A stretch of 9,881 nucleotides of DNA, from IMG/VR virus record IMGVR_UViG_2675903425_000022; one strand, 5' to 3'. The notes below the pieces were generated by a model. The model searched no databases and was not told where the DNA came from. It saw only the letters and a list, made by a program, of their open reading frames with translations. Below are positions 1 through 9,881 of this stretch, piece after piece. How positions within the stretch are numbered: position 1 is the first letter of the stretch; every line of letters begins with the position of its first letter. Origin of the DNA: a virus. Taxonomy: Duplodnaviria > Heunggongvirae > Uroviricota > Caudoviricetes. The translations under genes were made by a program, and so were the position numbers.

Positions 1-728
1 CGAACAATATCCCGGTGCTTGTTCAGCTCCCGCAGCGCGGCGCAGACTCGCTCCCACTTCTGAACATCACTTTTCGCCCTGCGCAGCGCCAGGTTTGCCC
101 TGCGCAGGGACGGAAAAATCAGCTCATCTGCTTGCGTTTCGGTAAACGATGGCAACGGCTGCACAATGTCCGCCACAGTTTCTGTTTTAATTTCTTCCTG
201 TGTTGCGGCTTCCCGGACTGGTAACGCAGCACCTGCTGGCTGAGGAAAGGCCTTACCATCATTTTTCGTTACCGGCGCGGCTTTCGGATCTGCTGGTAAA
301 TTACCCCCCGACATGCAGTAACGAAATTTACCGTTCTGATTAACGCGTGCCAGCCGCCCCGTTGCGGTTACCACCGCCAGCGTGGAAGCAACCTTGCGAG
401 TACTGACACCGAACTTACCCGCCAGTTCCTCACACGTTTTAGCCCCATCCTGACCGATAAACTCAATCATCATGTCTGCGGTAACTTTTTGTTCGACCTC
501 CCCGGTCAGCATATCCTGTGCTTCAGATTTTACTGGCCGCTCTTCGGTTACCCGGGATTCACCTTCGCCAGCCAGAAACCAGGTGTGACCAGTTTTATCA
601 ACGACGCCATTTATTTTGAGTTCCCACAGCTCGTTGACAGCCTCTTCACGACTGATTCCAAGGCGAGCTGCCACCACATGTGAAGAGGCTTTTTTCAGTG
701 CTTTCAGTGCGTCAGATACGGTTTCCAT
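1..728 (-). CDS. DUF1627-like hypothetical protein with two winged-helix-like segments; partial, 3' end beyond window start
   Basis: Minus-strand frame checked codon by codon: open from ATG (top-strand CAT 726-728) down to position 3 with no stop. GGAGG (top CCTCC 737-741) lies 8 nt upstream. Translation begins METVSDALKALKKASSHVVAARLGISREEAVNELWELKINGVVDKTGHTWFLAG. Position directly after the DnaC-like gene matches the ydaV-ydaW arrangement recalled for Rac-type prophages. Family name is from memory, not a search. Confidence 0.6.
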   Translation of the reverse strand, partial: METVSDALKALKKASSHVVAARLGISREEAVNELWELKINGVVDKTGHTWFLAGEGESRVTEERPVKSEAQDMLTGEVEQKVTADMMIEFIGQDGAKTCEELAGKFGVSTRKVASTLAVVTATGRLARVNQNGKFRYCMSGGNLPADPKAAPVTKNDGKAFPQPAGAALPVREAATQEEIKTETVADIVQPLPSFTETQADELIFPSLRRANLALRRAKSDVQKWERVCAALRELNKHRDIV

Positions 729-749
729 TAAAATTTCCTCCGGACAAAA

Positions 750-1496
750 TTACTTCACAACCCTCATATTGCTGACATTTGGACGCCAGCTATCCCAGTT
801 AAACGTCACCCATCGACCACCGTTCATGGTCATGCGGTCCATAATCCTCTCACCAAGAAGTGTACTCATTGCGGCATGATTCAGGTTTGTTAACATCCCG
901 ACACTGCACAGTGATGCTGTCCGGCGATCAATTATCTGGTGTAATACCACCTGCTCGTTTTTCGTCTCCCGCTGAACGCCTATTTCATCCAGGACCAGCA
1001 AATCAACACTGCAAAGCTCCTGTAAAAATTTTTCCCCGGATTTGCCGTTGTCGTAGCTGTCATGCAACACGCTCATGACATCAGACACGGTGACGATAAT
1101 CACGCTGCGCCCCTTCGCCATCAGCCGGTTACCCATCGCCGCTGCAAGGTGATTTTTCCCGGTGCCGGTTTTACCGCTGAACACAAAATTCGTGCACCCG
1201 GTCATCAGTTCGTCAGCTATGGATTTGGCCTGGCTCAGCGCGTATTTTTGCCCGTCGTTCTGCACCTGATAATTCGCAAACGAGCATTTGCTGTGCAGAG
1301 GCTGGATGCCCGAACGATTCAGGATTTTTTCCACCCGCAACTGGTGATTCTGGCGGTTAATCTCCTCGCTGCGTTTTCGTCCTTCAGCAAGTTGCCATTC
1401 CCGCCACTCCTCCACCGTCCGGTACGGTGGAACCGACGCCTGTGGTGCAAGTCTGCGAATACGTTCAAGAACCCCGGCTGCCGCAATGTTTTTCAT
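750..1496 (-). CDS. DnaC-like replicative helicase loader (phage replication protein, AAA+)
   Basis: 248-aa ORF. Contains GKTGTGKNHLAAA (E. coli DnaC has GKPGTGKNHLAAA, recalled) and a Walker B-like DLLVLDEIG, with a C-terminal LGERIMDRM...WVTFNWDSWR tail resembling DnaC. ATG at 1496 with GGGGGTGA upstream; it starts 6 nt after the stop of the upstream initiator gene. Confidence 0.9.
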   Translation of the reverse strand: MKNIAAAGVLERIRRLAPQASVPPYRTVEEWREWQLAEGRKRSEEINRQNHQLRVEKILNRSGIQPLHSKCSFANYQVQNDGQKYALSQAKSIADELMTGCTNFVFSGKTGTGKNHLAAAMGNRLMAKGRSVIIVTVSDVMSVLHDSYDNGKSGEKFLQELCSVDLLVLDEIGVQRETKNEQVVLHQIIDRRTASLCSVGMLTNLNHAAMSTLLGERIMDRMTMNGGRWVTFNWDSWRPNVSNMRVVK

Positions 1497-1502
1497 GCCA
1501 CA

Positions 1503-2594
1503 TCACCCCCTGAATCCCGGCGGAATTTCGGTATCCGGTTCAGAAATATGATTCACACAACGCTGGTTGTTCGTGCCGCTTACCGGGAGCAACCAGGGGT
1601 TTTCAAAATTCCGGTCCGGCCCAAAAAACGTCGTCGCTCGCTGAACAAATTCCGTTCCCGCTTTCCCGGTCGCCGCCAGGTATCTCGCGTAACGCCTCAC
1701 ACCATCCAGCATGGTCTCTGGTGGCACCCCCTCGCGCAATCTGGCCTTCCAGGCACTGAAAGCGGATTTCTTCGGGTTTGCCCCAGCACGCAACGGGTAT
1801 TCCCGCCAGACCTGTTCGAACACATCCGGATAATCCACTCGTCCCACAGACTGCCCGGTGCTTTCCGGGACTACCCGATCGGCTTCCCGCTGAATGGCGG
1901 AATCGGCTTCAGGCTGCTGCAGTTGGTGTGATTGCTCCGACCCTGCGGTCATCACCTGCTGCACAGCGCCCGAATCGGCTTCCGGTGTCGTGCCTGCTGG
2001 CTGACCAGGATTGACGGTCTGAACATCCCCTGCCTGGTTCGTGGTGTTTTTTTTGCCATGAACCATAGTGTTTTTGTCCTGTTCCTGTTCTTTCTCCTGC
2101 TCCTGTTCCTGTTCTTGGCTTCGAAGCCCCTTAAAAGCCCCTTCGAAGCCCCTTACCGAATTTCGGCTATTATTCCGCCTCACATCCAGATGGAAATCCG
2201 TTTTATATCTGTCGTAAAACACTGACAGAAAAGCGTTTTCAGGTAATGATGCATACTCATTCCTGACACCTGCACAACGGTTATCGCCAGGCTTCAACGT
2301 TTCCCCAACCTGCCAGGCTGCCATTTCATGGACCCAGACCATCTCTGCATCATGGTCATAGCTACAAAAACCAGCTTCAACAGCCCTTTTAAGCCCCTTT
2401 GAAGCCCCTTCCAGACCAAGCCCGGTTTCATGAGCAAGGTATAAAACTGGCAGGTAATACAAACCCAGCATATTTGCGTGAGGGGATGTCATCAGGTAAA
2501 AAGCAACAACTTGCGCTTCTGCACCCGCCTTTCTAAGTTCTCTCCCCGTTTCTCCCAGCCAGAATCGCGGAGAAACTTTTGCGTAATCACGCAT
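1503..2594 (-). CDS. Replication initiator / replisome organizer (O-like); alternative upstream start at 2705
   Basis: Long ORF immediately upstream of, and tightly coupled to, the DnaC-like gene, which is the classic O-P arrangement. I place the start at M38 (MRDYAKVSPRFWLGETG..., top CAT 2592-2594) because GAGGT lies 5 nt upstream; the longest ORF start (2705) has no Shine-Dalgarno. The gene contains two clusters of iteron-like repeats and an (EQ)n linker (see repeat features). Confidence 0.65.
   Translation of the reverse strand: MRDYAKVSPRFWLGETGRELRKAGAEAQVVAFYLMTSPHANMLGLYYLPVLYLAHETGLGLEGASKGLKRAVEAGFCSYDHDAEMVWVHEMAAWQVGETLKPGDNRCAGVRNEYASLPENAFLSVFYDRYKTDFHLDVRRNNSRNSVRGFEGAFKGLRSQEQEQEQEKEQEQDKNTMVHGKKNTTNQAGDVQTVNPGQPAGTTPEADSGAVQQVMTAGSEQSHQLQQPEADSAIQREADRVVPESTGQSVGRVDYPDVFEQVWREYPLRAGANPKKSAFSAWKARLREGVPPETMLDGVRRYARYLAATGKAGTEFVQRATTFFGPDRNFENPWLLPVSGTNNQRCVNHISEPDTEIPPGFRG
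2078..2113. repeat. Imperfect tandem hexanucleotide repeat (CCTGTT)n, about 6 units, in frame within the initiator gene
   Basis: Read directly: cctgtt cctgtt ctttct cctgct cctgtt cctgtt. On the minus strand it encodes QEQEQEQEKEQEQ in the initiator. Confidence 0.8.
2123..2154. repeat. Iteron-like cluster 1: three tandem copies of (G/A)AAGCCCCTT at 11-bp spacing
   Basis: Read directly: GAAGCCCCTT (2123-2132), AAAGCCCCTT (2134-2143), GAAGCCCCTT (2145-2154). Flanked on the low-coordinate side by the hexamer repeat and a T-rich stretch (2040-2076). Confidence 0.7.
2382..2410. repeat. Iteron-like cluster 2: three tandem copies of the AAGCCCC(T)TT unit at about 10-bp spacing
   Basis: Read directly: AGCCCTTTT, AAGCCCCTTT, GAAGCCCCTT. 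Same core as cluster 1, about 230 bp away, inside the same gene. Confidence 0.7.
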
Positions 2595-2672
2595 GGCTAC
2601 CTCATCTGGTGCCGAACCTTCCTCCGGATATAATCTGTGGTTCCCAATCGACAGAACCAGAGGAGGTTCGAC

Positions 2673-3128
2673 ATGTATTTTTTGAAAAGCCTTTATCAGG
2701 CTCATGTATTAAATGTTGCAGCAACAAACCGCTGGTGTAACAGCCCCGAAATGCTCCCGGATTACAGAGCCTGGCTGCGCGCCGAAACATACCTTCGTCT
2801 CGACATATTGATTAGCGAACTTCAAAAAGAGACTGCATCCATTCATAACCTTCAGGGTATCGACGCTGTTCGCATTCTGGTATCGCGCCATAGTGCTCTC
2901 TCAATAATTGAAGTGCGTCATCTCTCTTTTTCTGAACTGATTTTCTTGCTTCAACCAGCTCTGGAATCAGCGAATATCCCGCCGGAAGTGATCCAATACC
3001 CACCTCATGTTGACGAGCAGTTACAAGATGTGCCATACAACCAGCGTGCTGGATTGACTCCCTGCTCAGAGGCTGAATGGGATCACTCTCTGCTGAAGAA
3101 ATACCAAGATTTGTATAATCCTCAATAA
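2673..3128 (+). CDS. Hypothetical protein (151 aa) antisense to the minus-strand operon; candidate independently expressed moron
   Basis: ATG at 2673 is preceded by a perfect AGGAGG (2660-2665, 7-nt spacer) and a perfect TATAAT (2629-2634) about 38 nt upstream. No family recognised from the translation (MYFLKSLYQAHVLNVAATNRW...). It overlaps the minus-strand ORF 2812..3321; only one of the two may be real. Confidence 0.3.
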   Translation: MYFLKSLYQAHVLNVAATNRWCNSPEMLPDYRAWLRAETYLRLDILISELQKETASIHNLQGIDAVRILVSRHSALSIIEVRHLSFSELIFLLQPALESANIPPEVIQYPPHVDEQLQDVPYNQRAGLTPCSEAEWDHSLLKKYQDLYNPQ

Positions 3129-3321
3129 GCCCGGCACACGCTTCTGCATCAGCCAGCTTTATTCTGGTTTCCTTGCGCTGTTCTCTGGCTGACAAACGCC
3201 AGAGCAGCGCATTAGCTTTATGTATCAACCACTCTGCCAGCTCCACATCAGATAAACCGCCACGCCAGATGTGCGGACTGTTTTCGTAAACGCTCAGTGT
3301 CAATTTTTTGTCATTACTCAT
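2812..3321 (-). CDS. Hypothetical protein (169 aa) between the CII-like gene and the initiator
   Basis: ORF in the same orientation as the operon, with ATG at 3321 starting 13 nt after the stop of the YdaT-like gene. Weak Shine-Dalgarno (TGGGTAA); an alternative GTG start at 3372 would overlap the upstream gene. The translation is charged and helical-looking (MSNDKKLTLSVYENSPHIWRGGLSDVELAEWLIHKANALLWRL...). No family recognised. Confidence 0.4.
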   Translation of the reverse strand: MSNDKKLTLSVYENSPHIWRGGLSDVELAEWLIHKANALLWRLSAREQRKETRIKLADAEACAGLIEDYTNLGISSAESDPIQPLSRESIQHAGCMAHLVTARQHEVGIGSLPAGYSLIPELVEARKSVQKKRDDALQLLREHYGAIPECEQRRYPEGYEWMQSLFEVR

Positions 3322-3334
3322 ATTTATTACCCAA

Positions 3335-3825
3335 TTAATGCACAGCCAGAGTGTTTCCTGCCGGGCCACCACGATTCATCTGATCGAACAGAACGATCGC
3401 TGATGCAACGAAATCATCAATATCTTTCACCAGCCGTTCCTTCGTCTCTACCAACTCCCGAAAATAAGCGGAACTGTGGCTGCGCATTCGGGCCACCAGC
3501 GGAGGCGGCATCGCTTTTTCGATCGCTGGTAACAACGCCTGAATTTTTTTAACCGCATCAGGAGTGTCTTTCTCCACCCAGCGGAAAATTTTCTGAGTAT
3601 TGCGAGCCATGGCTTCCGGATGGCTGTCGTCATACAGTTCCGGGAACGTCATTCCCAGCTCGAAATACGCTTNNNNNNNNNNNNNNNNNNNNNNNNNNNN
3701 NNNNNNNNNNNNNNNNNNNNNNGCTCGAAATACGCTTTGGTAATTTTCGCAGCCGGTACTTTTTCGCCGTCCGGATGCGCCCAGGCATTCATCGCCATGC
3801 GGATGTGTTCATGCTTGATTTTCAT
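3335..3825 (-). CDS. ydaT: YdaT-like (CII-analogous) regulatory protein; ORF interrupted by a 50-N gap
   Basis: ATG at 3825 (top CAT 3823-3825) with GGAG 7 nt upstream. N-terminus is MKIKHEHIRMAMNAWAHPDGEKVPAAKITKAYFE up to the gap, and the translation resumes after it as LGMTFPELYDDSHPEAM...GNTLAVH. Removing the gap and one copy of the duplicated 15-mer gives a continuous 426-nt ORF (141 aa), the size recalled for YdaT. Position after the Cro-like gene fits. Confidence 0.7.
3673..3722. other. Run of 50 N (scaffold gap), flanked by identical 15-mers
   Basis: gctcgaaatacgctt occurs at 3658-3672 and again at 3723-3737, immediately on either side of the N run. Confidence 0.95.
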
Positions 3826-4081
3826 GAATCAACTCCGGCGCATTTGATGTGTTAACCTTACATCCAACAGGTAAACCGTCGGTTGGGTTAGGATAAATAT
3901 CTGGGCGGATTTCATGCGGGGTAACTTCCCACTTCATTAGTTGGCATAACGGAATTACCTGCTTTGGGGGAACGCCAAAGCTAAACCATTGCCAAACAGT
4001 CTGTTGAGCGACCCCCATATAACGACCTATTTCAGCCTGAGTGTATTTCTGCCTAATTTTTTCGCGAGTGCTATCTAGCAT
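3809..4081 (-). CDS. ydaS: Cro-like HTH regulator (YdaS-like), first gene of the minus-strand early operon
   Basis: 90-aa ORF with a classic HTH (TQAEIGRYMGVAQQTVWQW). ATG at 4081 with GGAGG 6 nt upstream. It is divergent from the plus-strand repressor-like gene across a 108-bp region holding a perfect palindrome. The 3' end overlaps the YdaT-like start by 17 nt. Confidence 0.75.
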   Translation of the reverse strand: MLDSTREKIRQKYTQAEIGRYMGVAQQTVWQWFSFGVPPKQVIPLCQLMKWEVTPHEIRPDIYPNPTDGLPVGCKVNTSNAPELIHENQA

Positions 4082-4114
4082 TTTGCCCTCCTCTAAAAAC
4101 TATAAGCAAAGCCT

Positions 4115-4153
4115 ACAATAAAAAACTGTATGCAATCAACAGTTTTTTATTGT
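4115..4153. promoter_or_regulatory. Putative operator: perfect 15-bp inverted repeat ACAATAAAAAACTGT / ACAGTTTTTTATTGT with 9-bp spacer, in the divergent promoter region
   Basis: Read directly. Additional ACAG/CTGT half-site-like motifs follow at 4162-4177. Location between the Cro-like and repressor-like genes. Confidence 0.6.
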
Positions 4154-4189
4154 GATGCTTTTAACAGTATTTACCTGTAAAATTGAATA

Positions 4190-4591
4190 ATGATGAGCGC
4201 CCTAGAAGTATCTATGTACAGAATCAGCAAGCTTCTTCAGGAAACTGGATGGAGCCAGGCTGAGCTTGCCCGTAGAATTGGTGTGACACAACAAACTGTT
4301 CAACAATGGGTCAGCGGTAAGGCTACACCTAAAGCCTCAAGTTTGGATAAACTGGTTGAGGTTTCAGGGCATCCATTGCATTGGTTTTTATTGCCTCCTG
4401 AAGAGTGTGAGCAAATTTTCACCCCTGACACGATGAAAATTGGTCCTCGCCAACGCGAACTGCTCCAAGCTTTTAGTGCGTTTCCTGAGGAAGACCAAGA
4501 AAAAATGCTTCAAGAAATCAAAGACAAGAAAAAATCAATGGAAGAAACCATTGCTAGGTGGCTGGCGGCACAAAAAAGCCGCCGGGCGTGA
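4190..4591 (+). CDS. paaR2: HTH (XRE-family) transcriptional regulator, PaaR2-like; occupies the CI-repressor position
   Basis: 133-aa ORF with HTH (SQAELARRIGVTQQTVQQWVSGK) and no LexA-type peptidase domain. It is first in a three-gene operon with a 63-aa antitoxin and a ParE toxin, matching the paaR2-paaA2-parE2 arrangement recalled from E. coli O157 prophage CP-933P. There is no Shine-Dalgarno before ATG 4190, so it may be leaderless or start at ATG 4214. Confidence 0.75.
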   Translation: MMSALEVSMYRISKLLQETGWSQAELARRIGVTQQTVQQWVSGKATPKASSLDKLVEVSGHPLHWFLLPPEECEQIFTPDTMKIGPRQRELLQAFSAFPEEDQEKMLQEIKDKKKSMEETIARWLAAQKSRRA

Positions 4592-4618
4592 CCACAGTAC
4601 AAGAAGAGGAGTTATGCC

Positions 4619-4810
4619 ATGGGTACAGCCCTTTCTCCGATAGTTTCAGAATTCGAAACTACCGAACAAGAAAACAGTTACAACGAATGGTTGCGCACTA
4701 AAGTAACGTCAAGCCTTGCAGACACTCGCCCCGCAATTCCACATGACGAGGTAATGGCTGAAATGGAAAATCTTATTGCTCAAATTGCTGTAACTAACAA
4801 GAGCGAGTAA
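4619..4810 (+). CDS. paaA2: Small antitoxin of the ParE module (PaaA2-like)
   Basis: 63-aa acidic ORF (MGTALSPIVSEFETTEQENSYNEWLRTKV...). GAGGA 8 nt upstream of the ATG; its stop overlaps the toxin start (TAATG). Size and position match PaaA2 as recalled. Confidence 0.7.
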   Translation: MGTALSPIVSEFETTEQENSYNEWLRTKVTSSLADTRPAIPHDEVMAEMENLIAQIAVTNKSE

Positions 4811-5097
4811 TGTTACCCATTTTATGGCTACCGTCTGCTCGCGATGATTTGCGCCAGATCATAACTTACATCGCCAAGGAGAACCCACCGGCAGCACGTA
4901 GACTAAAAATACGCATTGAAACATCGGTATTACCTCTATCTGAGCATCCGTACTTATATCCACCAAGCGAACGGGTTTCTGGATTGAGAGAGATCGTGAC
5001 CCACCCTAACTACATAATCCTGTACAGAGTAGCTGCTTCAAGCATTGAGATTGTAAGCGTGACACATTCTCGGCGACAATTTCCCTTCTCTATCTGA
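4810..5097 (+). CDS. parE2: ParE/RelE-family toxin (ParE2-like)
   Basis: 95-aa ORF translationally coupled to the antitoxin. Sequence ...RQIITYIAKENPPAARRLKIRIETSVLPLSEHPYLYPPSERVSGLREIVTHPNYIILYRV... is typical of ParE/RelE-fold toxins. Confidence 0.8.
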   Translation: MLPILWLPSARDDLRQIITYIAKENPPAARRLKIRIETSVLPLSEHPYLYPPSERVSGLREIVTHPNYIILYRVAASSIEIVSVTHSRRQFPFSI

Positions 5098-5115
5098 GTT
5101 GAACAATTTTCATAC

Positions 5116-5138
5116 TCCCTCTTTCGAGGGATTTTTTT
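5116..5138 (+). terminator. Intrinsic terminator after the toxin gene
   Basis: Stem TCCCTC (5116-5121), loop TTTC, stem GAGGGA (5126-5131), followed by TTTTTTT (5132-5138). Confidence 0.65.
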
Positions 5139-5148
5139 GCCCAAAACA

Positions 5149-5188
5149 ACAATTAAAAACTGTTGACACAAAAACAGTTTTTTATTGT
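5149..5188. promoter_or_regulatory. Second copy of the operator palindrome (one mismatch) with a consensus -35 TTGACA in its spacer; putative promoter/operator of the dicB-type operon
   Basis: ACAATTAAAAACTGT (5149-5163), spacer TGACACAAAA, ACAGTTTTTTATTGT (5174-5188). TTGACA at 5163-5168. The right half is identical to the right half of the 4115-4153 palindrome. No clean -10 at 17-bp spacing. Confidence 0.5.
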
Positions 5189-5374
5189 AGATTACATACA
5201 CCAACCACCCACCCCGCCCCACAGAACGCCGGGCAATACTTCGAGTTACCAAGCAGTGGTCAGGGGGTAAGTAGCCAGCCCGAGGCGTATGAACATGACG
5301 GCAGGGTTCAACTTTAATAACTATGCAGCAGGTTTTTGTTCCGCTACCCGGCGTTAAGGGGAAATGAGGTCAAC

Positions 5375-5530
5375 ATGGATACTATCGATCTTGGCAACAA
5401 CGAATCTCTGGTGTACGGCGTGTTTCCCAACCAGGACGGTACATTCACCGCGATGACGTATACCAAAAGCAAAACGTTTAAAACCGAAAATGGTGCCCGT
5501 CGCTGGCTGGAAAGAAACTCAGGTGAGTGA
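5375..5530 (+). CDS. YdfA/YdaF-like small protein (51 aa, DUF1391-type)
   Basis: ATG at 5375 with GAGG 7 nt upstream; MDTIDLGNNESLVYGVFPNQDGTFTAMTYTKSKTFKTENGARRWLERNSGE. It is the first gene after the second operator, as ydfA is in the Qin dicB operon (recalled). Confidence 0.7.
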   Translation: MDTIDLGNNESLVYGVFPNQDGTFTAMTYTKSKTFKTENGARRWLERNSGE

Positions 5531-5531
5531 T

Positions 5532-5660
5532 ATGGATTTCGACACAATCATGGAAAAGGCTTACGAAGAATACTTCGAAGGCCTTGCCGAAGGCGAGGAA
5601 GCTCTCAGCTTCAGTGAGTTTAAACAGGCGCTTTCCAGTTCGGCAAAATCTAACGACTAA
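5532..5660 (+). CDS. YdfB-like small protein (42 aa); absent from the supplied ORF track because of its size
   Basis: ATG at 5532 lies 1 nt after the upstream stop, with AGGTGAG upstream. Translation MDFDTIMEKAYEEYFEGLAEGEEALSFSEFKQALSSSAKSND ends at TAA 5658-5660. Confidence 0.6.
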   Translation: MDFDTIMEKAYEEYFEGLAEGEEALSFSEFKQALSSSAKSND

Positions 5661-5671
5661 CGGAGTTAAAG

Positions 5672-6210
5672 ATGGAATTTAAAGATTTACTAAAAGAAAT
5701 CCAGGAAATTGCAGCACATGCACTTCACCAACGTCTGAACGAAGTTGAATTAGAATCTGCAACGAAGAAATACATTGATAATATGGCTCGTAATGTGCGC
5801 GATGCGTTTACCGGATTGTACTCTGTTTCGGTAACAAACAACCAGAATACTGAAGAAACTGCAAAGCGGATTGCCTCGGTGATGGGTTTTCATGTCGAGG
5901 AAAAGTATTCAAAAAAAGAATTCTGGAAAACTACAAAAAAATTGCAGAGCGAGAACTGTCATCTCCTGCGGCAATCGCTTCTTTCTATGAGGAAAGTTAT
6001 TCAGATGACACAGGATTACCGGAACTGCTCTCATTACTTGAAAAATTCGGAATTATCATGAAAGGGACTGCGTCGGCGGATTTCACATACTCAATGATGG
6101 CTGCTGATGGAGAGCCTTTTCCTCCCGAACTTAAAATAACCCCCGGCAATCATCCGATGGTAACAATAAGAGCAATAGAGAATTACTGGTTTAATCCAGT
6201 TCAACAATAG
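5672..6210 (+). pseudogene. ydfC-position gene split by a -1 frameshift at A7 runs (apparent pseudogene, sequencing error, or programmed slip)
   Basis: Frame-2 ORF 5672-6061 (GGAG 6 nt upstream) reads naturally to ...EEKYSKKEF, then becomes Cys/His-rich and low-complexity. The -1 frame is open from 5854 to TAG 6208-6210 and reads naturally (IAERELSSPAAIASFYEESYSDDTGLPELLSLLEKFGIIMKGTASADF...NYWFNPVQQ). Two A7 runs (5911-5917, 5935-5941) sit at the transition. Confidence 0.5.
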
Positions 6211-6247
6211 TTGGTCTTTGCAATATTTTTAATGGGCCACTACGCCC

Positions 6248-6433
6248 TTAATCTCGGGCGGCGTTTAACTCTTTATTCAGTAAATCAGACTGATACTGAT
6301 TTGGCTTTGTAATGATACTGTCAAGTTTTGATATATGAAATTCAACATGTTCTGGACAGTTAAAAATGTAATAACCGCCCTTCTCTAAAAAGCCAGAAAG
6401 AGCGTTACAGGCAGGGCATGGTTTGTTTGGCAT
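6248..6433 (-). CDS. Small zinc-ribbon protein (61 aa), opposite in orientation to the surrounding operon
   Basis: ATG at 6433 (top CAT 6431-6433) with GGAGGA 5 nt upstream. Translation MPNKPCPACNALSGFLEKGGYYIFNCPEHVEFHISKLDSIITKPNQYQSDLLNKELNAARD has CPAC...x16...CPEH, a zinc-ribbon-like pattern. Confidence 0.55.
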   Translation of the reverse strand: MPNKPCPACNALSGFLEKGGYYIFNCPEHVEFHISKLDSIITKPNQYQSDLLNKELNAARD

Positions 6434-6768
6434 TTTATCCTCCATTAAGGGCTGAATTAAAAATGGAGACCAACACGCTGCTACGTGTGGTCGTGCGCCG
6501 GACACAGATAAGAATCCGGCACTGACAGTTTACTGAAAGGATATATCCCTGAAAAGTCAGGGCATAACACGAAAGTGCACGGCGAAGTCCTTCTCCCTTA
6601 GAGCCGTCGTTAAATTTAATTCGACCGTGCGCTTCCGGTTGTGGCAATCCGCGAAATGGCGCGGCGGTAAGTATGGCGGGGTTATTCTTTCCCCGTTGAG
6701 GACACCGGGTTGTCAGGTTGACCATACGCTTAAGTGACAACCCCGCTGCAACGCCCTCTGTTATCAAT

Positions 6769-6821
6769 ATTCTGGTGACATTTGGCGGTATCAGTTTTAC
6801 TCCGTAACTGCTCTGCCGCCC
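6769..6821 (+). ncRNA. dicF: DicF small RNA homolog (53 nt)
   Basis: ATTCTGGTGACATTTGGCGGTATCAGTTTTACTCCGTAACTGCTCTGCCGCCC differs at 3 of 53 positions from the K-12 DicF sequence as I recall it (TTTCTGGTGACGTTTGGCGGTATCAGTTTTACTCCGTGACTGCTCTGCCGCCC). It is followed by TTTTTT and located just upstream of dicB, as in Qin. Confidence 0.8.
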
Positions 6822-6833
6822 TTTTTTAAAAGT

Positions 6834-6988
6834 GAATTTTGTGATGCGGTGAATGCGGCTCAGCGCACGCGGAACAGTTAAATCGGTAAAGCGGTCATTT
6901 GCTGAGTAACGAGAATGCTCTGTATCCGGCGTTAATTGTTAACTGGTTAACGTCACCTGGAGGCACCAGGCACCGCATCACAAAATTC
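6834..6988 (+). promoter_or_regulatory. Long-range perfect 18-bp inverted repeat (extendable to about 21 bp with one G-U) enclosing 119 nt; candidate RNase III processing duplex between dicF and dicB
   Basis: GAATTTTGTGATGCGGTG (6834-6851) is the exact reverse complement of CACCGCATCACAAAATTC (6971-6988). The 3' arm ends 6 nt upstream of the dicB Shine-Dalgarno (GAGGA 6995-6999). Confidence 0.5.
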
Positions 6989-7006
6989 ATTGTTGAGGAC
7001 GCGATA

Positions 7007-7195
7007 ATGGAAAAGTTATCATGTAATGCCAGCACGTCTGAACTTCGTTTCGAAATTGGCGTTATCACTGGAGACAAAACATTTATTGAAGACGCCATTA
7101 AGCAGAGAAAACTCGAGCAGGACCTGTTAAATGAAGTATGCATTCCTTCAATGCTGGCTCGTCTGGACCTGCTGCAAAAAGGATATAAACAATGA
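7007..7195 (+). CDS. dicB: DicB-like cell-division inhibitor (62 aa)
   Basis: MEKLSCNASTSELRFEIGVITGDKTFIEDAIKQRKLEQDLLNEVCIPSMLARLDLLQKGYKQ aligns along its length with K-12 DicB as recalled (...FEIGVTISNPVFTEDAINKRKQERELLNKICIVSMLARLRL...). GAGGA 7 nt upstream of the ATG; directly downstream of dicF. Confidence 0.85.
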   Translation: MEKLSCNASTSELRFEIGVITGDKTFIEDAIKQRKLEQDLLNEVCIPSMLARLDLLQKGYKQ

Positions 7196-7383
7196 ATACA
7201 ACATTTGCACTCGTTCTGACAGTTTATCTTGTTTCCGGCGAATCTCTTGAGCTGGTGACTGGCTTATACGGTTCAATGAAAGAATGCATGGCTGCAGCAG
7301 CAGAACAAAAAATTCCCGGTAACTGTTATCCGGTAGATAAAACTACTCACACTAATAATAACGAAATACCGGCAGGACTTTAA
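7192..7383 (+). CDS. YdfD-like small protein (63 aa) with hydrophobic N-terminal segment
   Basis: ATG overlaps the dicB stop (ATGA at 7192-7195). Translation MNTTFALVLTVYLVSGESLELVTGLYGSMKECMAAAAEQKIPGNCYPVDKTTHTNNNEIPAGL. Position matches ydfD after dicB in Qin (recalled). Confidence 0.6.
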   Translation: MNTTFALVLTVYLVSGESLELVTGLYGSMKECMAAAAEQKIPGNCYPVDKTTHTNNNEIPAGL

Positions 7384-7476
7384 AACAGCACCGTAATTAA
7401 TATCCGGTTTCATTTTTATATGCCAGCAATGGCAGGGATTTGTTCACCCTTAAATCTGTAATGAGGTTAAAACACA

Positions 7477-9881
7477 ATGAGTAAAATCTTTATTTGCGCT
7501 GCTATTCCTGACGAACAGGCCATAAAAGAAGATAGCGCTGTTGCGGTGGCCACTGCCATTGAAGCCGGTGATGAGCGTCGCGCACGCGCAAAATTTCACT
7601 GGCAATTTCTGGAGCAATTCCCGGCAGCTCAGGACTGCGCTTATAAATTTATTGTCTGCGAGGATAAACCCGGCATACCCCGCCCTGCCCTCGATTCCTG
7701 GGATACCGAATATATGCAGGAAAACCGCTGGGATGAGGAGTCAGCTTCCTTTGTACCGGTCGAACCAGAATCCGATCCGATGAACGTCAATTTTGACAAG
7801 CTGTCCCCTGAAGTACAGAACGCAGTCCTGGTTAAATTCGACACATGCGAAAACATCACCGTTGATATGGTGATTAGCGCACAGGAATTACTACAGGAAG
7901 ACATGGCAACATTCGGCGGACATATCGTTGAAGCGTTGATGAAAATGCCAGAAGTTAACGCCATGTATCCTGAACTTAAACTGCATGCCATCGGGTGGGT
8001 TAAGCATAAATGTGAGCCTGGCGCTAAATGGCCTGAAATTCAGGCAGAGATGCGCATCTGGAAAAAACGTCGCGAAGGTGAACGCAAGGAAACCGGAAAA
8101 TACACGTCTGTTGTTGATCTCACCCGCGCCAGAGTCAACCAACAGAACACTGAAAACGCTGCTGAAAAAACCGGGGCTGTCACTGTTGCCATTCGCCGCG
8201 AATACAAACAGACATGGAAAACACTCGACAATGAACTGGCCTGCGCCCTCTGGCCCGGTGATGTGGATGCAGGAAACATTGACGGTACCATCCATCGCTG
8301 GGCGACAAATGAGGTTATCGACAAGGATCGCGAAGACTGGAAGCGTATCTCAGCATCAATGCGCAAACAGCCCGAAGCACTTGGCTATGACCGTCAGACT
8401 ATTTTTGGCCTTGTTCGCGAACGTCCGATCGATATTCACAAAGATCCCGTTGCACTGAACAAATATATCAGTGAATACCTGACGACAAAGGGCGTGTTTG
8501 AACATGAAGAAACAGACCAGAGCTCTACTGATGCTCTCCAGCCGTCAGCAGCACAAACTGCTCCAGTGGAGACGGCAGAATCCGATACTCAAAAAAATGA
8601 AATCCTGGTGGAAGCTGAACCATCTGTAGAGCGTGAAGGACCATTTTATTTCGTCTTTACCGATAAGGGCGGGGAAAAATACGGCAGGGCAAACAAACTT
8701 TCTGGTCTGGACAAGGCGCTGGCTGCCGGCGGTACCGAAATCTCAAAAGAAGAATATTTTGCCCGAAAAAATGGCACATACACGGGCTTACCGCAAAATG
8801 TGGATACCGCTGAAGATTCCGAACAATCAGAGCCGGTAAAAGTTACCGCTGACGAAGTAAACAAAATTATGCAGGCAGCCAATATCAGCCAGCCTGACGC
8901 CGATAAATTGCTTGCTGCATCACGTGGTGAATTTGTTGAAGGGATTAGCGACCCGAATGATCCGAAATGGGTGAAAGGGATCCAGAGTCGCGACGCTGAG
9001 GACCAGAATCAGCCCAACGTGAAACAAAATGAGCCAGAAGCGGAACAAAACAGCCCGGATACGCAACAAAACGGGCCAGAAGAACAACAACCAGAACCAG
9101 CAGTGCAACAGGAACTGGAAAAAGTTTGCACCGCATGCGGTCAGACCGGTGGCGGCAACTGTCCTGACTGTGGTGCGGTGATGGGGAACGCAACCTACCT
9201 GGAAACATTCGATGAAGAGAATCAGGCTGAAGCTCAGAAAAATGATCCGGAGGAAATGGAAGGCACTGAACATCTGCACAAGGAGAACACTGGCAGCGAT
9301 CAGTATCACGCCAGCGATAATAAAACTGGCGAAACAGCAAATCCCTTAATTAAAGTGAACGGTCATCATGAAATCTCATCCACCAGCAGGTTGTGGCACC
9401 ATCTGATGATTGACCTTGAAACAATGGGAAAAAATCCTGATGCGCCAATAAACTCTATAGCCGGTAAGTTTTTTGATCCGGCAACCGGAGAGATGGGGCC
9501 AGAATTCAGCAAAACTATCGATCTGGAAACCGCAGGTGGGGTCATCGATCGGGACACCATTAAGTGGTGGCTGAAACAGTCACGCGAAGCACAATCCTCC
9601 ATTCTGACCGATGAAATCACGTTGGATGATGCACTGCTGCAATTCCGGGAATTTATCGACGAAAACTCCGGTGAATTTTTTGTTCAGGTCTGGGGTAACG
9701 GTGCAACTTTCGACAACGTGATTTTACGCCGTTCATATGAACGGCAGGGGATCCCCTGCCCGTGGCGTTACACCAATGATCGCGATGTAAGAACGATGGT
9801 TGCTCTGGGACTGGTGATGGATTTCGACGCAAGAACGACTATTCCATTCGAAGGTGAACGCCATAACGCCCTGCACGATGC
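7477..9881 (+). CDS. recE: RecE-like (exodeoxyribonuclease VIII-like) large multidomain protein, 5' part only; includes a Cys4 zinc ribbon and DEDDh 3'-5' exonuclease motifs; continues past window end
   Basis: Frame 1 is open from ATG 7477 (TGAGGT upstream) to the window end, 801 codons, verified row by row. It contains KLLAASRGEFVEGISDPNDPKWVKGIQ, which I recall from RecE; CTACGQTGGGNCPDC (9127-9171); and DnaQ-like motifs DLET (9412-9423), GNGATFD (9694-9714) and HNALHD (9862-9879). The ORF track omits it because it has no stop within the window. Confidence 0.65.
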   Translation, partial: MSKIFICAAIPDEQAIKEDSAVAVATAIEAGDERRARAKFHWQFLEQFPAAQDCAYKFIVCEDKPGIPRPALDSWDTEYMQENRWDEESASFVPVEPESDPMNVNFDKLSPEVQNAVLVKFDTCENITVDMVISAQELLQEDMATFGGHIVEALMKMPEVNAMYPELKLHAIGWVKHKCEPGAKWPEIQAEMRIWKKRREGERKETGKYTSVVDLTRARVNQQNTENAAEKTGAVTVAIRREYKQTWKTLDNELACALWPGDVDAGNIDGTIHRWATNEVIDKDREDWKRISASMRKQPEALGYDRQTIFGLVRERPIDIHKDPVALNKYISEYLTTKGVFEHEETDQSSTDALQPSAAQTAPVETAESDTQKNEILVEAEPSVEREGPFYFVFTDKGGEKYGRANKLSGLDKALAAGGTEISKEEYFARKNGTYTGLPQNVDTAEDSEQSEPVKVTADEVNKIMQAANISQPDADKLLAASRGEFVEGISDPNDPKWVKGIQSRDAEDQNQPNVKQNEPEAEQNSPDTQQNGPEEQQPEPAVQQELEKVCTACGQTGGGNCPDCGAVMGNATYLETFDEENQAEAQKNDPEEMEGTEHLHKENTGSDQYHASDNKTGETANPLIKVNGHHEISSTSRLWHHLMIDLETMGKNPDAPINSIAGKFFDPATGEMGPEFSKTIDLETAGGVIDRDTIKWWLKQSREAQSSILTDEITLDDALLQFREFIDENSGEFFVQVWGNGATFDNVILRRSYERQGIPCPWRYTNDRDVRTMVALGLVMDFDARTTIPFEGERHNALHD

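Follow-up and report, generated by a model that had tools for sequence, protein, structure and literature searches.

Putative iterons of a lambda-style origin inside the replication initiator gene of an Escherichia coli O157:H7 prophage

Short tandem repeats inside a replication initiator gene raise two questions: are they preserved as DNA or only as the peptide which they encode, and do they mark an origin of replication? We address both for a stretch of 9,881 nucleotides (hereafter the window) which matches a prophage of E. coli O157:H7 at 99.8-99.9% identity, the initiator gene itself being 100% identical. This gene harbors two clusters of a 9-bp motif (Table 1). They are probably the iterons of an origin which lies, lambda-style, within the initiator gene itself. 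The candidate iteron and origin reading is well backed, by comparison only, because the repeats are conserved as DNA, travel together with the N-terminal domain of the initiator and, for the distal cluster, occupy the junction between this domain and the following linker.

Table 1. Coordinates of the repeat clusters, the initiator and its partner gene (window positions unless residues are given)
Feature	Position	Strand	Remarks
Proximal repeat cluster	2380-2410	-	two exact AAGGGGCTT units (2402-2410, 2391-2399) and a degenerate unit
Distal repeat cluster	2117-2154	-	three exact AAGGGGCTT units (2146-2154, 2135-2143, 2124-2132) and the half-unit AAGCC
Replication initiator gene, 363 aa	1503-2594	-	ATG at 2594 used by all homologues and RefSeq
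N-terminal predicted winged-helix domain of initiator	aa 1 to ~135		
Peptide from distal repeats	aa 148-159		within initiator
Gln/Glu linker of initiator	aa 160-174		
Initiator beyond linker			disordered stretch to ~aa 250, then helical C-domain
Initiator C-terminal tail			PDTEIPPGFRG
Hexamer repeat (CAR GAR)n	2069-2116	-	period 6 (Tandem Repeats Finder); encodes QEQEQEQEKEQEQ, the QEQEQE linker
T8 run (A8 on gene strand)	2047-2054	.	past the linker, in a 40-bp stretch of mildly reduced stability (2044-2084)
DnaC-type helicase loader gene	750-1496	-	directly downstream of initiator; NF009043 (E = 1.6e-153), PF01695 (E = 3.9e-19), PHROG 50

On the plus strand of the window, the distal cluster comprises three exact AAGCCCCTT units at 11-bp spacing, found by reading of the sequence, pattern search and Tandem Repeats Finder, and the proximal cluster two further exact units with the same spacing. 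By chance, about 0.08 exact copies of a given 9-mer would be expected in 9.9 kb (2 x 9881 / 4^9), against the five observed. Elsewhere in the window, a pattern search tolerating one mismatch returned a single match (683-691). The gene lies on the minus strand and thus the coding-strand form of the motif is AAGGGGCTT. An in-phase half-unit (2117-2121; GGCTT on the plus strand, AAGCC on the gene strand) completes the distal cluster, which encodes the end of the N-domain directly ahead of the Gln/Glu linker. The proximal cluster includes a degenerate in-phase third unit, CAGCCCTTT, at about 2380-2389. A distance of 256 bp separates the two clusters, and no further repeat cluster was seen in the window by pattern search or Tandem Repeats Finder.

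The original prediction had described three tandem units with 11-bp spacing at 2123-2154, and the exact copies agree with it. It had also described a second cluster of three units about 10 bp apart at 2382-2410; the cluster exists, but it is made of two exact units at 11 bp and a third which is degenerate, and this degeneracy accounts for the shorter spacing. Both clusters lie within the coding sequence of the initiator, as had been proposed, with the hexamer repeat and a T-rich stretch on one side, beyond the distal cluster. The peptides attributed to them, GFEGAFKGLRS and GLEGASKGLKRA, are correct translations.

The units have some symmetry of their own. The motif is near-palindromic (AAG-GGG-CTT), and a flip of its orientation amounts to an exchange of GGG for CCC. 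At 2117-2150, the CG spacers turn every unit junction into a CTTCGAAG palindrome, and positions 2117-2128 form a perfect 12-bp palindrome, GGCTTCGAAGCC. An intramolecular G-quadruplex was considered and dropped: no cluster has more than three G4 runs on the same strand, and conservation is just as strong in the inverted, C-rich versions.

The open reading frame called mechanically spans 1503-2705. The start at 2594, which is preferred by all homologues and RefSeq, has a GAGG motif upstream. The 37-codon extension (2595-2705) overlaps the start of an opposite-strand gene of the ECs1072 family (2673-3128, +). The encoded protein matches PHROG 1701, labelled 'DnaD-like helicase loader' (E = 1.3e-148), but no Pfam family at E <= 0.1, neither PF04492 nor PF09681 among them, and a PDB sequence search returned only chance-level matches (E about 0.7). 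Homology to lambda O or to SPP1-type initiators was discarded on these grounds. At least 1192 relatives are present in protein databases at E <= 1e-5, under NCBI names such as 'DNA-binding protein', 'replication protein' and 'hypothetical protein'. Among the database relatives listed, precomputed Pfam domains were absent with the exception of one PF09524 match (P0118). Database entries identical to this E. coli protein (P0001-P0007) are in many cases marked 'partial' and stop at contig ends; draft assemblies seem to break often within this mosaic, repeat-bearing gene.

In an AlphaFold model computed from a 20-sequence alignment, the N-domain reaches pLDDT values mostly between 80 and 95. Its topology (H25-36, E45-47, H50-57, H60-73, E77-80, E85-88) is that of a predicted winged helix, in which helix 3 would by its position be the usual recognition helix. 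The proximal cluster encodes E62-L68 (EGASKGL), inside this predicted helix 3. At the other end of the protein, the tail (window 1503-1540; ...SEPDTEIPPGFRG) shows a weak similarity to the C-terminal 24 residues of the E. coli primosomal protein DnaT (NF002770, E = 0.002). The PDxxIPxGFRG pattern is kept in homologues whose C-domains otherwise differ. This tail may be a docking peptide for the loader or the helicase.

How widespread is this arrangement? A profile search with the N-domain retrieved 80 viral contigs and 79 species-level loci, the latter from Gamma- and Betaproteobacteria and a few metagenome bins labelled as other phyla. In the 77 usable species-level loci (GC 36-69%), the motif was scored with at most one mismatch. 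The proximal motif (near gene nt 185/196) was present in 72 of the 77 and the distal motif (near gene nt 429-463) in 75. Motif density was 10.9/kb in the gene segment and 0.35/kb in the flanks of about 5 kb, which corresponds to a 32-fold enrichment. Seven Acinetobacter loci (L015, L018, L026, L030, L031, L049 and L004) carry, in addition, two to four non-coding units in the 11-nt phase about 45 nt upstream of the initiator start, and one of these units contains the ribosome-binding site (AAGGAGCTT). The upstream units suggest autoregulation or an extended origin. L073 contains the initiator N-domain region twice in tandem. The additional copy, ~650-940 nt upstream of the matched gene, has both a proximal and a distal cluster; the upstream motif clusters of L073 belong to it and were not retained as extra non-coding units.

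In four loci (L076, L086, L087 and L062), both the proximal motif and the EGASKGL peptide are lost, yet repeats in 11-nt phase persist ahead of the linker. Three of them (L076, L086, L087; Undibacterium and betaproteobacterial MAGs) are the most divergent members. Since divergent lineages preserve the distal repeats and not the proximal ones, we take the distal cluster as the core element and the proximal cluster as auxiliary. In L076 and L086 the phased repeat before the linker is a different one of the xACCTT type (GACCTTCCCGG TACCTTGCGCA AACCTTCGAAG in L086), which may reflect a changed iteron specificity.

A codon alignment of 83 genes was used to ask whether the DNA of the repeats is conserved more strictly than their peptide requires. 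The codons of the proximal motif are nearly fixed: GAA 100%, GGG 97%, GCT 80%, AAG 100%, GGG 84% and CTT 88%. The codon which covers the 2-nt spacer is free (1.83 bits), and other conserved Gly, Ala and Leu codons vary by 1.6-2.3 bits and prefer GGC, GCC and CTG. The six motif codons have a normalised codon entropy of 0.20, compared with 0.85 for 54 conserved codons outside the motif (Mann-Whitney p = 4e-5). The distal cluster provides a different type of evidence. Its units are all inverted (minus) in 53 loci, all co-oriented (plus) in 9 and mixed in 13, always in the 11-nt phase. Inverted units read AAGCCCCTT on the coding strand and encode EAPSKPLRS, while co-oriented units encode EGASKGL. 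The codons of the inverted version are equally fixed (GCC 100%, CCT 92%, CCC 89%, CGA 93%, AGC 100%). The inverted form occurs in PhiR5_2 and 75/02 Stx; their N-domains share 74% amino acid identity with that of the window. The number of units varies as well, with three distal units in the window versus two in Klebsiella and Citrobacter relatives.

Because inversion changes the peptide while the DNA motif persists, the distal peptide is a by-product of the DNA. The coupling of binding sites and protein motif which had been proposed on the basis of the window thus fails at the distal cluster, where most homologues are inverted and encode EAPSKPL. The conservation which had been put forward for verification gave, in contrast, a clearly positive answer: judged by codon entropy, orientation flips and non-coding copies, the repeats are kept as DNA beyond coding needs.

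The initiator gene is a mosaic. Its C-terminal half (window 1505-2074) shares 92% DNA identity with phage Tritos and others; counterparts of the N-terminal half (2074-2600) occur in Klebsiella, E. coli, Acinetobacter and Ralstonia phages with 64-77% identity. The break falls near 2074, in the QEQEQE linker, and adjoins the distal cluster. Phage Tritos, which combines the shared C-half with a different N-domain, lacks the motif. Fraca and LMessi share the N-domain, have a different C-domain and a primase/helicase partner, and contain the motif; the Acinetobacter and Ralstonia phages share the N-domain, have other partners, and contain it too. Every phage with this N-domain carries motif pairs at the same two gene positions, whatever its C-domain or partner. 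Across the phages compared, the motif therefore follows the predicted winged-helix N-domain and nothing else, C-domain and partner (helicase or loader) being variable, and the N-domain and the repeat sites are co-inherited as one module. Among the 67 loci with full flanks, the initiator is the sole gene common to all. The next commonest neighbor, a repressor-like HTH gene, occurs in 28 of the 67, and the partner gene downstream encodes a DnaB-type helicase in 22 loci and a loader of the DnaC/IstB type in 18. A gene for another co-inherited binder was sought and rejected, as none is common to all 67.

The linker itself varies in length. It comprises 13, 15 or 21 residues among near-identical E. 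coli relatives (loci L088-L119) and 6 to 34 residues in the whole family. Its synonymous sites are free, yet both options are purines. This repeat may be a homology patch for module exchange, and it coincides with the recombination junction between N- and C-domain.

The prophage also has immunity genes of the usual kind, RelBE, DicB/DicF and a RecE-like exonuclease. Upstream of dicB, at window 6770-6821 (+), is a full-length DicF antisense sRNA (Rfam RF00039, 76.9 bits), which is expected in such prophages. A run of 50 N at 3673-3722 is flanked by identical 15-bp sequences (3658-3672 and 3723-3737) and looks like an assembly gap. It makes a YdaT-like gene look split (ORFs 3335-3652 and 3649-3825), which is intact (141 aa) in strain PV15-279; the apparent 65-bp insertion in this gene is actually the run of 50 N. 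An adjacent gene of the ECs1072 family is the sole hint from which an identity of the prophage with Sakai Sp4 is suggested. The only amplification of Sp4 that was observed was due to regional replication from Sp5 (PMC2669165). Should the window be Sp4, this prophage copy may rarely fire, which counts against an active origin here.

We propose the following sequence of events. The clusters would be double-stranded DNA sites for the winged-helix N-domain of the initiator itself. Several initiator molecules would bind the 11-bp-phased units on roughly one face of the helix, at the distal cluster in the first place, with the proximal cluster as an auxiliary site. The resulting nucleoprotein complex would destabilise DNA nearby, the candidates being the purine-rich linker tract (2040-2116) and an AT-richer segment (2193-2233). 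Finally, the C-domain of the initiator would recruit host DnaB along with the downstream-encoded loader of the DnaC type, and replication would fire.

A distinct AT-rich unwinding element beside the repeats was not found, either in 72 genes or in the duplex stability of the window, and this speaks against the origin reading. Over the 72 genes, the linker has a purine fraction of 0.80 on the coding strand with an AT excess of only +7-10% over the gene average, and a comparable mild excess precedes the distal cluster by 60-100 nt. In the window, duplex stability around the clusters is lowest in three 40-bp segments (2193-2233, 2436-2476 and 2044-2084), with z values of only 1.2-1.7; the stretch with the T8 run (2044-2084) is unremarkable at z = 1.17. 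The hexamer tract would be a candidate flank for strand opening. A second point against an origin is the small unit size, a 9-bp core at an 11-bp period, compared with lambda and plasmid iterons.

The position of the proximal cluster invites a further, more doubtful idea to which we give a low chance: the iterons would be written in the helix-3 codons of the binding domain itself, so that the specificity determinant and its target are the same 20 bp. If this were true, determinant and target would be inseparable by recombination and neither could change without the other. Such a constraint might explain why one 9-mer is nearly unchanged although the initiators share no more than 45-60% identity and their hosts extend from Acinetobacter (GC about 36-40%) to Burkholderiales (GC about 65-69%). 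Lambdoid iterons, in contrast, normally diversify with the specificity of their initiator. L062, with an altered helix 3 (EAAEQGL) and a canonical distal motif, and the few lineages without a proximal cluster weigh against the origin reading as well; owing to them, the residues encoded by the proximal cluster may not be what reads the motif.

Could the same sites serve another purpose? They might be initiator sites for control (autorepression, a transcriptional roadblock or a handcuffing-like pairing), with the origin elsewhere in the prophage. We consider this unlikely, albeit the strongest of the alternatives. The Acinetobacter units overlap the ribosome-binding site and the 5′ region in the manner of an operator, the two separated clusters would permit looping, and no clear unwinding element adjoins them. 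On the other hand, the most persistent cluster (75/77 loci) lies deep inside the ORF at a domain junction, the classic position of a lambdoid origin (PMC7466680). No other repeat cluster was seen in the window. Iterons commonly serve both control and initiation, and a control function therefore complements the origin reading more than it excludes it.

It is still less probable that the motif is read by another host or phage protein, acts through DNA or RNA structure, or is a recombination signal at the module boundary. The clusters are mutually reverse complementary in most lineages (16-20 of 20 nt) and the linker is a mosaic junction, as such explanations would have it. Pairing is contradicted by the window and other enterobacterial members, in which both clusters have the same orientation, by the mixed orientation in 13 loci, and by the spacers, which lack compensatory change where the clusters are inverted (complementary fraction 0.206 versus 0.189 expected). 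Long-range pairing of the clusters as RNA or single strands was rejected on account of the co-orientation in the window and the chance-level spacer complementarity. Rfam gave no match in the initiator gene, which disposes of a known RNA family. Against another protein, no neighboring gene except the initiator is common to all loci, and hosts ranging from Acinetobacter to Burkholderiales argue against a single host factor.

Finally, the notion that the repeats merely reflect a needed repeated peptide (EGASKGL-like) with no function as DNA retains next to no probability and was abandoned: proximal EGASKGL is indeed well conserved and lies in a predicted helix, but the motif codons are nearly fixed over GC 36-69% where codons for Gly, Ala and Leu outside the motif drift, every inversion of the units goes along with another distal peptide (EAPSKPL or mixed), the same units recur in non-coding DNA, and the free variation of neighboring codons excludes a very recent transfer of a single sequence.

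If the reading as origin iterons is confirmed, it would assign an origin and initiator sites to a very large and barely annotated family of replication modules which has no Pfam model. The family extends over prophages of Enterobacterales, Acinetobacter, Stenotrophomonas, Burkholderiales and relatives, including E. coli O157:H7 prophages and some Stx phages. A motif so simple and near-invariant could flag origins automatically in these prophages. Orientation-tolerant, 11-bp-phased units would also offer a compact system for the study of winged-helix initiator assembly on DNA, and the initiator gene is an unusually clean case of overlapping protein-coding and DNA-binding constraints.

Elements of this kind are well known, and phage origins within initiator genes were catalogued by Weigel and Seitz in 2006, as cited in PMC7466680 and PMC9144972. 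For the present initiator family we found no description: searches of the literature for the motif, for iterons in the module, for replication regions of Stx phages ('Eru') and for phage replication modules returned no account of the motif or of an origin, and no report of binding or replication for any member.

Which of the known systems comes closest? Plasmid replicons with a winged-helix Rep protein (RepA, RepE, pi; the staphylococcal RepA N-domain, 4pta) are one comparison. Plasmid iterons usually measure 17-22 bp and are intergenic, whereas the units of the window have a 9-bp core, are phased by 11 bp, vary in orientation and lie inside coding DNA, so that the plasmid type does not apply. 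Phage P22 (gene 18) and Bacillus phage SPP1 (gene 38, oriL) have origins embedded in initiator genes. These origins involve another protein family (the window initiator has no PF09681 hit) and another repeat sequence. Nearer to hand, the Stx phages 933W and P27 have six-iteron lambdoid origins with true lambda O homologues, and both binding and origin function were shown experimentally; there, too, the number of iterons in the gene varies with matching insertions in the protein (PMC7466680). In contrast to these two phages, the putative iterons and origin of the present family are predicted from sequence comparison.

The closest parallel is lambda. The name O-like, given to the gene at the outset, is apt insofar as the repeats (five exact units and one degenerate) lie in lambda fashion inside an initiator ORF, with a DnaC-type loader gene (750-1496) immediately downstream. 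As to the protein, it designates an analogue and not a detectable homologue of lambda O, since neither PF04492 nor any other Pfam family is matched. The four iterons of the lambda ori are about 19 bp long, whereas the window has a 9-bp core at an 11-bp period which is tolerated in either orientation. A second cluster, 256 bp away inside the winged-helix coding region, also departs from the lambda plan, no marked AT-rich tract like that of lambda is seen in the window, and the partner is of the DnaC type instead of lambda P. The shared traits are those of layout: in gene O the repeated sites likewise sit within the initiator ORF at the junction of the N-terminal DNA-binding part with the rest, extra units add residues to the protein, the gene of the helicase-recruiting partner follows directly downstream, and N-domain and sites make up one exchangeable module (PMC7466680). 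The present family further differs from lambda in that a single 9-mer has stayed unusually constant in hosts which are only very distantly related.

Follow-up and report, generated by a model that had tools for sequence, protein, structure and literature searches.

In an E. coli O157 CP-933M/Sp4-type prophage, the 740-bp gap between the CII-like gene ydaT and the replication initiator holds two protein-coding genes, A and S, which lie tail to tail on opposite strands and have 317 nt in common. Neither open reading frame is a by-product of the other: the probability that one frame is open by chance, given the protein encoded opposite, is about 1e-10 to 1e-13. A and S are passed on together as a two-gene module, and both are very probably real genes under selection. 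Taken as a whole, the observations are best explained by a selected A/S module with reciprocal, state-specific expression and accessory roles, a reading that we favor with reasonable but limited confidence.

The two genes and their surroundings

The window, that is, the whole stretch of DNA analyzed, is 9,881 nt long. Near-identical DNA is present in more than 450 complete E. coli genomes. The relevant features are as follows.

1503-2594, replication initiator (phrog_1701/3729), with the start as in RefSeq
2607-2622, plus strand, cassette block 1, TGGTGCCGAACCTTCC; left edge of the module, at the place of a -35
2629-2636, plus strand, -10-like box, TATAAT (2629-2634) overlapping TAATCT (2631-2636); putative promoter element
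2653-2675, plus strand, ribosome-site block, AGAACCAGAGGAGGTTCGACATG; includes AGGAGG (2661-2666) and the start codon (2673-2675); near-invariant
2673-3128, plus strand, gene A, 151 aa, ATG at 2673, stop at 3126-3128; ECs1072 family, antisense to the early operon
2812-3128, both strands, dual-coding overlap of 317 nt, tail to tail
2812-3321, minus strand, gene S, 169 aa, ATG at 3321, stop at 2812-2814; in the sense of the early operon
3174-3211, plus strand, hairpin 46 nt past the A stop, within the S coding region; possible terminator of the A transcript
3335-3760, YdaT/CII-like gene (PF06254, phrog_163), its middle N-masked in the window

The positions of the two reading frames, their common stretch and the identity of both flanking genes agree with a preliminary description made from the letters alone. 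That description had weighed the frames as alternatives; instead, both are conserved genes, of which RefSeq has only A and PHROGs only S.

Gene A is co-oriented with the cI-like repressor. It matches the NCBIfam model NF033230 (ECs1072 family phage-associated protein) over profile positions 3-141 of 142 with 105.7 bits (E 2e-30), above the curated cut-off of 70 bits, and is therefore a member of that family. The identical RefSeq CDS, WP_000273724.1, carries the ECs1072-family name, and S is lacking there. The literature trace of ECs1072 consists of one entry in a microarray table (PMC2241611). The AlphaFold model of A, built from 9 sequences only, has an all-alpha fold with a pLDDT of 89.5 and a pTM of 0.85, and a Foldseek search of BFVD with this model returned no relative.

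Gene S starts 13 nt past the ydaT stop, and its longest form would begin with a GTG at 3372. It matches phrog_8304 along its full length (1-169 of 169, E 4e-120); the bit density of this match is very high, which shows that this PHROG contains near-identical members only. S homologues are 146-197 aa long, form 23 clusters at 50% identity and extend down to ~30% identity, as do the homologues of A. The S model has a pLDDT of 60.5, with residues 74-122 below 50, and consists mostly of a long helix and disorder; a Foldseek search of the PDB with this low-confidence model found no relative. Searches with A and S gave no match in Pfam or among PDB sequence profiles, and in PADLOC the proteins from three lineages gave nothing beyond one chance-level match (E 0.03).

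The module lies in the immunity region, where the paaR-paaA-parE system adjoins it. In other prophages it is located directly after cro or inside Cox/integrase-type Salmonella elements, and is thus not bound to the cII/O junction. Without exception in the lineages examined, A points in the direction of the repressor and the integrase, and S in that of cro/cox and the replication genes. The GC content of the module is 0.47-0.50, no different from that of the flanks. Among the sequenced phage genomes in INPHARED, tblastn found no match to A or S and megablast matched the ydaT part alone; searches of GTDB genome contigs with A and S profiles also gave no match.

Selection on both strands

In 12 of 15 distinct lineages, with identities as low as ~30%, both frames are unbroken and convergent and keep the same frame relation. 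The C-terminal ~105 codons of A and of S are the same DNA read from opposite strands, and in every lineage codon position 1 lies opposite position 1 and position 2 opposite position 3. Chance openness was calculated by exact dynamic-programming resampling of synonymous codons. For an open S frame given the A protein, the probabilities are 0.005-0.31 in single lineages and multiply to 10^-12.4 in the 10 lineages used, or to 10^-10.3 when the close lineage L002 is left out. For an open A frame given the S protein, they are 0.012-0.14 and multiply to 10^-13.0. Lineage L004, which carries A without S, serves as a natural control, and its S frame holds 7 stops. By the standard of at least 180 nt in common and openness beyond chance, A and S form an antisense pair, with 317 nt here and 260-392 nt elsewhere.

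Both proteins are under purifying selection, most clearly in the parts that do not overlap. The dN/dS ratio is 0.06-0.40 for A residues 1-46 and 0.04-0.38 for S residues 1-64, and codon position 3 is the most variable in the non-overlapped codons of both genes (Wilcoxon P = 4e-7 for A and 1e-7 for S). These data make it very improbable that A alone is real, as RefSeq has it, with S a long antisense frame arising as a side effect of the A sequence. RefSeq/PGAP does list A alone, the S model is poor, and the ribosome-binding site of S, described earlier as weak, is indeed so in the window lineage (TGGGTAATAAATATG), but AGGAG precedes S in most other lineages. In L041 and L096, S is frameshifted while A is intact, which makes S the more dispensable of the two partners. 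Against a side effect stand the constraint on the 64 S codons outside A, the chance of only ~1e-10 to 1e-12 that the S frame is open given the A protein, the stops in L004 where S is absent, and the breadth of the S family with its 23 clusters.

The converse assignment, in which S alone is real, as in PHROGs, and the plus-strand frame resembles a gene only by chance, TATAAT, AGGAGG and ATG included, is already contradicted by the conservation data, and we give it almost no credence. The orientation of S matches that of the operon and no sigma-70 promoter passes our scan, yet A scores above the NF033230 cut-off, is constrained in its 46 codons outside S, occurs without S in L004 and yields a confident model; neither its ribosome site nor its ATG varies, and at least 12 other ORF families have the same cassette in front. 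The probability of an open A frame given S is ~1e-12 to 1e-13. The proposal that the plus-strand frame is a protein-coding gene running against the early operon is therefore borne out by its family membership, distant homologues, low dN/dS, predicted fold and invariant AGGAGG-N6-ATG, and conservation at the protein level is not limited to the minus-strand frame.

Within the overlap, the codon-position profile is flat overall and a mosaic when viewed by segment. Constraint on A is detected there with P = 1e-8; constraint on S is detected in two segments only, with P = 0.014 for segments picked post hoc from the conservation profile. In this partition, approximately residues 48-125 of A are A-owned, and residues 66-92 and 113-122 of S are S-owned. 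We also applied an OLGenie-like test (dNN/dSN, dNN/dNS), which gave values of 0.55 for S and 0.385 for A. Neutral simulations have a median of ~0.7, and 28% of them reach the S value and 7-10% the A value; since the test is biased and underpowered when calibrated in this way, it was left out as evidence for S.

The weaker signal for S in the overlap bears on a further reading, in which both frames are translated and the overlapped S C-terminus is kept open for the sake of translation itself. Ribosomes on the early mRNA would cover the ~300 nt antisense to A and keep Rho-dependent polarity from reaching the replication genes downstream, and the functional S protein would be its N-terminal ~90 residues. 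Several observations are consistent with this: the naive dN/dS of S in the overlap is ~0.6-1.4, the codon pattern is inverted and identity very low at S residues 123-169, residues 74-122 are disordered in the S model, the S stop falls into three classes with overlaps of 260-269, 317-323 and 392 nt, and the calibrated selection test is compatible with neutral evolution and stop avoidance alone. We nevertheless consider it unlikely. The motifs YxxLGxS, DPIxPLSxEA and PxGYxLLPDL in the overlapped part of S are kept in its most distant members, several of their positions are better conserved than the opposing A residues, and these segments have an S-type codon pattern. In addition, the window has ~217 untranslated nt from the S stop to the start of the initiator, so that protection from polarity would be incomplete.

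The 5' cassette and the cargo slot

The start signals of A belong to a portable 5' cassette of ~70 nt that precedes at least 12 unrelated small-gene families. Block 1 is the reverse complement of the ribosome-site block and makes up the inverted repeats I1/I4 with 2656-2673. It is kept in 15/15 lineages and ahead of at least 12 unrelated payload families, and occurs once in the window. The exact pattern GAACCNNAGGAGGTTCGACATG is found in at least 120 IMG/VR contigs. The preliminary description had credited the plus-strand frame with a complete set of expression signals. Its perfect AGGAGG is present, although one base to the right of the position given (2661-2666, not 2660-2665) and 6 nt before the ATG, and the AGGAGG-N6-ATG arrangement is invariant in all lineages. 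The upstream part of the set fares less well. A perfect TATAAT is confined to E. coli window-type lineages; across cassettes, T-A-n-n-n-T alone is kept at this fixed place (TATCCT, TAGCCT, TATTCT, TACTCT), and the sigma-70 scan found no site with an acceptable -35. By simple arithmetic, a lone TATAAT is expected ~5 times per 9.9 kb on both strands.

Two other candidates for a promoter signal were rejected. The YdaT box (TTGATT-N6-AATCAA, PMC11879457), considered as an activator site for the A promoter, does not occur near 2595-2640; a site with two mismatches at 2808-2825 is at chance level, and the perfect one, at 3815-3832, is part of the ydaS/ydaT region. A reading of block 1 as a sigma-54 or sigma-E element does not fit by eye in spacings or motifs. 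The strings searched in the supplements of PMC10469882 matched no start site, and our literature search found no transcript, start-site or translation data for either strand and no match to the cassette strings.

Secondary structure was considered at both ends of A. The region 3120-3235, which includes the hairpin downstream of A, folds with -34.9 kcal/mol (z = -3.0), a value that 0 of 200 shuffles equaled. The hairpin itself is limited to four close E. coli lineages and its U-tract is imperfect, and no terminator for A conserved across lineages was found. On the minus strand, block 1 and the ribosome-site block fold into a strong hairpin (-35 kcal/mol, z = -3.3). Lineages with one altered arm (L078, L096 and L004) show no compensating change, and the large set of cassettes was gathered with a fixed right arm, from which covariation is not readable. 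An Rfam search of 2300-3700 gave nothing real.

The slot behind the same cassette carries other cargo in other loci. One such cargo, A2/S2, is a second pair with the same architecture and frame as A/S and with weak profile similarity to A and S. Over four lineages, the product of the probabilities that A2 is open given the S2 protein is ~1e-7; the reverse product, for S2 given A2, is only ~3e-4. It is conceivable, although we think it rather unlikely, that enterobacterial prophages carry a family of such cargo slots, each with the ~70-nt cassette on one side and a tail-to-tail antisense protein pair (A/S, A2/S2 and perhaps others), and that the overlap acts as a hard-wired bistable choice between a lysogen-state and a lytic-state protein, forcing the two to be inherited and to evolve jointly.

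Expression, relatives and possible roles

The arrangement suggests how the two genes may be expressed. S is part of the early (lytic) operon and would be made when that operon fires. A would be expressed from a promoter inside the cassette, at the conserved TAnnnT box, while the early operon is repressed, i.e. in the lysogen; as this promoter has no -35, it would probably be activator-dependent or weak. The two transcription units would collide over at least 260 nt and give rise to fully complementary RNAs. Because of the collision and the complementarity, expression of one gene should lower that of the other, which would make expression reciprocal and specific to the state of the prophage. 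We put forward reciprocal expression through convergent transcription, as predicted from the gene layout, as a tentative proposal with a fair measure of plausibility.

A similar arrangement is found in the lysis-lysogeny region of the Pseudomonas aeruginosa phage Fc02, where olg1(sie1)/olg2 oppose gene 10 (PMC9936078). There, the repressor-oriented gene is transcribed in the lysogen and its partner follows the cro/ner analogue (PMC9936078). Both systems place antisense, overlapping protein-coding genes in the immunity region, one oriented with the repressor and the other in the early lytic operon, and A/S has this topology in all lineages examined. The likeness is one of arrangement, and Fc02 is a Mu-like transposable phage. 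Its gene 10 lies wholly under the opposite transcript and three ORFs overlap, whereas A and S are two genes of equal size placed tail to tail. The kinds of evidence also differ: for Fc02, RNA-seq and exclusion phenotypes have been reported, whereas the evidence for A/S is comparative and of a depth that was not presented for Fc02.

By analogy with olg1/gene 10 of Fc02, and given the place of A/S in a slot of the immunity region that swaps cargo, A and S may serve as accessory proteins, A in the lysogenic state and S in the lytic state, for instance in superinfection exclusion or in modulating the host. This is speculative, and we regard an exclusion or defence role for either as unlikely. A different function has been considered, in which A and S neutralize each other as in toxin-antitoxin or abortive-infection systems, with inheritance coupled through the overlap and the ratio of the two set by antisense RNA. 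Co-inheritance is strict in the sense that none of the loci compared has S without A, the site in the immunity region is beside paaR-paaA-parE, and the slot swaps cargo in the manner of defence hot spots. Such a pair is improbable, however: beyond chance level, neither protein matches a PADLOC, Pfam or NCBIfam model of a known anti-phage defence or toxin-antitoxin system, and A stands alone in L004 and beside a frameshifted S in L041 and L096, a poor fit if A were the toxin.

The module with reciprocal expression, which we prefer, can also be set beside other antisense and accessory units. In lambda, oop, transcribed from pO, is a leftward unit that starts at the beginning of the replication gene and is antisense to the gene on the cII side; its product, a non-coding RNA of 77 nt, has its own terminator. 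The preliminary description had cited it as a precedent. The position is alike, but the parallel ends there: the A/S unit encodes a conserved 151-aa protein, has no Rfam match and occupies other positions in other prophages, and it is thus not an oop-type antisense RNA.

Lambdoid morons, a concept that came from comparisons of HK97 and HK022, are independent promoter-gene-terminator units between operon genes. A/S resembles them as an apparent accessory insert between genes that are adjacent in a relative, and A in its orientation against the surrounding operon and in having its own start signals. In CP-933P, the relative in question, o is described as directly following ydaT (PMC8630535). A/S differs from morons in that two opposite-strand genes are inserted, one of which joins the host operon, in that its base composition is like that of its neighbors and its promoter and terminator are candidates only, and in that its 5' signals are a common portable cassette.

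The antisense genes of E. coli O157:H7 (ano, asa, pop and three EDL933 genes; PMC5960689, PMC6294744, PMC7103648, PMC9927249) come from the same organism. Like A/S, they involve a long ORF antisense to an annotated gene, of which annotation pipelines allow one of the two. As these reports describe them, ano and pop lie fully or almost fully within an older annotated gene, while asa is described only as an antisense overlap, and the evidence for genes of this type is mainly RNA-seq and Ribo-seq. In contrast to ano and pop, neither A nor S is embedded, and each has a conserved non-overlapped N-terminal domain and a ribosome site. A/S also stands apart from the whole group as a pair that is kept to ~30% identity across many prophage lineages.

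The A/S module has consequences for annotation. RefSeq/PGAP and PHROGs retain a single, different member of the pair, the other being discarded by gene callers, and the RefSeq annotation of the O157 record that was examined lacks S. The cassette marks a hot spot where cargo is swapped and could be used to find more small accessory genes in prophages.

Long antisense overlaps of two real protein-coding genes have been widely doubted in bacteria, and the cases proposed rest mostly on expression data and concern young ORFs embedded in older genes. To our knowledge, antisense gene pairs as well conserved as this one are rare in bacteria. For comparative work, A/S is a clean case: ~100 codons are common to two equally sized genes, each of which has a conserved non-overlapped domain and a ribosome site of its own, in an arrangement that is kept to ~30% identity and possibly repeated in A2/S2. 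The module could serve as a test system for how two proteins share DNA, with constraint visibly split into alternating segments, for whether overprinting yields disordered tails, and for whether a convergent overlap acts as a lysogeny/lysis toggle. If the proposal of cargo slots with paired genes is true, prophages would possess a conserved, genetically encoded antisense toggle made of two protein-coding genes.

Two converging genes between the initiator and ydaT

A, the plus-strand ORF, and S, the minus-strand ORF opposite it, are two selected protein genes that converge and have about 100 codons in common. They belong to a lambdoid cryptic prophage, in the part that governs immunity and replication. 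The window has 100% identity with over 400 complete E. coli O157:H7 genomes. The immunity region is the CP-933M/Sp4 counterpart of the paaR-paaA-parE region that has been studied in CP-933P (PMC8630535). Both genes fit into 2595-3334, which is precisely the gap left by the initiator, whose start borders it on one side, and ydaT, whose stop borders it on the other.

Features of the region
750-1496, minus strand, DnaC-like loader
1503-2594, minus strand, replication initiator (RefSeq start; in the longest ORF, PHROG matches run from residue 38 onward)
2629-2634, plus strand, TATAAT
2661-2666, plus strand, AGGAGG (start codon of A, ATG, at 2673)
2673-3128, plus strand, A, 151 aa
2812-3321, minus strand, S, 169 aa
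3335-3760, minus strand, YdaT/CII-like gene, part masked by N in the window
3809-4081, minus strand, YdaS/Cro-like gene
4190-4591, plus strand, cI-like HTH gene
4619-4810, plus strand, RelB-like gene
4810-5097, plus strand, RelE/ParE-like gene

Together, the three plus-strand genes at 4190-5097 make up the CP-933M homologue of paaR-paaA-parE, a toxin-antitoxin system of three genes lodged within the immunity region. The ydaT-like gene is split in ORF lists because a run of N (~3652-3700) hides its middle; RefSeq has a single 141-aa protein. At the 3' end of ydaS, positions 3815-3832 (TTGATTTTCATGAATCAA) match perfectly the YdaT box of CP-933P and Rac (TTGATT-N6-AATCAA). A PRE-type promoter activated by YdaT is expected here.

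The preliminary description had reported two long antisense ORFs in this gap, and they are borne out with the same coordinates and the same 317-nt overlap. Two databases each recognize one strand. RefSeq/PGAP annotates A as an 'ECs1072 family phage-associated protein' (WP_000273724.1; 105.7 bits against NCBIfam NF033230, cut-off 70) and has no minus-strand gene in the gap. In PHROGs, S matches phrog_8304 over its full length (E 4e-120) and A matches none. A tblastn comparison with 50,697 deposited phage genomes gave no match for either protein; the A/S module was seen only in prophages and contigs predicted to be viral.

Conservation and protein-level selection

Protein searches revealed full-length relatives of A (151-153 aa) and S (146-197 aa), with identities to the window proteins down to about 30%, in E. 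coli, Salmonella and metagenomic prophages; relatives of A, but not of S, were also found in Serratia. We compared the DNA of 15 distinct lineages. Both genes are intact and convergent in 12 of them, with overlaps of 260-323 nt and a constant relative frame in which codon position 1 lies opposite position 1 and position 2 opposite position 3. In a Salmonella subgroup S is 192-197 aa long and overlaps A by about 392 nt. S is frameshifted beside an intact A in two lineages, L041 (about 3460-3640) and L096 (about 3390-3705); errors in sequencing or recent decay may account for this. Many other genomes have an intact S of the L041 type (protein cluster P0025, 48 members). One lineage, L004, has A without S; no locus with S and without A was present among those compared.

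The non-overlapped N-termini (residues 1-46 of A, window 2673-2811; residues 1-64 of S, window 3129-3321) carry the strongest family motifs, PDYRAWLRAETYLRLD in A and SPHIWRGGLSDVELAEWL in S. Nucleotide variability there follows the classic coding pattern, far higher at position 3 than at position 1 and lowest at position 2 (position 3 over position 2, Wilcoxon P = 4e-7 for A and 1e-7 for S), and NG86 dN/dS is 0.06-0.40 for A and 0.04-0.38 for S. The earlier reading of the two ORFs was thus incomplete: by its conservation and N-terminal dN/dS, S is as real as A.

The codon-position profile is flat over the whole overlap and becomes a mosaic when split by segment. Residues 48-94 and 105-125 of A are A-type, with variability at position 3 versus position 2 of 0.63 versus 0.41 and 0.66 versus 0.46 (combined P = 1e-8). 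Residues 66-92 and 113-122 of S are S-type (0.44 versus 0.33 and 0.48 versus 0.24); their combined P of 0.014 is post hoc, because the segments were picked after the residue conservation map had been viewed. In the main alternative, the S tail may stay open only so that ribosomes remain on the early mRNA. The S-type pattern runs inverse to what A alone would give, and its segments match the S motifs YxxLGxS, DPIxPLSxEA and PxGYxLLPDL, which are kept in the most distant S proteins. A and S are both under protein-level selection, with the overlap divided between them. An OLGenie-style estimate (A 0.385, S 0.55) is not counted as evidence, because our simulations show that the estimator is biased low and underpowered in this frame. 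The structural model of S is poor (pLDDT 60.5), in that residues 25-71 form a long helix and confidence is low at 74-122. Such a model is consistent with an overlapping pair where one member has a loosely structured shared half.

The probability that one frame is stop-free given the other protein was calculated exactly, by dynamic programming over synonymous codons. For S given A it is 0.005-0.31 per lineage, with a product over 10 lineages of 10^-12.4; for A given S it is 0.012-0.14, with a product of 10^-13.0. Without L002, a lineage close to the window, the products are 10^-10.3 and 10^-12.2. The groups that remain have diverged to saturation at synonymous sites, which makes it reasonable to treat them as independent. 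L004 provides a natural control, having 7 stops in the frame corresponding to S versus 7.1 expected. Both ORFs are kept open far beyond chance.

A portable 5' cassette and a second overlapping pair

In an alignment of the 130 nt upstream of A from the 15 lineages, homology starts sharply at TGGTGCCGAACCT(T/C)C (block 1, window 2607-2622), followed by a -10-like box, a variable spacer and a near-invariant ACAGAACCGAAGGAGGTTCGACATG at the end. In the window (2607-2675), as in loci L098-L212, this cassette consists of TGGTGCCGAACCTTCC, a TAnnnT box, a spacer and AGAACCRRAGGAGGTTCGACATG. Searching IMG/VR with GAACCNNAGGAGGTTCGACATG recovered at least 120 prophage contigs, in which at least 12 unrelated small ORF families follow the ATG of the same 68-71-nt cassette. 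Among the matches listed, these are A (36 contigs), a 97-aa family, phrog_4753 (26), A2, a 151-155-aa family (26) and a 67-83-aa family (17); a BssS-family protein and several others also occur. Because the cassette fronts so many unrelated families, its sequence comparison marks the ribosome site and start codon of A as certainly functional signals.

An antisense protein-coding gene with its own signals had been proposed for A. The coding and the translation start are supported; a putative promoter within the cassette is plausible, although the box is TATAAT only in window-type E. coli lineages (GATAAT, TATATC, GATAGC or similar elsewhere), and no -35 is present upstream of A. Common to all is only the TAnnnT register (TAATCT, TATCCT, TAGCCT, TATTCT).

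Block 1 and the ribosome-site block are reverse complements of each other (inverted repeats, window 2599-2673). In minus-strand RNA they pair as a hairpin of -35.2 kcal/mol (z = -3.3), which lies shortly before the start of the following gene and ends ~10 nt ahead of the initiator ribosome site. No compensatory substitutions were seen in the 15-lineage alignment where one arm differs.

A2 also has a convergent antisense partner, S2 (125-139 aa, phrog_37051), with an overlap of 194-239 nt in the same frame relation as A/S. The pair occurs in four to five divergent lineages (L004, L108, L129, L150, L184); the L004 copy, 5554-6009 (+) and 5771-6187 (-), directly follows the solitary A. The probability of an open A2 given S2 is 0.011-0.094 per lineage (product about 1e-7), and that of S2 given A2 is 0.03-0.27. 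Weak, collinear profile similarities between S and S2 (E 2e-4, at the N-terminal IxxGxLxxxELxxWL motif) and between A and A2 (E 5e-4, 64 columns) suggest a possible old duplication of the whole overlapping module.

The 97-aa payload (L200, L201, L209, L210, L120) is overlapped over 273 nt, nearly its whole length, by a 110-117-aa antisense ORF that starts MSEKITI; several S homologues start MSEKITL, and the window S starts MSNDKK. Here too one stretch of DNA may encode two proteins; alternatively, the antisense ORF may be a scar left by recombination at the boundary on the S side.

The slot between ydaT and the initiator holds A/S, A2/S2 or other cargo behind the same cassette at several loci, and behaves as a cargo-swapping hot spot marked by the cassette. 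A/S is a well-conserved antisense overlapping gene module inside this wider cassette system, of which we found no description in the literature when searching by ECs1072 and by the cassette sequence.

Possible roles in the two life-cycle states

S is a member of the early operon. A has its own conserved start signals and is always oriented with the repressor and integrase, opposite to that operon. A would be made during early-operon silence and S once that operon fires. Over at least 260 nt, colliding polymerases and complementary RNAs would cause each state to exclude the other. Phage Fc02 offers the closest case described: its olg1 (sie1) shares transcription with the repressor, its gene 10 occupies the other strand as part of the early operon, and each gives superinfection exclusion (PMC9936078). 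By analogy, A and S may provide accessory functions for the two life-cycle states.

What the first reader, a model, noticed from the sequence alone, without database searches (positions are those of the whole stretch)
4082..5138. Three-component ParE toxin module in the prophage repressor position (likely a described system)
The gene divergent from cro is an HTH regulator followed by a 63-aa antitoxin and a ParE toxin, closed by an intrinsic terminator, rather than a stand-alone CI-like repressor. This matches the paaR2-paaA2-parE2 system I recall from E. coli O157:H7 prophage CP-933P, where the regulator acts with the Cro-like and CII-like proteins. So it is probably not new, but it means the immunity function and an addiction module are fused here. 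The regulator gene has no Shine-Dalgarno before its first ATG, and AATAAT lies just upstream, so it may be translated from a leaderless transcript as lambda cI is from PRM.
Basis: partly seen in the sequence, partly recalled or inferred. Interest (0 to 1): 0.5.

Follow-up and report, generated by a model that had tools for sequence, protein, structure and literature searches.

The report
Known prophage repressor–ParE toxin–antitoxin operon
This is the already described repressor–antitoxin–ParE toxin operon of a cryptic lambda-like prophage of E. coli O157:H7 (the CP-933M copy, a sister of the well-studied paaR2-paaA2-parE2), so it is real and tidy but not new.

Summary
An HTH regulator (4190-4591), a 63-aa PaaA antitoxin (4619-4810) and a 95-aa ParE toxin (4810-5097) form one operon. 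It runs divergent from a Cro-like gene and ends at a hairpin plus T7 (5116-5138).

The DNA is 100% identical to E. coli O157:H7 EDL933 at 1.254-1.256 Mb. It is therefore not the CP-933P paaR2-paaA2-parE2 locus but its paralogue. The literature places that paralogue on CP-933M (paaR1-paaA1-parE1).

Compared with the true type-2 locus:
- ParE is 67% identical and PaaA 70%.
- YdaT (CII analogue) is 90% identical.
- The regulator matches only in its C-terminal 98 residues (42%); its HTH domain is different.
- The Cro-like proteins are unrelated, and the operators differ. The two prophages therefore look heteroimmune.

I found five 15-bp operators (ACAGT-N5-ACTGT), three at OR and two at OL. They are laid out as in lambda and recur in Salmonella and Morganella relatives.

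The leaderless idea is supported. TAAAAT + 6 nt + ATG is conserved across genera, and lambda cI and the experimentally leaderless paaR2 have the same geometry.

Relatives of the regulator carry other cargo or none, so the TA is a rexAB-position passenger.

Verdict: already known, low interest.

The parts
3335..3825 (-). ydaT (CII analogue). In this window it is split by an artificial 50-N gap plus a 15-nt duplication (3658-3737).
   Evidence: Pfam YdaT_toxin. The intact 141-aa EDL933 protein is 90% identical to YdaT of the CP-933P-type locus. The gap is seen and adds 65 bases relative to EDL933.
3815..3832 (.). YdaT operator (OM-like), TTGATTTTCATGAATCAA, at the ydaS/ydaT junction. It is the presumed control site of a PRE-like promoter.
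   Evidence: Exact match to TTGATTN6AATCAA, the only one in the window; 0.10 expected by chance. The motif and its position were defined for CP-933P YdaT in PMC9986795.
3809..4081 (-). ydaS (Cro analogue), with SD GAGGAGGG at 4087-4094.
   Evidence: Pfam YdaS_toxin, 38.8 bits. No detectable similarity to YdaS of the CP-933P-type locus or to DicC.
4110..4139 (-). Candidate PR: -35 TTGATT (4139-4134), 18-nt spacer, -10 TAGGCT (4115-4110). Inferred, not called by the scan tool.
   Evidence: Read from the sequence. It has the same layout as the PL candidate. One search did not list it.
4115..4129 (.). Operator O1 (ACAATAAAAAACTGT), inside the PR spacer.
   Evidence: Conserved in Salmonella, Morganella and Klebsiella.
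4139..4153 (.). Operator O2 (ACAGTTTTTTATTGT). Centre at -44 from the regulator ATG; it abuts the PR -35.
   Evidence: Lambda OR2 is at -42.
4164..4178 (.). Operator O3 (ACAGTATTTACCTGT). Centre at -19; it overlaps the PRM core.
   Evidence: Lambda OR3 is at -19.
4178..4183 (+). PRM -10 TAAAAT, 6 nt before ATG 4190. The predicted transcript start is the A of the start codon, giving a leaderless mRNA.
   Evidence: The geometry is conserved in 6 loci, including the experimentally leaderless paaR2 type, and in lambda cI (PMC8630535).
4190..4591 (+). paaR1-type regulator (133 aa). It has an N-terminal HTH_3 domain and a C-terminal PaaR/DicA-type domain, and no S24 peptidase domain.
4619..4810 (+). 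paaA1-type antitoxin (63 aa), with SD GAGGAG at 4606-4611.
   Evidence: Pfam PaaA2, 68 bits. PDB 3zbe/5cw7, E 1.4e-20. 70% identical to PaaA2.
4810..5097 (+). parE1-type toxin (95 aa). Its start overlaps the paaA stop (TAATG).
   Evidence: Pfam ParE_toxin. PDB 5cw7_B, E 3e-36. 67% identical to ParE2.
5116..5138 (+). Intrinsic terminator-like hairpin plus T7.
5149..5193 (+). OL/PL region: OL1 5149-5163, -35 TTGACA 5163-5168, OL2 5174-5188, -10 TAGATT 5188-5193 (19-nt spacer). The promoter is inferred.
   Evidence: Salmonella and Morganella have a pair of operators in the same position. PL933P is described in PMC8630535.
5375..7195 (+). PL-side operon: ydfA (5375-5530), ydfB (5532-5660), a 129-aa ORF (5672-6061), DicF sRNA (6770-6821) and dicB (about 7007-7195).
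   Evidence: EDL933 annotation, Pfam DUF1391, Rfam DicF 76.9 bits, comparison with Qin.

Best explanation
The locus is the immunity operon of a defective lambdoid prophage of E. coli O157:H7. It is the CP-933M paralogue (paaR1-paaA1-parE1) of the characterised paaR2-paaA2-parE2 system.

**Regulator.** It works like lambda CI.
- Its N-terminal HTH binds 15-bp ACAGT-N5-ACTGT operators: three between the divergent promoters (O1-O3) and two downstream of the operon (OL1-2).
- This shuts off PR (ydaS/cro - ydaT/cII - replication genes) and PL (ydfA - dicF - dicB).
- Occupancy of O2 (-44) and O3 (-19) would tune its own promoter.
- Its C-terminal domain is shared with PaaR2 and DicA and presumably mediates oligomerisation. 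It has no RecA-cleavable domain.
- It is translated from a leaderless mRNA that begins at the A of ATG 4190.

**Toxin-antitoxin pair.** paaA and parE ride on the same transcript in the position of lambda rexAB. PaaA, which has no DNA-binding domain, wraps and neutralises ParE, a gyrase/topoisomerase-type poison. Loss or silencing of the immunity region would then be penalised (addiction).

**Other regulators.** YdaS acts as Cro. YdaT acts as CII through the TTGATTN6AATCAA site.

**What is shown and what is inferred.**
- Shown here: sequence identity, homologies, operator and promoter geometry, and their conservation.
- Shown in the literature for the paralogue: leaderless translation, operator binding, bistability and addiction.
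- Inferred for this copy: all binding, promoter and toxicity steps.
For: **Identity.** 100% identical to EDL933 at 1254184-1256519, with the integrase/exonuclease/dicB order expected of CP-933M. Jurenas 2021 states that a homologue of paaR2-paaA2-parE2 lies on CP-933M. A review reports that PaaA1/ParE1 and PaaA2/ParE2 do not cross-neutralise.

**Family assignments.** Pfam and PDB hits.

**Paralogue rather than system 2.**
- ParE 67% and PaaA 70% identical.
- PaaR similar only over residues 37-133.
- YdaS unrelated; YdaT 90%.
- PaaR2 of the comparison locus starts MQKKE, as sequenced in the paper.

**Operators.**
- 5 matches to ACAGT-N5-ACTGT at up to 1 mismatch, against 0.20 expected, all at OR or OL.
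- The same 3+2 or 2+2 layout occurs in independent Salmonella and Morganella loci: 5 matches against 0.09 expected, and 4 against 0.07.
- The motif is absent from the CP-933P-type locus, and the CP-933P GTTTAGT repeat is absent from OR and OL here.
- Operator centres lie at -19/-44/-68, against lambda's -19/-42/-66.

**Leaderless start.**
- N-terminal residues 3-11 are conserved across genera, so translation starts at 4190 or 4193.
- A TAnAAT hexamer + 6 nt + ATG, with a variable and SD-free spacer, occurs in E. coli, Salmonella, Klebsiella and Morganella. It also occurs in the paaR2 type and in lambda cI.

**Cargo view.** Homologous regulators are followed by other genes or by none. DicA of Qin, which has a related C-terminal domain (E 6e-12), is followed directly by ydfA.
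Against: - There is no direct experimental data for this copy in the papers I could read. Hallez et al. 2010 is not held.
- The consensus scanner did not call PR, PRM or PL. PRM has a poor -35, and the PR and PL candidates need 18-19-nt spacers and weak -10 hexamers.
- The operator motif was derived from this sequence before it was tested elsewhere.
- Klebsiella relatives have altered half-sites (ACAAG/CTTGT) despite an almost identical predicted recognition helix. So which protein, the repressor or the Cro-like one, reads which bases is open.
- The terminator hairpin is short (6 bp) and not energetically exceptional.
- The CP-933M assignment rests on coordinates and gene order plus a literature statement, not on an annotated prophage label.
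Confidence: 0.88

Rival explanations
1. It is the CP-933P paaR2-paaA2-parE2 locus itself, which is the literal reading of the first reader's recollection.
For: Same gene order and neighbours. All three proteins are significantly similar. YdaT is 90% identical.
Against: - ParE is 67% and PaaA 70% identical to the crystallised or published proteins.
- The regulator's N-terminus is MMSALEVS..., not MQKKE, and its HTH domain does not align.
- The Cro-like proteins are unrelated.
- The operators differ.
- The exact sequence maps to EDL933 at 1.25 Mb, next to the integrase/exoVIII/dicB order of O-island 44 (CP-933M).
Confidence: 0.02
2. The regulator is a dedicated third component of the toxin-antitoxin system, that is, a true tripartite TA that co-evolves as a unit. 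On this view it is not a prophage immunity repressor that happens to carry a TA passenger.
For: - This is the original description as a three-component TA (Hallez 2010, as summarised).
- The three genes are tightly packed: a 27-nt gap and a 1-nt overlap.
- Two further E. coli variants keep the R-A-E order.
Against: - Regulators 80% (Salmonella) and 68% (Klebsiella) identical sit in the same immunity context with unrelated cargo. A 69%-identical Morganella regulator has no cargo, with OL directly downstream.
- The regulator's operators flank and control PR-type and PL-type promoters, not only its own.
- The HTH domain has been swapped independently of the TA.
Confidence: 0.08
3. The regulator is translated from a leadered mRNA, or from the internal ATG at 4214 (giving a 125-aa form), by SD-independent or weak-SD initiation. 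On this view it is not translated from a leaderless transcript.
For: - Some database entries annotate a 125-aa form (for example 'DicA' of IHE3034).
- GAAG lies 5 nt before ATG 4214.
- A YdaT-activated PRE-type transcript would necessarily carry a long leader.
- There is no TSS data for this copy.
Against: - Residues 3-11 (xAxE[IV]SMYR) upstream of M9 are conserved at the protein level in Salmonella, Klebsiella, Raoultella, Pluralibacter and Morganella.
- The -10-like hexamer keeps a fixed 6-nt distance from the first ATG while the spacer sequence drifts.
- The paralogue and lambda cI, which have the same geometry, are experimentally leaderless.
Confidence: 0.12
4. The main role of the PaaA-ParE pair is anti-phage defence (abortive infection or exclusion, like lambda RexAB in the same position), not addiction or stabilisation of the prophage.
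For: - It occupies the rexAB position between the repressor gene and OL.
- This slot holds variable cargo in relatives, which is typical of defence hot-spots.
Against: - For the paralogue, the only role shown is addiction of the immunity region; no toxin release was seen in either transcriptional state (abstract and introduction of PMC8630535).
- There is no defence evidence in anything I read, and I did not run PADLOC.
Confidence: 0.15

Closest known systems
paaR2-paaA2-parE2 with ydaS-ydaT, immunity region of CP-933P, E. coli O157:H7 (Hallez 2010; Jurenas 2021, PMC8630535)
   Same: - Gene order R-A-E, divergent from ydaS-ydaT.
- PaaA (70%) and ParE (67%) are homologous.
- The C-terminal half of the regulator is homologous (42% over 98 aa).
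- YdaT is 90% identical, with the identical TTGATTN6AATCAA site.
- Same -10 + 6 nt + ATG leaderless geometry.
- A second operator/promoter set lies downstream (PL/OL).
   Different: - The regulator's HTH domain does not align.
- The Cro-like protein is unrelated.
- Operators are ACAGT-N5-ACTGT 15-mers (3 + 2) instead of GTTTAGTAA-type 18-bp palindromes.
- The terminator is different.
- According to the literature, the antitoxins do not cross-neutralise.
Lambda cI-rexA-rexB with OR/OL, PRM/PR/PL
   Same: - Divergent repressor/cro layout.
- Three operators at nearly the same distances from the repressor start: -19/-44/-68 here, -19/-42/-66 in lambda.
- Leaderless repressor mRNA geometry (hexamer + 6 nt + ATG).
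- A passenger module sits between the repressor gene and OL.
- A second operator cluster lies at PL.
   Different: - No sequence homology beyond the generic HTH.
- No S24/LexA-type autocleavage domain.
- 15-bp rather than 17-bp operators, and two rather than three OL sites.
- The cargo is a ParE TA, not RexAB.
- The CII analogue is a YdaT POU-type protein.
DicA-DicC and the dicBF operon of the Qin prophage, E. coli K-12
   Same: - DicA aligns with the regulator over 111 aa (28%, E 6e-12), including the C-terminal LLxxFxxLPExxQ segment.
- The downstream operon ydfA-ydfB-...-DicF-dicB is the same as in the window.
   Different: - Qin has no PaaA-ParE: ydfA follows dicA after one intergenic region.
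- DicC is unrelated to this YdaS.
Classical two-gene parDE (RK2, Vibrio cholerae parDE2)
   Same: ParE-fold toxin neutralised by a small protein encoded just upstream.
   Different: In parDE the antitoxin ParD carries the DNA-binding domain and autoregulates. Here the antitoxin has only the PaaA2 toxin-binding segment, and regulation is delegated to a separate prophage repressor.

Membership tests
ParE toxin (RelE/ParE superfamily, Pfam PF05016) | Full-length match to the ParE_toxin profile above the curated cut-off | tested here: met
   63.5 bits against a cut-off of 23, covering profile positions 1-89 of 89. PDB ParE2 5cw7_B, E 3e-36, residues 1-93.
PaaA antitoxin (Pfam PF21217) | PaaA2 toxin-binding segment present, with no DNA-binding domain | tested here: met
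   68.3 bits against a cut-off of 27, the only Pfam hit of the 63-aa protein. PaaA2 3zbe, E 1.4e-20. 70% identical to PaaA2.
PaaR-type regulator | C-terminal domain homologous to PaaR2 | tested here: met
   42% identity over 98 aa, E 1e-20. The last 45 residues or so are nearly collinear (alignment A1).
PaaR-type regulator | N-terminal DNA-binding domain and operator specificity shared with PaaR2 | tested here: not met
   BLASTP gives no alignment for residues 1-36. The CP-933P GTTTAGT repeats are absent from OR and OL here. The motif found here is absent from the CP-933P-type locus.
paaR-paaA-parE three-gene operon | Order R-A-E on one strand, close-packed, with a promoter upstream of R and a terminator after E | tested here: met
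   Gaps of 27 nt and -1 nt. -10 at 4178-4183. Terminator at 5116-5138. No + strand terminator between the genes.
paaR-paaA-parE three-gene operon | Toxin is toxic and is neutralised only by the cognate antitoxin | not testable with these tools
   Reported for PaaA1/ParE1 against PaaA2/ParE2 by Hallez 2010, as summarised in PMC4803016. The primary paper is not held.
CP-933P paaR2-paaA2-parE2 locus (identity with it) | Near-identical sequence; PaaR2 N-terminus MQKKE | tested here: not met
   67-70% identity for the TA proteins and a different regulator N-terminus. The window maps at 100% to EDL933 at 1.25 Mb.
Lambda CI / LexA family repressor | C-terminal S24 peptidase (RecA-stimulated autocleavage) domain | tested here: not met
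   Only HTH-type Pfam hits and no Peptidase_S24 hit. The PDB hits are confined to the HTH domain (434 repressor residues 5-60).
Leaderless repressor mRNA (as lambda cI and paaR2) | Transcript 5' end coincides with the A of the start codon | tested here: inconclusive
   The geometry (-10 hexamer + 6 nt + ATG, no SD) is conserved in 6 loci and in lambda, and the N-terminus is conserved. There is no TSS measurement for this copy.

The most novel reading that the evidence does not exclude
The CP-933M-type immunity region may be an uncharacterised heteroimmune version of the PaaR switch. On this reading:
- A portable PaaR/DicA-type C-terminal oligomerisation module is joined to a different HTH.
- That HTH reads ACAGT-N5-ACTGT operators arranged with lambda-like spacing (3 at OR, 2 at OL).
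- The slot between the repressor gene and OL is a cargo hot-spot across Enterobacterales. It holds PaaA-ParE in E. coli, an EACC1-like protein in Salmonella, an unknown 84+170-aa pair in Klebsiella, and nothing in Morganella and Qin.

As far as the papers I could read go, none of this has been shown experimentally for this copy.
Probability: 0.6. Interest if true: 0.3.

Novelty: already known. Interest (0 to 1): 0.15.

Why it matters
It matters little as a discovery. The exact sequence sits in the reference O157:H7 genome and in hundreds of others, and the system type has been dissected genetically, biochemically and structurally.

Its modest value is comparative. With the CP-933P copy it forms a natural pair: the toxin-antitoxin, the CII analogue and the repressor's C-terminal domain are conserved, while the repressor's HTH, Cro and the operators have been exchanged. 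That pair would be a clean system for testing three things:
- how immunity specificity is swapped in PaaR-type switches;
- whether the two resident prophages are truly heteroimmune;
- whether leaderless translation is a general property of this repressor family.

Tried and rejected
- **Hallez et al. 2010, the primary description of system 1.** The library does not hold it, so the names paaR1/paaA1/parE1 and the CP-933M location rest on secondary statements.
- **PDB sequence search with the regulator.** It found only generic HTH domains (434 repressor, HipB) and no PaaR2 entry. No structural inference could be made for the C-terminal domain.
- **Consensus promoter scan.** It called none of PR, PRM or PL. 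Its only promoter hit is inside parE on the minus strand and is below chance expectation. I discarded that hit, and my promoter assignments remain inferences from geometry and conservation.
- **Locating the CP-933P copy in EDL933.** I searched the E. coli genomes with the type-2 locus. EDL933 was not among the 60 rows listed, so the comparison used phage Evi, whose ParE2 is 100% identical to the crystallised protein.
- **First half-site guess, AAAAACTGT.** This gave a nested-palindrome picture. I replaced it with the 15-bp ACAGT-N5-ACTGT operator, which transfers to other genera.
- **Phage Tritos and the other phage megablast hits.** They share only ydaT and ydfA/B with the window and carry a different CI/Cro and no TA.
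- **Start at ATG 4214.** Considered and rejected on N-terminal conservation.
- **Not run.** Structure prediction, PADLOC and the large protein-representative search, because the identity was already settled.
Full report
**1. Observation**

- On the + strand there are three ORFs: 133 aa (4190-4591), 63 aa (4619-4810) and 95 aa (4810-5097). The last starts on the TAATG overlap with the preceding stop.
- A 90-aa gene runs divergently at 3809-4081.
- Pfam assigns the four proteins to HTH_3 (47 bits), PaaA2 (68 bits), ParE_toxin (63.5 bits) and YdaS (38.8 bits). All are above the curated cut-offs.
- The PDB sequence search hits the crystallised E. coli O157 ParE2 (E 3e-36) and PaaA2 (E 1.4e-20).
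- A hairpin TCCCTC-TTTC-GAGGGA followed by seven T lies at 5116-5138. Its energy is not exceptional (z -1.27), but its form and its position 18 nt after the stop are canonical.
- There is no Shine-Dalgarno before ATG 4190. By contrast paaA has GAGGAG and cro has GAGGAGGG.
- The one inaccurate detail is the 'AATAAT just upstream'. It spans 4186-4191 and so overlaps the ATG.

**2. Where the sequence comes from**

- Window 3300-5700 is 100% identical to many O157:H7 chromosomes, including EDL933 at 1254184-1256519. In all, 485 of 5426 complete E. coli genomes carry at least 80% of this stretch.
- In EDL933 the neighbourhood is a lambdoid prophage: integrase, exonuclease VIII, dicB, ydfA/B, the three genes, then ydaS, ydaT and replication genes.
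- The integrase/exoVIII/dicB order matches Z1323-Z1326 of O-island 44 (CP-933M). CP-933M is one of three EDL933 islands that carry dicBF.
- Jurenas et al. 2021 state that a homologue of paaR2-paaA2-parE2 lies on CP-933M. Reviews name the two paralogous systems and report that PaaA1 does not neutralise ParE2, and vice versa.
- The primary paper (Hallez 2010) is not held.

**3. The paralogue, not system 2**

I retrieved a bona fide type-2 locus from phage Evi. Its ParE is 100% identical to the crystallised ParE2, and its regulator begins MQKKE, the N-terminus determined experimentally for PaaR2. Against it:

| Protein | Similarity to the type-2 locus |
|---|---|
| ParE | 67% identical |
| PaaA | 70% identical |
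| YdaT | 90% identical |
| Regulator | 42%, residues 37-133 only; HTH region does not align |
| YdaS (Cro-like) | no detectable similarity |

- The GTTTAGT-type repeats that form the CP-933P operators (visible) are absent from the control regions here.
- This is classical lambdoid mosaicism. The immunity determinants (HTH, cro, operators) have been exchanged. The C-terminal domain, the TA and the CII analogue are retained.

**4. Control elements**

*Operators*
- The intergenic region holds a perfect 15+15-nt inverted repeat, and a near-copy lies just after the terminator.
- These resolve into 15-bp sites of the form ACAGT-N5-ACTGT: 4115-4129, 4139-4153 and 4164-4178 (OR), and 5149-5163 and 5174-5188 (OL). 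That is five matches at up to 1 mismatch against 0.20 expected, with none elsewhere in the window.
- I derived the motif from this sequence, so I tested it on independent loci.
  - A Salmonella prophage whose regulator is 80% identical has three sites at OR and two at OL (5 against 0.09 expected).
  - A Morganella one has two plus two (4 against 0.07).
  - The intergenic alignment of four genera keeps the ACA...TGT columns invariant.
  - The type-2 locus has none.
- Relative to the regulator ATG the site centres are -19, -44 and -68. Lambda OR3, OR2 and OR1 lie at -19, -42 and -66 from the cI ATG.

*Promoter candidates*
- PR: TTGATT-18-TAGGCT.
- PL: TTGACA-19-TAGATT.
- Both have the same design, with one operator abutting the -35 and one inside the spacer.
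- They are inferences. The scanner did not call them.

*YdaT site*
- The YdaT recognition sequence TTGATTN6AATCAA occurs once, at 3815-3832, on the ydaS/ydaT junction. That is where the OM operator lies in CP-933P.

**5. Leaderless translation**

- Homologues from Salmonella, Klebsiella, Raoultella, Pluralibacter and Morganella conserve residues 3-11 (E6 and R11 invariant; Y10 nearly so). Translation therefore begins at ATG 4190 or 4193, not at 4214. Some database entries nevertheless use the 125-aa form.
- In every locus a -10-like hexamer sits exactly 6 nt before the first ATG, and the 6-nt spacer varies and never resembles an SD:

| Locus | -10 hexamer + 6-nt spacer + start |
|---|---|
| Window | TAAAAT-tgaata-ATG |
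| Salmonella | TAAAAT-cgagaa-ATG |
| Klebsiella | TAAAAT-ttacca-ATG |
| Morganella | TAGAAT-ttacgg-ATG |
| Third E. coli type | TAAAAT-gaatgc-ATG |

- The paaR2 type has GATAAT-taccac-ATG and is experimentally leaderless. Lambda cI has TAGATT-taacgt-ATG.
No TSS has been measured for this copy.

**6. Repressor plus passenger**

- The regulator family always sits divergent from ydaS-ydaT in lambdoid prophages, but what follows it varies:
  - PaaA-ParE in three E. coli types (this window).
  - A 112-120-aa protein with a sub-threshold EACC1 match in Salmonella.
  - An overlapping 84+170-aa pair without Pfam hits in Klebsiella.
  - Nothing in Morganella, where OL follows the regulator directly.
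- DicA of Qin aligns with the regulator over 111 residues (E 6e-12), including the C-terminal LLxxFxxLPExxQ segment. It is followed directly by ydfA-ydfB-...-DicF-dicB, the same operon that lies behind the PL candidate here.
- The TA thus occupies the rexAB slot between the repressor gene and OL. This agrees with the published view of CP-933P.
- The regulator has no S24 peptidase domain. It works like CI but is not a CI/LexA-family member.

**7. Verdict**

- The finding is real and correctly interpreted in kind, but it is an already described system in a reference genome.
- The corrections are the paralogue assignment, the swapped DNA-binding module and operators, and the identity of the -10.
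- What remains untested for this copy: operator occupancy, heteroimmunity with CP-933P, the TSS, toxicity, and the biological role (addiction or defence).
- Interest is low (0.15).
- The most novel reading not excluded is an uncharacterised heteroimmune PaaR switch with lambda-like operator geometry and a cargo hot-spot. It would be a modest comparative result.

Noticed in passing
window 3658-3737: A run of 50 N (3673-3722) is flanked by an exact 15-nt duplication, gctcgaaatacgctt. It adds 65 bases relative to EDL933 and splits ydaT into two ORFs. It looks like a scaffolding-gap artefact from a draft assembly, not biology.
   Followed up: yes
window 6770-6821 (+), with dicB at about 7007-7195: DicF antisense sRNA (Rfam 76.9 bits; gathering score 48) and dicB lie downstream of the PL candidate. 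The PL-side operon is therefore the Qin-type ydfA-ydfB-...-dicF-dicB cell-division-inhibition operon.
   Followed up: partly
window 2637-3128 (+): A + strand ORF lies antisense within the PR-side operon, between the replication gene and ydaT. RefSeq annotates it in EDL933 as 'ECs1072 family phage-associated protein'. It has no Pfam hit, and a 186-aa minus-strand ORF (2812-3372) overlaps it.
   Followed up: no
L004/L005 3053-3415; L006 2984-3747; L010 2897-3046: The slot between the PaaR-type repressor gene and OL holds different cargo in other genera. Salmonella has a 112-120-aa protein with a sub-threshold EACC1 match. Klebsiella has an overlapping 84+170-aa gene pair with no Pfam hit, which could be another two-gene module. 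Morganella has nothing there.
   Followed up: partly
L008 2486-3402: This is a third E. coli paaR-paaA-parE variant: the regulator is 64% identical and ParE is 93 aa. The called start of the regulator seems to miss three codons (MKR). The upstream ATG restores the TAAAAT + 6 nt + ATG geometry.
   Followed up: partly
phage collection against E. coli genomes: Only 1 of 50,697 deposited phage genomes (phage Evi) encodes a ParE2-like toxin by tblastn. By contrast 485 and 595 of 5426 complete E. coli genomes carry the type-1 and type-2 loci respectively. The module seems concentrated in resident, often defective, prophages.
   Followed up: no
L006 2420-2490 against window 4115-4178: The Klebsiella relative has operator half-sites ACAAG/CTTGT instead of ACAGT/ACTGT, changed on both arms of O1 and partly in O2 and O3. 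Yet the regulator's predicted recognition helix is almost unchanged (VTQQTVQQWV). The differing bases may be read by the Cro-like protein or by another part of the repressor.
   Followed up: no
window 1503-2705 (-): The replication-organiser-like ORF contains a QEQEQEKEQEQ low-complexity run and has no Pfam hit. RefSeq starts it later, giving 363 aa against 400 aa from the first ATG.
   Followed up: no

Follow-up and report, generated by a model that had tools for sequence, protein, structure and literature searches.

Paired 15-bp operators overlapping the predicted early-left promoter of a CP-933M-type prophage of Escherichia coli O157:H7

Introduction

Why should an operator-like inverted repeat stand directly behind the terminator of a toxin-antitoxin operon, and which genes would it serve there? 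The question is raised by a stretch of 9,881 nucleotides (hereafter the window, to which all positions refer) in which a palindrome located between a Cro-like and a repressor-like gene recurs on the far side of parE. Here we analyse both copies by comparison with related prophages, with heteroimmune prophages and with phage 434, and set the result beside the published systems of CP-933P, Qin and lambda.

Results

The locus and its genes

Positions 3800-5600 of the window are 100% identical to positions 1,254,284-1,256,084 of the chromosome of E. coli O157:H7 EDL933, and many other O157:H7 genomes carry the same sequence. In E. coli O157:H7 the window forms part of a lambda-like prophage that is defective. 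In the RefSeq annotation of EDL933, a replication gene, a YdaT-family protein and a Cro-like 'transcriptional regulator' share one strand, and the other strand has an HTH protein, an antitoxin named RelB, a ParE toxin, ydfA, ydfB, dicB, an exonuclease and an integrase. Pfam searches of the window returned the YdaS, HTH_3/CI-type, PaaA2, ParE and DUF1391 families, and these assignments agree with the neighbouring genes named by the original prediction.

The Cro-like regulator, of the YdaS family (PF15943; recognition helix AQQTVWQW), is encoded on the minus strand at 3809-4081. The other genes considered here are on the plus strand, starting with that of a PaaR-type, CI-like repressor of 133 aa (4190-4591; HTH_3; recognition helix TQQTVQQW), to which Pfam gives HTH families only, at residues ~10-70, and no LexA/peptidase S24 domain. 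The genes of the PaaA antitoxin (4619-4810; PF21217) and of the ParE toxin (4810-5097; PF05016) come next; they are cargo co-transcribed with the repressor and situated between its gene and the left operator (OL). An intrinsic terminator at 5116-5140 (plus strand), made of a 6-bp stem with four GC pairs followed by a T-run, ends the paaR-paaA-parE operon directly 3′ of parE. Further on come ydfA (DUF1391; 5375-5530), the first gene of the early-left (PL) operon, and, upstream of dicB in the same operon, the DicF small RNA (6770-6821; Rfam 76.9 bits, E = 4.7e-16).

The experimental reference for such a locus is the study of the paaR2-paaA2-parE2 locus of CP-933P in E. coli O157:H7 by Jurenas et al. 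2021 (PMC8630535), in which a homologue is stated for CP-933M. PaaR2 starts with MQKKEIRRL (read from primers) and the repressor of the window with MMSALEVSMY, and the operator consensus of CP-933P, GTTTAGTAA, does not occur in the regulatory regions of the window. The different N-terminus and the missing CP-933P operators mean that the window holds another locus, not the one studied in CP-933P. We take it to be the CP-933M locus, a name that comes from the literature statement of a homologue and not from an annotated prophage label.

The repeat is real and has the same register at both operators

At the right operator (OR), a left arm ACAATAAAAAACTGT at 4115-4129 and a right arm ACAGTTTTTTATTGT at 4139-4153 form a perfect 15+15 complement around a 9-bp spacer, ATGCAATCA. 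In the OL copy, ACAATTAAAAACTGT (5149-5163) and ACAGTTTTTTATTGT (5174-5188) stand 10 bp apart, separated by TGACACAAAA, and a single mismatch falls in the left arm. A repeat search recovered both palindromes and the cross-matches between them. When up to three mismatches were allowed, the 15-mer matched the four arm positions and no others in the 9.9-kb window; shuffled sequences gave a mean of 0.58 matches, and four matches were reached in 1 of 200 shuffles. The repeat is real and non-random. Direct reading and the repeat search thus bear out the original description of a half-site repeated about 1 kb apart, perfect at 4115-4153 and with one mismatch and a spacer 1 bp longer at 5149-5188; equally, the second copy does follow right after the ParE operon terminator. 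The TTGACA that had been placed in the OL spacer is present at 5163-5168, but lies mostly rather than wholly inside it, its first T being the last base of the left arm.

That shared T gives the register of the whole element. On the plus strand OL reads ACAATTAAAAACTGT-TGACA-CAAAA-ACAGTTTTTTATTGT-AGATT, so that the last T of a first 15-bp operator (OL2, ACAATTAAAAACTGT, 5149-5163) is the first base of the PL -35 hexamer TTGACA (5163-5168, plus strand), while a second operator (OL1, ACAGTTTTTTATTGT, 5174-5188) occupies the space between -35 and -10 and shares its final T with the start of the -10 hexamer TAGATT (5188-5193, plus strand). At the sequence level, OL/PL therefore overlaps a sigma-70-type -35/-10 pair directed away from the repressor gene and into ydfA...DicF...dicB, the operon that PL is predicted to drive. 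The spacer between the hexamers is of 19 bp in the window, of 18 bp in the commonest allele and of 17 bp in two more distant relatives (the loci L171 and L178, see below). A 19-bp spacer is suboptimal, and it is the reason why PL was not listed by a consensus promoter scan, which admits spacers of 16-18 bp only; the promoter was assigned by comparison with relatives and with phage 434. Two operator sites are visible at OL, against three in lambda, 434 and CP-933P.

The likeness between OR and OL is inverted in orientation and takes in TTGA and TAG as well as the palindrome. The minus strand of OR reads ACAATAAAAAACTGT-TGATT-GCAT-ACAGTTTTTTATTGT-AGGCT and leads on to the ribosome-binding site and start of the Cro-like gene. 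This extended likeness between the minus strand of OR and the plus strand of OL suggests that PR and PL are mirror copies of one promoter-operator design. Their registers are equal: in each, the closing T of site one opens the -35 (TTGATT in PR, TTGACA in PL), and site two takes up the spacer, its closing T opening the -10 (TAGGCT in PR, TAGATT in PL). The operator at 4115-4129 is accordingly the one within the spacer of the leftward PR, which points toward the Cro-like gene and whose putative -10, TAGGCT on the minus strand, would lie at 4110-4115. The operator at 4139-4153 has the PR -35 (4134-4139, minus strand) on one side and, on the other, the weak -35 region that belongs to the repressor promoter.

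A candidate third OR operator, ACAGTATTTACCTGT, occupies 4164-4178, has one mismatch to the operator motif, and lies 25 bp further along than the operator at 4139-4153. Its last T starts TAAAAT (4178-4183), the -10 of the repressor promoter. This hexamer ends 7 nt before the ATG at 4190, and hence the repressor mRNA would be leaderless, as has been demonstrated for paaR2 mRNA (PMC8630535). The relatives L169 and L170 have this third site too, and ACAAGGGATACCTGT stands in its position in L171. In close relatives its conservation is uninformative, the whole stretch to its right being invariant.

Operators and hexamers are constant amid variable flanks

Viral-contig scans for the 15-mer and for relatives of the repressor yielded about 50 prophage contigs of this immunity type, with 24 distinct PL contexts. 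Both 15-mers, the TTGAC of the -35 and TAGATT were constant among these contexts, the -35 reading TTGAC(A/G) in 24 of 24. The variable parts were the other bases of the spacer, the 8 nt that separate the terminator T-run from the first site and the 7 nt downstream of the -10. L178, in which TAAATT follows the site, falls outside the pattern that defined the 24 contexts. The OL2 sequence is unchanged in PaaR-type relatives with at least 97% repressor identity. Similarly, the OR arms are invariant in relatives, and the four spacer bases outside TTGAT are variable. Constancy of this kind amid variable flanks is what one would expect if proteins contact the sites and the hexamers belong to promoters.

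In its commonest allele, ACAATTAAAAACTGT-TGACACAAA-ACAGTTTTTAATTGT, OL is a perfect palindrome whose arms are 9 bp apart. With respect to this allele, the window has one A more in the spacer and, in the right site (OL1), T in place of A; an intermediate allele with the additional A alone was found. A 70-bp OL segment was matched in 478 complete E. coli genomes, 243 of them at 99% identity or more. In a spread sample of these matches, all rows with 100% identity came from O157:H7 or unserotyped strains, and the 69-bp allele was seen in O121, O103:H2 and other strains. Judging from this distribution, the OL with a 10-bp spacer and one mismatch is a derived allele, specific to the O157:H7 lineage. 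The full palindrome had no match in a scan of one genome per species. No isolated phage with this immunity region was found in the phage collection, where the flanks alone gave matches; phage Tritos, for instance, matches in both flanks and carries a heteroimmune replacement between them.

Two 15-bp operators rather than one long palindrome

A first alternative takes the 39-40 bp inverted repeat itself as the functional unit, bound by one assembly on distant half-sites or extruded as a cruciform. The symmetry of the element is what recommends it: the arms of OR match perfectly over 15+15 bp, a mirrored A/T change in both arms makes the commonest OL allele perfect as well, and the single strand folds well, with DNA z-scores of -4.5 and -7.1. 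Each arm is, however, pseudo-symmetric by itself, in the form ACAAT-AAAAA-ACTGT. With one mismatch allowed, the motif ACARTN5AYTGT recovers the four arms and, as a fifth site, ACAGTATTTACCTGT at 4164-4178, that is, a third site of the 15-bp form 25 bp further along at OR. The sole other match in the window, at 9591 with one mismatch, is at chance level; shuffled sequences gave a mean of 1.1 matches and none reached six.

Relatives separate the two readings. In OkiPb01712 (L128) and L169, whose repressor is 91% identical, the left OL site is ACAGTTATTTATTGT, flipped, and the pair becomes a direct repeat: the long palindrome is lost and the 15-mers are kept. With the repressor 80% identical, the OL of L170 is ACAGTATTTTATTGT-TGACATCTG-ACAGTTATTTACTGT-AGATT; at 68%, that of L171 is ACAAGAAATTACTGT-TGACGATA-ACAATAAAGACTTGT-AGATT; and at 48%, that of L178 is ACAATAAAATACTGT-TGACATAA-ACAATTATTTATTGT, then TAAATT. 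The recognition helix TQQTVQQW is kept in all these repressors (L128/L169, L170, L171 and L178). The sites of the last three loci differ internally, and what is kept across these distant relatives is not the long dyad but the ACA...TGT ends of each 15-mer, its AT-rich centre and its register relative to the -35 and -10. Start-to-start spacing varies too, from 23 to 25 bp, and the homologous repressor of 434 binds 14-bp sites as a dimer (PMC1636474). We therefore consider a long-palindrome unit improbable, and the '39-bp palindrome' makes better sense as a pair of 15-bp operators.

A 434-type recognition helix in the repressor and in the Cro-like protein

Which protein binds had been called not evident from the letters; this was too pessimistic, as both regulators have a 434-type helix that fits ACA(A/G) half-sites. 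The closest solved structure to the HTH domain of the repressor is the phage 434 repressor (E = 3e-5), the PaaR segment QAELARRIGVTQQTVQQW corresponding to QAELAQKVGTTQQSIEQL in 434. Both share two consecutive glutamines and a third one five residues on (TQQTVQQW in the repressor, TQQSIEQL in 434). The Cro-like protein has the segment GVAQQTVWQW, and its tblastn cross-matches with the repressor span exactly that segment. In 434 co-crystals, glutamines of the recognition helix make base contacts and read ACA. By analogy with 434 cI and Cro, the PaaR-type repressor and the Cro-like protein probably both bind the OR and OL sites.

The 434 operators and pL were taken from the annotated record OL657226.1: OR1 ACAAACTTTCTTGT, OR2 ACAATGTATCTTGT, OR3 ACAGTTTTTCTTGT, OL3 ACAATGGAGTTTGT, OL2 ACAATATTTATTGT and OL1 ACAATCTTCCTTGT. 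In these operators the outer 4+4 bases are conserved and the outer 5+5 are contacted (PMC1636474). The likeness to the window is extensive: 434 operators (ACAA/ACAG...TTGT) and the window sites have ACAA/ACAG outer bases and an AT-rich centre in common; OL1 of the window, ACAGTTTTTTATTGT, closely resembles 434 OR3, ACAGTTTTTCTTGT; the register of 434 pL (OL2, T-TTACA, ACAT, OL1, T-AATTT) is that of PL; and a cargo gene, hex, lies between cI and OL in 434 as paaA-parE does here. The differences are as clear. The window sites are of 15 bp (ACA[A/G]T-N5-A[C/T]TGT), one central base pair more than the 14 bp of 434 (ACAA-N6-TTGT), which makes the 434 recognition code an analogy and not a proof. Unlike in 434, moreover, PR has no site downstream of its -10 and the operon downstream of PL lacks an N gene and nutL. 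The 133-aa repressor is without a LexA-like cleavage domain, whereas the cI gene of 434 is of 633 nt, and the two proteins share ~32% identity, in the HTH domain only. The element resembles the 434 family in how it would work, and is not a member of the 434 immunity group.

The left operator is not tied to the toxin module

The original prediction further proposed that the three-gene toxin module, together with its terminator, had been inserted between an ancestral repressor position and its leftward operon, duplicating or 'recreating' the operator. The two copies are indeed very alike, and in complete E. coli genomes this type of repressor goes almost always with paaA-parE: OR and the repressor gene were found in 510 genomes and the whole of 3800-5600 in 509, leaving essentially none with the repressor and without the module. 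The repressor is, however, itself one of the members of the 'three-gene module', and more distant relatives with the same helix, drawn from viral contigs, point elsewhere. After their repressor gene L170 has an unrelated 120-aa ORF and a terminator, L171 has other ORFs and L178 has nothing, but all three have the same OL/PL design after the repressor gene or the cargo. In addition, the contig L079 carries an internal deletion that removed most of paaA-parE, and keeps OL.

Heteroimmune prophages tell the same. A query with 4900-5400 gave matches in 3590 E. coli genomes, most of them starting at query positions 297-313, that is, at window 5196-5212, just past the -10. An alignment of eight loci likewise showed homology to begin at ~5196-5212, with unrelated sequence upstream, and the homology with phage Tritos begins there too. 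The boundary of the immunity cassette falls at ~5196-5212, where the 5′ leader of the early-left operon (5196-5374, plus strand), common to heteroimmune prophages, begins. The predicted RNA structure of this conserved ydfA leader was no more stable than that of shuffled sequences (z = +0.82, in a nearly invariant alignment). In the heteroimmune relatives compared (Rac, Qin, MLI121, O104:H4, PF9285 and L174), each locus has its own OR-type operators around a -35 (TTGACA, TTGACT, TTGACC or TTTACA), upstream of the same conserved leader. Rac has TAGGCATAGCCTA-TTGACA-...TAGGCATTACCTA-TAGT, with a 24-bp segment that is identical, inverted, to its own racR-ydaS intergenic region; MLI121 has GGTAAC-N4-GTTACC after TTGACT; and Qin has TGTTAGTCATGGCTAA after TTGACC. 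In the L174 group, where PaaA-ParE is 79-87% identical and the repressor has the helix AQQSVQKW, operators of sequence AACTTTAnAAGTG surround TTGACA and match the group's own OR. Operators change along with the repressor while the flanks stay homologous, as in a mosaic immunity cassette.

No toxin module separates the repressor gene from PL in Qin, Rac, MLI121, O104:H4 and PF9285, in which PL, with its own operators, follows the repressor. The cI-cargo-OL layout is furthermore shared by phage 434 and by CP-933P (for the latter, PMC8630535). The expectation that alignment with related prophages would find the second copy only where the toxin module is does not hold: OL/PL is also present in relatives with other cargo or none, so that the second copy is not tied to the toxin module and nothing need have been 'recreated'. 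We regard an origin of the operator by toxin-module insertion as very unlikely.

An RNA hairpin or a toxin-antitoxin operator explains the site poorly

If transcribed, the palindrome might act as an RNA hairpin, either as a back-up terminator or as a stabiliser of parE read-through transcripts. The plus strand does fold into a 15-bp hairpin just after the real terminator, and 5100-5200 gives z = -5.8, a stretch that includes the terminator. But the stem is AT-rich and is followed by AGAUUAC, with no U-run; at OR the palindrome is flanked by divergent promoters; the operators that heteroimmune relatives carry in this position form no hairpin; and L128 loses the hairpin potential and keeps the sites. 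A role as RNA is thus highly implausible. That OL should be the autoregulatory operator of the toxin-antitoxin pair, bound by a PaaA-ParE complex as in classical type II systems, can practically be dismissed, given that the site, although close to parE, lies downstream of parE and of its terminator and not at the operon promoter, that PaaA matches only the PaaA2 'stability determinant' family PF21217 and has no DNA-binding domain, and that in the paralogous system a separate regulator, PaaR2, does the task (PMC8630535).

On these comparisons, we conclude with good confidence that 5149-5193 is the OL/PL of a CP-933M-type lambdoid prophage, whose PaaR-type repressor would control both PL and OR.

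Discussion

The arrangement described here has well-studied counterparts. In lambda, cI is co-transcribed with rexA-rexB, sited between cI and OL, and OL and OR share operators and are looped together by repressor octamers. Lambda differs from the window in its proteins, in its 17-bp operators, in having three sites per side and in the distance between OL and OR (2.4 kb against 1.03 kb). CP-933P is closer, with the same gene order as the window (YdaT, YdaS/Cro-like, OR, PaaR, PaaA, ParE, PL) and with PL operators that resemble the PR operators, as they do here. In CP-933P the promoter PL933P, with OL1-3, lies next to parE2, and PaaR2 and YdaS each repress this promoter ~100-fold; PaaR2 forms octamers, as lambda CI does (PMC8630535). 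The repressor mRNA of CP-933P is leaderless, and the -10 in the window is placed for the same arrangement. The N-terminal DNA-binding region of PaaR2 and its operators (GTTTAGTAA) differ from those of the window, as does the number of OL sites, three against two. The ORFs downstream of PL933P were assigned no function (PMC8630535), whereas ydfA...DicF...dicB lies downstream in the window.

For that operon the precedent is Qin of E. coli K-12, in which dicBp occupies the same place, upstream of a homologous ydfA leader and of ydfA-ydfB-...-dicF-dicB, and in which the operators flanking its TTGACC -35 are related to those of the dicA-dicC intergenic region. In Qin, dicBp is induced 22-fold when dicA is deleted and is the sole promoter found for ydfA...dicF...dicB, and DicA and DicC form a bistable switch (PMC10448788); the Oc operator is likewise bound by DicA, which activates dicA itself (PMC3441716). 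Qin differs from the window in that no toxin-antitoxin pair separates dicA from dicBp and in its operator, TGTTAGTCATAACTAACA; DicA, with the recognition helix SHVSVSQW, is 24% identical to the window repressor. With the promoter overlap, the invariant sites, the heteroimmune parallels and the precedents of CP-933P and Qin, it is very probable, in line with the original proposal, that one regulator set serves the immunity region and the dicB-type operon.

We infer the functional reading, binding and repression at OL/PL, from comparison and precedent. Dimers of the PaaR-type repressor would occupy OL1 and OL2, probably cooperatively, the centres being 24-25 bp apart. This occupancy would shut out RNA polymerase and keep the ydfA-ydfB-...-DicF-dicB operon silent. 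On the matching OR sites the same repressor would hold down the Cro-like/YdaT operon and, at the site beside its own weak -35, probably activate its own leaderless transcript. In the opposite state of the switch, the Cro-like YdaS-family protein, with nearly the same helix, would probably bind the same sites. Since PaaR2 forms octamers, a loop of 1,034 bp between OR and OL may also be possible, by analogy.

No new regulatory principle emerges from this locus, as its layout is textbook for lambda and 434 and has been shown experimentally for CP-933P and Qin. A search of the open-access literature found no description of this 434-like operator, and what is mildly new here is that a 434-like site occurs in a 15-bp variant and that the O157:H7 lineage has a derived allele with a 10-bp spacer. 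It is a speculative and rather doubtful idea that this allele, with a 25-bp phasing and a 19-bp spacer in place of 24 and 18, could alter cooperativity or PL strength and, together with the 15-bp geometry, could define a 434-like mode of binding with an extra central base pair; if true, it would change how often the ydfA-DicF-dicB operon fires in EHEC.

The comparison places paaA-parE inside an immunity cassette of the lambda/434 style, between the repressor gene and OL, a placement in keeping with what has been proposed for CP-933P, namely a stabilising effect of the toxin module on the immunity region. In addition, one of the four prophage operons that encode DicF and DicB in E. coli O157:H7 now has a predicted promoter with concrete operator sequences.

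Start of the repressor gene

The -10 element of the repressor promoter (TAAAAT, 4178-4183) ends 7 nt 5′ of the repressor ATG at 4190, and no Shine-Dalgarno sequence is found upstream of this ATG (4164-4190). This arrangement suggests a leaderless repressor mRNA. Three relatives with the recognition helix TQQTVQQW (L128, L170 and L171) retain both the -10 and its distance to the ATG, while the six intervening bases vary. A candidate OR3-like site (4164-4178) overlaps the same -10.

On the other side of the Cro-like gene, where its end overlaps the start of ydaT, lies TTGATTTTCATGAATCAA (3815-3832). It matches without a single mismatch TTGATT-N6-AATCAA, reported as the recognition sequence of the CP-933P YdaT (PMC9986795); shuffled sequences yield a mean of 0.83 matches even when up to two mismatches are allowed. 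This candidate YdaT site may correspond to PRE, the promoter from which CII switches on repressor synthesis during establishment.

ydfA leader and DicF

The leader of about 180 nt that lies 5′ of ydfA (5196-5374) is approximately 90-97% conserved in 3590 E. coli genomes, and this conservation spans heteroimmune prophages, K-12 Rac among them. The predicted fold of the leader is not more stable than those of its shuffled versions (z = +0.82), and the aligned leaders vary too little for covariation. Further along the operon, between a 129-aa ORF and dicB, a full-length DicF RNA is recognized at 6770-6821 (76.9 bits); O157:H7 carries several copies of DicF, of which this is one.

Differences from EDL933

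In the window, ydaT is interrupted by 49 consecutive N (3674-3722), with a sequence of about 16 bp, gctcgaaatacgctt, present once on each side of the run, whereas ydaT of the O157:H7 strain EDL933 is 426 nt long and has no insertion. The run with its flanking duplication appears to stem from masking or assembly and not to be biological. In the replication-gene region (750-2705, compared with 3016-4860 of locus L001) the window has a 400-aa ORF where EDL933 has a gene of 1092 nt. Identity to EDL933 thus holds over 3800-5600 but does not extend across the whole window.

Variation of the toxin pair and its repressor

A natural internal deletion of paaA-parE is found in one compared locus, L079 (IMGVR_UViG_2675903352_000015, 7991-8114), where about 22 codons of paaA are joined to about 22 codons of parE. 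The deletion leaves the repressor gene and both operator regions, OR and OL, intact, and the distance from OR to OL is 683 bp, as against about 1035 bp without the deletion.

A third PaaR/PaaA/ParE immunity type is present in the viral contigs L174-L177 (2384-3600). Its toxin pair is 79-87% identical to PaaA-ParE of the window and its repressor 66% identical, with the helix AQQSVQKW, and AACTTTAnAAGTG-like operators stand at both OR and PL. The paaA-parE toxin pair seems to travel with differing repressor specificities.

Follow-up and report, generated by a model that had tools for sequence, protein, structure and literature searches.

An orphan gene in the third position of a dicBF operon

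The window, by which we mean the whole stretch of 9,881 nucleotides analysed here (IMG/VR record IMGVR_UViG_2675903425_000022), shares 99.9% identity with a lambdoid prophage that adjoins yccA in the E. coli O157:H7 strain examined, and is matched by about 380 complete genomes at an identity of at least 99%. Locally, it carries a cro/cI-like regulator pair, a RelB/RelE pair, a ydfA-like gene, ydfB, the gene studied here (5672-6210), DicF, dicB, a DUF1482 gene and an exonuclease gene, in that order. The gene, an orphan among the accessory genes of a lambdoid prophage, is third in the dicBF early operon (ydfA-ydfB-X-dicF-dicB). Its neighbours in the operon are listed below; the coordinates of the upstream part of the operon (5375 to 5660) are those of locus L001 minus 401.

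5375-5530, plus strand: ydfA-like gene (DUF1391)
5532-5660, plus strand: ydfB
6770-6821, plus strand: DicF small RNA, full length (Rfam RF00039, 76.9 bits, E = 4.7e-16)
7007-7195: dicB

DicF and DicB affect cell division and phage resistance. Some 560 nt separate the gene from DicF downstream, an arrangement like that of the K-12 dicBF operon. The layout of this operon is known from the Qin prophage of K-12, and O157:H7 has been reported to carry several copies of dicF (PMC5069750).

A sequence-only reading of the window had described the gene as standing in the ydfC position. This is correct for the slot, which, like that of the 72-aa ydfC of K-12 Qin, lies between ydfB and dicF and is the third of the dicBF operon, but K-12 YdfC is unrelated in sequence. 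We rejected homology to K-12 YdfC (b1573) because BLASTP, in a single pairwise comparison, gave E = 0.055 over 33 aa. The two prophages thus have no significant sequence similarity at this point and carry different gene cassettes in the same slot.

The stretch 4619-5097 on the plus strand, which separates the cI-like repressor gene from the ydfA-like gene, holds a gene pair encoding a RelB-family antitoxin and a RelE/ParE-family toxin, which is absent at the corresponding place in the K-12 Qin prophage. On the minus strand, at 6248-6505, a convergent small ORF encodes two cysteine pairs (CPACN...NCPEH) and looks like a zinc ribbon; RefSeq places a 61-aa hypothetical protein, WP_001133046.1, at 6248-6433. 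At loci with an intact allele of the gene (described below), an 80-aa ORF has been called on the other strand, and 20 nt of it overlap with the 3' end of the gene.

Two reading frames overlap across a pair of A7 runs

Translation in three frames gave a frame-1 ORF of 129 aa that begins with the ATG at 5672, 11 nt past the ydfB stop, and ends at the TGA at 6059-6061. The -1 frame (the phase of 5674) contains no stop between 5851-5853, where the last upstream one lies, and the TAG at 6208-6210; it is thus open from 5854, and the two frames overlap from there to 6058. Two runs of seven A lie inside this overlap. Both begin at codon position 3 of frame 1 (TC[A] AAA AAA and AC[A] AAA AAA), so that A_AAA_AAA at 5911-5917 and at 5935-5941 has the form of an X_XXY_YYZ heptamer in the 0 frame. 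The parts of the gene are as follows.

5672-6061, plus strand: truncated ORF of 129 aa, with 90 authentic N-terminal residues followed by an out-of-frame tail of 39 residues
5672-5941, plus strand: authentic N-terminal coding part, residues 1-90, carrying a conserved helical module
5911-5917, plus strand: first A7 run (TCA AAA AAA GAA, S-K-K-E), identical and in frame in all intact homologs
5935-5941, plus strand: second A7 run, site of a one-base deletion; A8 in the close intact alleles (ACA AAA AAA ATT, T-K-K-I)
5942-6210, plus strand: C-terminal remnant in the -1 frame (IAERELSS...NPVQQ), 89 codons and a stop
6058-6210, plus strand: ATG-initiated ORF of 50 aa within the C-terminal remnant, treated by some gene callers as a separate protein (P0121)

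In RefSeq the 129-aa product is the hypothetical protein WP_000394511.1, and the NCBI annotation sets no pseudogene flag. P0121 is a fragment of the C-terminal half. Runs of seven A are not enriched in the window, with 7 observed on both strands against 6.7 expected from shuffled sequences; the runs themselves are therefore unremarkable, and the signal lies in the frame transition and in the homologs.

The frame transition had been noticed from the letters of the window, as a switch after KKEF from a natural upstream frame into a Cys/His-rich tail. The tail of frame 1 (which contains the peptide LQSENCHLLR) is indeed out of frame, but it is not rich in these residues, with 2 Cys and 2 His among the 39 that follow KK. 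The -1 frame, which contains the peptide ELSSPAAIASFYEESYSDDTGLPELLSLLEK, had been taken to read naturally to the stop at 6208-6210. We agree with this reading, since the frame is open from 5854 and the homologs show both halves to be genuine coding sequence.

Intact relatives place the lesion at the second run

We searched for homologs with a query in which the two frames were joined at the second run, and found that relatives of the gene encode single, uninterrupted proteins. The closest of these are P0001 (179 aa, 94% identical), P0002 (179 aa, 84%) and P0003 (180 aa, 80%). A further intact branch consists of proteins of 177-186 aa with 63-70% identity (P0004-P0009, L002 and L003), and in two of its members, the 186-aa homologs L002 and L003, the gene is a single ORF with approximately 80% nucleotide identity to that of the window. 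The comparison with homologs that had been proposed as a check on the frame transition thus recovered the intact single ORF, at a length of 177-186 aa throughout P0001-P0009, L002 and L003. The 179-180-aa proteins cross the junction as ...EEKYSKKEFWKT[T/A]KKIAERE..., and the 177-186-aa branch crosses it as ...EFWK[M/I]AKRIAER.... Because both close and distant relatives have one continuous ORF, this is the ancestral state of the gene. The fused product had been estimated at about 175 aa; its length is 179 aa instead.

The DNA of these relatives shows where the frame was lost. Close intact alleles encoding 179 aa have eight A at the second run, and their sequence ACTACAAAAAAAATTGC is translated as WKTTKKIAER. 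In a DNA alignment, the intact 179-aa allele reads ACT[A/G]C-AAAAAAAA-TTGC, and the window differs from it by having A7 at this run, with no other indel. A8 is carried by L004-L008, L018 and L021. The 186-aa branch has GCC AAA CGC ATC at the same position and no run there, and conservation within the family thus does not extend to the second run. No intact homolog, those of the 186-aa branch included, departs from the first run (TCA AAA AAA GAA TTC) or reads it out of frame, and this run is therefore not the lesion. The earlier suggestion that the shift falls at the paired runs was right about the A_AAA_AAA register, which both runs have, but the second run alone is the site of the lesion. A genuine truncating or pseudogenising indel, one of the explanations offered at the time, is supported by the comparison of A8 in the close intact alleles with A7 in the window. 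From the comparison of alleles, A8 to A7 is probably the direction of the change.

The truncated protein retains a conserved N-terminal module

The N-terminal part of the protein is a conserved helical module (MEFKDLP..IQEIAA...NMARNVRDAFTGLY) that is common to many prophage proteins of 50-212 aa. Two significant profile matches were phrog_1363 (E = 2.4e-37, residues 1-92) and phrog_2151 (E = 3.8e-29, residues 1-83). Five PHROG families of unknown function (1363, 2151, 9419, 6937 and 33007), with profiles of 64-139 positions, match only a segment that begins at residue 1 and ends between residues 54 and 92. In an exhaustive search of 1.84 billion representatives, approximately 30 clusters of proteins of 50-210 aa matched the N terminus only, and the C-terminal half had no relative outside its own cluster except the fragment P0121. 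Proteins of 212 aa designated 'Ybl81' have the same N-terminal module and then diverge. Profile searches of Pfam, NCBIfam, PADLOC and the PDB returned nothing significant. An AlphaFold2 model built on an alignment of 15 sequences had a mean pLDDT of 50, with residues 1-70 predicted to be helical at about 75 and the C-terminal half below 45. The truncated 129-aa product keeps the whole of the conserved module.

Residue 7 of the window allele (position 5691) is Leu (KDL-L-KE), in contrast to the Pro (KDLP) of nearly all homologs; strain SMN197SH3 (L025), which carries the A7 haplotype, has Pro at this residue. The gene is a mosaic. Nucleotides 105-259 (window 5776-5930) are 95-100% identical across all alleles, synonymous sites included, the first 104 nt are only 65-82% identical across alleles, and in the 186-aa branch the identity over the 3' half is about 70%. 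The 3' edge of the conserved core (nucleotides 105-259) lies just before the second A run. This could be a recombination junction of the lambdoid type, or an element embedded at the nucleotide level.

The A7 allele is fixed in a single haplotype

We tested the length of the tract by comparing a 69-nt query carrying A8 with complete E. coli genomes. The query matched 386 complete genomes, all of them at 98.6% identity and none at 99% or above, and each of the 60 matches listed spans 68 of the 69 bases and is therefore A7. When the 539-nt gene was used, 386 records were at least 99% identical. The 32 listed rows at or above this identity cover the full 539 nt without an indel, and the three at 99.8% differ by SNPs. 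Carriers of A7 include O157:H7 (among them EDL933), O103, O121 and other non-O157 strains, sequenced in many laboratories, and the identical haplotype is also found on nine IMG/VR contigs and one metagenome contig. WP_000394511.1 is encoded by O103 RM8385 and by FORC_042 as well, where the neighbouring genes have slightly different protein accessions. The A7 copies are virtually identical and belong to one haplotype, which indicates that they descend from a single mutational event.

Little has changed in the gene since that event. At the DNA level, the C-terminal remnant and the intact 179-aa alleles share 98-99% identity and differ at 4-5 of approximately 270 nt, and with so few differences in the C-terminal half a comparison of dN/dS between the two halves against the intact alleles is uninformative. 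Only one downstream change is specific to the A7 haplotype, a G to T at 6158 on the plus strand. All intact homologs have G at this position, and in the -1 frame the change converts the invariant Arg of GNHP-R-V to Met (R163M), which is compatible with relaxed constraint at this single site. Among the loci compared, the A7 haplotype shows three distinct SNPs, one of them downstream and synonymous in the -1 frame, and the gene varies by at most one SNP per genome. None of the 386 genomes, which belong to several serotypes, has accumulated a second lesion in the downstream frame. The small variation in the gene indicates that there has been too little time for decay to show, so that the open downstream frame is explained by the youth of the lesion and is not evidence of maintenance.

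Leaky slippage and programmed recoding at the runs

If ribosomes or RNA polymerase slip at these runs, the gene could still yield some full-length protein. The product would then be mostly the 129-aa protein with a little of the 179-aa form, made by -1 slippage at either run or by an A added by the polymerase, and the mixture may be tolerated or even useful in spite of the absence of a dedicated signal. We regard this as unlikely. The geometry is favourable: both heptamers are in register, the -1 frame is uninterrupted over the stretch that contains them (5854-6210), and a slip at the second run would restore exactly the ancestral WKTTKKIAER junction, while the first run is also a possible site of -1 slippage because the -1 frame is already open there. 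In E. coli, one-base deletions are suppressed by unprogrammed -1 slippage at about 1% in aggregate (PMC10861913); a trace of full-length protein from the A7 allele, perhaps of about this proportion, is plausible as mere leakiness. RNA polymerase also makes insertions at A/T runs, with a frequency that grows exponentially as the run lengthens (PMC5574713). The downstream frame, intact in all genomes, is also what would be expected if some full-length product were useful. Against this, E. coli heptamers that lack stimulators exceed a background of about 0.055% by no more than 2- to 10-fold (PMC4066793), the folds downstream of the runs contain no stimulatory structure, selection against transcriptional slippage becomes evident in many genomes at about 9 A/T (PMC1088944), and the arrangement has no comparative conservation and no sign that so small a fraction matters.

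A related proposal, to which we attach little weight, is that the A7 allele is maintained as a gene with two products, a stand-alone N-terminal module and a small, possibly condition-dependent fraction of full-length protein. If true, it would explain why the downstream frame is intact across several serotypes of Shiga-toxin E. coli.

Known sites of transcriptional slippage include A9/T9 runs in IS elements, Thermus dnaX and Shigella mxiE, and frameshift mutations in runs are sometimes corrected by slippage of RNA polymerase (PMC1088944). The second run resembles these sites in that it lies exactly where one A added to the mRNA restores the frame, but it is 7 nt long and not 9 or more, below the approximately 9 A/T needed for efficient transcriptional slippage in most of the bacteria studied (PMC1088944), and any rescue is expected to be rare.

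The stronger claim, that the runs are a programmed recoding signal, had also been raised for this locus. It would require a conserved -1 frameshift or transcriptional slippage that holds the short and the long product at a fixed ratio, as happens in dnaX and in the transposases of the IS3 family, and we consider it very improbable. The -1 frameshift of E. coli dnaX uses A_AAA_AAG, preceded by a Shine-Dalgarno-like element and followed by a hairpin. As in dnaX and the IS3/IS911 signals, the window has slippery heptamers of lysine codons in the 0 frame, the -1 frame is real coding sequence, and the short and long products would have a common N terminus; the differences are that the heptamer here is A_AAA_AAA, that stimulators are not detectable and that the layout is not conserved in homologs. 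A stimulatory hairpin 5-9 nt past the heptamers had been named as a thing to look for. We compared the RNA fold of 5925-6020 with dinucleotide shuffles and obtained z = 0.10, and three other downstream spans gave z = -0.24, -0.32 and -0.80, so that no structure downstream of either heptamer was better than in shuffled sequence when folded without pseudoknots. A weak, imperfect hairpin can be drawn 5-6 nt past the second heptamer (-10.6 kcal/mol), but its z is -0.24 and it is equally present in the intact A8 alleles. Inspection of the upstream sequence revealed no Shine-Dalgarno-like or AGGAGG-like motif. The two-frame layout, and indeed any ORF disrupted at the run, is absent from all homologs outside the single A7 haplotype; these have a single ORF, and the 186-aa branch lacks the second run. 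Finally, the near-identical A7 copies point to a single mutational event, and the run falls short of the 9 nt that known bacterial sites of transcriptional slippage have (PMC1088944).

Phase variation and sequencing error

A tract of A within a coding sequence could also serve as a contingency repeat that toggles the C-terminal domain through reversible replication slippage. The locus has in common with phase-variable contingency loci a coding homopolymer whose length decides whether the frame continues, and A8, A7 and 'A6' states all occur in public sequences. It differs from them in that the tract is short and its length constant among the 386 genomes: no length variant was found among these complete genomes, all of which matched the A8 query at 98.6% (the 60 listed being A7). 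A8 is seen solely on other haplotypes, which differ at 19-44 of 249 upstream positions. The apparent polymorphism comes from two assemblies that are full of homopolymer errors. L009 (GCA_008122345.1), the source of the 'A6' state, lacks a single homopolymer base at 12 places in 6.3 kb when compared with the window, and we therefore rejected L009 and its protein P0011 as instances of tract variability. L019, which has A7 on another haplotype, shows 3 homopolymer indels within 100 nt when compared with its twin contig L018 from the same genome (IMG 648276671), and it was rejected as an independent event for this reason. Phase variation, which the sequence-only reading had listed as one form of a genuine indel, accordingly retains almost no probability.

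That the missing A is a homopolymer error of sequencing or assembly in this draft has as little, since, even though the draft contains a 50-N gap and homopolymer errors are common (as in L009 and L019), the gene is 100% identical in hundreds of finished genomes including EDL933 and the same A7 occurs in independently sequenced O157:H7, O103 and O121 strains, which refutes an error for the allele as such. The whole window is nearly identical to O157:H7 prophages and shows none of the homopolymer errors of L009 and L019, and a deviation from A7 in this particular isolate is very unlikely.

The gap, which had been mentioned in support of an error, does exist, as 50 N at 3673-3722. It lies in the region of the YdaT-family gene of the reference prophage, and the window comes from a draft assembly. 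Homopolymer miscalls in the L009 and L019/L018 assemblies have given rise to spurious protein clusters in databases, an example being the 105-aa P0011.

An inherited deletion that truncates an accessory gene

Together, these comparisons make it very probable that an inherited and fixed deletion from A8 to A7 truncates an orphan gene of the dicBF operon, and that the runs do not constitute a recoding signal. The ancestor of the gene would have encoded a single protein of 179 aa. In the prophage lineage of O157:H7 and other Shiga-toxin E. coli, replication slippage, which we infer to be the mechanism of the deletion, would have dropped one A from the A8 tract that is now the run at 5935-5941. 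Ribosomes would then read 90 authentic and 39 out-of-frame residues and stop at 6059-6061, and the 89-codon C-terminal half would remain untranslated. The outcome would be the loss of a domain, or partial pseudogenisation. Since the N-terminal module is found by itself in many related prophage proteins, the truncated module may still work, and the 129-aa protein may have retained the function of that module.

Truncations and pseudogenes that arise from indels in mononucleotide runs are common in decaying and cryptic prophages, and in bacterial genomes generally. The change described here is of this ordinary kind. It has in common with homopolymer-indel pseudogenes the loss of one A from A8, intact collinear orthologs, a clonal lesion and a location in a largely defective lambdoid prophage, and it differs from them in nothing essential; the cut falls after an N-terminal module of a type that stands alone, so that the result is perhaps domain loss and not complete inactivation.

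For annotation, the 129-aa protein and the 50-aa fragment are better described as parts of one frameshifted gene of 179 aa. The locus and its database relatives also provide a local example of a real homopolymer mutation set against homopolymer sequencing errors, and with the natural pair of A8 and A7 alleles one could quantify how far E. coli suppresses frameshifts without a program. A phenotype of the truncation, if there is one, would be of interest mainly to prophage biologists.

Follow-up and report, generated by a model that had tools for sequence, protein, structure and literature searches.

The window (the whole stretch of phage DNA analysed, 9,881 nucleotides) carries a genuine protein-coding gene for a small zinc-ribbon protein on its minus strand, and DNA alignment identifies this copy as a nonsense-truncated allele, which encodes 61 amino acids instead of 80. 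Its convergent neighbour, the gene at the ydfC position, is identified in the same way as frameshifted. By their distribution in E. coli genomes, the zinc-ribbon gene and the C-terminal domain of this forward gene are strictly co-inherited and exchanged together, and comparison between prophages shows the slot that they occupy to be hypervariable behind a shared 5' module. The annotation of the gene and its Ribo-seq support were already known, and the gene falls into a familiar class, that of small accessory genes in lambdoid prophages, of which it is an uncharacterised example. New here are its truncation, the accompanying lesion in its partner, its exact match in occurrence with the C-terminal domain of the forward gene, and the slot with its common module; these points are useful if not very surprising.

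The zinc-ribbon gene is found in about 7.6% of complete E. coli genomes (411/5,426), mainly those of Shiga-toxin-producing strains, and adjoins dicF/dicB, two genes with effects on cell division, resistance to phages and the virulence of EHEC. Recognition of the common 61-aa form as a truncated allele with a frameshifted partner guards against reading it as an intact micro-gene, and the intact 80-aa alleles of ETEC-type and A19-type prophages are better experimental targets. The pattern of the slot, in which unrelated reverse ORFs follow a common expression module and the forward C-terminal domain varies with them, makes it a testable place for new prophage accessory functions.

Location, annotation and translation signals

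6248–6433, minus strand: zinc-ribbon CDS including the stop, 61 aa (ORF list, RefSeq, PHROG match, dN/dS and Ribo-seq)
6438–6443, minus strand: Shine-Dalgarno sequence GGAGGA of the zinc-ribbon ORF, 4 nt 5' of the ATG
6770–6821, plus strand: dicF sRNA gene (Rfam RF00039, 76.9 bits, E 4.7e-16)

The zinc-ribbon ORF starts with ATG at 6433-6431 and ends with TAA at 6250-6248, and its product (MPNKPCPACNALSGFLEKGGYYIFNCPEHVEFHISKLDSIITKPNQYQSDLLNKELNAARD) contains the motif C6-P-A-C9, x16, C26-P-E-H29. The ORF list and the sequence agree with the initial annotation of this DNA, which described a 61-aa minus-strand ORF with CPAC-x16-CPEH behind a strong GGAGGA site (6443-6438). For the same gene in strain Sakai, a Shine-Dalgarno sequence 4 bp upstream with a dG of -6.3 is tabulated in PMC5597208 (S4). 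The lower limit of 6211 first given to the ORF is wrong, as the stop ends at 6248 and positions 6211-6247 are part of an ancestral 3' remnant. The gene is flanked by the ydfC-position gene (end at 6210) and dicF and runs antiparallel to the operon, as had been described, with a GC content of 0.355 compared with 0.39-0.52 in the flanks. It had also been described, correctly, as absent from Qin; in K-12 Qin, ydfC is followed by 340 nt and then by dicF.

A family assignment, which had been held impossible, is available, as the protein has an identical member and a full-length profile match in phrog_10133 (PHROGs v4), a family without assigned function. It was already annotated as RefSeq WP_001133046.1 in PV15-279, Sakai and EDL933, the gene being ECs1061 (ECs_1061) of prophage Sp4 in Sakai and EDL933_RS06115 in EDL933, where the prophage lies at the same yccA site as Sp4. 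Complete E. coli genomes with the ORF contain one copy each. Three other gene models were rejected. Against an 85-aa version of the ORF with a GTG start and a 135-aa PGAP call in ETEC6334 stand the conservation of the Shine-Dalgarno sequence and ATG and the use of this ATG as start by unrelated reverse ORFs, while a 110-aa antisense ORF (6435-6767) formerly annotated in EDL933 has a dN/dS of 1.19 versus Qin.

Evidence for coding and expression

As the window holds 54 ORFs of at least 50 aa, the length of the zinc-ribbon ORF is by itself not beyond chance. Its frame is under purifying selection, with a dN/dS (Nei-Gojobori, against relatives 10-22% different in DNA) of 0.10-0.26, versus 0.47-1.42 in the other five frames. 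Residues C6, C9, C26 and H29 are invariant across all clusters and loci, down to a 48%-identical 91-aa protein (P0005), and the two knuckles are separated by 16 residues (17 in P0005). The phrog_10133 profile is matched with an E value of 7.3e-48 (161.6 bits, residues 1-61 on positions 5-65 of 65), and P0005 also matches it (2.7e-15).

Expression data are available from Hücker et al. 2017 (PMC5597208), who subjected strain Sakai to strand-specific RNA-seq and Ribo-seq, with ECs1061 in a control set of 250 short annotated genes. In LB the gene has 12.2 RPKM in RNA-seq and 68.2 RPKM in Ribo-seq (ribosome coverage value 5.58, ORF coverage 0.51), and in BHI 33.8 and 30.8 RPKM, respectively (ribosome coverage value 1.04, ORF coverage 0.69; PMC5597208 S2). 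Under cold/salt stress the values fall to 9.6 for RNA and 0.7 for Ribo-seq (ribosome coverage value 0.07, ORF coverage 0.10; PMC5597208). The LB and BHI values are above the translation thresholds of that study, and the reads map unambiguously because the ORF is single-copy. Both cultures were grown without induction, and the data show low-level transcription and translation of the gene in O157 lysogens that are not induced. The minus-strand transcript proposed as a check by the initial annotation is thus present in published data, and the Cys/His positions, the other point in question, are kept in relatives down to 48% identity. With conserved homologues, transcription and translation all found, the reading of the ORF as a genuine small gene with zinc-ribbon ligands is borne out by dN/dS, the invariant ligands, the PHROG match and Ribo-seq together.

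Homologues and predicted structure

Family phrog_10133 is tiny: word-indexed searches of 5.8 billion proteins gave only five clusters at 90% identity, with members in Escherichia and in some Salmonella. Its profile of 65 positions represents the truncated form, while the intact diverged members have 80-91 aa. An exhaustive HMMER search of 1.84 billion representatives added one further true relative (P0005) and a fragment. Of the two top-scoring HMMER matches, P0004 was rejected on inspection as a long tandem-repeat protein, and P0003 (1,964 aa, 11 matched stretches) was rejected from its repeat-like match pattern alone. A tblastn search of the 61-aa protein against 50,697 phage genomes gave no match, and a scan of GTDB species-representative genomes gave no confirmed locus.

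An AF2 model of the 84-aa relative P0002, built from six sequences (mean pLDDT 71.8), has four short strands, at pLDDT 82-85, round the two knuckles; residues 50-65 form a helix, and the tail contains a strand predicted with low confidence. On this model a C2-CH zinc ribbon makes up the N-terminal half of the protein and is followed by a helix, to which intact members add a conserved tail at the C-terminus. The 61-aa protein matches nothing in Pfam or NCBIfam at E <= 1, including the Lar family PF14354 and the other zinc-ribbon HMMs of these collections, and nothing in PADLOC. The best match of a PDB sequence search is a eukaryotic zinc-finger at E 0.24, which is meaningless, and fold comparison gave no significant structural neighbour (BFVD match at E 0.59). 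The regulator, anti-defence and toxin-antitoxin roles suggested for the gene at first are supported by no Pfam, NCBIfam, PADLOC, PDB-sequence or fold match. A literature search on ECs1061, WP_001133046, A0A0D7C2N0 and phrog_10133 found no functional study.

Among known proteins, the Lar/RalR restriction-alleviation family (PF14354, in the early-left region of Rac) resembles the zinc-ribbon protein in its small size, its two knuckles (CPxC ... CPxH) and its lambdoid early-left location. However, the protein of the window has no Pfam match at E <= 1, uses His as the fourth ligand and is encoded against the operon, and the sole structural echo of Lar/RalR is the non-significant BFVD match mentioned above.

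Truncation of the window copy

6248–6250, minus strand: premature stop TAA, codon 62 (DNA alignment and translations of 14 IMG/VR loci)
6191–6247, minus strand: ancestral 3' remnant of 18 in-frame codons (GRSGPLKILQRPTIVELD) plus the original stop at 6193-6191 (translation past the stop)

Codon 62 encodes serine in the relatives (TCA in four lineages, TCG in L007), and the alignment at this place reads GAT-TAA-GGG in the window, GAT-TCA-GGT or GCG-TCA-GG in the four lineages and GCG-TCG-GGC in L007. Judged from this alignment, the stop arose from one C-to-A substitution in the conserved codon for Ser62. The length of 61 aa is due to this nonsense mutation (TCA to TAA at 6250-6248), with which a conserved tail of 19 residues is lost from the 80 aa of the intact form. 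In the longer relatives, which include P0002 (95% identical), strain A19, the ETEC6334 type, P0008 and P0005 (91 aa), the tail following ...AARD reads SG..GP(I/L)..L.RP..VELD, and its dN/dS among intact relatives is 0.13-0.22. Diverged homologues are all 80-91 aa long, and 61 aa is found only in near-identical copies of the window allele. The final 20 nt of the ancestral remnant overlap the end of the forward gene.

When a 61-nt probe centred on the mutation was used for an allele census, the exact TAA form was present in 383/386 complete E. coli genomes with the window sequence type, and the TCA version in 0. The IMG/VR loci divide in the same manner, with the stop in 8/8 of the O157 type and a zinc-ribbon gene without it in 6/6 of the ETEC type. 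The truncated allele is 100% identical across several STEC serotypes, including O157:H7, O121:H19, O103 and O45:H2.

The convergent forward gene

5672–6210, plus strand: convergent forward gene of the phrog_1363 type, split by a frameshift (protein and DNA alignments)
5935–5941, plus strand: A7 tract, the frameshift site; A8 in the intact A19 and L027 alleles (alignment)

The forward gene is present in the window as two halves, a 129-aa ORF (5672-6061) and a C-terminal frame (5884-6210, with an ATG at 6058), while its protein is intact in relatives at 179-186 aa. The A7 tract, one A shorter than in the intact alleles, forms the heptamer A_AAA_AAA in frame 0. The protein comprises an N-terminal domain (MEFKDLP...NVRDAF.GLY) and a C-terminal domain (KEFWK...GIIM.GTA.ADF...PPEL.ITPGNHP..IRAI..WFNP). 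Nothing significant was found for it in the antitoxin, immunity and defence families of Pfam, NCBIfam and PADLOC, and its AF2 model (pLDDT 47.7) is too poor for use.

Both lesions occur in 8/8 O157-type IMG/VR loci and neither of them in 6/6 ETEC-type loci, A19, L011 and L027, and the cassette of L027, free of both, is 97.7% identical to that of the window. The double lesion counts as n=1, because the O157 type is one clonal allele. It is possible, if doubtful, that the window copy is a decaying pseudogene without remaining function, whatever the ancestral 80-aa protein did, a reading that cuts across all others given below. The nonsense mutation deletes a tail that purifying selection maintains in relatives, the partner gene carries a frameshift, a ydaT-like gene in the window looks disrupted too, and Sp4-type prophages are regarded as defective (PMC5069750), all of which favour decay. 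However, the zinc ribbon and the helix are intact and still translated, no lesions have been added (identity over the 61-nt test stretch in 383/386 genomes), and the allele has spread at 100% identity over several STEC serotypes.

The DNA of the forward C-terminal domain (5950-6190) and that of the zinc-ribbon body (6251-6421) are each found in 411/5,426 genomes, at 413 places, and fall into the same identity bands (386/1/24). The pair is also kept at 48% identity in loci L007-L010, which have different flanks and a forward gene devoid of the N-terminal domain. The 3' ends of the two genes overlap by ~20-119 bp in intact alleles. A second cassette type combines a 212-aa forward protein (phrog_2151) with a 69-aa reverse protein (phrog_4274), each present at full coverage in 597 genomes. 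The pairing has two irregular members. In L027 the forward partner is intact, but ATA replaces the ATG start of the zinc-ribbon gene, and ETEC4090 (L031) contains a reverse ORF behind the same 5' module with no phrog_1363-type forward neighbour, which argues against universal pairing.

Predicted promoter and leader, and a possible antisense role

6527–6555, minus strand: predicted sigma-70 promoter (-35 TTTTCA at 6555-6550, 17-nt spacer, -10 TAAACT at 6532-6527)
6434–6520, minus strand: inferred 5' leader of 87 nt with three hairpins (predicted fold)

The predicted promoter matches 8/12 consensus positions, which is under the threshold of the scanner, and coincides with a BPROM promoter (LDF 4.52) located 122 bp upstream of the ECs1061 start (PMC5597208 S4). 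The transcript would start near 6520, which corresponds to about 1,166,033 (plus strand) in Sakai and about 1,253,364 (plus strand) in EDL933. Among the EDL933 Cappable-seq starts listed, none belongs to this gene, and the ROSE supplement has no entry at the equivalent K-12 position. In the leader, CUCCAUU (6470-6464) is predicted to be able to pair with AAUGGAG (6446-6440), masking the Shine-Dalgarno sequence. The leader fold has -49.9 kcal/mol (z -4.6) on the minus strand and -40.5 kcal/mol (z -2.4) on the plus strand, and covariation in its hairpins is sparse and contradictory and gives no strand. No terminator is predicted near the ORF, the scanner's sole terminator-like site (6200-6185) lying past the ancestral stop, and none is listed for ECs1061 in PMC5597208 (S4).

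The promoter region and the first hairpins hardly vary across all dicF prophages, Qin included. Such invariance, even in Qin without the reverse ORF, might point to a role at the RNA level, in which the antisense transcript of the convergent promoter damps leaky early-left transcription, and hence the toxic DicF/DicB, with the ORF being secondary. The better fold of the leader on the minus strand agrees with this, and so does the missing terminator after the ORF, as transcripts would extend antisense into the forward genes. Lambda OOP RNA and P22 sar RNA are precedents for such a role. This role is nevertheless highly improbable in view of the purifying selection on the protein, its conserved metal ligands, the strong Shine-Dalgarno sequence and the ribosome occupancy, and the reason for the conserved promoter region may lie in the plus-strand dicF precursor.

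The promoter spacer contains a perfect 10-bp palindrome (GGATATATCC), a possible autoregulatory site. The AF2 model places a helix after the zinc ribbon, and small phage zinc-finger activators exist. The protein might be a regulator of the Ogr/Delta kind, a small zinc-finger protein that binds DNA or RNA and controls phage or host transcription. The chance of this is very slim, as no DNA-binding or zinc-finger family of Pfam or NCBIfam matches at E <= 1, no structural neighbour is significant, and the palindrome is also found, with one mismatch, in Qin, which has no such gene.

The cassette and its hypervariable slot

5659–6491, no strand: cassette of 833 bp in place of the K-12 Qin ydfC segment (blastn of the window versus Qin)

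In blastn the window matches Qin at 97% over 5338-5658 (ydfA/ydfB) and at 86% over 6492-8242, with no match between, and the Qin segment replaced by the cassette corresponds to positions 3293-3602 of the Qin locus (L002). The presence of the gene in some prophages and its absence in a related one (Qin) accord with the moron arrangement named in the initial annotation, but it is not a simple insertion, as the 833-bp cassette replaces the ydfC region.

The only stretch of the cassette region common to many other prophages is 6422-6495, which covers the first four codons, the Shine-Dalgarno sequence and the upstream leader. In different prophages this 5' module precedes at least five unrelated reverse ORFs:

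phrog_10133, the zinc-ribbon gene
phrog_4274, 69 aa
phrog_20080, 75 aa
phrog_8894, ~100 aa, unannotated in strain RM10466
no PHROG match, 57 aa

The forward proteins (phrog_1363, 2151, 9419, 6937 and 33007) have the N-terminal domain in common and differ in their C-terminal parts.

Such a slot could hold stand-alone morons, in which case the zinc-ribbon gene would have its own role in the lysogen (superinfection exclusion, defence, anti-defence or host modulation) and its co-inheritance with the forward gene would be linkage only. The same promoter, leader, Shine-Dalgarno sequence and ATG before at least five unrelated reverse ORFs speak for this, as do the reverse ORF of L031 with no phrog_1363-type neighbour, the low GC content of the ORF relative to its flanks, and its absence in Qin. 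A moron arrangement had been suggested from the outset, and the expression in the uninduced lysogen (Sakai Ribo-seq) agrees with it, while the gene's own terminator was not found. The stand-alone role is considered unlikely, if well short of negligible, as co-occurrence with the forward C-terminal domain is exact (411/411 genomes), the pair is kept in L007-L010 despite their differing flanks, PADLOC and Pfam give no match, terminator prediction was negative, and 383 genomes tolerate the truncated allele.

A possible partner of the forward C-terminal domain

It is tentatively proposed, with a probability put somewhat below one half, that the zinc-ribbon protein, expressed in the lysogen, is the cognate partner of the forward C-terminal domain and most likely antagonises it, that it is shut off on derepression of the early-left operon, and that the O157 pair is inactivated or attenuated. 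The zinc-ribbon gene is a separate unit converging on the dicA-repressed early-left (dicBF-type) operon, and in this model the two genes would be inherited as one convergent cassette with overlapping 3' ends. Its transcript would start at the weak sigma-70 promoter (6555-6527), with a structured 87-nt leader that can mask the Shine-Dalgarno sequence. The protein made in the lysogen would then act as partner, most likely as antagonist or antidote, of a swappable forward C-terminal domain. On prophage induction, strong early-left transcription would run into the reverse gene, shut it off and free the forward product. Since each gene of the O157-type pair has a lesion, this pair has probably lost its activity or is attenuated.

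This partner model is supported by the exact 411-genome co-occurrence, the retention of the pair in L007-L010, the second cassette type, the 3' overlap and the shared lesions. It is weakened by the consideration that adjacent segments between conserved recombination flanks would be co-inherited anyway, and by the double lesion being a single event. The reverse ORF of ETEC4090 has no forward partner, and neither protein is homologous to a known antitoxin, immunity or defence family, both of which also count against the model. An essential antidote in particular fits poorly with L027, where the partner is intact yet the zinc-ribbon start is ATA. The promoter part of the model suffers from the lack of a predicted terminator and from the 8/12 consensus positions. 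Moreover, known toxin-antitoxin pairs are usually co-directional.

A wider and fairly improbable extension of the partner model is that lambdoid prophages of the dicBF type use the ydfC slot as a hot-spot of exchangeable two-gene cassettes, each encoding an early protein, with the N-terminal adaptor MEFKDLP...NVRDAF and a swappable C-terminal effector, and a convergent cognate protein expressed in the lysogen from the shared promoter and leader. Next to the cell-division inhibitors DicF and DicB, these cassettes would constitute an undescribed polymorphic system resembling effector/immunity or defence systems. The zinc-ribbon protein would represent one of its immunity types, and the O157 allele would be a relic inactivated in both genes.

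Comparison with known systems

The sieB gene of Rac is transcribed independently, runs against the early-left operon and is active in the repressed prophage, and SieB is a much larger membrane protein. The zinc-ribbon gene resembles sieB-type genes in being an opposed, lysogen-expressed gene inside the early-left operon, but shares no sequence similarity with them and encodes a smaller protein. Immunity genes of pore-forming colicins are small, lie in opposite orientation just downstream of the colicin gene and have a constitutive promoter. The likeness to the pair described here is one of architecture only, namely a conserved N-terminal part, a swappable C-terminal domain and a convergent small gene exchanged with it, whereas there is no homology and the zinc-ribbon protein has no predicted membrane helices.

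Convergent promoters within early operons are known from lambda OOP RNA and P22 sar RNA, which likewise face the early operon and give overlapping transcripts, but the transcript described here carries a conserved translated ORF. Type II antitoxins of the MqsA type carry a zinc-ribbon domain. MqsA-type antitoxins and the paaR2-paaA2-parE2 module share with the present system the close linkage, within a prophage, of a small zinc-ribbon protein and a partner gene; here, in contrast, the genes converge, and the zinc-ribbon protein has no HTH and no antitoxin match in Pfam, NCBIfam or PADLOC. A paaR2-paaA2-parE2 module lies 1.2 kb upstream in the window, and elsewhere in the window a ydaT-like gene looks disrupted.

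Shared 5' module and exchangeable reverse ORFs

A single 5' module, which consists of the leader and AATGGAGGATAAAATG (window 6422-6495, minus strand), heads unrelated small minus-strand ORFs across other dicF prophages, as compared at loci L005, L006, L029, L030, L031 and L032. The reverse ORFs found behind this module are:

phrog_4274, 69 aa
phrog_20080, 75 aa
phrog_8894, about 100 aa, which carries no annotation in strain RM10466
an ORF of 57 aa

The C-terminal part of the convergent forward gene at the ydfC position varies together with the type of reverse ORF. The zinc-ribbon gene (6248-6433, minus strand) is present in prophages of 411 complete E. coli genomes, and no copy of it was detected by tblastn among the 50,697 sequenced phage genomes of INPHARED; the prophages carrying this gene seem not to be represented among isolated phages.

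In the closest full-length allele of the zinc-ribbon gene (homologue cluster P0002, 95% identical; locus L027, positions 410-424), the start codon ATG is changed to ATA, and the sole remaining start is a weak upstream ATG (MEDK...) without a Shine-Dalgarno sequence. The partner gene of this allele is intact.

Region upstream of the zinc-ribbon gene

The predicted reverse promoter has a perfect 10-bp palindrome in its spacer (GGATATATCC; 6539-6548). All prophages carrying a reverse gene share it unchanged, and the Qin version is GGAAATATCC. This palindrome may serve as a protein-binding site. The RNA of region 6425-6565 is predicted to fold about 9 kcal/mol better from the minus strand (-49.9 kcal/mol, z -4.6) than from the plus strand (-40.5 kcal/mol, z -2.4), and a pairing in the predicted minus-strand fold masks the Shine-Dalgarno sequence.

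An ORF of 110 aa (6435-6767, minus strand) lies antisense to the dicF leader. Its counterpart in Qin is also open (111 aa), it was once annotated in EDL933 (RS06110), and PGAP joins it with the zinc-ribbon gene in strain ETEC6334 to give a protein of 135 aa. As its dN/dS is 1.19 against Qin, this ORF was rejected as a coding gene.

Forward gene and published transcript 5' ends

The forward gene (5672-6210, plus strand) is split by an A8-to-A7 change at 5935-5941, where the A7 tract is read in frame 0 as A_AAA_AAA, a classic slippery heptamer. Slippage at this tract, either of the ribosome (by -1) or during transcription, would restore the intact protein of 179 aa, so the forward gene may be only attenuated and not inactivated.

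Among the entries in supplementary file 7 of the EDL933 Cappable-seq study (PMC10469882) is a start at 1254075(+) in antisense orientation, present in 8/8 conditions, which maps to approximately 5809 (minus strand) inside the forward gene. The file also gives a 5' end at 1253115(-), which corresponds to window 6769 (plus strand), the 5' end of dicF.

Other genes in the window

The ydaT-like gene (3335-3825, minus strand) is apparently split, with its sequence divided over two ORFs (3335-3652 and 3649-3825). An indel-like discontinuity separates the window from O157:H7 strain PV15-279 at 3673-3722, where no tandem repeat was found. A three-gene module of the paaR2-paaA2-parE2 type (4190-5097, plus strand) is placed between the prophage repressor and ydfA, and comprises:

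4190-4591, plus strand, HTH repressor
4619-4810, plus strand, PaaA2-type antitoxin (PF21217, 5.6e-19)
4810-5097, plus strand, ParE toxin (PF05016, 2.9e-17)

Follow-up and report, generated by a model that had tools for sequence, protein, structure and literature searches.

The DNA analysed here, referred to as the window, is a stretch of 9,881 nt with the gene order dicA-like repressor, relBE, ydfA, ydfB, a 129-aa ORF, a spacer, DicF, dicB, and onwards. On its sequence, the block at 6434–6768 is the untranslated spacer of the early-left (dicBF-type) operon of an E. coli O157:H7 prophage. The neighbours ydfA, ydfB, dicF, dicB, and DUF1482 are common to the window and K-12 Qin, in which the ydfC–dicF spacer shows 89.6% identity to window positions 6492–6768, covering 83% of the block. 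Matches to the block are present in 4419 of the 5426 complete E. coli genomes. The block consists of three parts, 6434–6491, 6492–6637 (module A), and 6638–6752 (the core), and its 5′ two thirds are ordinary spacer.

DicF lies directly 3′ of the block (6770–6821, plus strand; Rfam RF00039, 76.9 bits), as the initial annotation had placed it, with a terminator stem at 6784–6820 and a T-run at 6822–6827. The only match of the DicF covariance model, which covers 52 nt of seed and terminator hairpin, is outside the block, which is the 5′ flanking precursor rather than DicF. A single-stranded, A/U-rich linker, GCCCTCTGTTATCAATA (6753–6769, plus strand), separates the end of the core from the Rfam match, and the 5′ end of DicF would be made here. 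The proposal that the block may be precursor sequence was borne out, in that it is the untranslated part of a dicBF-type transcript yielding DicF, with approximately 90% identity to the K-12 spacer from 6492 onwards. In K-12, DicF is known to be cut by RNase E from a polycistronic transcript made from the dicB-type promoter, and the ydfC–dicF region is regarded there as spacer that RNase E and RNase III process to yield DicF; no structured domain in this region is described in this literature on DicF biogenesis (PMC5069750, PMC9438474).

Five perfect stems had been noted in the block from the sequence alone, and all of them were found: GCCGGA/TCCGGC (6497–6502/6515–6520), CCCTGA/TCAGGG (6547–6552/6557–6562), CCGCG/CGCGG (6649–6653/6660–6664, here P1), CGGGG/CCCCG (6677–6681/6691–6695, here P2), and the 9-bp stem GGGTTGTCA/TGACAACCC (6707–6715/6735–6743, here P3). 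The folding energy of the whole block gave z = −2.87 for the plus strand, with 2 of 100 shuffles as good, and z = −3.59 for the minus strand, and that of the core alone was unremarkable (z = −1.49; 17 of 200 shuffles as good). The single-sequence energy is thus modest evidence that the stems exceed chance. The initial annotation had cautioned that such short stems can arise by chance. This caution holds for the two upstream stems, which have no comparative support, but not for the stems at 6649, 6677, and 6707, which are conserved helices above chance level, because the comparison of homologues shows compensatory changes. The initial annotation overlooked that these three stems belong to a single, discrete domain of 115 nt, which also includes a closing helix and a pseudoknot.

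For the 5′ part (6434–6491), the sequence is a lineage-specific spacer that adjoins the start of a minus-strand 61-aa gene (6248–6433). It is confined to O157-type copies, and K-12-type and most other homologues begin matching at 6492. The gene had been labelled a zinc ribbon; Pfam gave no hit for it, and its sole match was PHROG 10133, of unknown function. The 58 nt are probably the 5′ UTR or promoter-proximal DNA of this gene. It is a realistic possibility, if slightly short of probable, that the first 60–130 nt of the block, from 6434 to approximately 6560, hold both its promoter and its 5′ UTR, which would agree with whichever explanation of the core holds. The promoter or leader that the initial annotation had proposed for the minus-strand gene would fit this stretch only. 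The gene start is at 6433 and a GGAGG site lies at 6440–6446, the adjoining 58 nt are found only where the gene is, and a hairpin that sequesters the Shine-Dalgarno sequence is possible upstream, since CTCCATT/AATGGAG (6440–6446/6462–6468) in the minus-strand mRNA would cover the GGAGG ribosome-binding site. Against the promoter, no consensus promoter was found near the gene start (6434–6491), and no match to the sigma-70 consensus was found on the minus strand over 6434–6768.

For module A (6492–6637, plus strand), the sequence is a conserved untranslated spacer, which in K-12 is the ydfC 3′ UTR, with approximately 90% identity to K-12 Qin. Its predicted hairpins are H1 (6497–6520), H3 (6547–6562), and a long helix (6570–6582/6625–6637). 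The H1 stem is invariant with a variable loop, and only about half of the variants have a perfect H3. Mosaic joints are seen at 6492, 6552, and 6561. A boxB-like reading of CCCTGAAAAGTCAGGG in this module was rejected, as it is not conserved.

The initial annotation had suggested an Rfam/Infernal scan and comparative folding as checks. In the scan, none of the 4227 Rfam families, including the riboswitch aptamer classes and C4/IsrK, matched the block at E ≤ 10; within the window, the gathering threshold and E ≤ 10 returned only DicF, outside the block, and a sub-threshold STnc100-like hit downstream. Comparative folding separated the two conserved parts: the core exhibited compensatory changes, whereas none of the predicted pairs of module A was changed on both sides among 44 distinct sequences.

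The core (6638–6752, plus strand) is a conserved pseudoknotted domain composed of P0, P1, P2, P3, and the pseudoknot helix, and the portion common to the elements of the phage P1 type is 6649–6745. The covariance model R1 scores 150.8 bits on 6635–6755 of the window. In the core alignments, 95–96% of the cells are paired, compared with 34–55% in slid controls. Changes on both sides were observed for 10 of 35 pairs (MAFFT) or 13 of 35 (model-based), compared with 2.6–3.0 in shuffles, 0 of 500 of which reach the observed value, in a sequence set that consists mostly of close relatives and holds few independent covariation events. The compensatory changes come from phage P1, Izhakiella, Citrobacter, Serratia, and several E. 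coli phage lineages.

For P0, the 5′ arm GTTGTGG (6638–6644, plus strand) pairs with CTGCAAC (6746–6752), and 94% is paired. The 3′ arm elsewhere is CCACAAC or CTACAAC, which switches the U-G and G-U pairs to U-A and G-C. P0 is missing or unpaired in the copies of the phage P1 type and in a few rearranged copies. For helix P1, the hairpin CCGCG-AAATGG-CGCGG (6649–6664, plus strand) is 96.5% paired, and the changes in the helix are one-sided (G-U) only, so that it is conserved rather than covarying.

For the pseudoknot, the 5′ strand (6666–6676, plus strand) pairs inside the P3 loop, with GGT (6666–6668) opposite 6728–6730 and GTATGG (6671–6676) opposite 6722–6727. This helix is 99.6% paired and was independently predicted by RNAalifold. 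It is changed on both sides in phage P1 (GCATGG/CCATGC), and in Salmonella phage F1055 it contains a G-U pair (GTATGG/CCATGC).

For P2, the hairpin CGGGG-TTATTCTTT-CCCCG (6677–6695, plus strand) has a pyrimidine-rich loop, and its stem and length differ between lineages. The variants CTGGGG/CTCCAG, CAGGTG/CACCTG, CAGGG/CCCTG, CCCGGG/CCCGGG, and CTGGG/CCCAG are all hairpins, and three pairs are changed on both sides. A search for complementarity between the P2 loop and the downstream ribosome-binding sites gave generic short matches only; the P2 loop of the window, UUAUUCUUU, lacks the CCU motif seen elsewhere.

For P3 (6707–6743, plus strand), the 9-bp stem carries an almost invariant 19-nt loop, GGTTGACCATACGCTTAAG in the window and GGTTGACCATACGCYTRAG in the consensus, which supplies the 3′ strand of the pseudoknot. 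The stem is GGGTAACCA/TGGTTACCC in Izhakiella, GGATTGTCA/TGGCAATCC in Citrobacter, and ...GCCA/TGGC... in phage P1. Five pairs are changed on both sides; P3, which had been singled out as the most notable stem, is indeed the helix with the most compensatory changes. The near-invariant single-stranded nucleotides of the core would suit contact with a conserved host machine, e.g., RNA polymerase.

An alternative pairing of an 8-bp repeat (6676–6683/6739–6746), which would form a tRNA-like, 71-nt acceptor-like closure, was rejected. ARAGORN found no tRNA or tmRNA in the window, and the Rfam tRNA model had no hit in the block. This pairing was dropped in favour of P2 and P3, as it fails in the lineages in which the 5′ arm of P2 is altered and AACCCCGC shows no corresponding change.

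The G-U pairs assign the strand. In P0, 25 U-G and 30 G-U pairs were counted, and in the pseudoknot extension 35 G-U and 50 U-G pairs. On the other strand, these pairs would be A-C mismatches, which indicates that the RNA is the operon-sense (plus) strand. No site just 5′ of the core reaches the promoter consensus, and a promoter of the core's own is disfavoured because transcription starting there would leave out the P0 arm, for which pairing is observed. Overall, the block is very probably non-coding RNA of a repressor-controlled early-left operon, of which the 3′ third (6638–6752) is a discrete plus-strand RNA domain.

The core was found in Escherichia, Shigella, Citrobacter, Salmonella, Erwinia, and Serratia, and in phages P1 and P7. 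The mean pairwise identity is 84% for the core and 64% for both flanks, and at the level of sequence identity the core is better conserved than DicF itself. It is always located downstream of an immunity repressor gene or promoter. Among the loci with enough upstream DNA, a CI/DicA-type repressor gene lies 358–3007 nt upstream on the same strand in 97 of 125, and on the opposite strand in none. The Stx2c phage has a strong, PL-like promoter (TTGACA-16-CATAAT) approximately 270 nt upstream of the core. Each locus has one copy, on the side of the repressor gene, and the rightward operon has none. In related phages fetched via the downstream gene, the core was missing in all 80 loci, and the one core-less locus that was inspected keeps a terminator hairpin, not of the DicF family, right after PL. 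It follows that the core is an accessory cassette and that read-through does not require it.

A terminator hairpin with a T-run follows the core by 11–57 nt in 136 of 136 copies, in at least 12 different hairpin or seed variants. The terminator sequence itself varies freely while its coupling to the core holds. In the window, the DicF terminator is the only one between the core and the distal genes. By inspection of the variants, the only alternative pairing found between the core and the terminator was a generic 5-bp GGCGG/CCGCC, which is not conserved, being missing in phage P1.

The best explanation, which we favour tentatively, is that the core is a cis-acting leader domain that modulates the terminator. 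In this mechanism, the core would fold co-transcriptionally and act in cis on the intrinsic terminator downstream, and thereby set the balance between termination, by which the DicF-type small RNA is released, and read-through into dicB and the remaining early-left genes. The core would then be a terminator-modulating (antitermination-type) leader RNA, in a position analogous to that of nutL and putL and homologous to neither. The influence on termination is suggested by the position of the core, its invariable coupling to a terminator, and its near-invariant single-stranded nucleotides. Several observations argue against it. The core is present in a single copy per locus, whereas nut and put sites occur as L and R pairs; no conserved alternative pairing with the terminator was seen by inspection; the 80 related loci lack the core; with one terminator before the distal genes of the window, there is little need for processive antitermination; and the z-score of the core alone is unremarkable and its covariation events are few. 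A wider and more speculative proposal is that the core represents a class of phage RNA, so far unrecognised, that acts in cis on transcription elongation. This class, to which neither put nor nut is related and which lambdoid and P1-type phages have in common, would alter RNA polymerase at the next terminator and so decide between the DicF-type small RNA and early genes such as dicB, perhaps in response to a host signal.

Somewhat unlikely, in our judgement, is the alternative that the core serves as a 5′ maturation or stability domain of the DicF-type precursor, which would present the linker to RNase E or shield the precursor, releasing a small RNA with a defined 5′-monophosphate end. RNase E makes the DicF 5′ end from a long transcript, the core and DicF are separated by exactly the single-stranded, A/U-rich linker, every bona fide DicF locus listed by a separate DicF pattern scan has the core as well, and the core and the terminator travel together. 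However, the linker is only 11–12 nt long and not A/U-rich in several lineages (Stx2c type), and a 115-nt pseudoknot with invariant loops far exceeds the needs of known RNase E substrates. In addition, Bouche and Bouche reportedly found in 1989 that over-expressed short dicF fragments work, which counts against such a scaffold.

It is unlikely that the core, alone or with the terminator (approximately 180 nt), is a stable trans-acting RNA, either protein-binding or antisense, that forms the first product of the derepressed early operon and leaves DicF as a 3′ by-product. The promoter-to-terminator stretch of phage P1 would indeed yield a discrete RNA of approximately 180 nt, the invariant 19-nt loop and the loop of helix P1 resemble recognition surfaces, and the core exceeds the small-RNA part in conservation and behaves as a mobile cassette. 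However, the centre of the invariant loop is taken up by the intramolecular pseudoknot, no target or partner is known, and the lambdoid copies lack a promoter of their own, P0 pairing implying transcription from upstream. A second small RNA, one of the options in the initial annotation, could be made from the block.

A riboswitch-like aptamer that binds a metabolite, ion, or alarmone and gates the terminator is very unlikely. The pseudoknot, the invariant junction and loop nucleotides, the variable peripheral P2, the position in a 5′ leader, and the terminator directly downstream would all fit such an RNA, whereas no conserved antiterminator/anti-antiterminator pairing was seen by inspection, the supposed expression platform varies freely, the Rfam scan returned no family, and the Qin-type copies are separated from the promoter by as much as 1.3 kb, with translated genes in between.

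Highly improbable is the view that the block is an element at the DNA level, i.e., a recombination linker between mosaic phage genomes or a protein-binding site, with incidental hairpins. Lambdoid phages swap modules at conserved boundary sequences, and homology breakpoints cluster at the module edges (6492, 6552, 6561, 6638, 6649, 6745, and 6760); however, compensatory double changes and a G-U pattern that fits one strand only are hallmarks of RNA, and P2 keeps its hairpin while its sequence and length change.

The initial annotation had found no credible ORF in the block, and no gene can be credited there, but a 110-codon minus-strand frame with a TTG start (6435–6767) does run across it. 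That this frame codes for a protein translationally coupled to the 61-aa gene has next to no probability: it is open from end to end, in K-12 too, and ends 1 nt before the next ATG, but it starts with TTG, its sequence is rich in Arg and Cys and does not resemble a protein, RefSeq leaves it unannotated in nearly all genomes, the G-U pattern supports selection on the plus-strand RNA, and the gene was rejected on its frame breaks, found in 89 of 119 distinct homologues and often caused by 1-nt indels that spare the RNA fold.

Among prophage small RNAs, DicF is the one known longest; it acts as an inhibitor of cell division and a regulator of metabolism, and in EHEC also of virulence. We know of no explanation for how the amounts of DicF and of the toxic DicB produced from the operon are controlled. 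The core, which is located directly upstream, better conserved than DicF, and common to the phage P1 ban leader, is an obvious, unstudied candidate for this control. If the core modulates termination, it would be the second case, after put, in which temperate phages control an early operon by RNA only; if it instead serves as a processing scaffold or as an RNA in its own right, it would still be a new RNA family worth curating.

As an RNA motif the core is new, and its setting is known; the closest known systems are compared with it here. It shares with lambda nut the leader position of nutL, and a boxA-like motif, RGTGCTCTYTTCG (cf. rrn boxA, TGCTCTTTAACAA), is located just 5′ of the core in non-Qin lineages. 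The window differs in carrying a degenerate form of this motif (GTGCGCTTCCGG), for which pairing with 6570–6582 is predicted, and no N-type antiterminator protein was found among the operon proteins with PHROGs and Pfam. The boxA-like motif is a separate feature, because it is also found in a related phage without the core. The C4/IsrK family (Rfam CL00128) likewise consists of structured RNAs with regulatory roles, which P1 and lambdoid prophages produce by processing of longer early transcripts; the block differs in having no match to these models, and genuine C4 and IsrK copies are located elsewhere in the Stx2c phage locus.

The put RNA of HK022, a cis-acting processive antiterminator, has a similar position in a lambdoid phage without N protein, namely the leader of an early operon under repressor control, and is likewise a structured nascent RNA before terminators. 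It comprises approximately 70 nt in two stem-loops with a V shape (PMC9378689), whereas the core is 115 nt long, folds into four helices and a pseudoknot, and is present once per locus, put being present at both PL and PR. Within 23.5–32 kb of HK022, its immunity region, R1 gave no hit at E ≤ 10, and searches for a second core copy in the rightward operon or for homology to HK022 put found neither. Factor-independent antitermination by put via the beta′ zinc-binding domain is proven, whereas the action of the core on terminators is a proposal.

In phage P1, the "dicF-like region" (misc_feature 68791–68892, AF234172/AF234173) in the leader of the C1-controlled ban operon is the same element as the core. 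It scores 88.9 bits with R1 and is 76–81% identical by BLAST to window positions 6649–6745. The GenBank feature covers the 3′ half only, from P3 to the terminator, and carries no structure or function. The phage P1 element lacks the P0 closing helix and the DicF seed. It is located approximately 35 nt past the P1ban/P2ban promoters, which are controlled by a C1 operator, compared with approximately 1.3 kb from the transcription start in the window, and is followed by the terminator, two tRNA genes, tciABC, and ban. Helices P1, P2, and P3 and the pseudoknot are all retained in phage P1; compensatory changes are seen in the pseudoknot and in helices P2 and P3, and the terminator comes directly after.

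The window had an identical counterpart in E. coli O157:H7, a lambdoid prophage that is integrated beside yccA. The annotated plus-strand genes comprise a dicA-like HTH repressor gene (4190-4591), relB/relE (4619-5097), the DUF1391/ydfA gene (5375-5530), ydfB (5532-5660), a 129-aa ORF (5672-6061), dicB (7007-7195) and, 3' of dicB, a DUF1482 gene followed by an exonuclease and an integrase gene, whereas the minus strand carries a 61-aa gene (6248-6433). The Rfam match to DicF spans 6770-6821 on the plus strand (76.9 bits). This gene order and the position of DicF indicate that the block, the spacer at 6434-6768, is untranslated and separates DicF from the antisense 61-aa gene in a dicBF-type early-left operon. 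No N-like antiterminator is encoded in this operon. The relB/relE toxin-antitoxin pair, in the stretch 4619-5131, is an insert that separates the early-left promoter region from the dicA-like repressor gene, and a clean intrinsic terminator (5116-5131, TCCCTCTTTCGAGGGA plus T7) follows the pair; K-12 Qin is without the insert at the corresponding position. On the 3' side of DicF, the plus strand contains a 24-nt inverted repeat (6828-6851/6971-6994, 92% complementary), within which 6835-6984 gives a sub-threshold STnc100-like Rfam match (33.6 bits; gathering score, 47). RNase III probably cleaves this long duplex (6828-6994) to produce the 72-nt DicF 3' end described in published work.

BLAST matches to the block were found in 4419 of 5426 complete E. 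coli genomes, with recurring breakpoints. The first 58 nt (6434-6491) are restricted to copies with the 61-aa gene, and only some prophage lineages have both. The remainder, 6492-6768, is ~90% identical to the K-12 Qin ydfC-dicF spacer, Stx2c phages and phage cdtI share a shorter segment (6638-6760), and P1-like plasmids share the shortest (6649-6745) with 76-81% identity. The suggestion of the initial annotation that the block is precursor sequence thus holds in part, as the block is untranslated operon RNA orthologous to the K-12 ydfC-dicF spacer. The 61-aa protein matched PHROG 10133 (unknown function) alone and no family in a Pfam search, so that "zinc ribbon" is only a putative label. No consensus promoter for its gene was detected in the block, and a hairpin just upstream of the gene (CTCCATT/AATGGAG) is predicted to be able to cover its GGAGG ribosome-binding site on the minus-strand mRNA.

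All of the stems listed in the initial annotation were located at their positions. Single-sequence folding gave modest support for structure, with z values of -2.87 (plus strand) and -3.59 (minus strand) for the whole block and -1.49 for its 3' 121 nt alone. Copies of the core (6638-6752, plus strand), the 3' structured part of the block, were compared across 120 viral contigs found by exact 16-mer, 16 species-representative genome contigs (14 with the element, two being chance matches), P1, P7-like and other phage-plasmids, and Salmonella phage F1055 and phage 2H10. The species-representative copies derive from Escherichia albertii, E. ruysiae, Shigella, Citrobacter, Trabulsiella, Serratia symbiotica, Erwinia tracheiphila and Izhakiella, and from three metagenome bins labelled as other taxa.

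The plus-strand fold that fits all lineages consists of a closing helix P0 (6638-6644/6746-6752), a hairpin P1 (6649-6653/6660-6664), a variable hairpin P2 (6677-6681/6691-6695), a 9-bp helix P3 with a 19-nt loop (6707-6715/6735-6743) and a pseudoknot pairing 6671-6676 with 6722-6727, with a possible extension of 6666-6668 with 6728-6730. In the alignment, the long single-stranded runs CGCGAAATGGCGCGGCGGTAAGTATGG and CAGGTTGACCATACGCYTRAGTG are invariant, and the hairpin between them varies in sequence and length. Compensatory changes were seen in P3 (GGGTAACCA/TGGTTACCC in Izhakiella, GGATTGTCA/TGGCAATCC in Citrobacter and GCCA/TGGC in phage P1), in P2 (CTGGGG/CTCCAG, CAGGTG/CACCTG, CAGGG/CCCTG, CCCGGG/CCCGGG and CTGGG/CCCAG), in P0, where CTGCAAC, CTACAAC or CCACAAC stands opposite GTTGTGG, and in the pseudoknot (GCATGG/CCATGC in phage P1, with a G-U intermediate in phage F1055). 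Helix P1 is conserved and does not covary, and P0 is not retained in the P1-like copies.

In the MAFFT alignment of 51 distinct sequences, 95.1% of the cells were standard pairs, and 10 of the 35 pairs changed on both sides, compared to 2.6 ± 1.4 in shuffles (0/500 reaching 10). In the model-based alignment of 52 sequences, which was itself fitted to the covariance model, the values were 96.0%, 13 of 35 and 3.0 ± 1.3 (0/500 reaching 13). When the 3' partners were slid by 1-3 columns, pairing was 34-55% and 35-54%, respectively. The comparison thus bears out the proposed pairing of the core stems, with two-sided changes in 10-13 of 35 pairs that none of 500 shuffles matched, although the sequences are close kin and the changes accordingly represent few independent covariation events. 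The many G-U pairs, A-C mismatches if read on the minus strand, indicate that the RNA is the operon-sense strand. The covariance model built from the core alignment, R1, scored 150.8 bits on 6635-6755 and detected exactly one copy per locus; no Rfam family matched the block, even at E≤10, and ARAGORN returned no tRNA-like gene. These results show that the core is a discrete, selected RNA fold of the operon-sense strand.

Several collected loci carry rearranged cores. In L012 (1634-1785), a hairpin of module A, the segment 5' of the core, is joined straight to helix P1 with loss of the P0 5' arm; in L056 and L131 the 5' flank differs; and in L014 (4668-4812) P2 carries a 23-nt G-rich insertion. 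All four retain P1, P3 and the pseudoknot, suggesting that P0 and P2 are dispensable or plastic.

For module A (6492-6637), which holds the GCCGGA and CCCTGA stems of the initial annotation and a longer 13-bp helix, none of the predicted pairs was altered on both sides among 44 distinct sequences, and only about half of the variants had a perfect CCCTGA/TCAGGG stem. The comparison thus gave these two stems no covariation support; module A may be structured, and the comparison gave no sign of selection for structure.

The core is located in operons that begin just downstream of an immunity repressor gene. Among 125 loci with enough upstream DNA, 97 have a CI/DicA-type gene on the same strand, 358-3007 nt upstream, and none has one on the opposite strand. 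The Stx2c phage is laid out as cI, terminator, near-consensus promoter, ~270 nt of leader, core, terminator and early-left genes, and phages 2H10 and F1055 and the Erwinia prophage show a similar layout. The Stx2c phage (L003, 39-227, minus strand) also has, ~2.3 kb away from the core and on the other strand, genes for C4 antisense RNA (80.1 bits) and IsrK (60.1 bits), which form an RNA-based regulatory module separate from the core. Mean pairwise identity was 84% in the core and 64% in either flank, a comparison biased by the exact-word seeds used for locus finding. The core was absent from 80 of 80 loci fetched via a relative of the downstream protein; one such locus, on inspection, retained a PL-proximal terminator hairpin, not a DicF-family member, and a boxA-like motif. 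The existence of related loci without it indicates that the core is an accessory cassette.

A stable hairpin with a T-run starts 11-57 nt past P0 in 136 of 136 copies examined. This terminator hairpin and the single-stranded seed before it occur in at least 12 variants, one of which is genuine DicF, and an independent DicF-pattern scan listed no DicF locus outside the core-containing set. In L005-L124, the post-core modules are DicF-like small-RNA cassettes with a conserved stem base (TTTGGCGG...CCGCCCTTTTT) and at least 12 different seeds and loops, suggesting that these prophage small RNAs, DicF proper among them, are a diversifying set. In Erwinia, Salmonella F1055, Serratia, Trabulsiella and Izhakiella (L139 ~4670-4740, L144 ~2630-2700, L130, L137 and L140), the long terminator hairpin that follows the core encloses AGGAG and ATG/GTG, and the frame (MFYRGTAFF...) runs on beyond the T-run; a small ORF could thus have its translation start buried in the terminator.

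Two very different phage types thus carry the core in repressor-controlled early operons, where it is coupled to a terminator whose sequence varies freely. Together with the selected operon-sense fold and the lack of an N-like antiterminator in the operon, these features tentatively point to a cis-acting leader domain that might influence the choice at the following terminator: termination would yield a DicF-type small RNA, and read-through would lead to dicB and the distal genes. Against terminator choice stand the single core copy per phage, the lack of a conserved alternative pairing between core and terminator, the absence of the core from related phages and the presence of only one terminator to overcome in the window. 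The main alternatives are that the core is a scaffold for processing or stability of the small-RNA precursor, a trans-acting RNA in its own right or a riboswitch-like sensor. A DNA-level recombination linker is unlikely, as the RNA-type covariation speaks against it.

It is also unlikely that the block is a minus-strand gene. The initial annotation had seen no credible ORF; a 110-codon frame with a TTG start does span the block on the minus strand, but it is broken in 89 of 119 distinct homologous stretches, and RefSeq almost never annotates anything within the block, which was therefore treated as non-coding. The frame (6435-6767) is open in the window and in K-12 (L002; 111 codons) although the two are ~10% diverged, and is broken in three quarters of the other homologues. 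The shared open frame is probably a by-product of a G+C-rich structured RNA, and its recurrence is mildly odd.

Among known systems, HK022 put resembles the core in position and concept only, and differs in size, architecture, copy number and homology. Nor is the core a nut site; the boxA-like motif RGTGCTCTYTTCG, which other lineages have 5' of it, is a separate feature and, in the window, is degenerate and predicted to be base-paired. In non-Qin lineages (L139 4540-4560, L144 2475-2495, L137, L003 2489-2500 and L146 2436-2450), the motif (cf. rrn boxA, TGCTCTTTAACAA) lies just 5' of the core, often after a small hairpin, and it is also present in one related phage without the core, which hints that Nus factors may be involved in these N-less early-left operons. 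In K-12, the core belongs to the "long untranslated region containing dicF". In the GenBank record of phage P1, the element lies straight after the C1-operator-controlled promoters P1ban/P2ban, its 3' half is labelled "dicF-like region", and a terminator, tRNA-Asn, tRNA-Thr, tciABC and ban follow. The core and this region are one element, and the GenBank feature makes it certain that their sequence similarity had been recognised earlier; no description of its fold or function was found in Rfam or the searchable literature. What is new is a conserved pseudoknotted RNA domain directly upstream of DicF, which would represent a kind of phage early-operon leader RNA.

Follow-up and report, generated by a model that had tools for sequence, protein, structure and literature searches.

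DicF, a small RNA, and DicB, a cell-division inhibitor, come from one prophage transcript, and the amounts of the two depend on termination and on processing between them. What lies between the genes is the question raised by the viral DNA analysed here (the window, 9,881 nucleotides at its full length). A preliminary description had pointed to a long inverted repeat in this interval and proposed that it folds into an RNase III substrate. Is the repeat an RNA structure, is it cut, and what does it enclose?

A dicBF operon in an O157:H7 prophage

Positions 6600–7250 of the window are 100% identical to Escherichia coli O157:H7 strain TR01, and related sequence is present in 4,719 of 5,426 complete E. 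coli genomes; the window is an O157:H7 prophage copy of the dicBF operon. DicF was identified with its Rfam covariance model (76.9 bits, against a gathering score of 48), and dicB as an open reading frame (ORF) annotated as dicB in the identical TR01 record. A DicF pattern scan of genome contigs returned 8 loci only, and a DicB protein-anchored scan of genome contigs gave no match. The features of the interval are as follows.

6770–6821, + strand: DicF small RNA (Rfam RF00039, full-length match, 76.9 bits)
6822, + strand: 3′ end of the 53-nt form of DicF, the first U of the T-run, ending at the terminator
6822–6827, + strand: T-run of the DicF Rho-independent terminator, from sequence
6828–6851, + strand: 5′ arm of the long closing helix, AAAAGTGAATTTTGTGATGCGGTG (repeat search and covariation)
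6852–6970, + strand: enclosed multi-branched domain, 119 nt (match to Rfam RF02076 and RNAalifold consensus)
6971–6994, + strand: 3′ arm of the long closing helix, CACCGCATCACAAAATTCATTGTT (repeat search and covariation)
6995–6999, + strand: dicB Shine-Dalgarno sequence, GAGGA, predicted to be sequestered at the helix base in uncut RNA
7007–7195, + strand: dicB, ATG at 7007, cell-division inhibitor of 62 amino acids

Several other features lie elsewhere in the window. A relB/relE-parE type II toxin–antitoxin pair (4619–5097) sits between the DicA-like repressor gene and the ydfA-like gene, the first gene of the dicBF operon in the window; K-12 Qin is without this pair at the corresponding position. 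A near-perfect AT-rich palindrome (4115–4150, ACAATAAAAAACTGT...ACAGTTTTTTATTGT) in the immunity region, flanked by its two divergent regulator genes (3809–4081 on the − strand and 4190–4591 on the + strand) may be an operator or a bidirectional terminator. Masked sequence (50 N) occupies 3673–3722, within a YdaT-family gene region. A second long-range inverted repeat (7138–7153 with 7274–7289; 16 nt, 88% complementary, 120 nt apart) lies in coding sequence and spans the overlapping dicB stop and DUF1482/ydfD start (7192–7195); among 20 variants its pairing is kept at most positions, and several of the changes are wobbles.

A long helix between dicF and dicB

The arms of the repeat, each 24 nt long, are 92% complementary, the positions outside Watson–Crick pairing being a wobble (G6832·U6990) and a mismatch (A6830·G6992). 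The perfect 18-bp repeat described previously (6834–6851 with 6971–6988) is present, and counting its first A–U extension brings the Watson–Crick core to 19 bp (6833–6851 with 6971–6989); the repeat search also confirmed the spacing of the arms, given before as a 119-nt loop. No 18-bp inverted repeat within 300 nt occurred in any of 100 mononucleotide shuffles of the window, and the mean count of 14-mer inverted repeats in mononucleotide shuffles was 0.02. The minimum free energy fold of 6760–7020 includes the helix (−98 kcal/mol; z = −6.3 relative to 200 dinucleotide shuffles), and the long duplex alone has −35.7 kcal/mol.

As the preliminary description had it, the helix begins right after the DicF T-run, which ends at 6827. 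Its placement before the dicB ribosome-binding site also stands, but not the claim that it ends 6 nt short of that site: the fold pairs 6823–6829 with 6993–6999, so that the U-run of the terminator is predicted to prolong the helix, up to 29 bp, and the base of the helix takes in the dicB Shine-Dalgarno sequence. The inverted repeat between dicF and dicB is a real, evolutionarily conserved RNA helix. Two other roles for the element were considered and rejected: an independent promoter, since no sigma-70-like site was seen upstream of it on the + strand, and modulation of the DicF terminator by the helix, since transcription reaches the 3′ arm only about 150 nt beyond the terminator.

Selection maintains the helix as RNA

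In 62 distinct close variants pairing holds in 98.8% of cells, and each disruptive change is a singleton. The frequent changes are wobbles, from G–C to G·U in 20 variants and from C–G to U·G in 12, and these are the two wobbles by which K-12 departs from the window. The close set covaries weakly, 3 pairs being changed on both sides (equalled in 8 of 500 shuffles), and for that reason diverged copies were gathered by scanning metagenomes with the first internal hairpin. In these metagenomic copies arms of differing sequence still pair, for example AUCAGGAUUUGCAAUGCGGUG with CACCGCAUCGCAAAGCCUGAU. An alignment of 32 representatives, close and diverged, has both-side changes at 12 of 23 helix pairs (equalled in 4 of 500 shuffles) and in 58 cells (equalled in none of 500). 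Its covariation score is 0.282, compared with 0.177 ± 0.010 in shuffles, of which 0 of 500 reached the observed value, and with 0.055–0.116 in controls with the partners slid. RNAalifold independently recovered the long helix, with 18 of 44 consensus pairs compensated.

A repeat of this form could also belong to the DNA, either as the terminal inverted repeats of a MITE-like element or as a recombination or cruciform site at a prophage module boundary. The element is indeed about 170 bp long with 24-bp terminal inverted repeats, and it occurs in several genomic contexts beside different flanking modules. However, flanking direct repeats are absent, all copies face the same way relative to transcription, and relatives of the element keep its architecture with a closing helix of only 6–13 bp, as expected of an RNA domain. 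The arms covary while their sequence changes, and the tolerated single changes are mostly G·U wobbles, which pair on + strand RNA only; in DNA, or in RNA of the opposite strand, they would turn into A·C mismatches. Together, the strand-specific wobbles and the covariation indicate selection as RNA; on these grounds we rejected a MITE or other DNA-level repeat, which we judge to be very improbable. The long helix is kept by selection at the RNA level.

Probable RNase III processing at the dicF–dicB boundary

RNase III accommodates about 22 bp and cuts both strands to leave a 2-nt 3′ overhang, and in vivo a G–C pair usually lies between the two cuts (PMC6212723). With a core of 19 bp and a helix of 24–29 bp, the structure has the substrate size ascribed to it earlier: it provides double-stranded RNA of about two helical turns (~20–22 bp) and, as would be asked of an RNase III site, is a helix kept by selection (covariation; RNAalifold).

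The connection between RNase III and DicF 3′-end formation, named in the preliminary description, is documented for K-12, where papers citing Faubladier et al. state that RNase III makes the 3′ end of a 72-nt DicF species (PMC5069750, PMC9438474). In the MG1655 annotation dicF occupies 1649382–1649434 and the first base of dicB is 1649609. A 72-nt RNA beginning at the annotated dicF start (1649382) would end at 1649453, a position that may be off by a nucleotide or two because it is counted from secondary citations; it is the G before the break in ...UUUUGUG/AUG..., within the K-12 5′ arm and some 8 bp down from its upper end. By homology the corresponding end in the window is at about 6843/6844. 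The reported cut is in the 5′ arm only; by the 2-nt overhang rule its partner in the 3′ arm would fall at about 6980/6981, which would place the pairs G6843–C6979 and U6842–A6980, that is one G–C pair, between the cuts.

Gordon et al. (2017, PMC5371410) set the RNA-seq coverage of an rnc deletion mutant against that of wild type, and their Table S1 lists an rnc-dependent site at 1649470, ‘intergenic dicF-dicB’, flagged as known, with 0/0 reads in wild type and 26 in the mutant (unstranded). This position is 9 nt inside the enclosed loop. The RNase III site considered here is largely known already from the K-12 orthologue, for which, going by later papers, it was reported in 1990. By analogy, we infer that the same cleavage would take place in the O157:H7 copy.

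The K-12 dicF–dicB locus is orthologous and has the same helix (arms GTGAATTTTGTGATGTGGTG and CACTGCATCACAAAATTCAT) in the same place, with the DicF terminator on one side and the dicB ribosome-binding site on the other. The copies differ in detail: U·G and G·U wobbles of K-12 are G–C/C–G pairs in the O157:H7 copy (6847/6975 and 6848/6974), whose helix base also carries an additional T and an additional A, and its hypervariable centre is different from that of K-12 and 9 nt longer.

Double-stranded stems cut by host RNase III include the R1.1-type sites of the T7 early region, the N-leader and sib sites of lambda and the rRNA processing stems, and intercistronic RNase III cuts in phage operon transcripts separate functional units and alter how the message downstream is translated or how stable it is. 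At T7 sites a single strand is cut in a short local hairpin with internal loops; the dicF–dicB stem differs in enclosing a structured domain of 119 nt. The 16S and 23S processing stems are, as in the dicF–dicB element, long-range stems that bracket structured RNA, and neither the phage RNase III signals nor the rRNA stems are known to have a sequence relationship to the dicF–dicB stem.

Upstream of DicF the window has a second predicted stem, of about 6573–6587 with 6620–6634 (GUGCACGGCGAAG / UUCGACCGUGCGC; region 6573–6636). Its position is the one expected for the published RNase III cut upstream of DicF (~6633), which makes the 5′ end of a 190-nt DicF species; the study of dicBF processing by Ragunathan (2023), supplement included, shows only the RNase III site upstream of DicF. 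A homologous motif in Rac (GUUAAAUUUAA...GUGCGCCUCCGGUUG) is found at another rnc-dependent site of Gordon et al. (2017), 1418510, just upstream of the small RNA KilS.

Proposed mechanism and dicB translation

We consider it likely that the helix formed on read-through is an RNase III substrate that separates DicF from dicB-ydfD and excises a domain related to the small RNA STnc100. Points that weigh against this are that the 2023 study shows an upstream site only, that the signal of Gordon et al. comes from 26 unstranded reads, and that the rnc-dependent signal listed for Rac is not in the stem. Read-through past the DicF terminator would produce a helix of 24–29 bp (6823/6828–6851 with 6971–6994/6999) closing the structured 119-nt domain, and RNase III would cut the helix near 6843/6844, some 8 bp from its upper end, with a partner cut near 6980/6981 if the overhang rule is followed. 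Cleavage would part DicF, 3′-extended by about 19–21 nt, from the dicB-ydfD message and would also excise the enclosed domain, and the new 5′-monophosphate end would also alter mRNA stability. In the reading that we prefer, the uncut helix would hide the dicB ribosome-binding site and cleavage would free it. Partition-function folding gives the dicB Shine-Dalgarno sequence a probability of being unpaired of 0.02–0.18 in uncut RNA and 0.78–0.99 in RNA starting at 6981, and the lower duplex left after cleavage folds with −13 kcal/mol only. From these models, translation of dicB is predicted to be coupled to cleavage. We found no published experimental support for a coupling of cleavage to dicB translation, and the helix of kilR-type and other long-stem copies leaves the Shine-Dalgarno sequence just beyond its base, so that hiding of the ribosome-binding site is not conserved.

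The same folding would suit a helix whose chief task is to lock the translation of a toxic gene, independently of RNase III, cleavage being incidental. By occluding or abutting the ribosome-binding site of dicB, kilR or similar genes, such a lock would keep basal expression of the division inhibitor low. The predicted Shine-Dalgarno accessibility of at most 0.18 in intact RNA agrees with this, as do the toxicity of DicB and KilR when expressed, both being FtsZ-directed inhibitors, and the fact that every long-stem copy ends within ~10–40 nt of where a small kil-position ORF begins. The location of the Shine-Dalgarno sequence outside the helix in the kilR and other types speaks against it, however, and a 12-bp helix would suffice for occlusion, whereas the observed lengths cluster at 21–30 bp, the size for RNase III; moreover, cleavage at this place is documented in K-12, as cited in later papers. 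A lock of this kind is a possibility that we regard as doubtful, and RNase III cleavage remains the preferred function of the helix.

The enclosed domain and its relation to STnc100

The domain closed by the helix is organized as follows.

6855–6870, + strand: hairpin (consensus structure)
6871–6873 with 6925–6927, + strand: junction helix (consensus structure)
6874–6924, + strand: hypervariable insert (variant comparison)
6928–6954, + strand: hairpin with invariant loop TTGTTAACTGG (consensus structure)
6956–6970, + strand: hairpin CCUGGAGGCACCAGG (consensus structure)

The centre (6874–6924) has many insertions and deletions and unrelated sequences among copies, and the variant in the window, 9 nt longer than that of K-12, is a rarer one; the hairpins and loops that flank it are nearly invariant (for example UUGUUAACUGG and GGAGGCACC).

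In a permissive Rfam scan, 6835–6984 matched STnc100 (RF02076) over model positions 21–154 of 206, with 33.6 bits and an E value of 1e-5 in a 501-nt search. The score is below the gathering threshold of 47 bits, and the match is absent from a scan at that threshold; dicB/kil-type copies at other loci also score below it. The closing helix and the internal hairpins of the family, including CCGGGAGGCACCCGG, are present, the first internal hairpin being imperfectly matched. STnc100 also has its own 3′ Rho-independent terminator (model positions ~165–206), and here the match stops at 154: the dicB ribosome-binding site follows directly after the element, where true STnc100 copies carry GCCCCTCTCCGGAGGGGC. 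With a sub-threshold score and no terminator of its own, the domain is related to STnc100 and lacks two of its defining features.

The likeness to STnc100 and its relative PasD lies in the closing helix (GGUGAAU...CACC), the multi-branched architecture, a near-identical hairpin (CACCNGGAGGCACCNGGCACC) and a prophage location. The outer helix of STnc100 is the top of the long stem here, and the hairpin CACCUGGAGGCACCAGG is nearly identical to the family consensus. The differences are in the length of the closing helix, 6–13 bp in STnc100/PasD and 21–30 bp in the dicF–dicB type, and in setting, since STnc100 and PasD are stand-alone small RNAs near tRNA genes, whereas here the element is an operon leader of a protein gene. 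A survey of 107 distinct elements with the core motif found helices of 21–29 bp only in the class leading into a protein gene; adding metagenomic loci gave long helices up to 30 bp and some intermediates of 14–20 bp. Across the wider family the top 5–8 bp of the closing helix covary, positions 5–8 beyond all 500 shuffles, and positions beyond ~9 pair in the long-stem class only. We conclude that the enclosed domain is a diverged relative of STnc100, its closing helix lengthened here to RNase III size.

Copies of STnc100 with full scores are found in other phage contigs, often in tandem beside tRNA genes and each with its own terminator. Tandem sets of 2–5 full-scoring copies beside phage tRNA genes were seen in L183, L188, L205, L223, L232, L242 and L247. 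A short-stem relative lies in the ban operon of the P1-like phages P7 (72453–72568; L174) and D6, downstream of tRNA-Asn and tRNA-Thr genes and upstream of terB.

STnc100 and PasD are expressed prophage small RNAs, PasD being Hfq-associated, and we found no published link of either to DicF or RNase III. Their expression raises the possibility that the helix serves to excise the domain as a stable STnc100-like RNA of about 137 nt, a third product of dicBF. The domain is under structural selection (18 of 44 pairs compensated, loops invariant), and a long-range stem bracketing structured RNA resembles the rRNA processing stems. Against a stable product, the domain has no terminator of its own, unlike true STnc100 copies; no published RNA of ~137 nt from the locus was found; and coverage of the K-12 loop is lower in wild type (0/0) than in the rnc mutant (26 reads; PMC5371410), which suggests that the excised piece is degraded and does not accumulate. 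We therefore think it unlikely that excision of a stable RNA is the purpose of the helix.

Long-stem leaders of kil-position genes

The element directly follows DicF in 146 of the 148 DicF copies with enough downstream sequence, and its occurrence extends beyond DicF. The same long-stem element precedes kilR, and in the Rac prophage of MG1655 it lies between the recently named small RNA KilS (b4833) and kilR. Long-stem copies end within ~10–40 nt of a small-ORF start at the kil position, the ORFs being dicB, kilR, a 40-aa ORF or a small membrane peptide. In some variants the 40-aa ORF or the small membrane peptide is followed by a YdfD-like gene, and other variants lead into isrK-C4-antirepressor modules; variants leading into these modules, the 40-aa ORF or the membrane peptide are not all preceded by a terminator.

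The KilS–kilR leader of Rac in K-12 shares with the dicF–dicB interval a DicF-like small RNA ending in a T-run, the long-stem domain and a gene for an FtsZ inhibitor. It differs in the body of the small RNA, in two single-nucleotide bulges and in a Shine-Dalgarno sequence just outside the helix; the T-run of kilR-type copies forms Watson–Crick pairs with AAAAA. In Rac, an rnc-dependent signal is listed only upstream of KilS, and the stem itself has no reported RNase III end.

KilS (L282 1906–2003, equal to MG1655 1418405–1418502 on the minus strand, with kilR downstream at 1418229) has the same terminator scaffold as DicF (GGCGGCAUCAG...CUGAUGUCCGCCC-UUUUU; GGCGG...CCGCCC-UUUUU). Judged by sequence, KilS looks like a paralogue of DicF with a different body in an equivalent cassette; the paper naming KilS does not mention DicF. 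Further small-RNA-like bodies occupy the DicF position upstream of long-stem elements (L030, ~1230–1318; L279, L218 and L258). Their 5′ parts and loops differ and the GGCGG...CCGCCC-UUUUU scaffold is the same (for example ...UUUUGGCGGGUAUCCGUUUUUUGUUUUCCCUUGUGAUACCCGCCC), which suggests a possible family of interchangeable DicF-like small RNAs with different seeds. Four metagenomic loci (L286, L293, L307 and L309) have a domain with a 12-bp stem immediately upstream of a KilS/DicF-like small RNA, an order reversed relative to the window, with the 3′ arm ...CACCACAAC and then UGCUGUGUGUAGUCCUGGCGGUACCAG.

As a tentative extension, these contexts could together represent a conserved prophage cassette in which a long-stem, STnc100-type leader of kil-position genes is processed by RNase III. 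The leader would belong to the kil-position genes of lambdoid early-left operons, which are small and for the most part toxic, and would often lie directly behind an interchangeable DicF-like small RNA (DicF, KilS or other seed variants). RNase III would release the small RNA and gate or limit expression of the division inhibitor, and it may also free the enclosed domain as a third RNA.

Significance

The additions made here to what is known of this locus are modest extensions: covariation support for the exact helix, the relation to STnc100, and the long-stem leader before kilR and other kil-position genes. We found no published description of an STnc100-related enclosed domain with a lengthened closing helix, recurring before kilR and other small genes. 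The basic picture, which dates from 1990, is unchanged by them.

As prophage products, DicF and DicB halt division of the host cell and rewire metabolism, and in enterohaemorrhagic E. coli they raise virulence gene expression. Placing the published RNase III end on a helix supported by covariation gives exact positions for mutation. For the poorly understood STnc100/PasD family this is a first concrete connection with RNase III. That the long-stem leader recurs before kilR and other small genes suggests that prophage division inhibitors share one control element.
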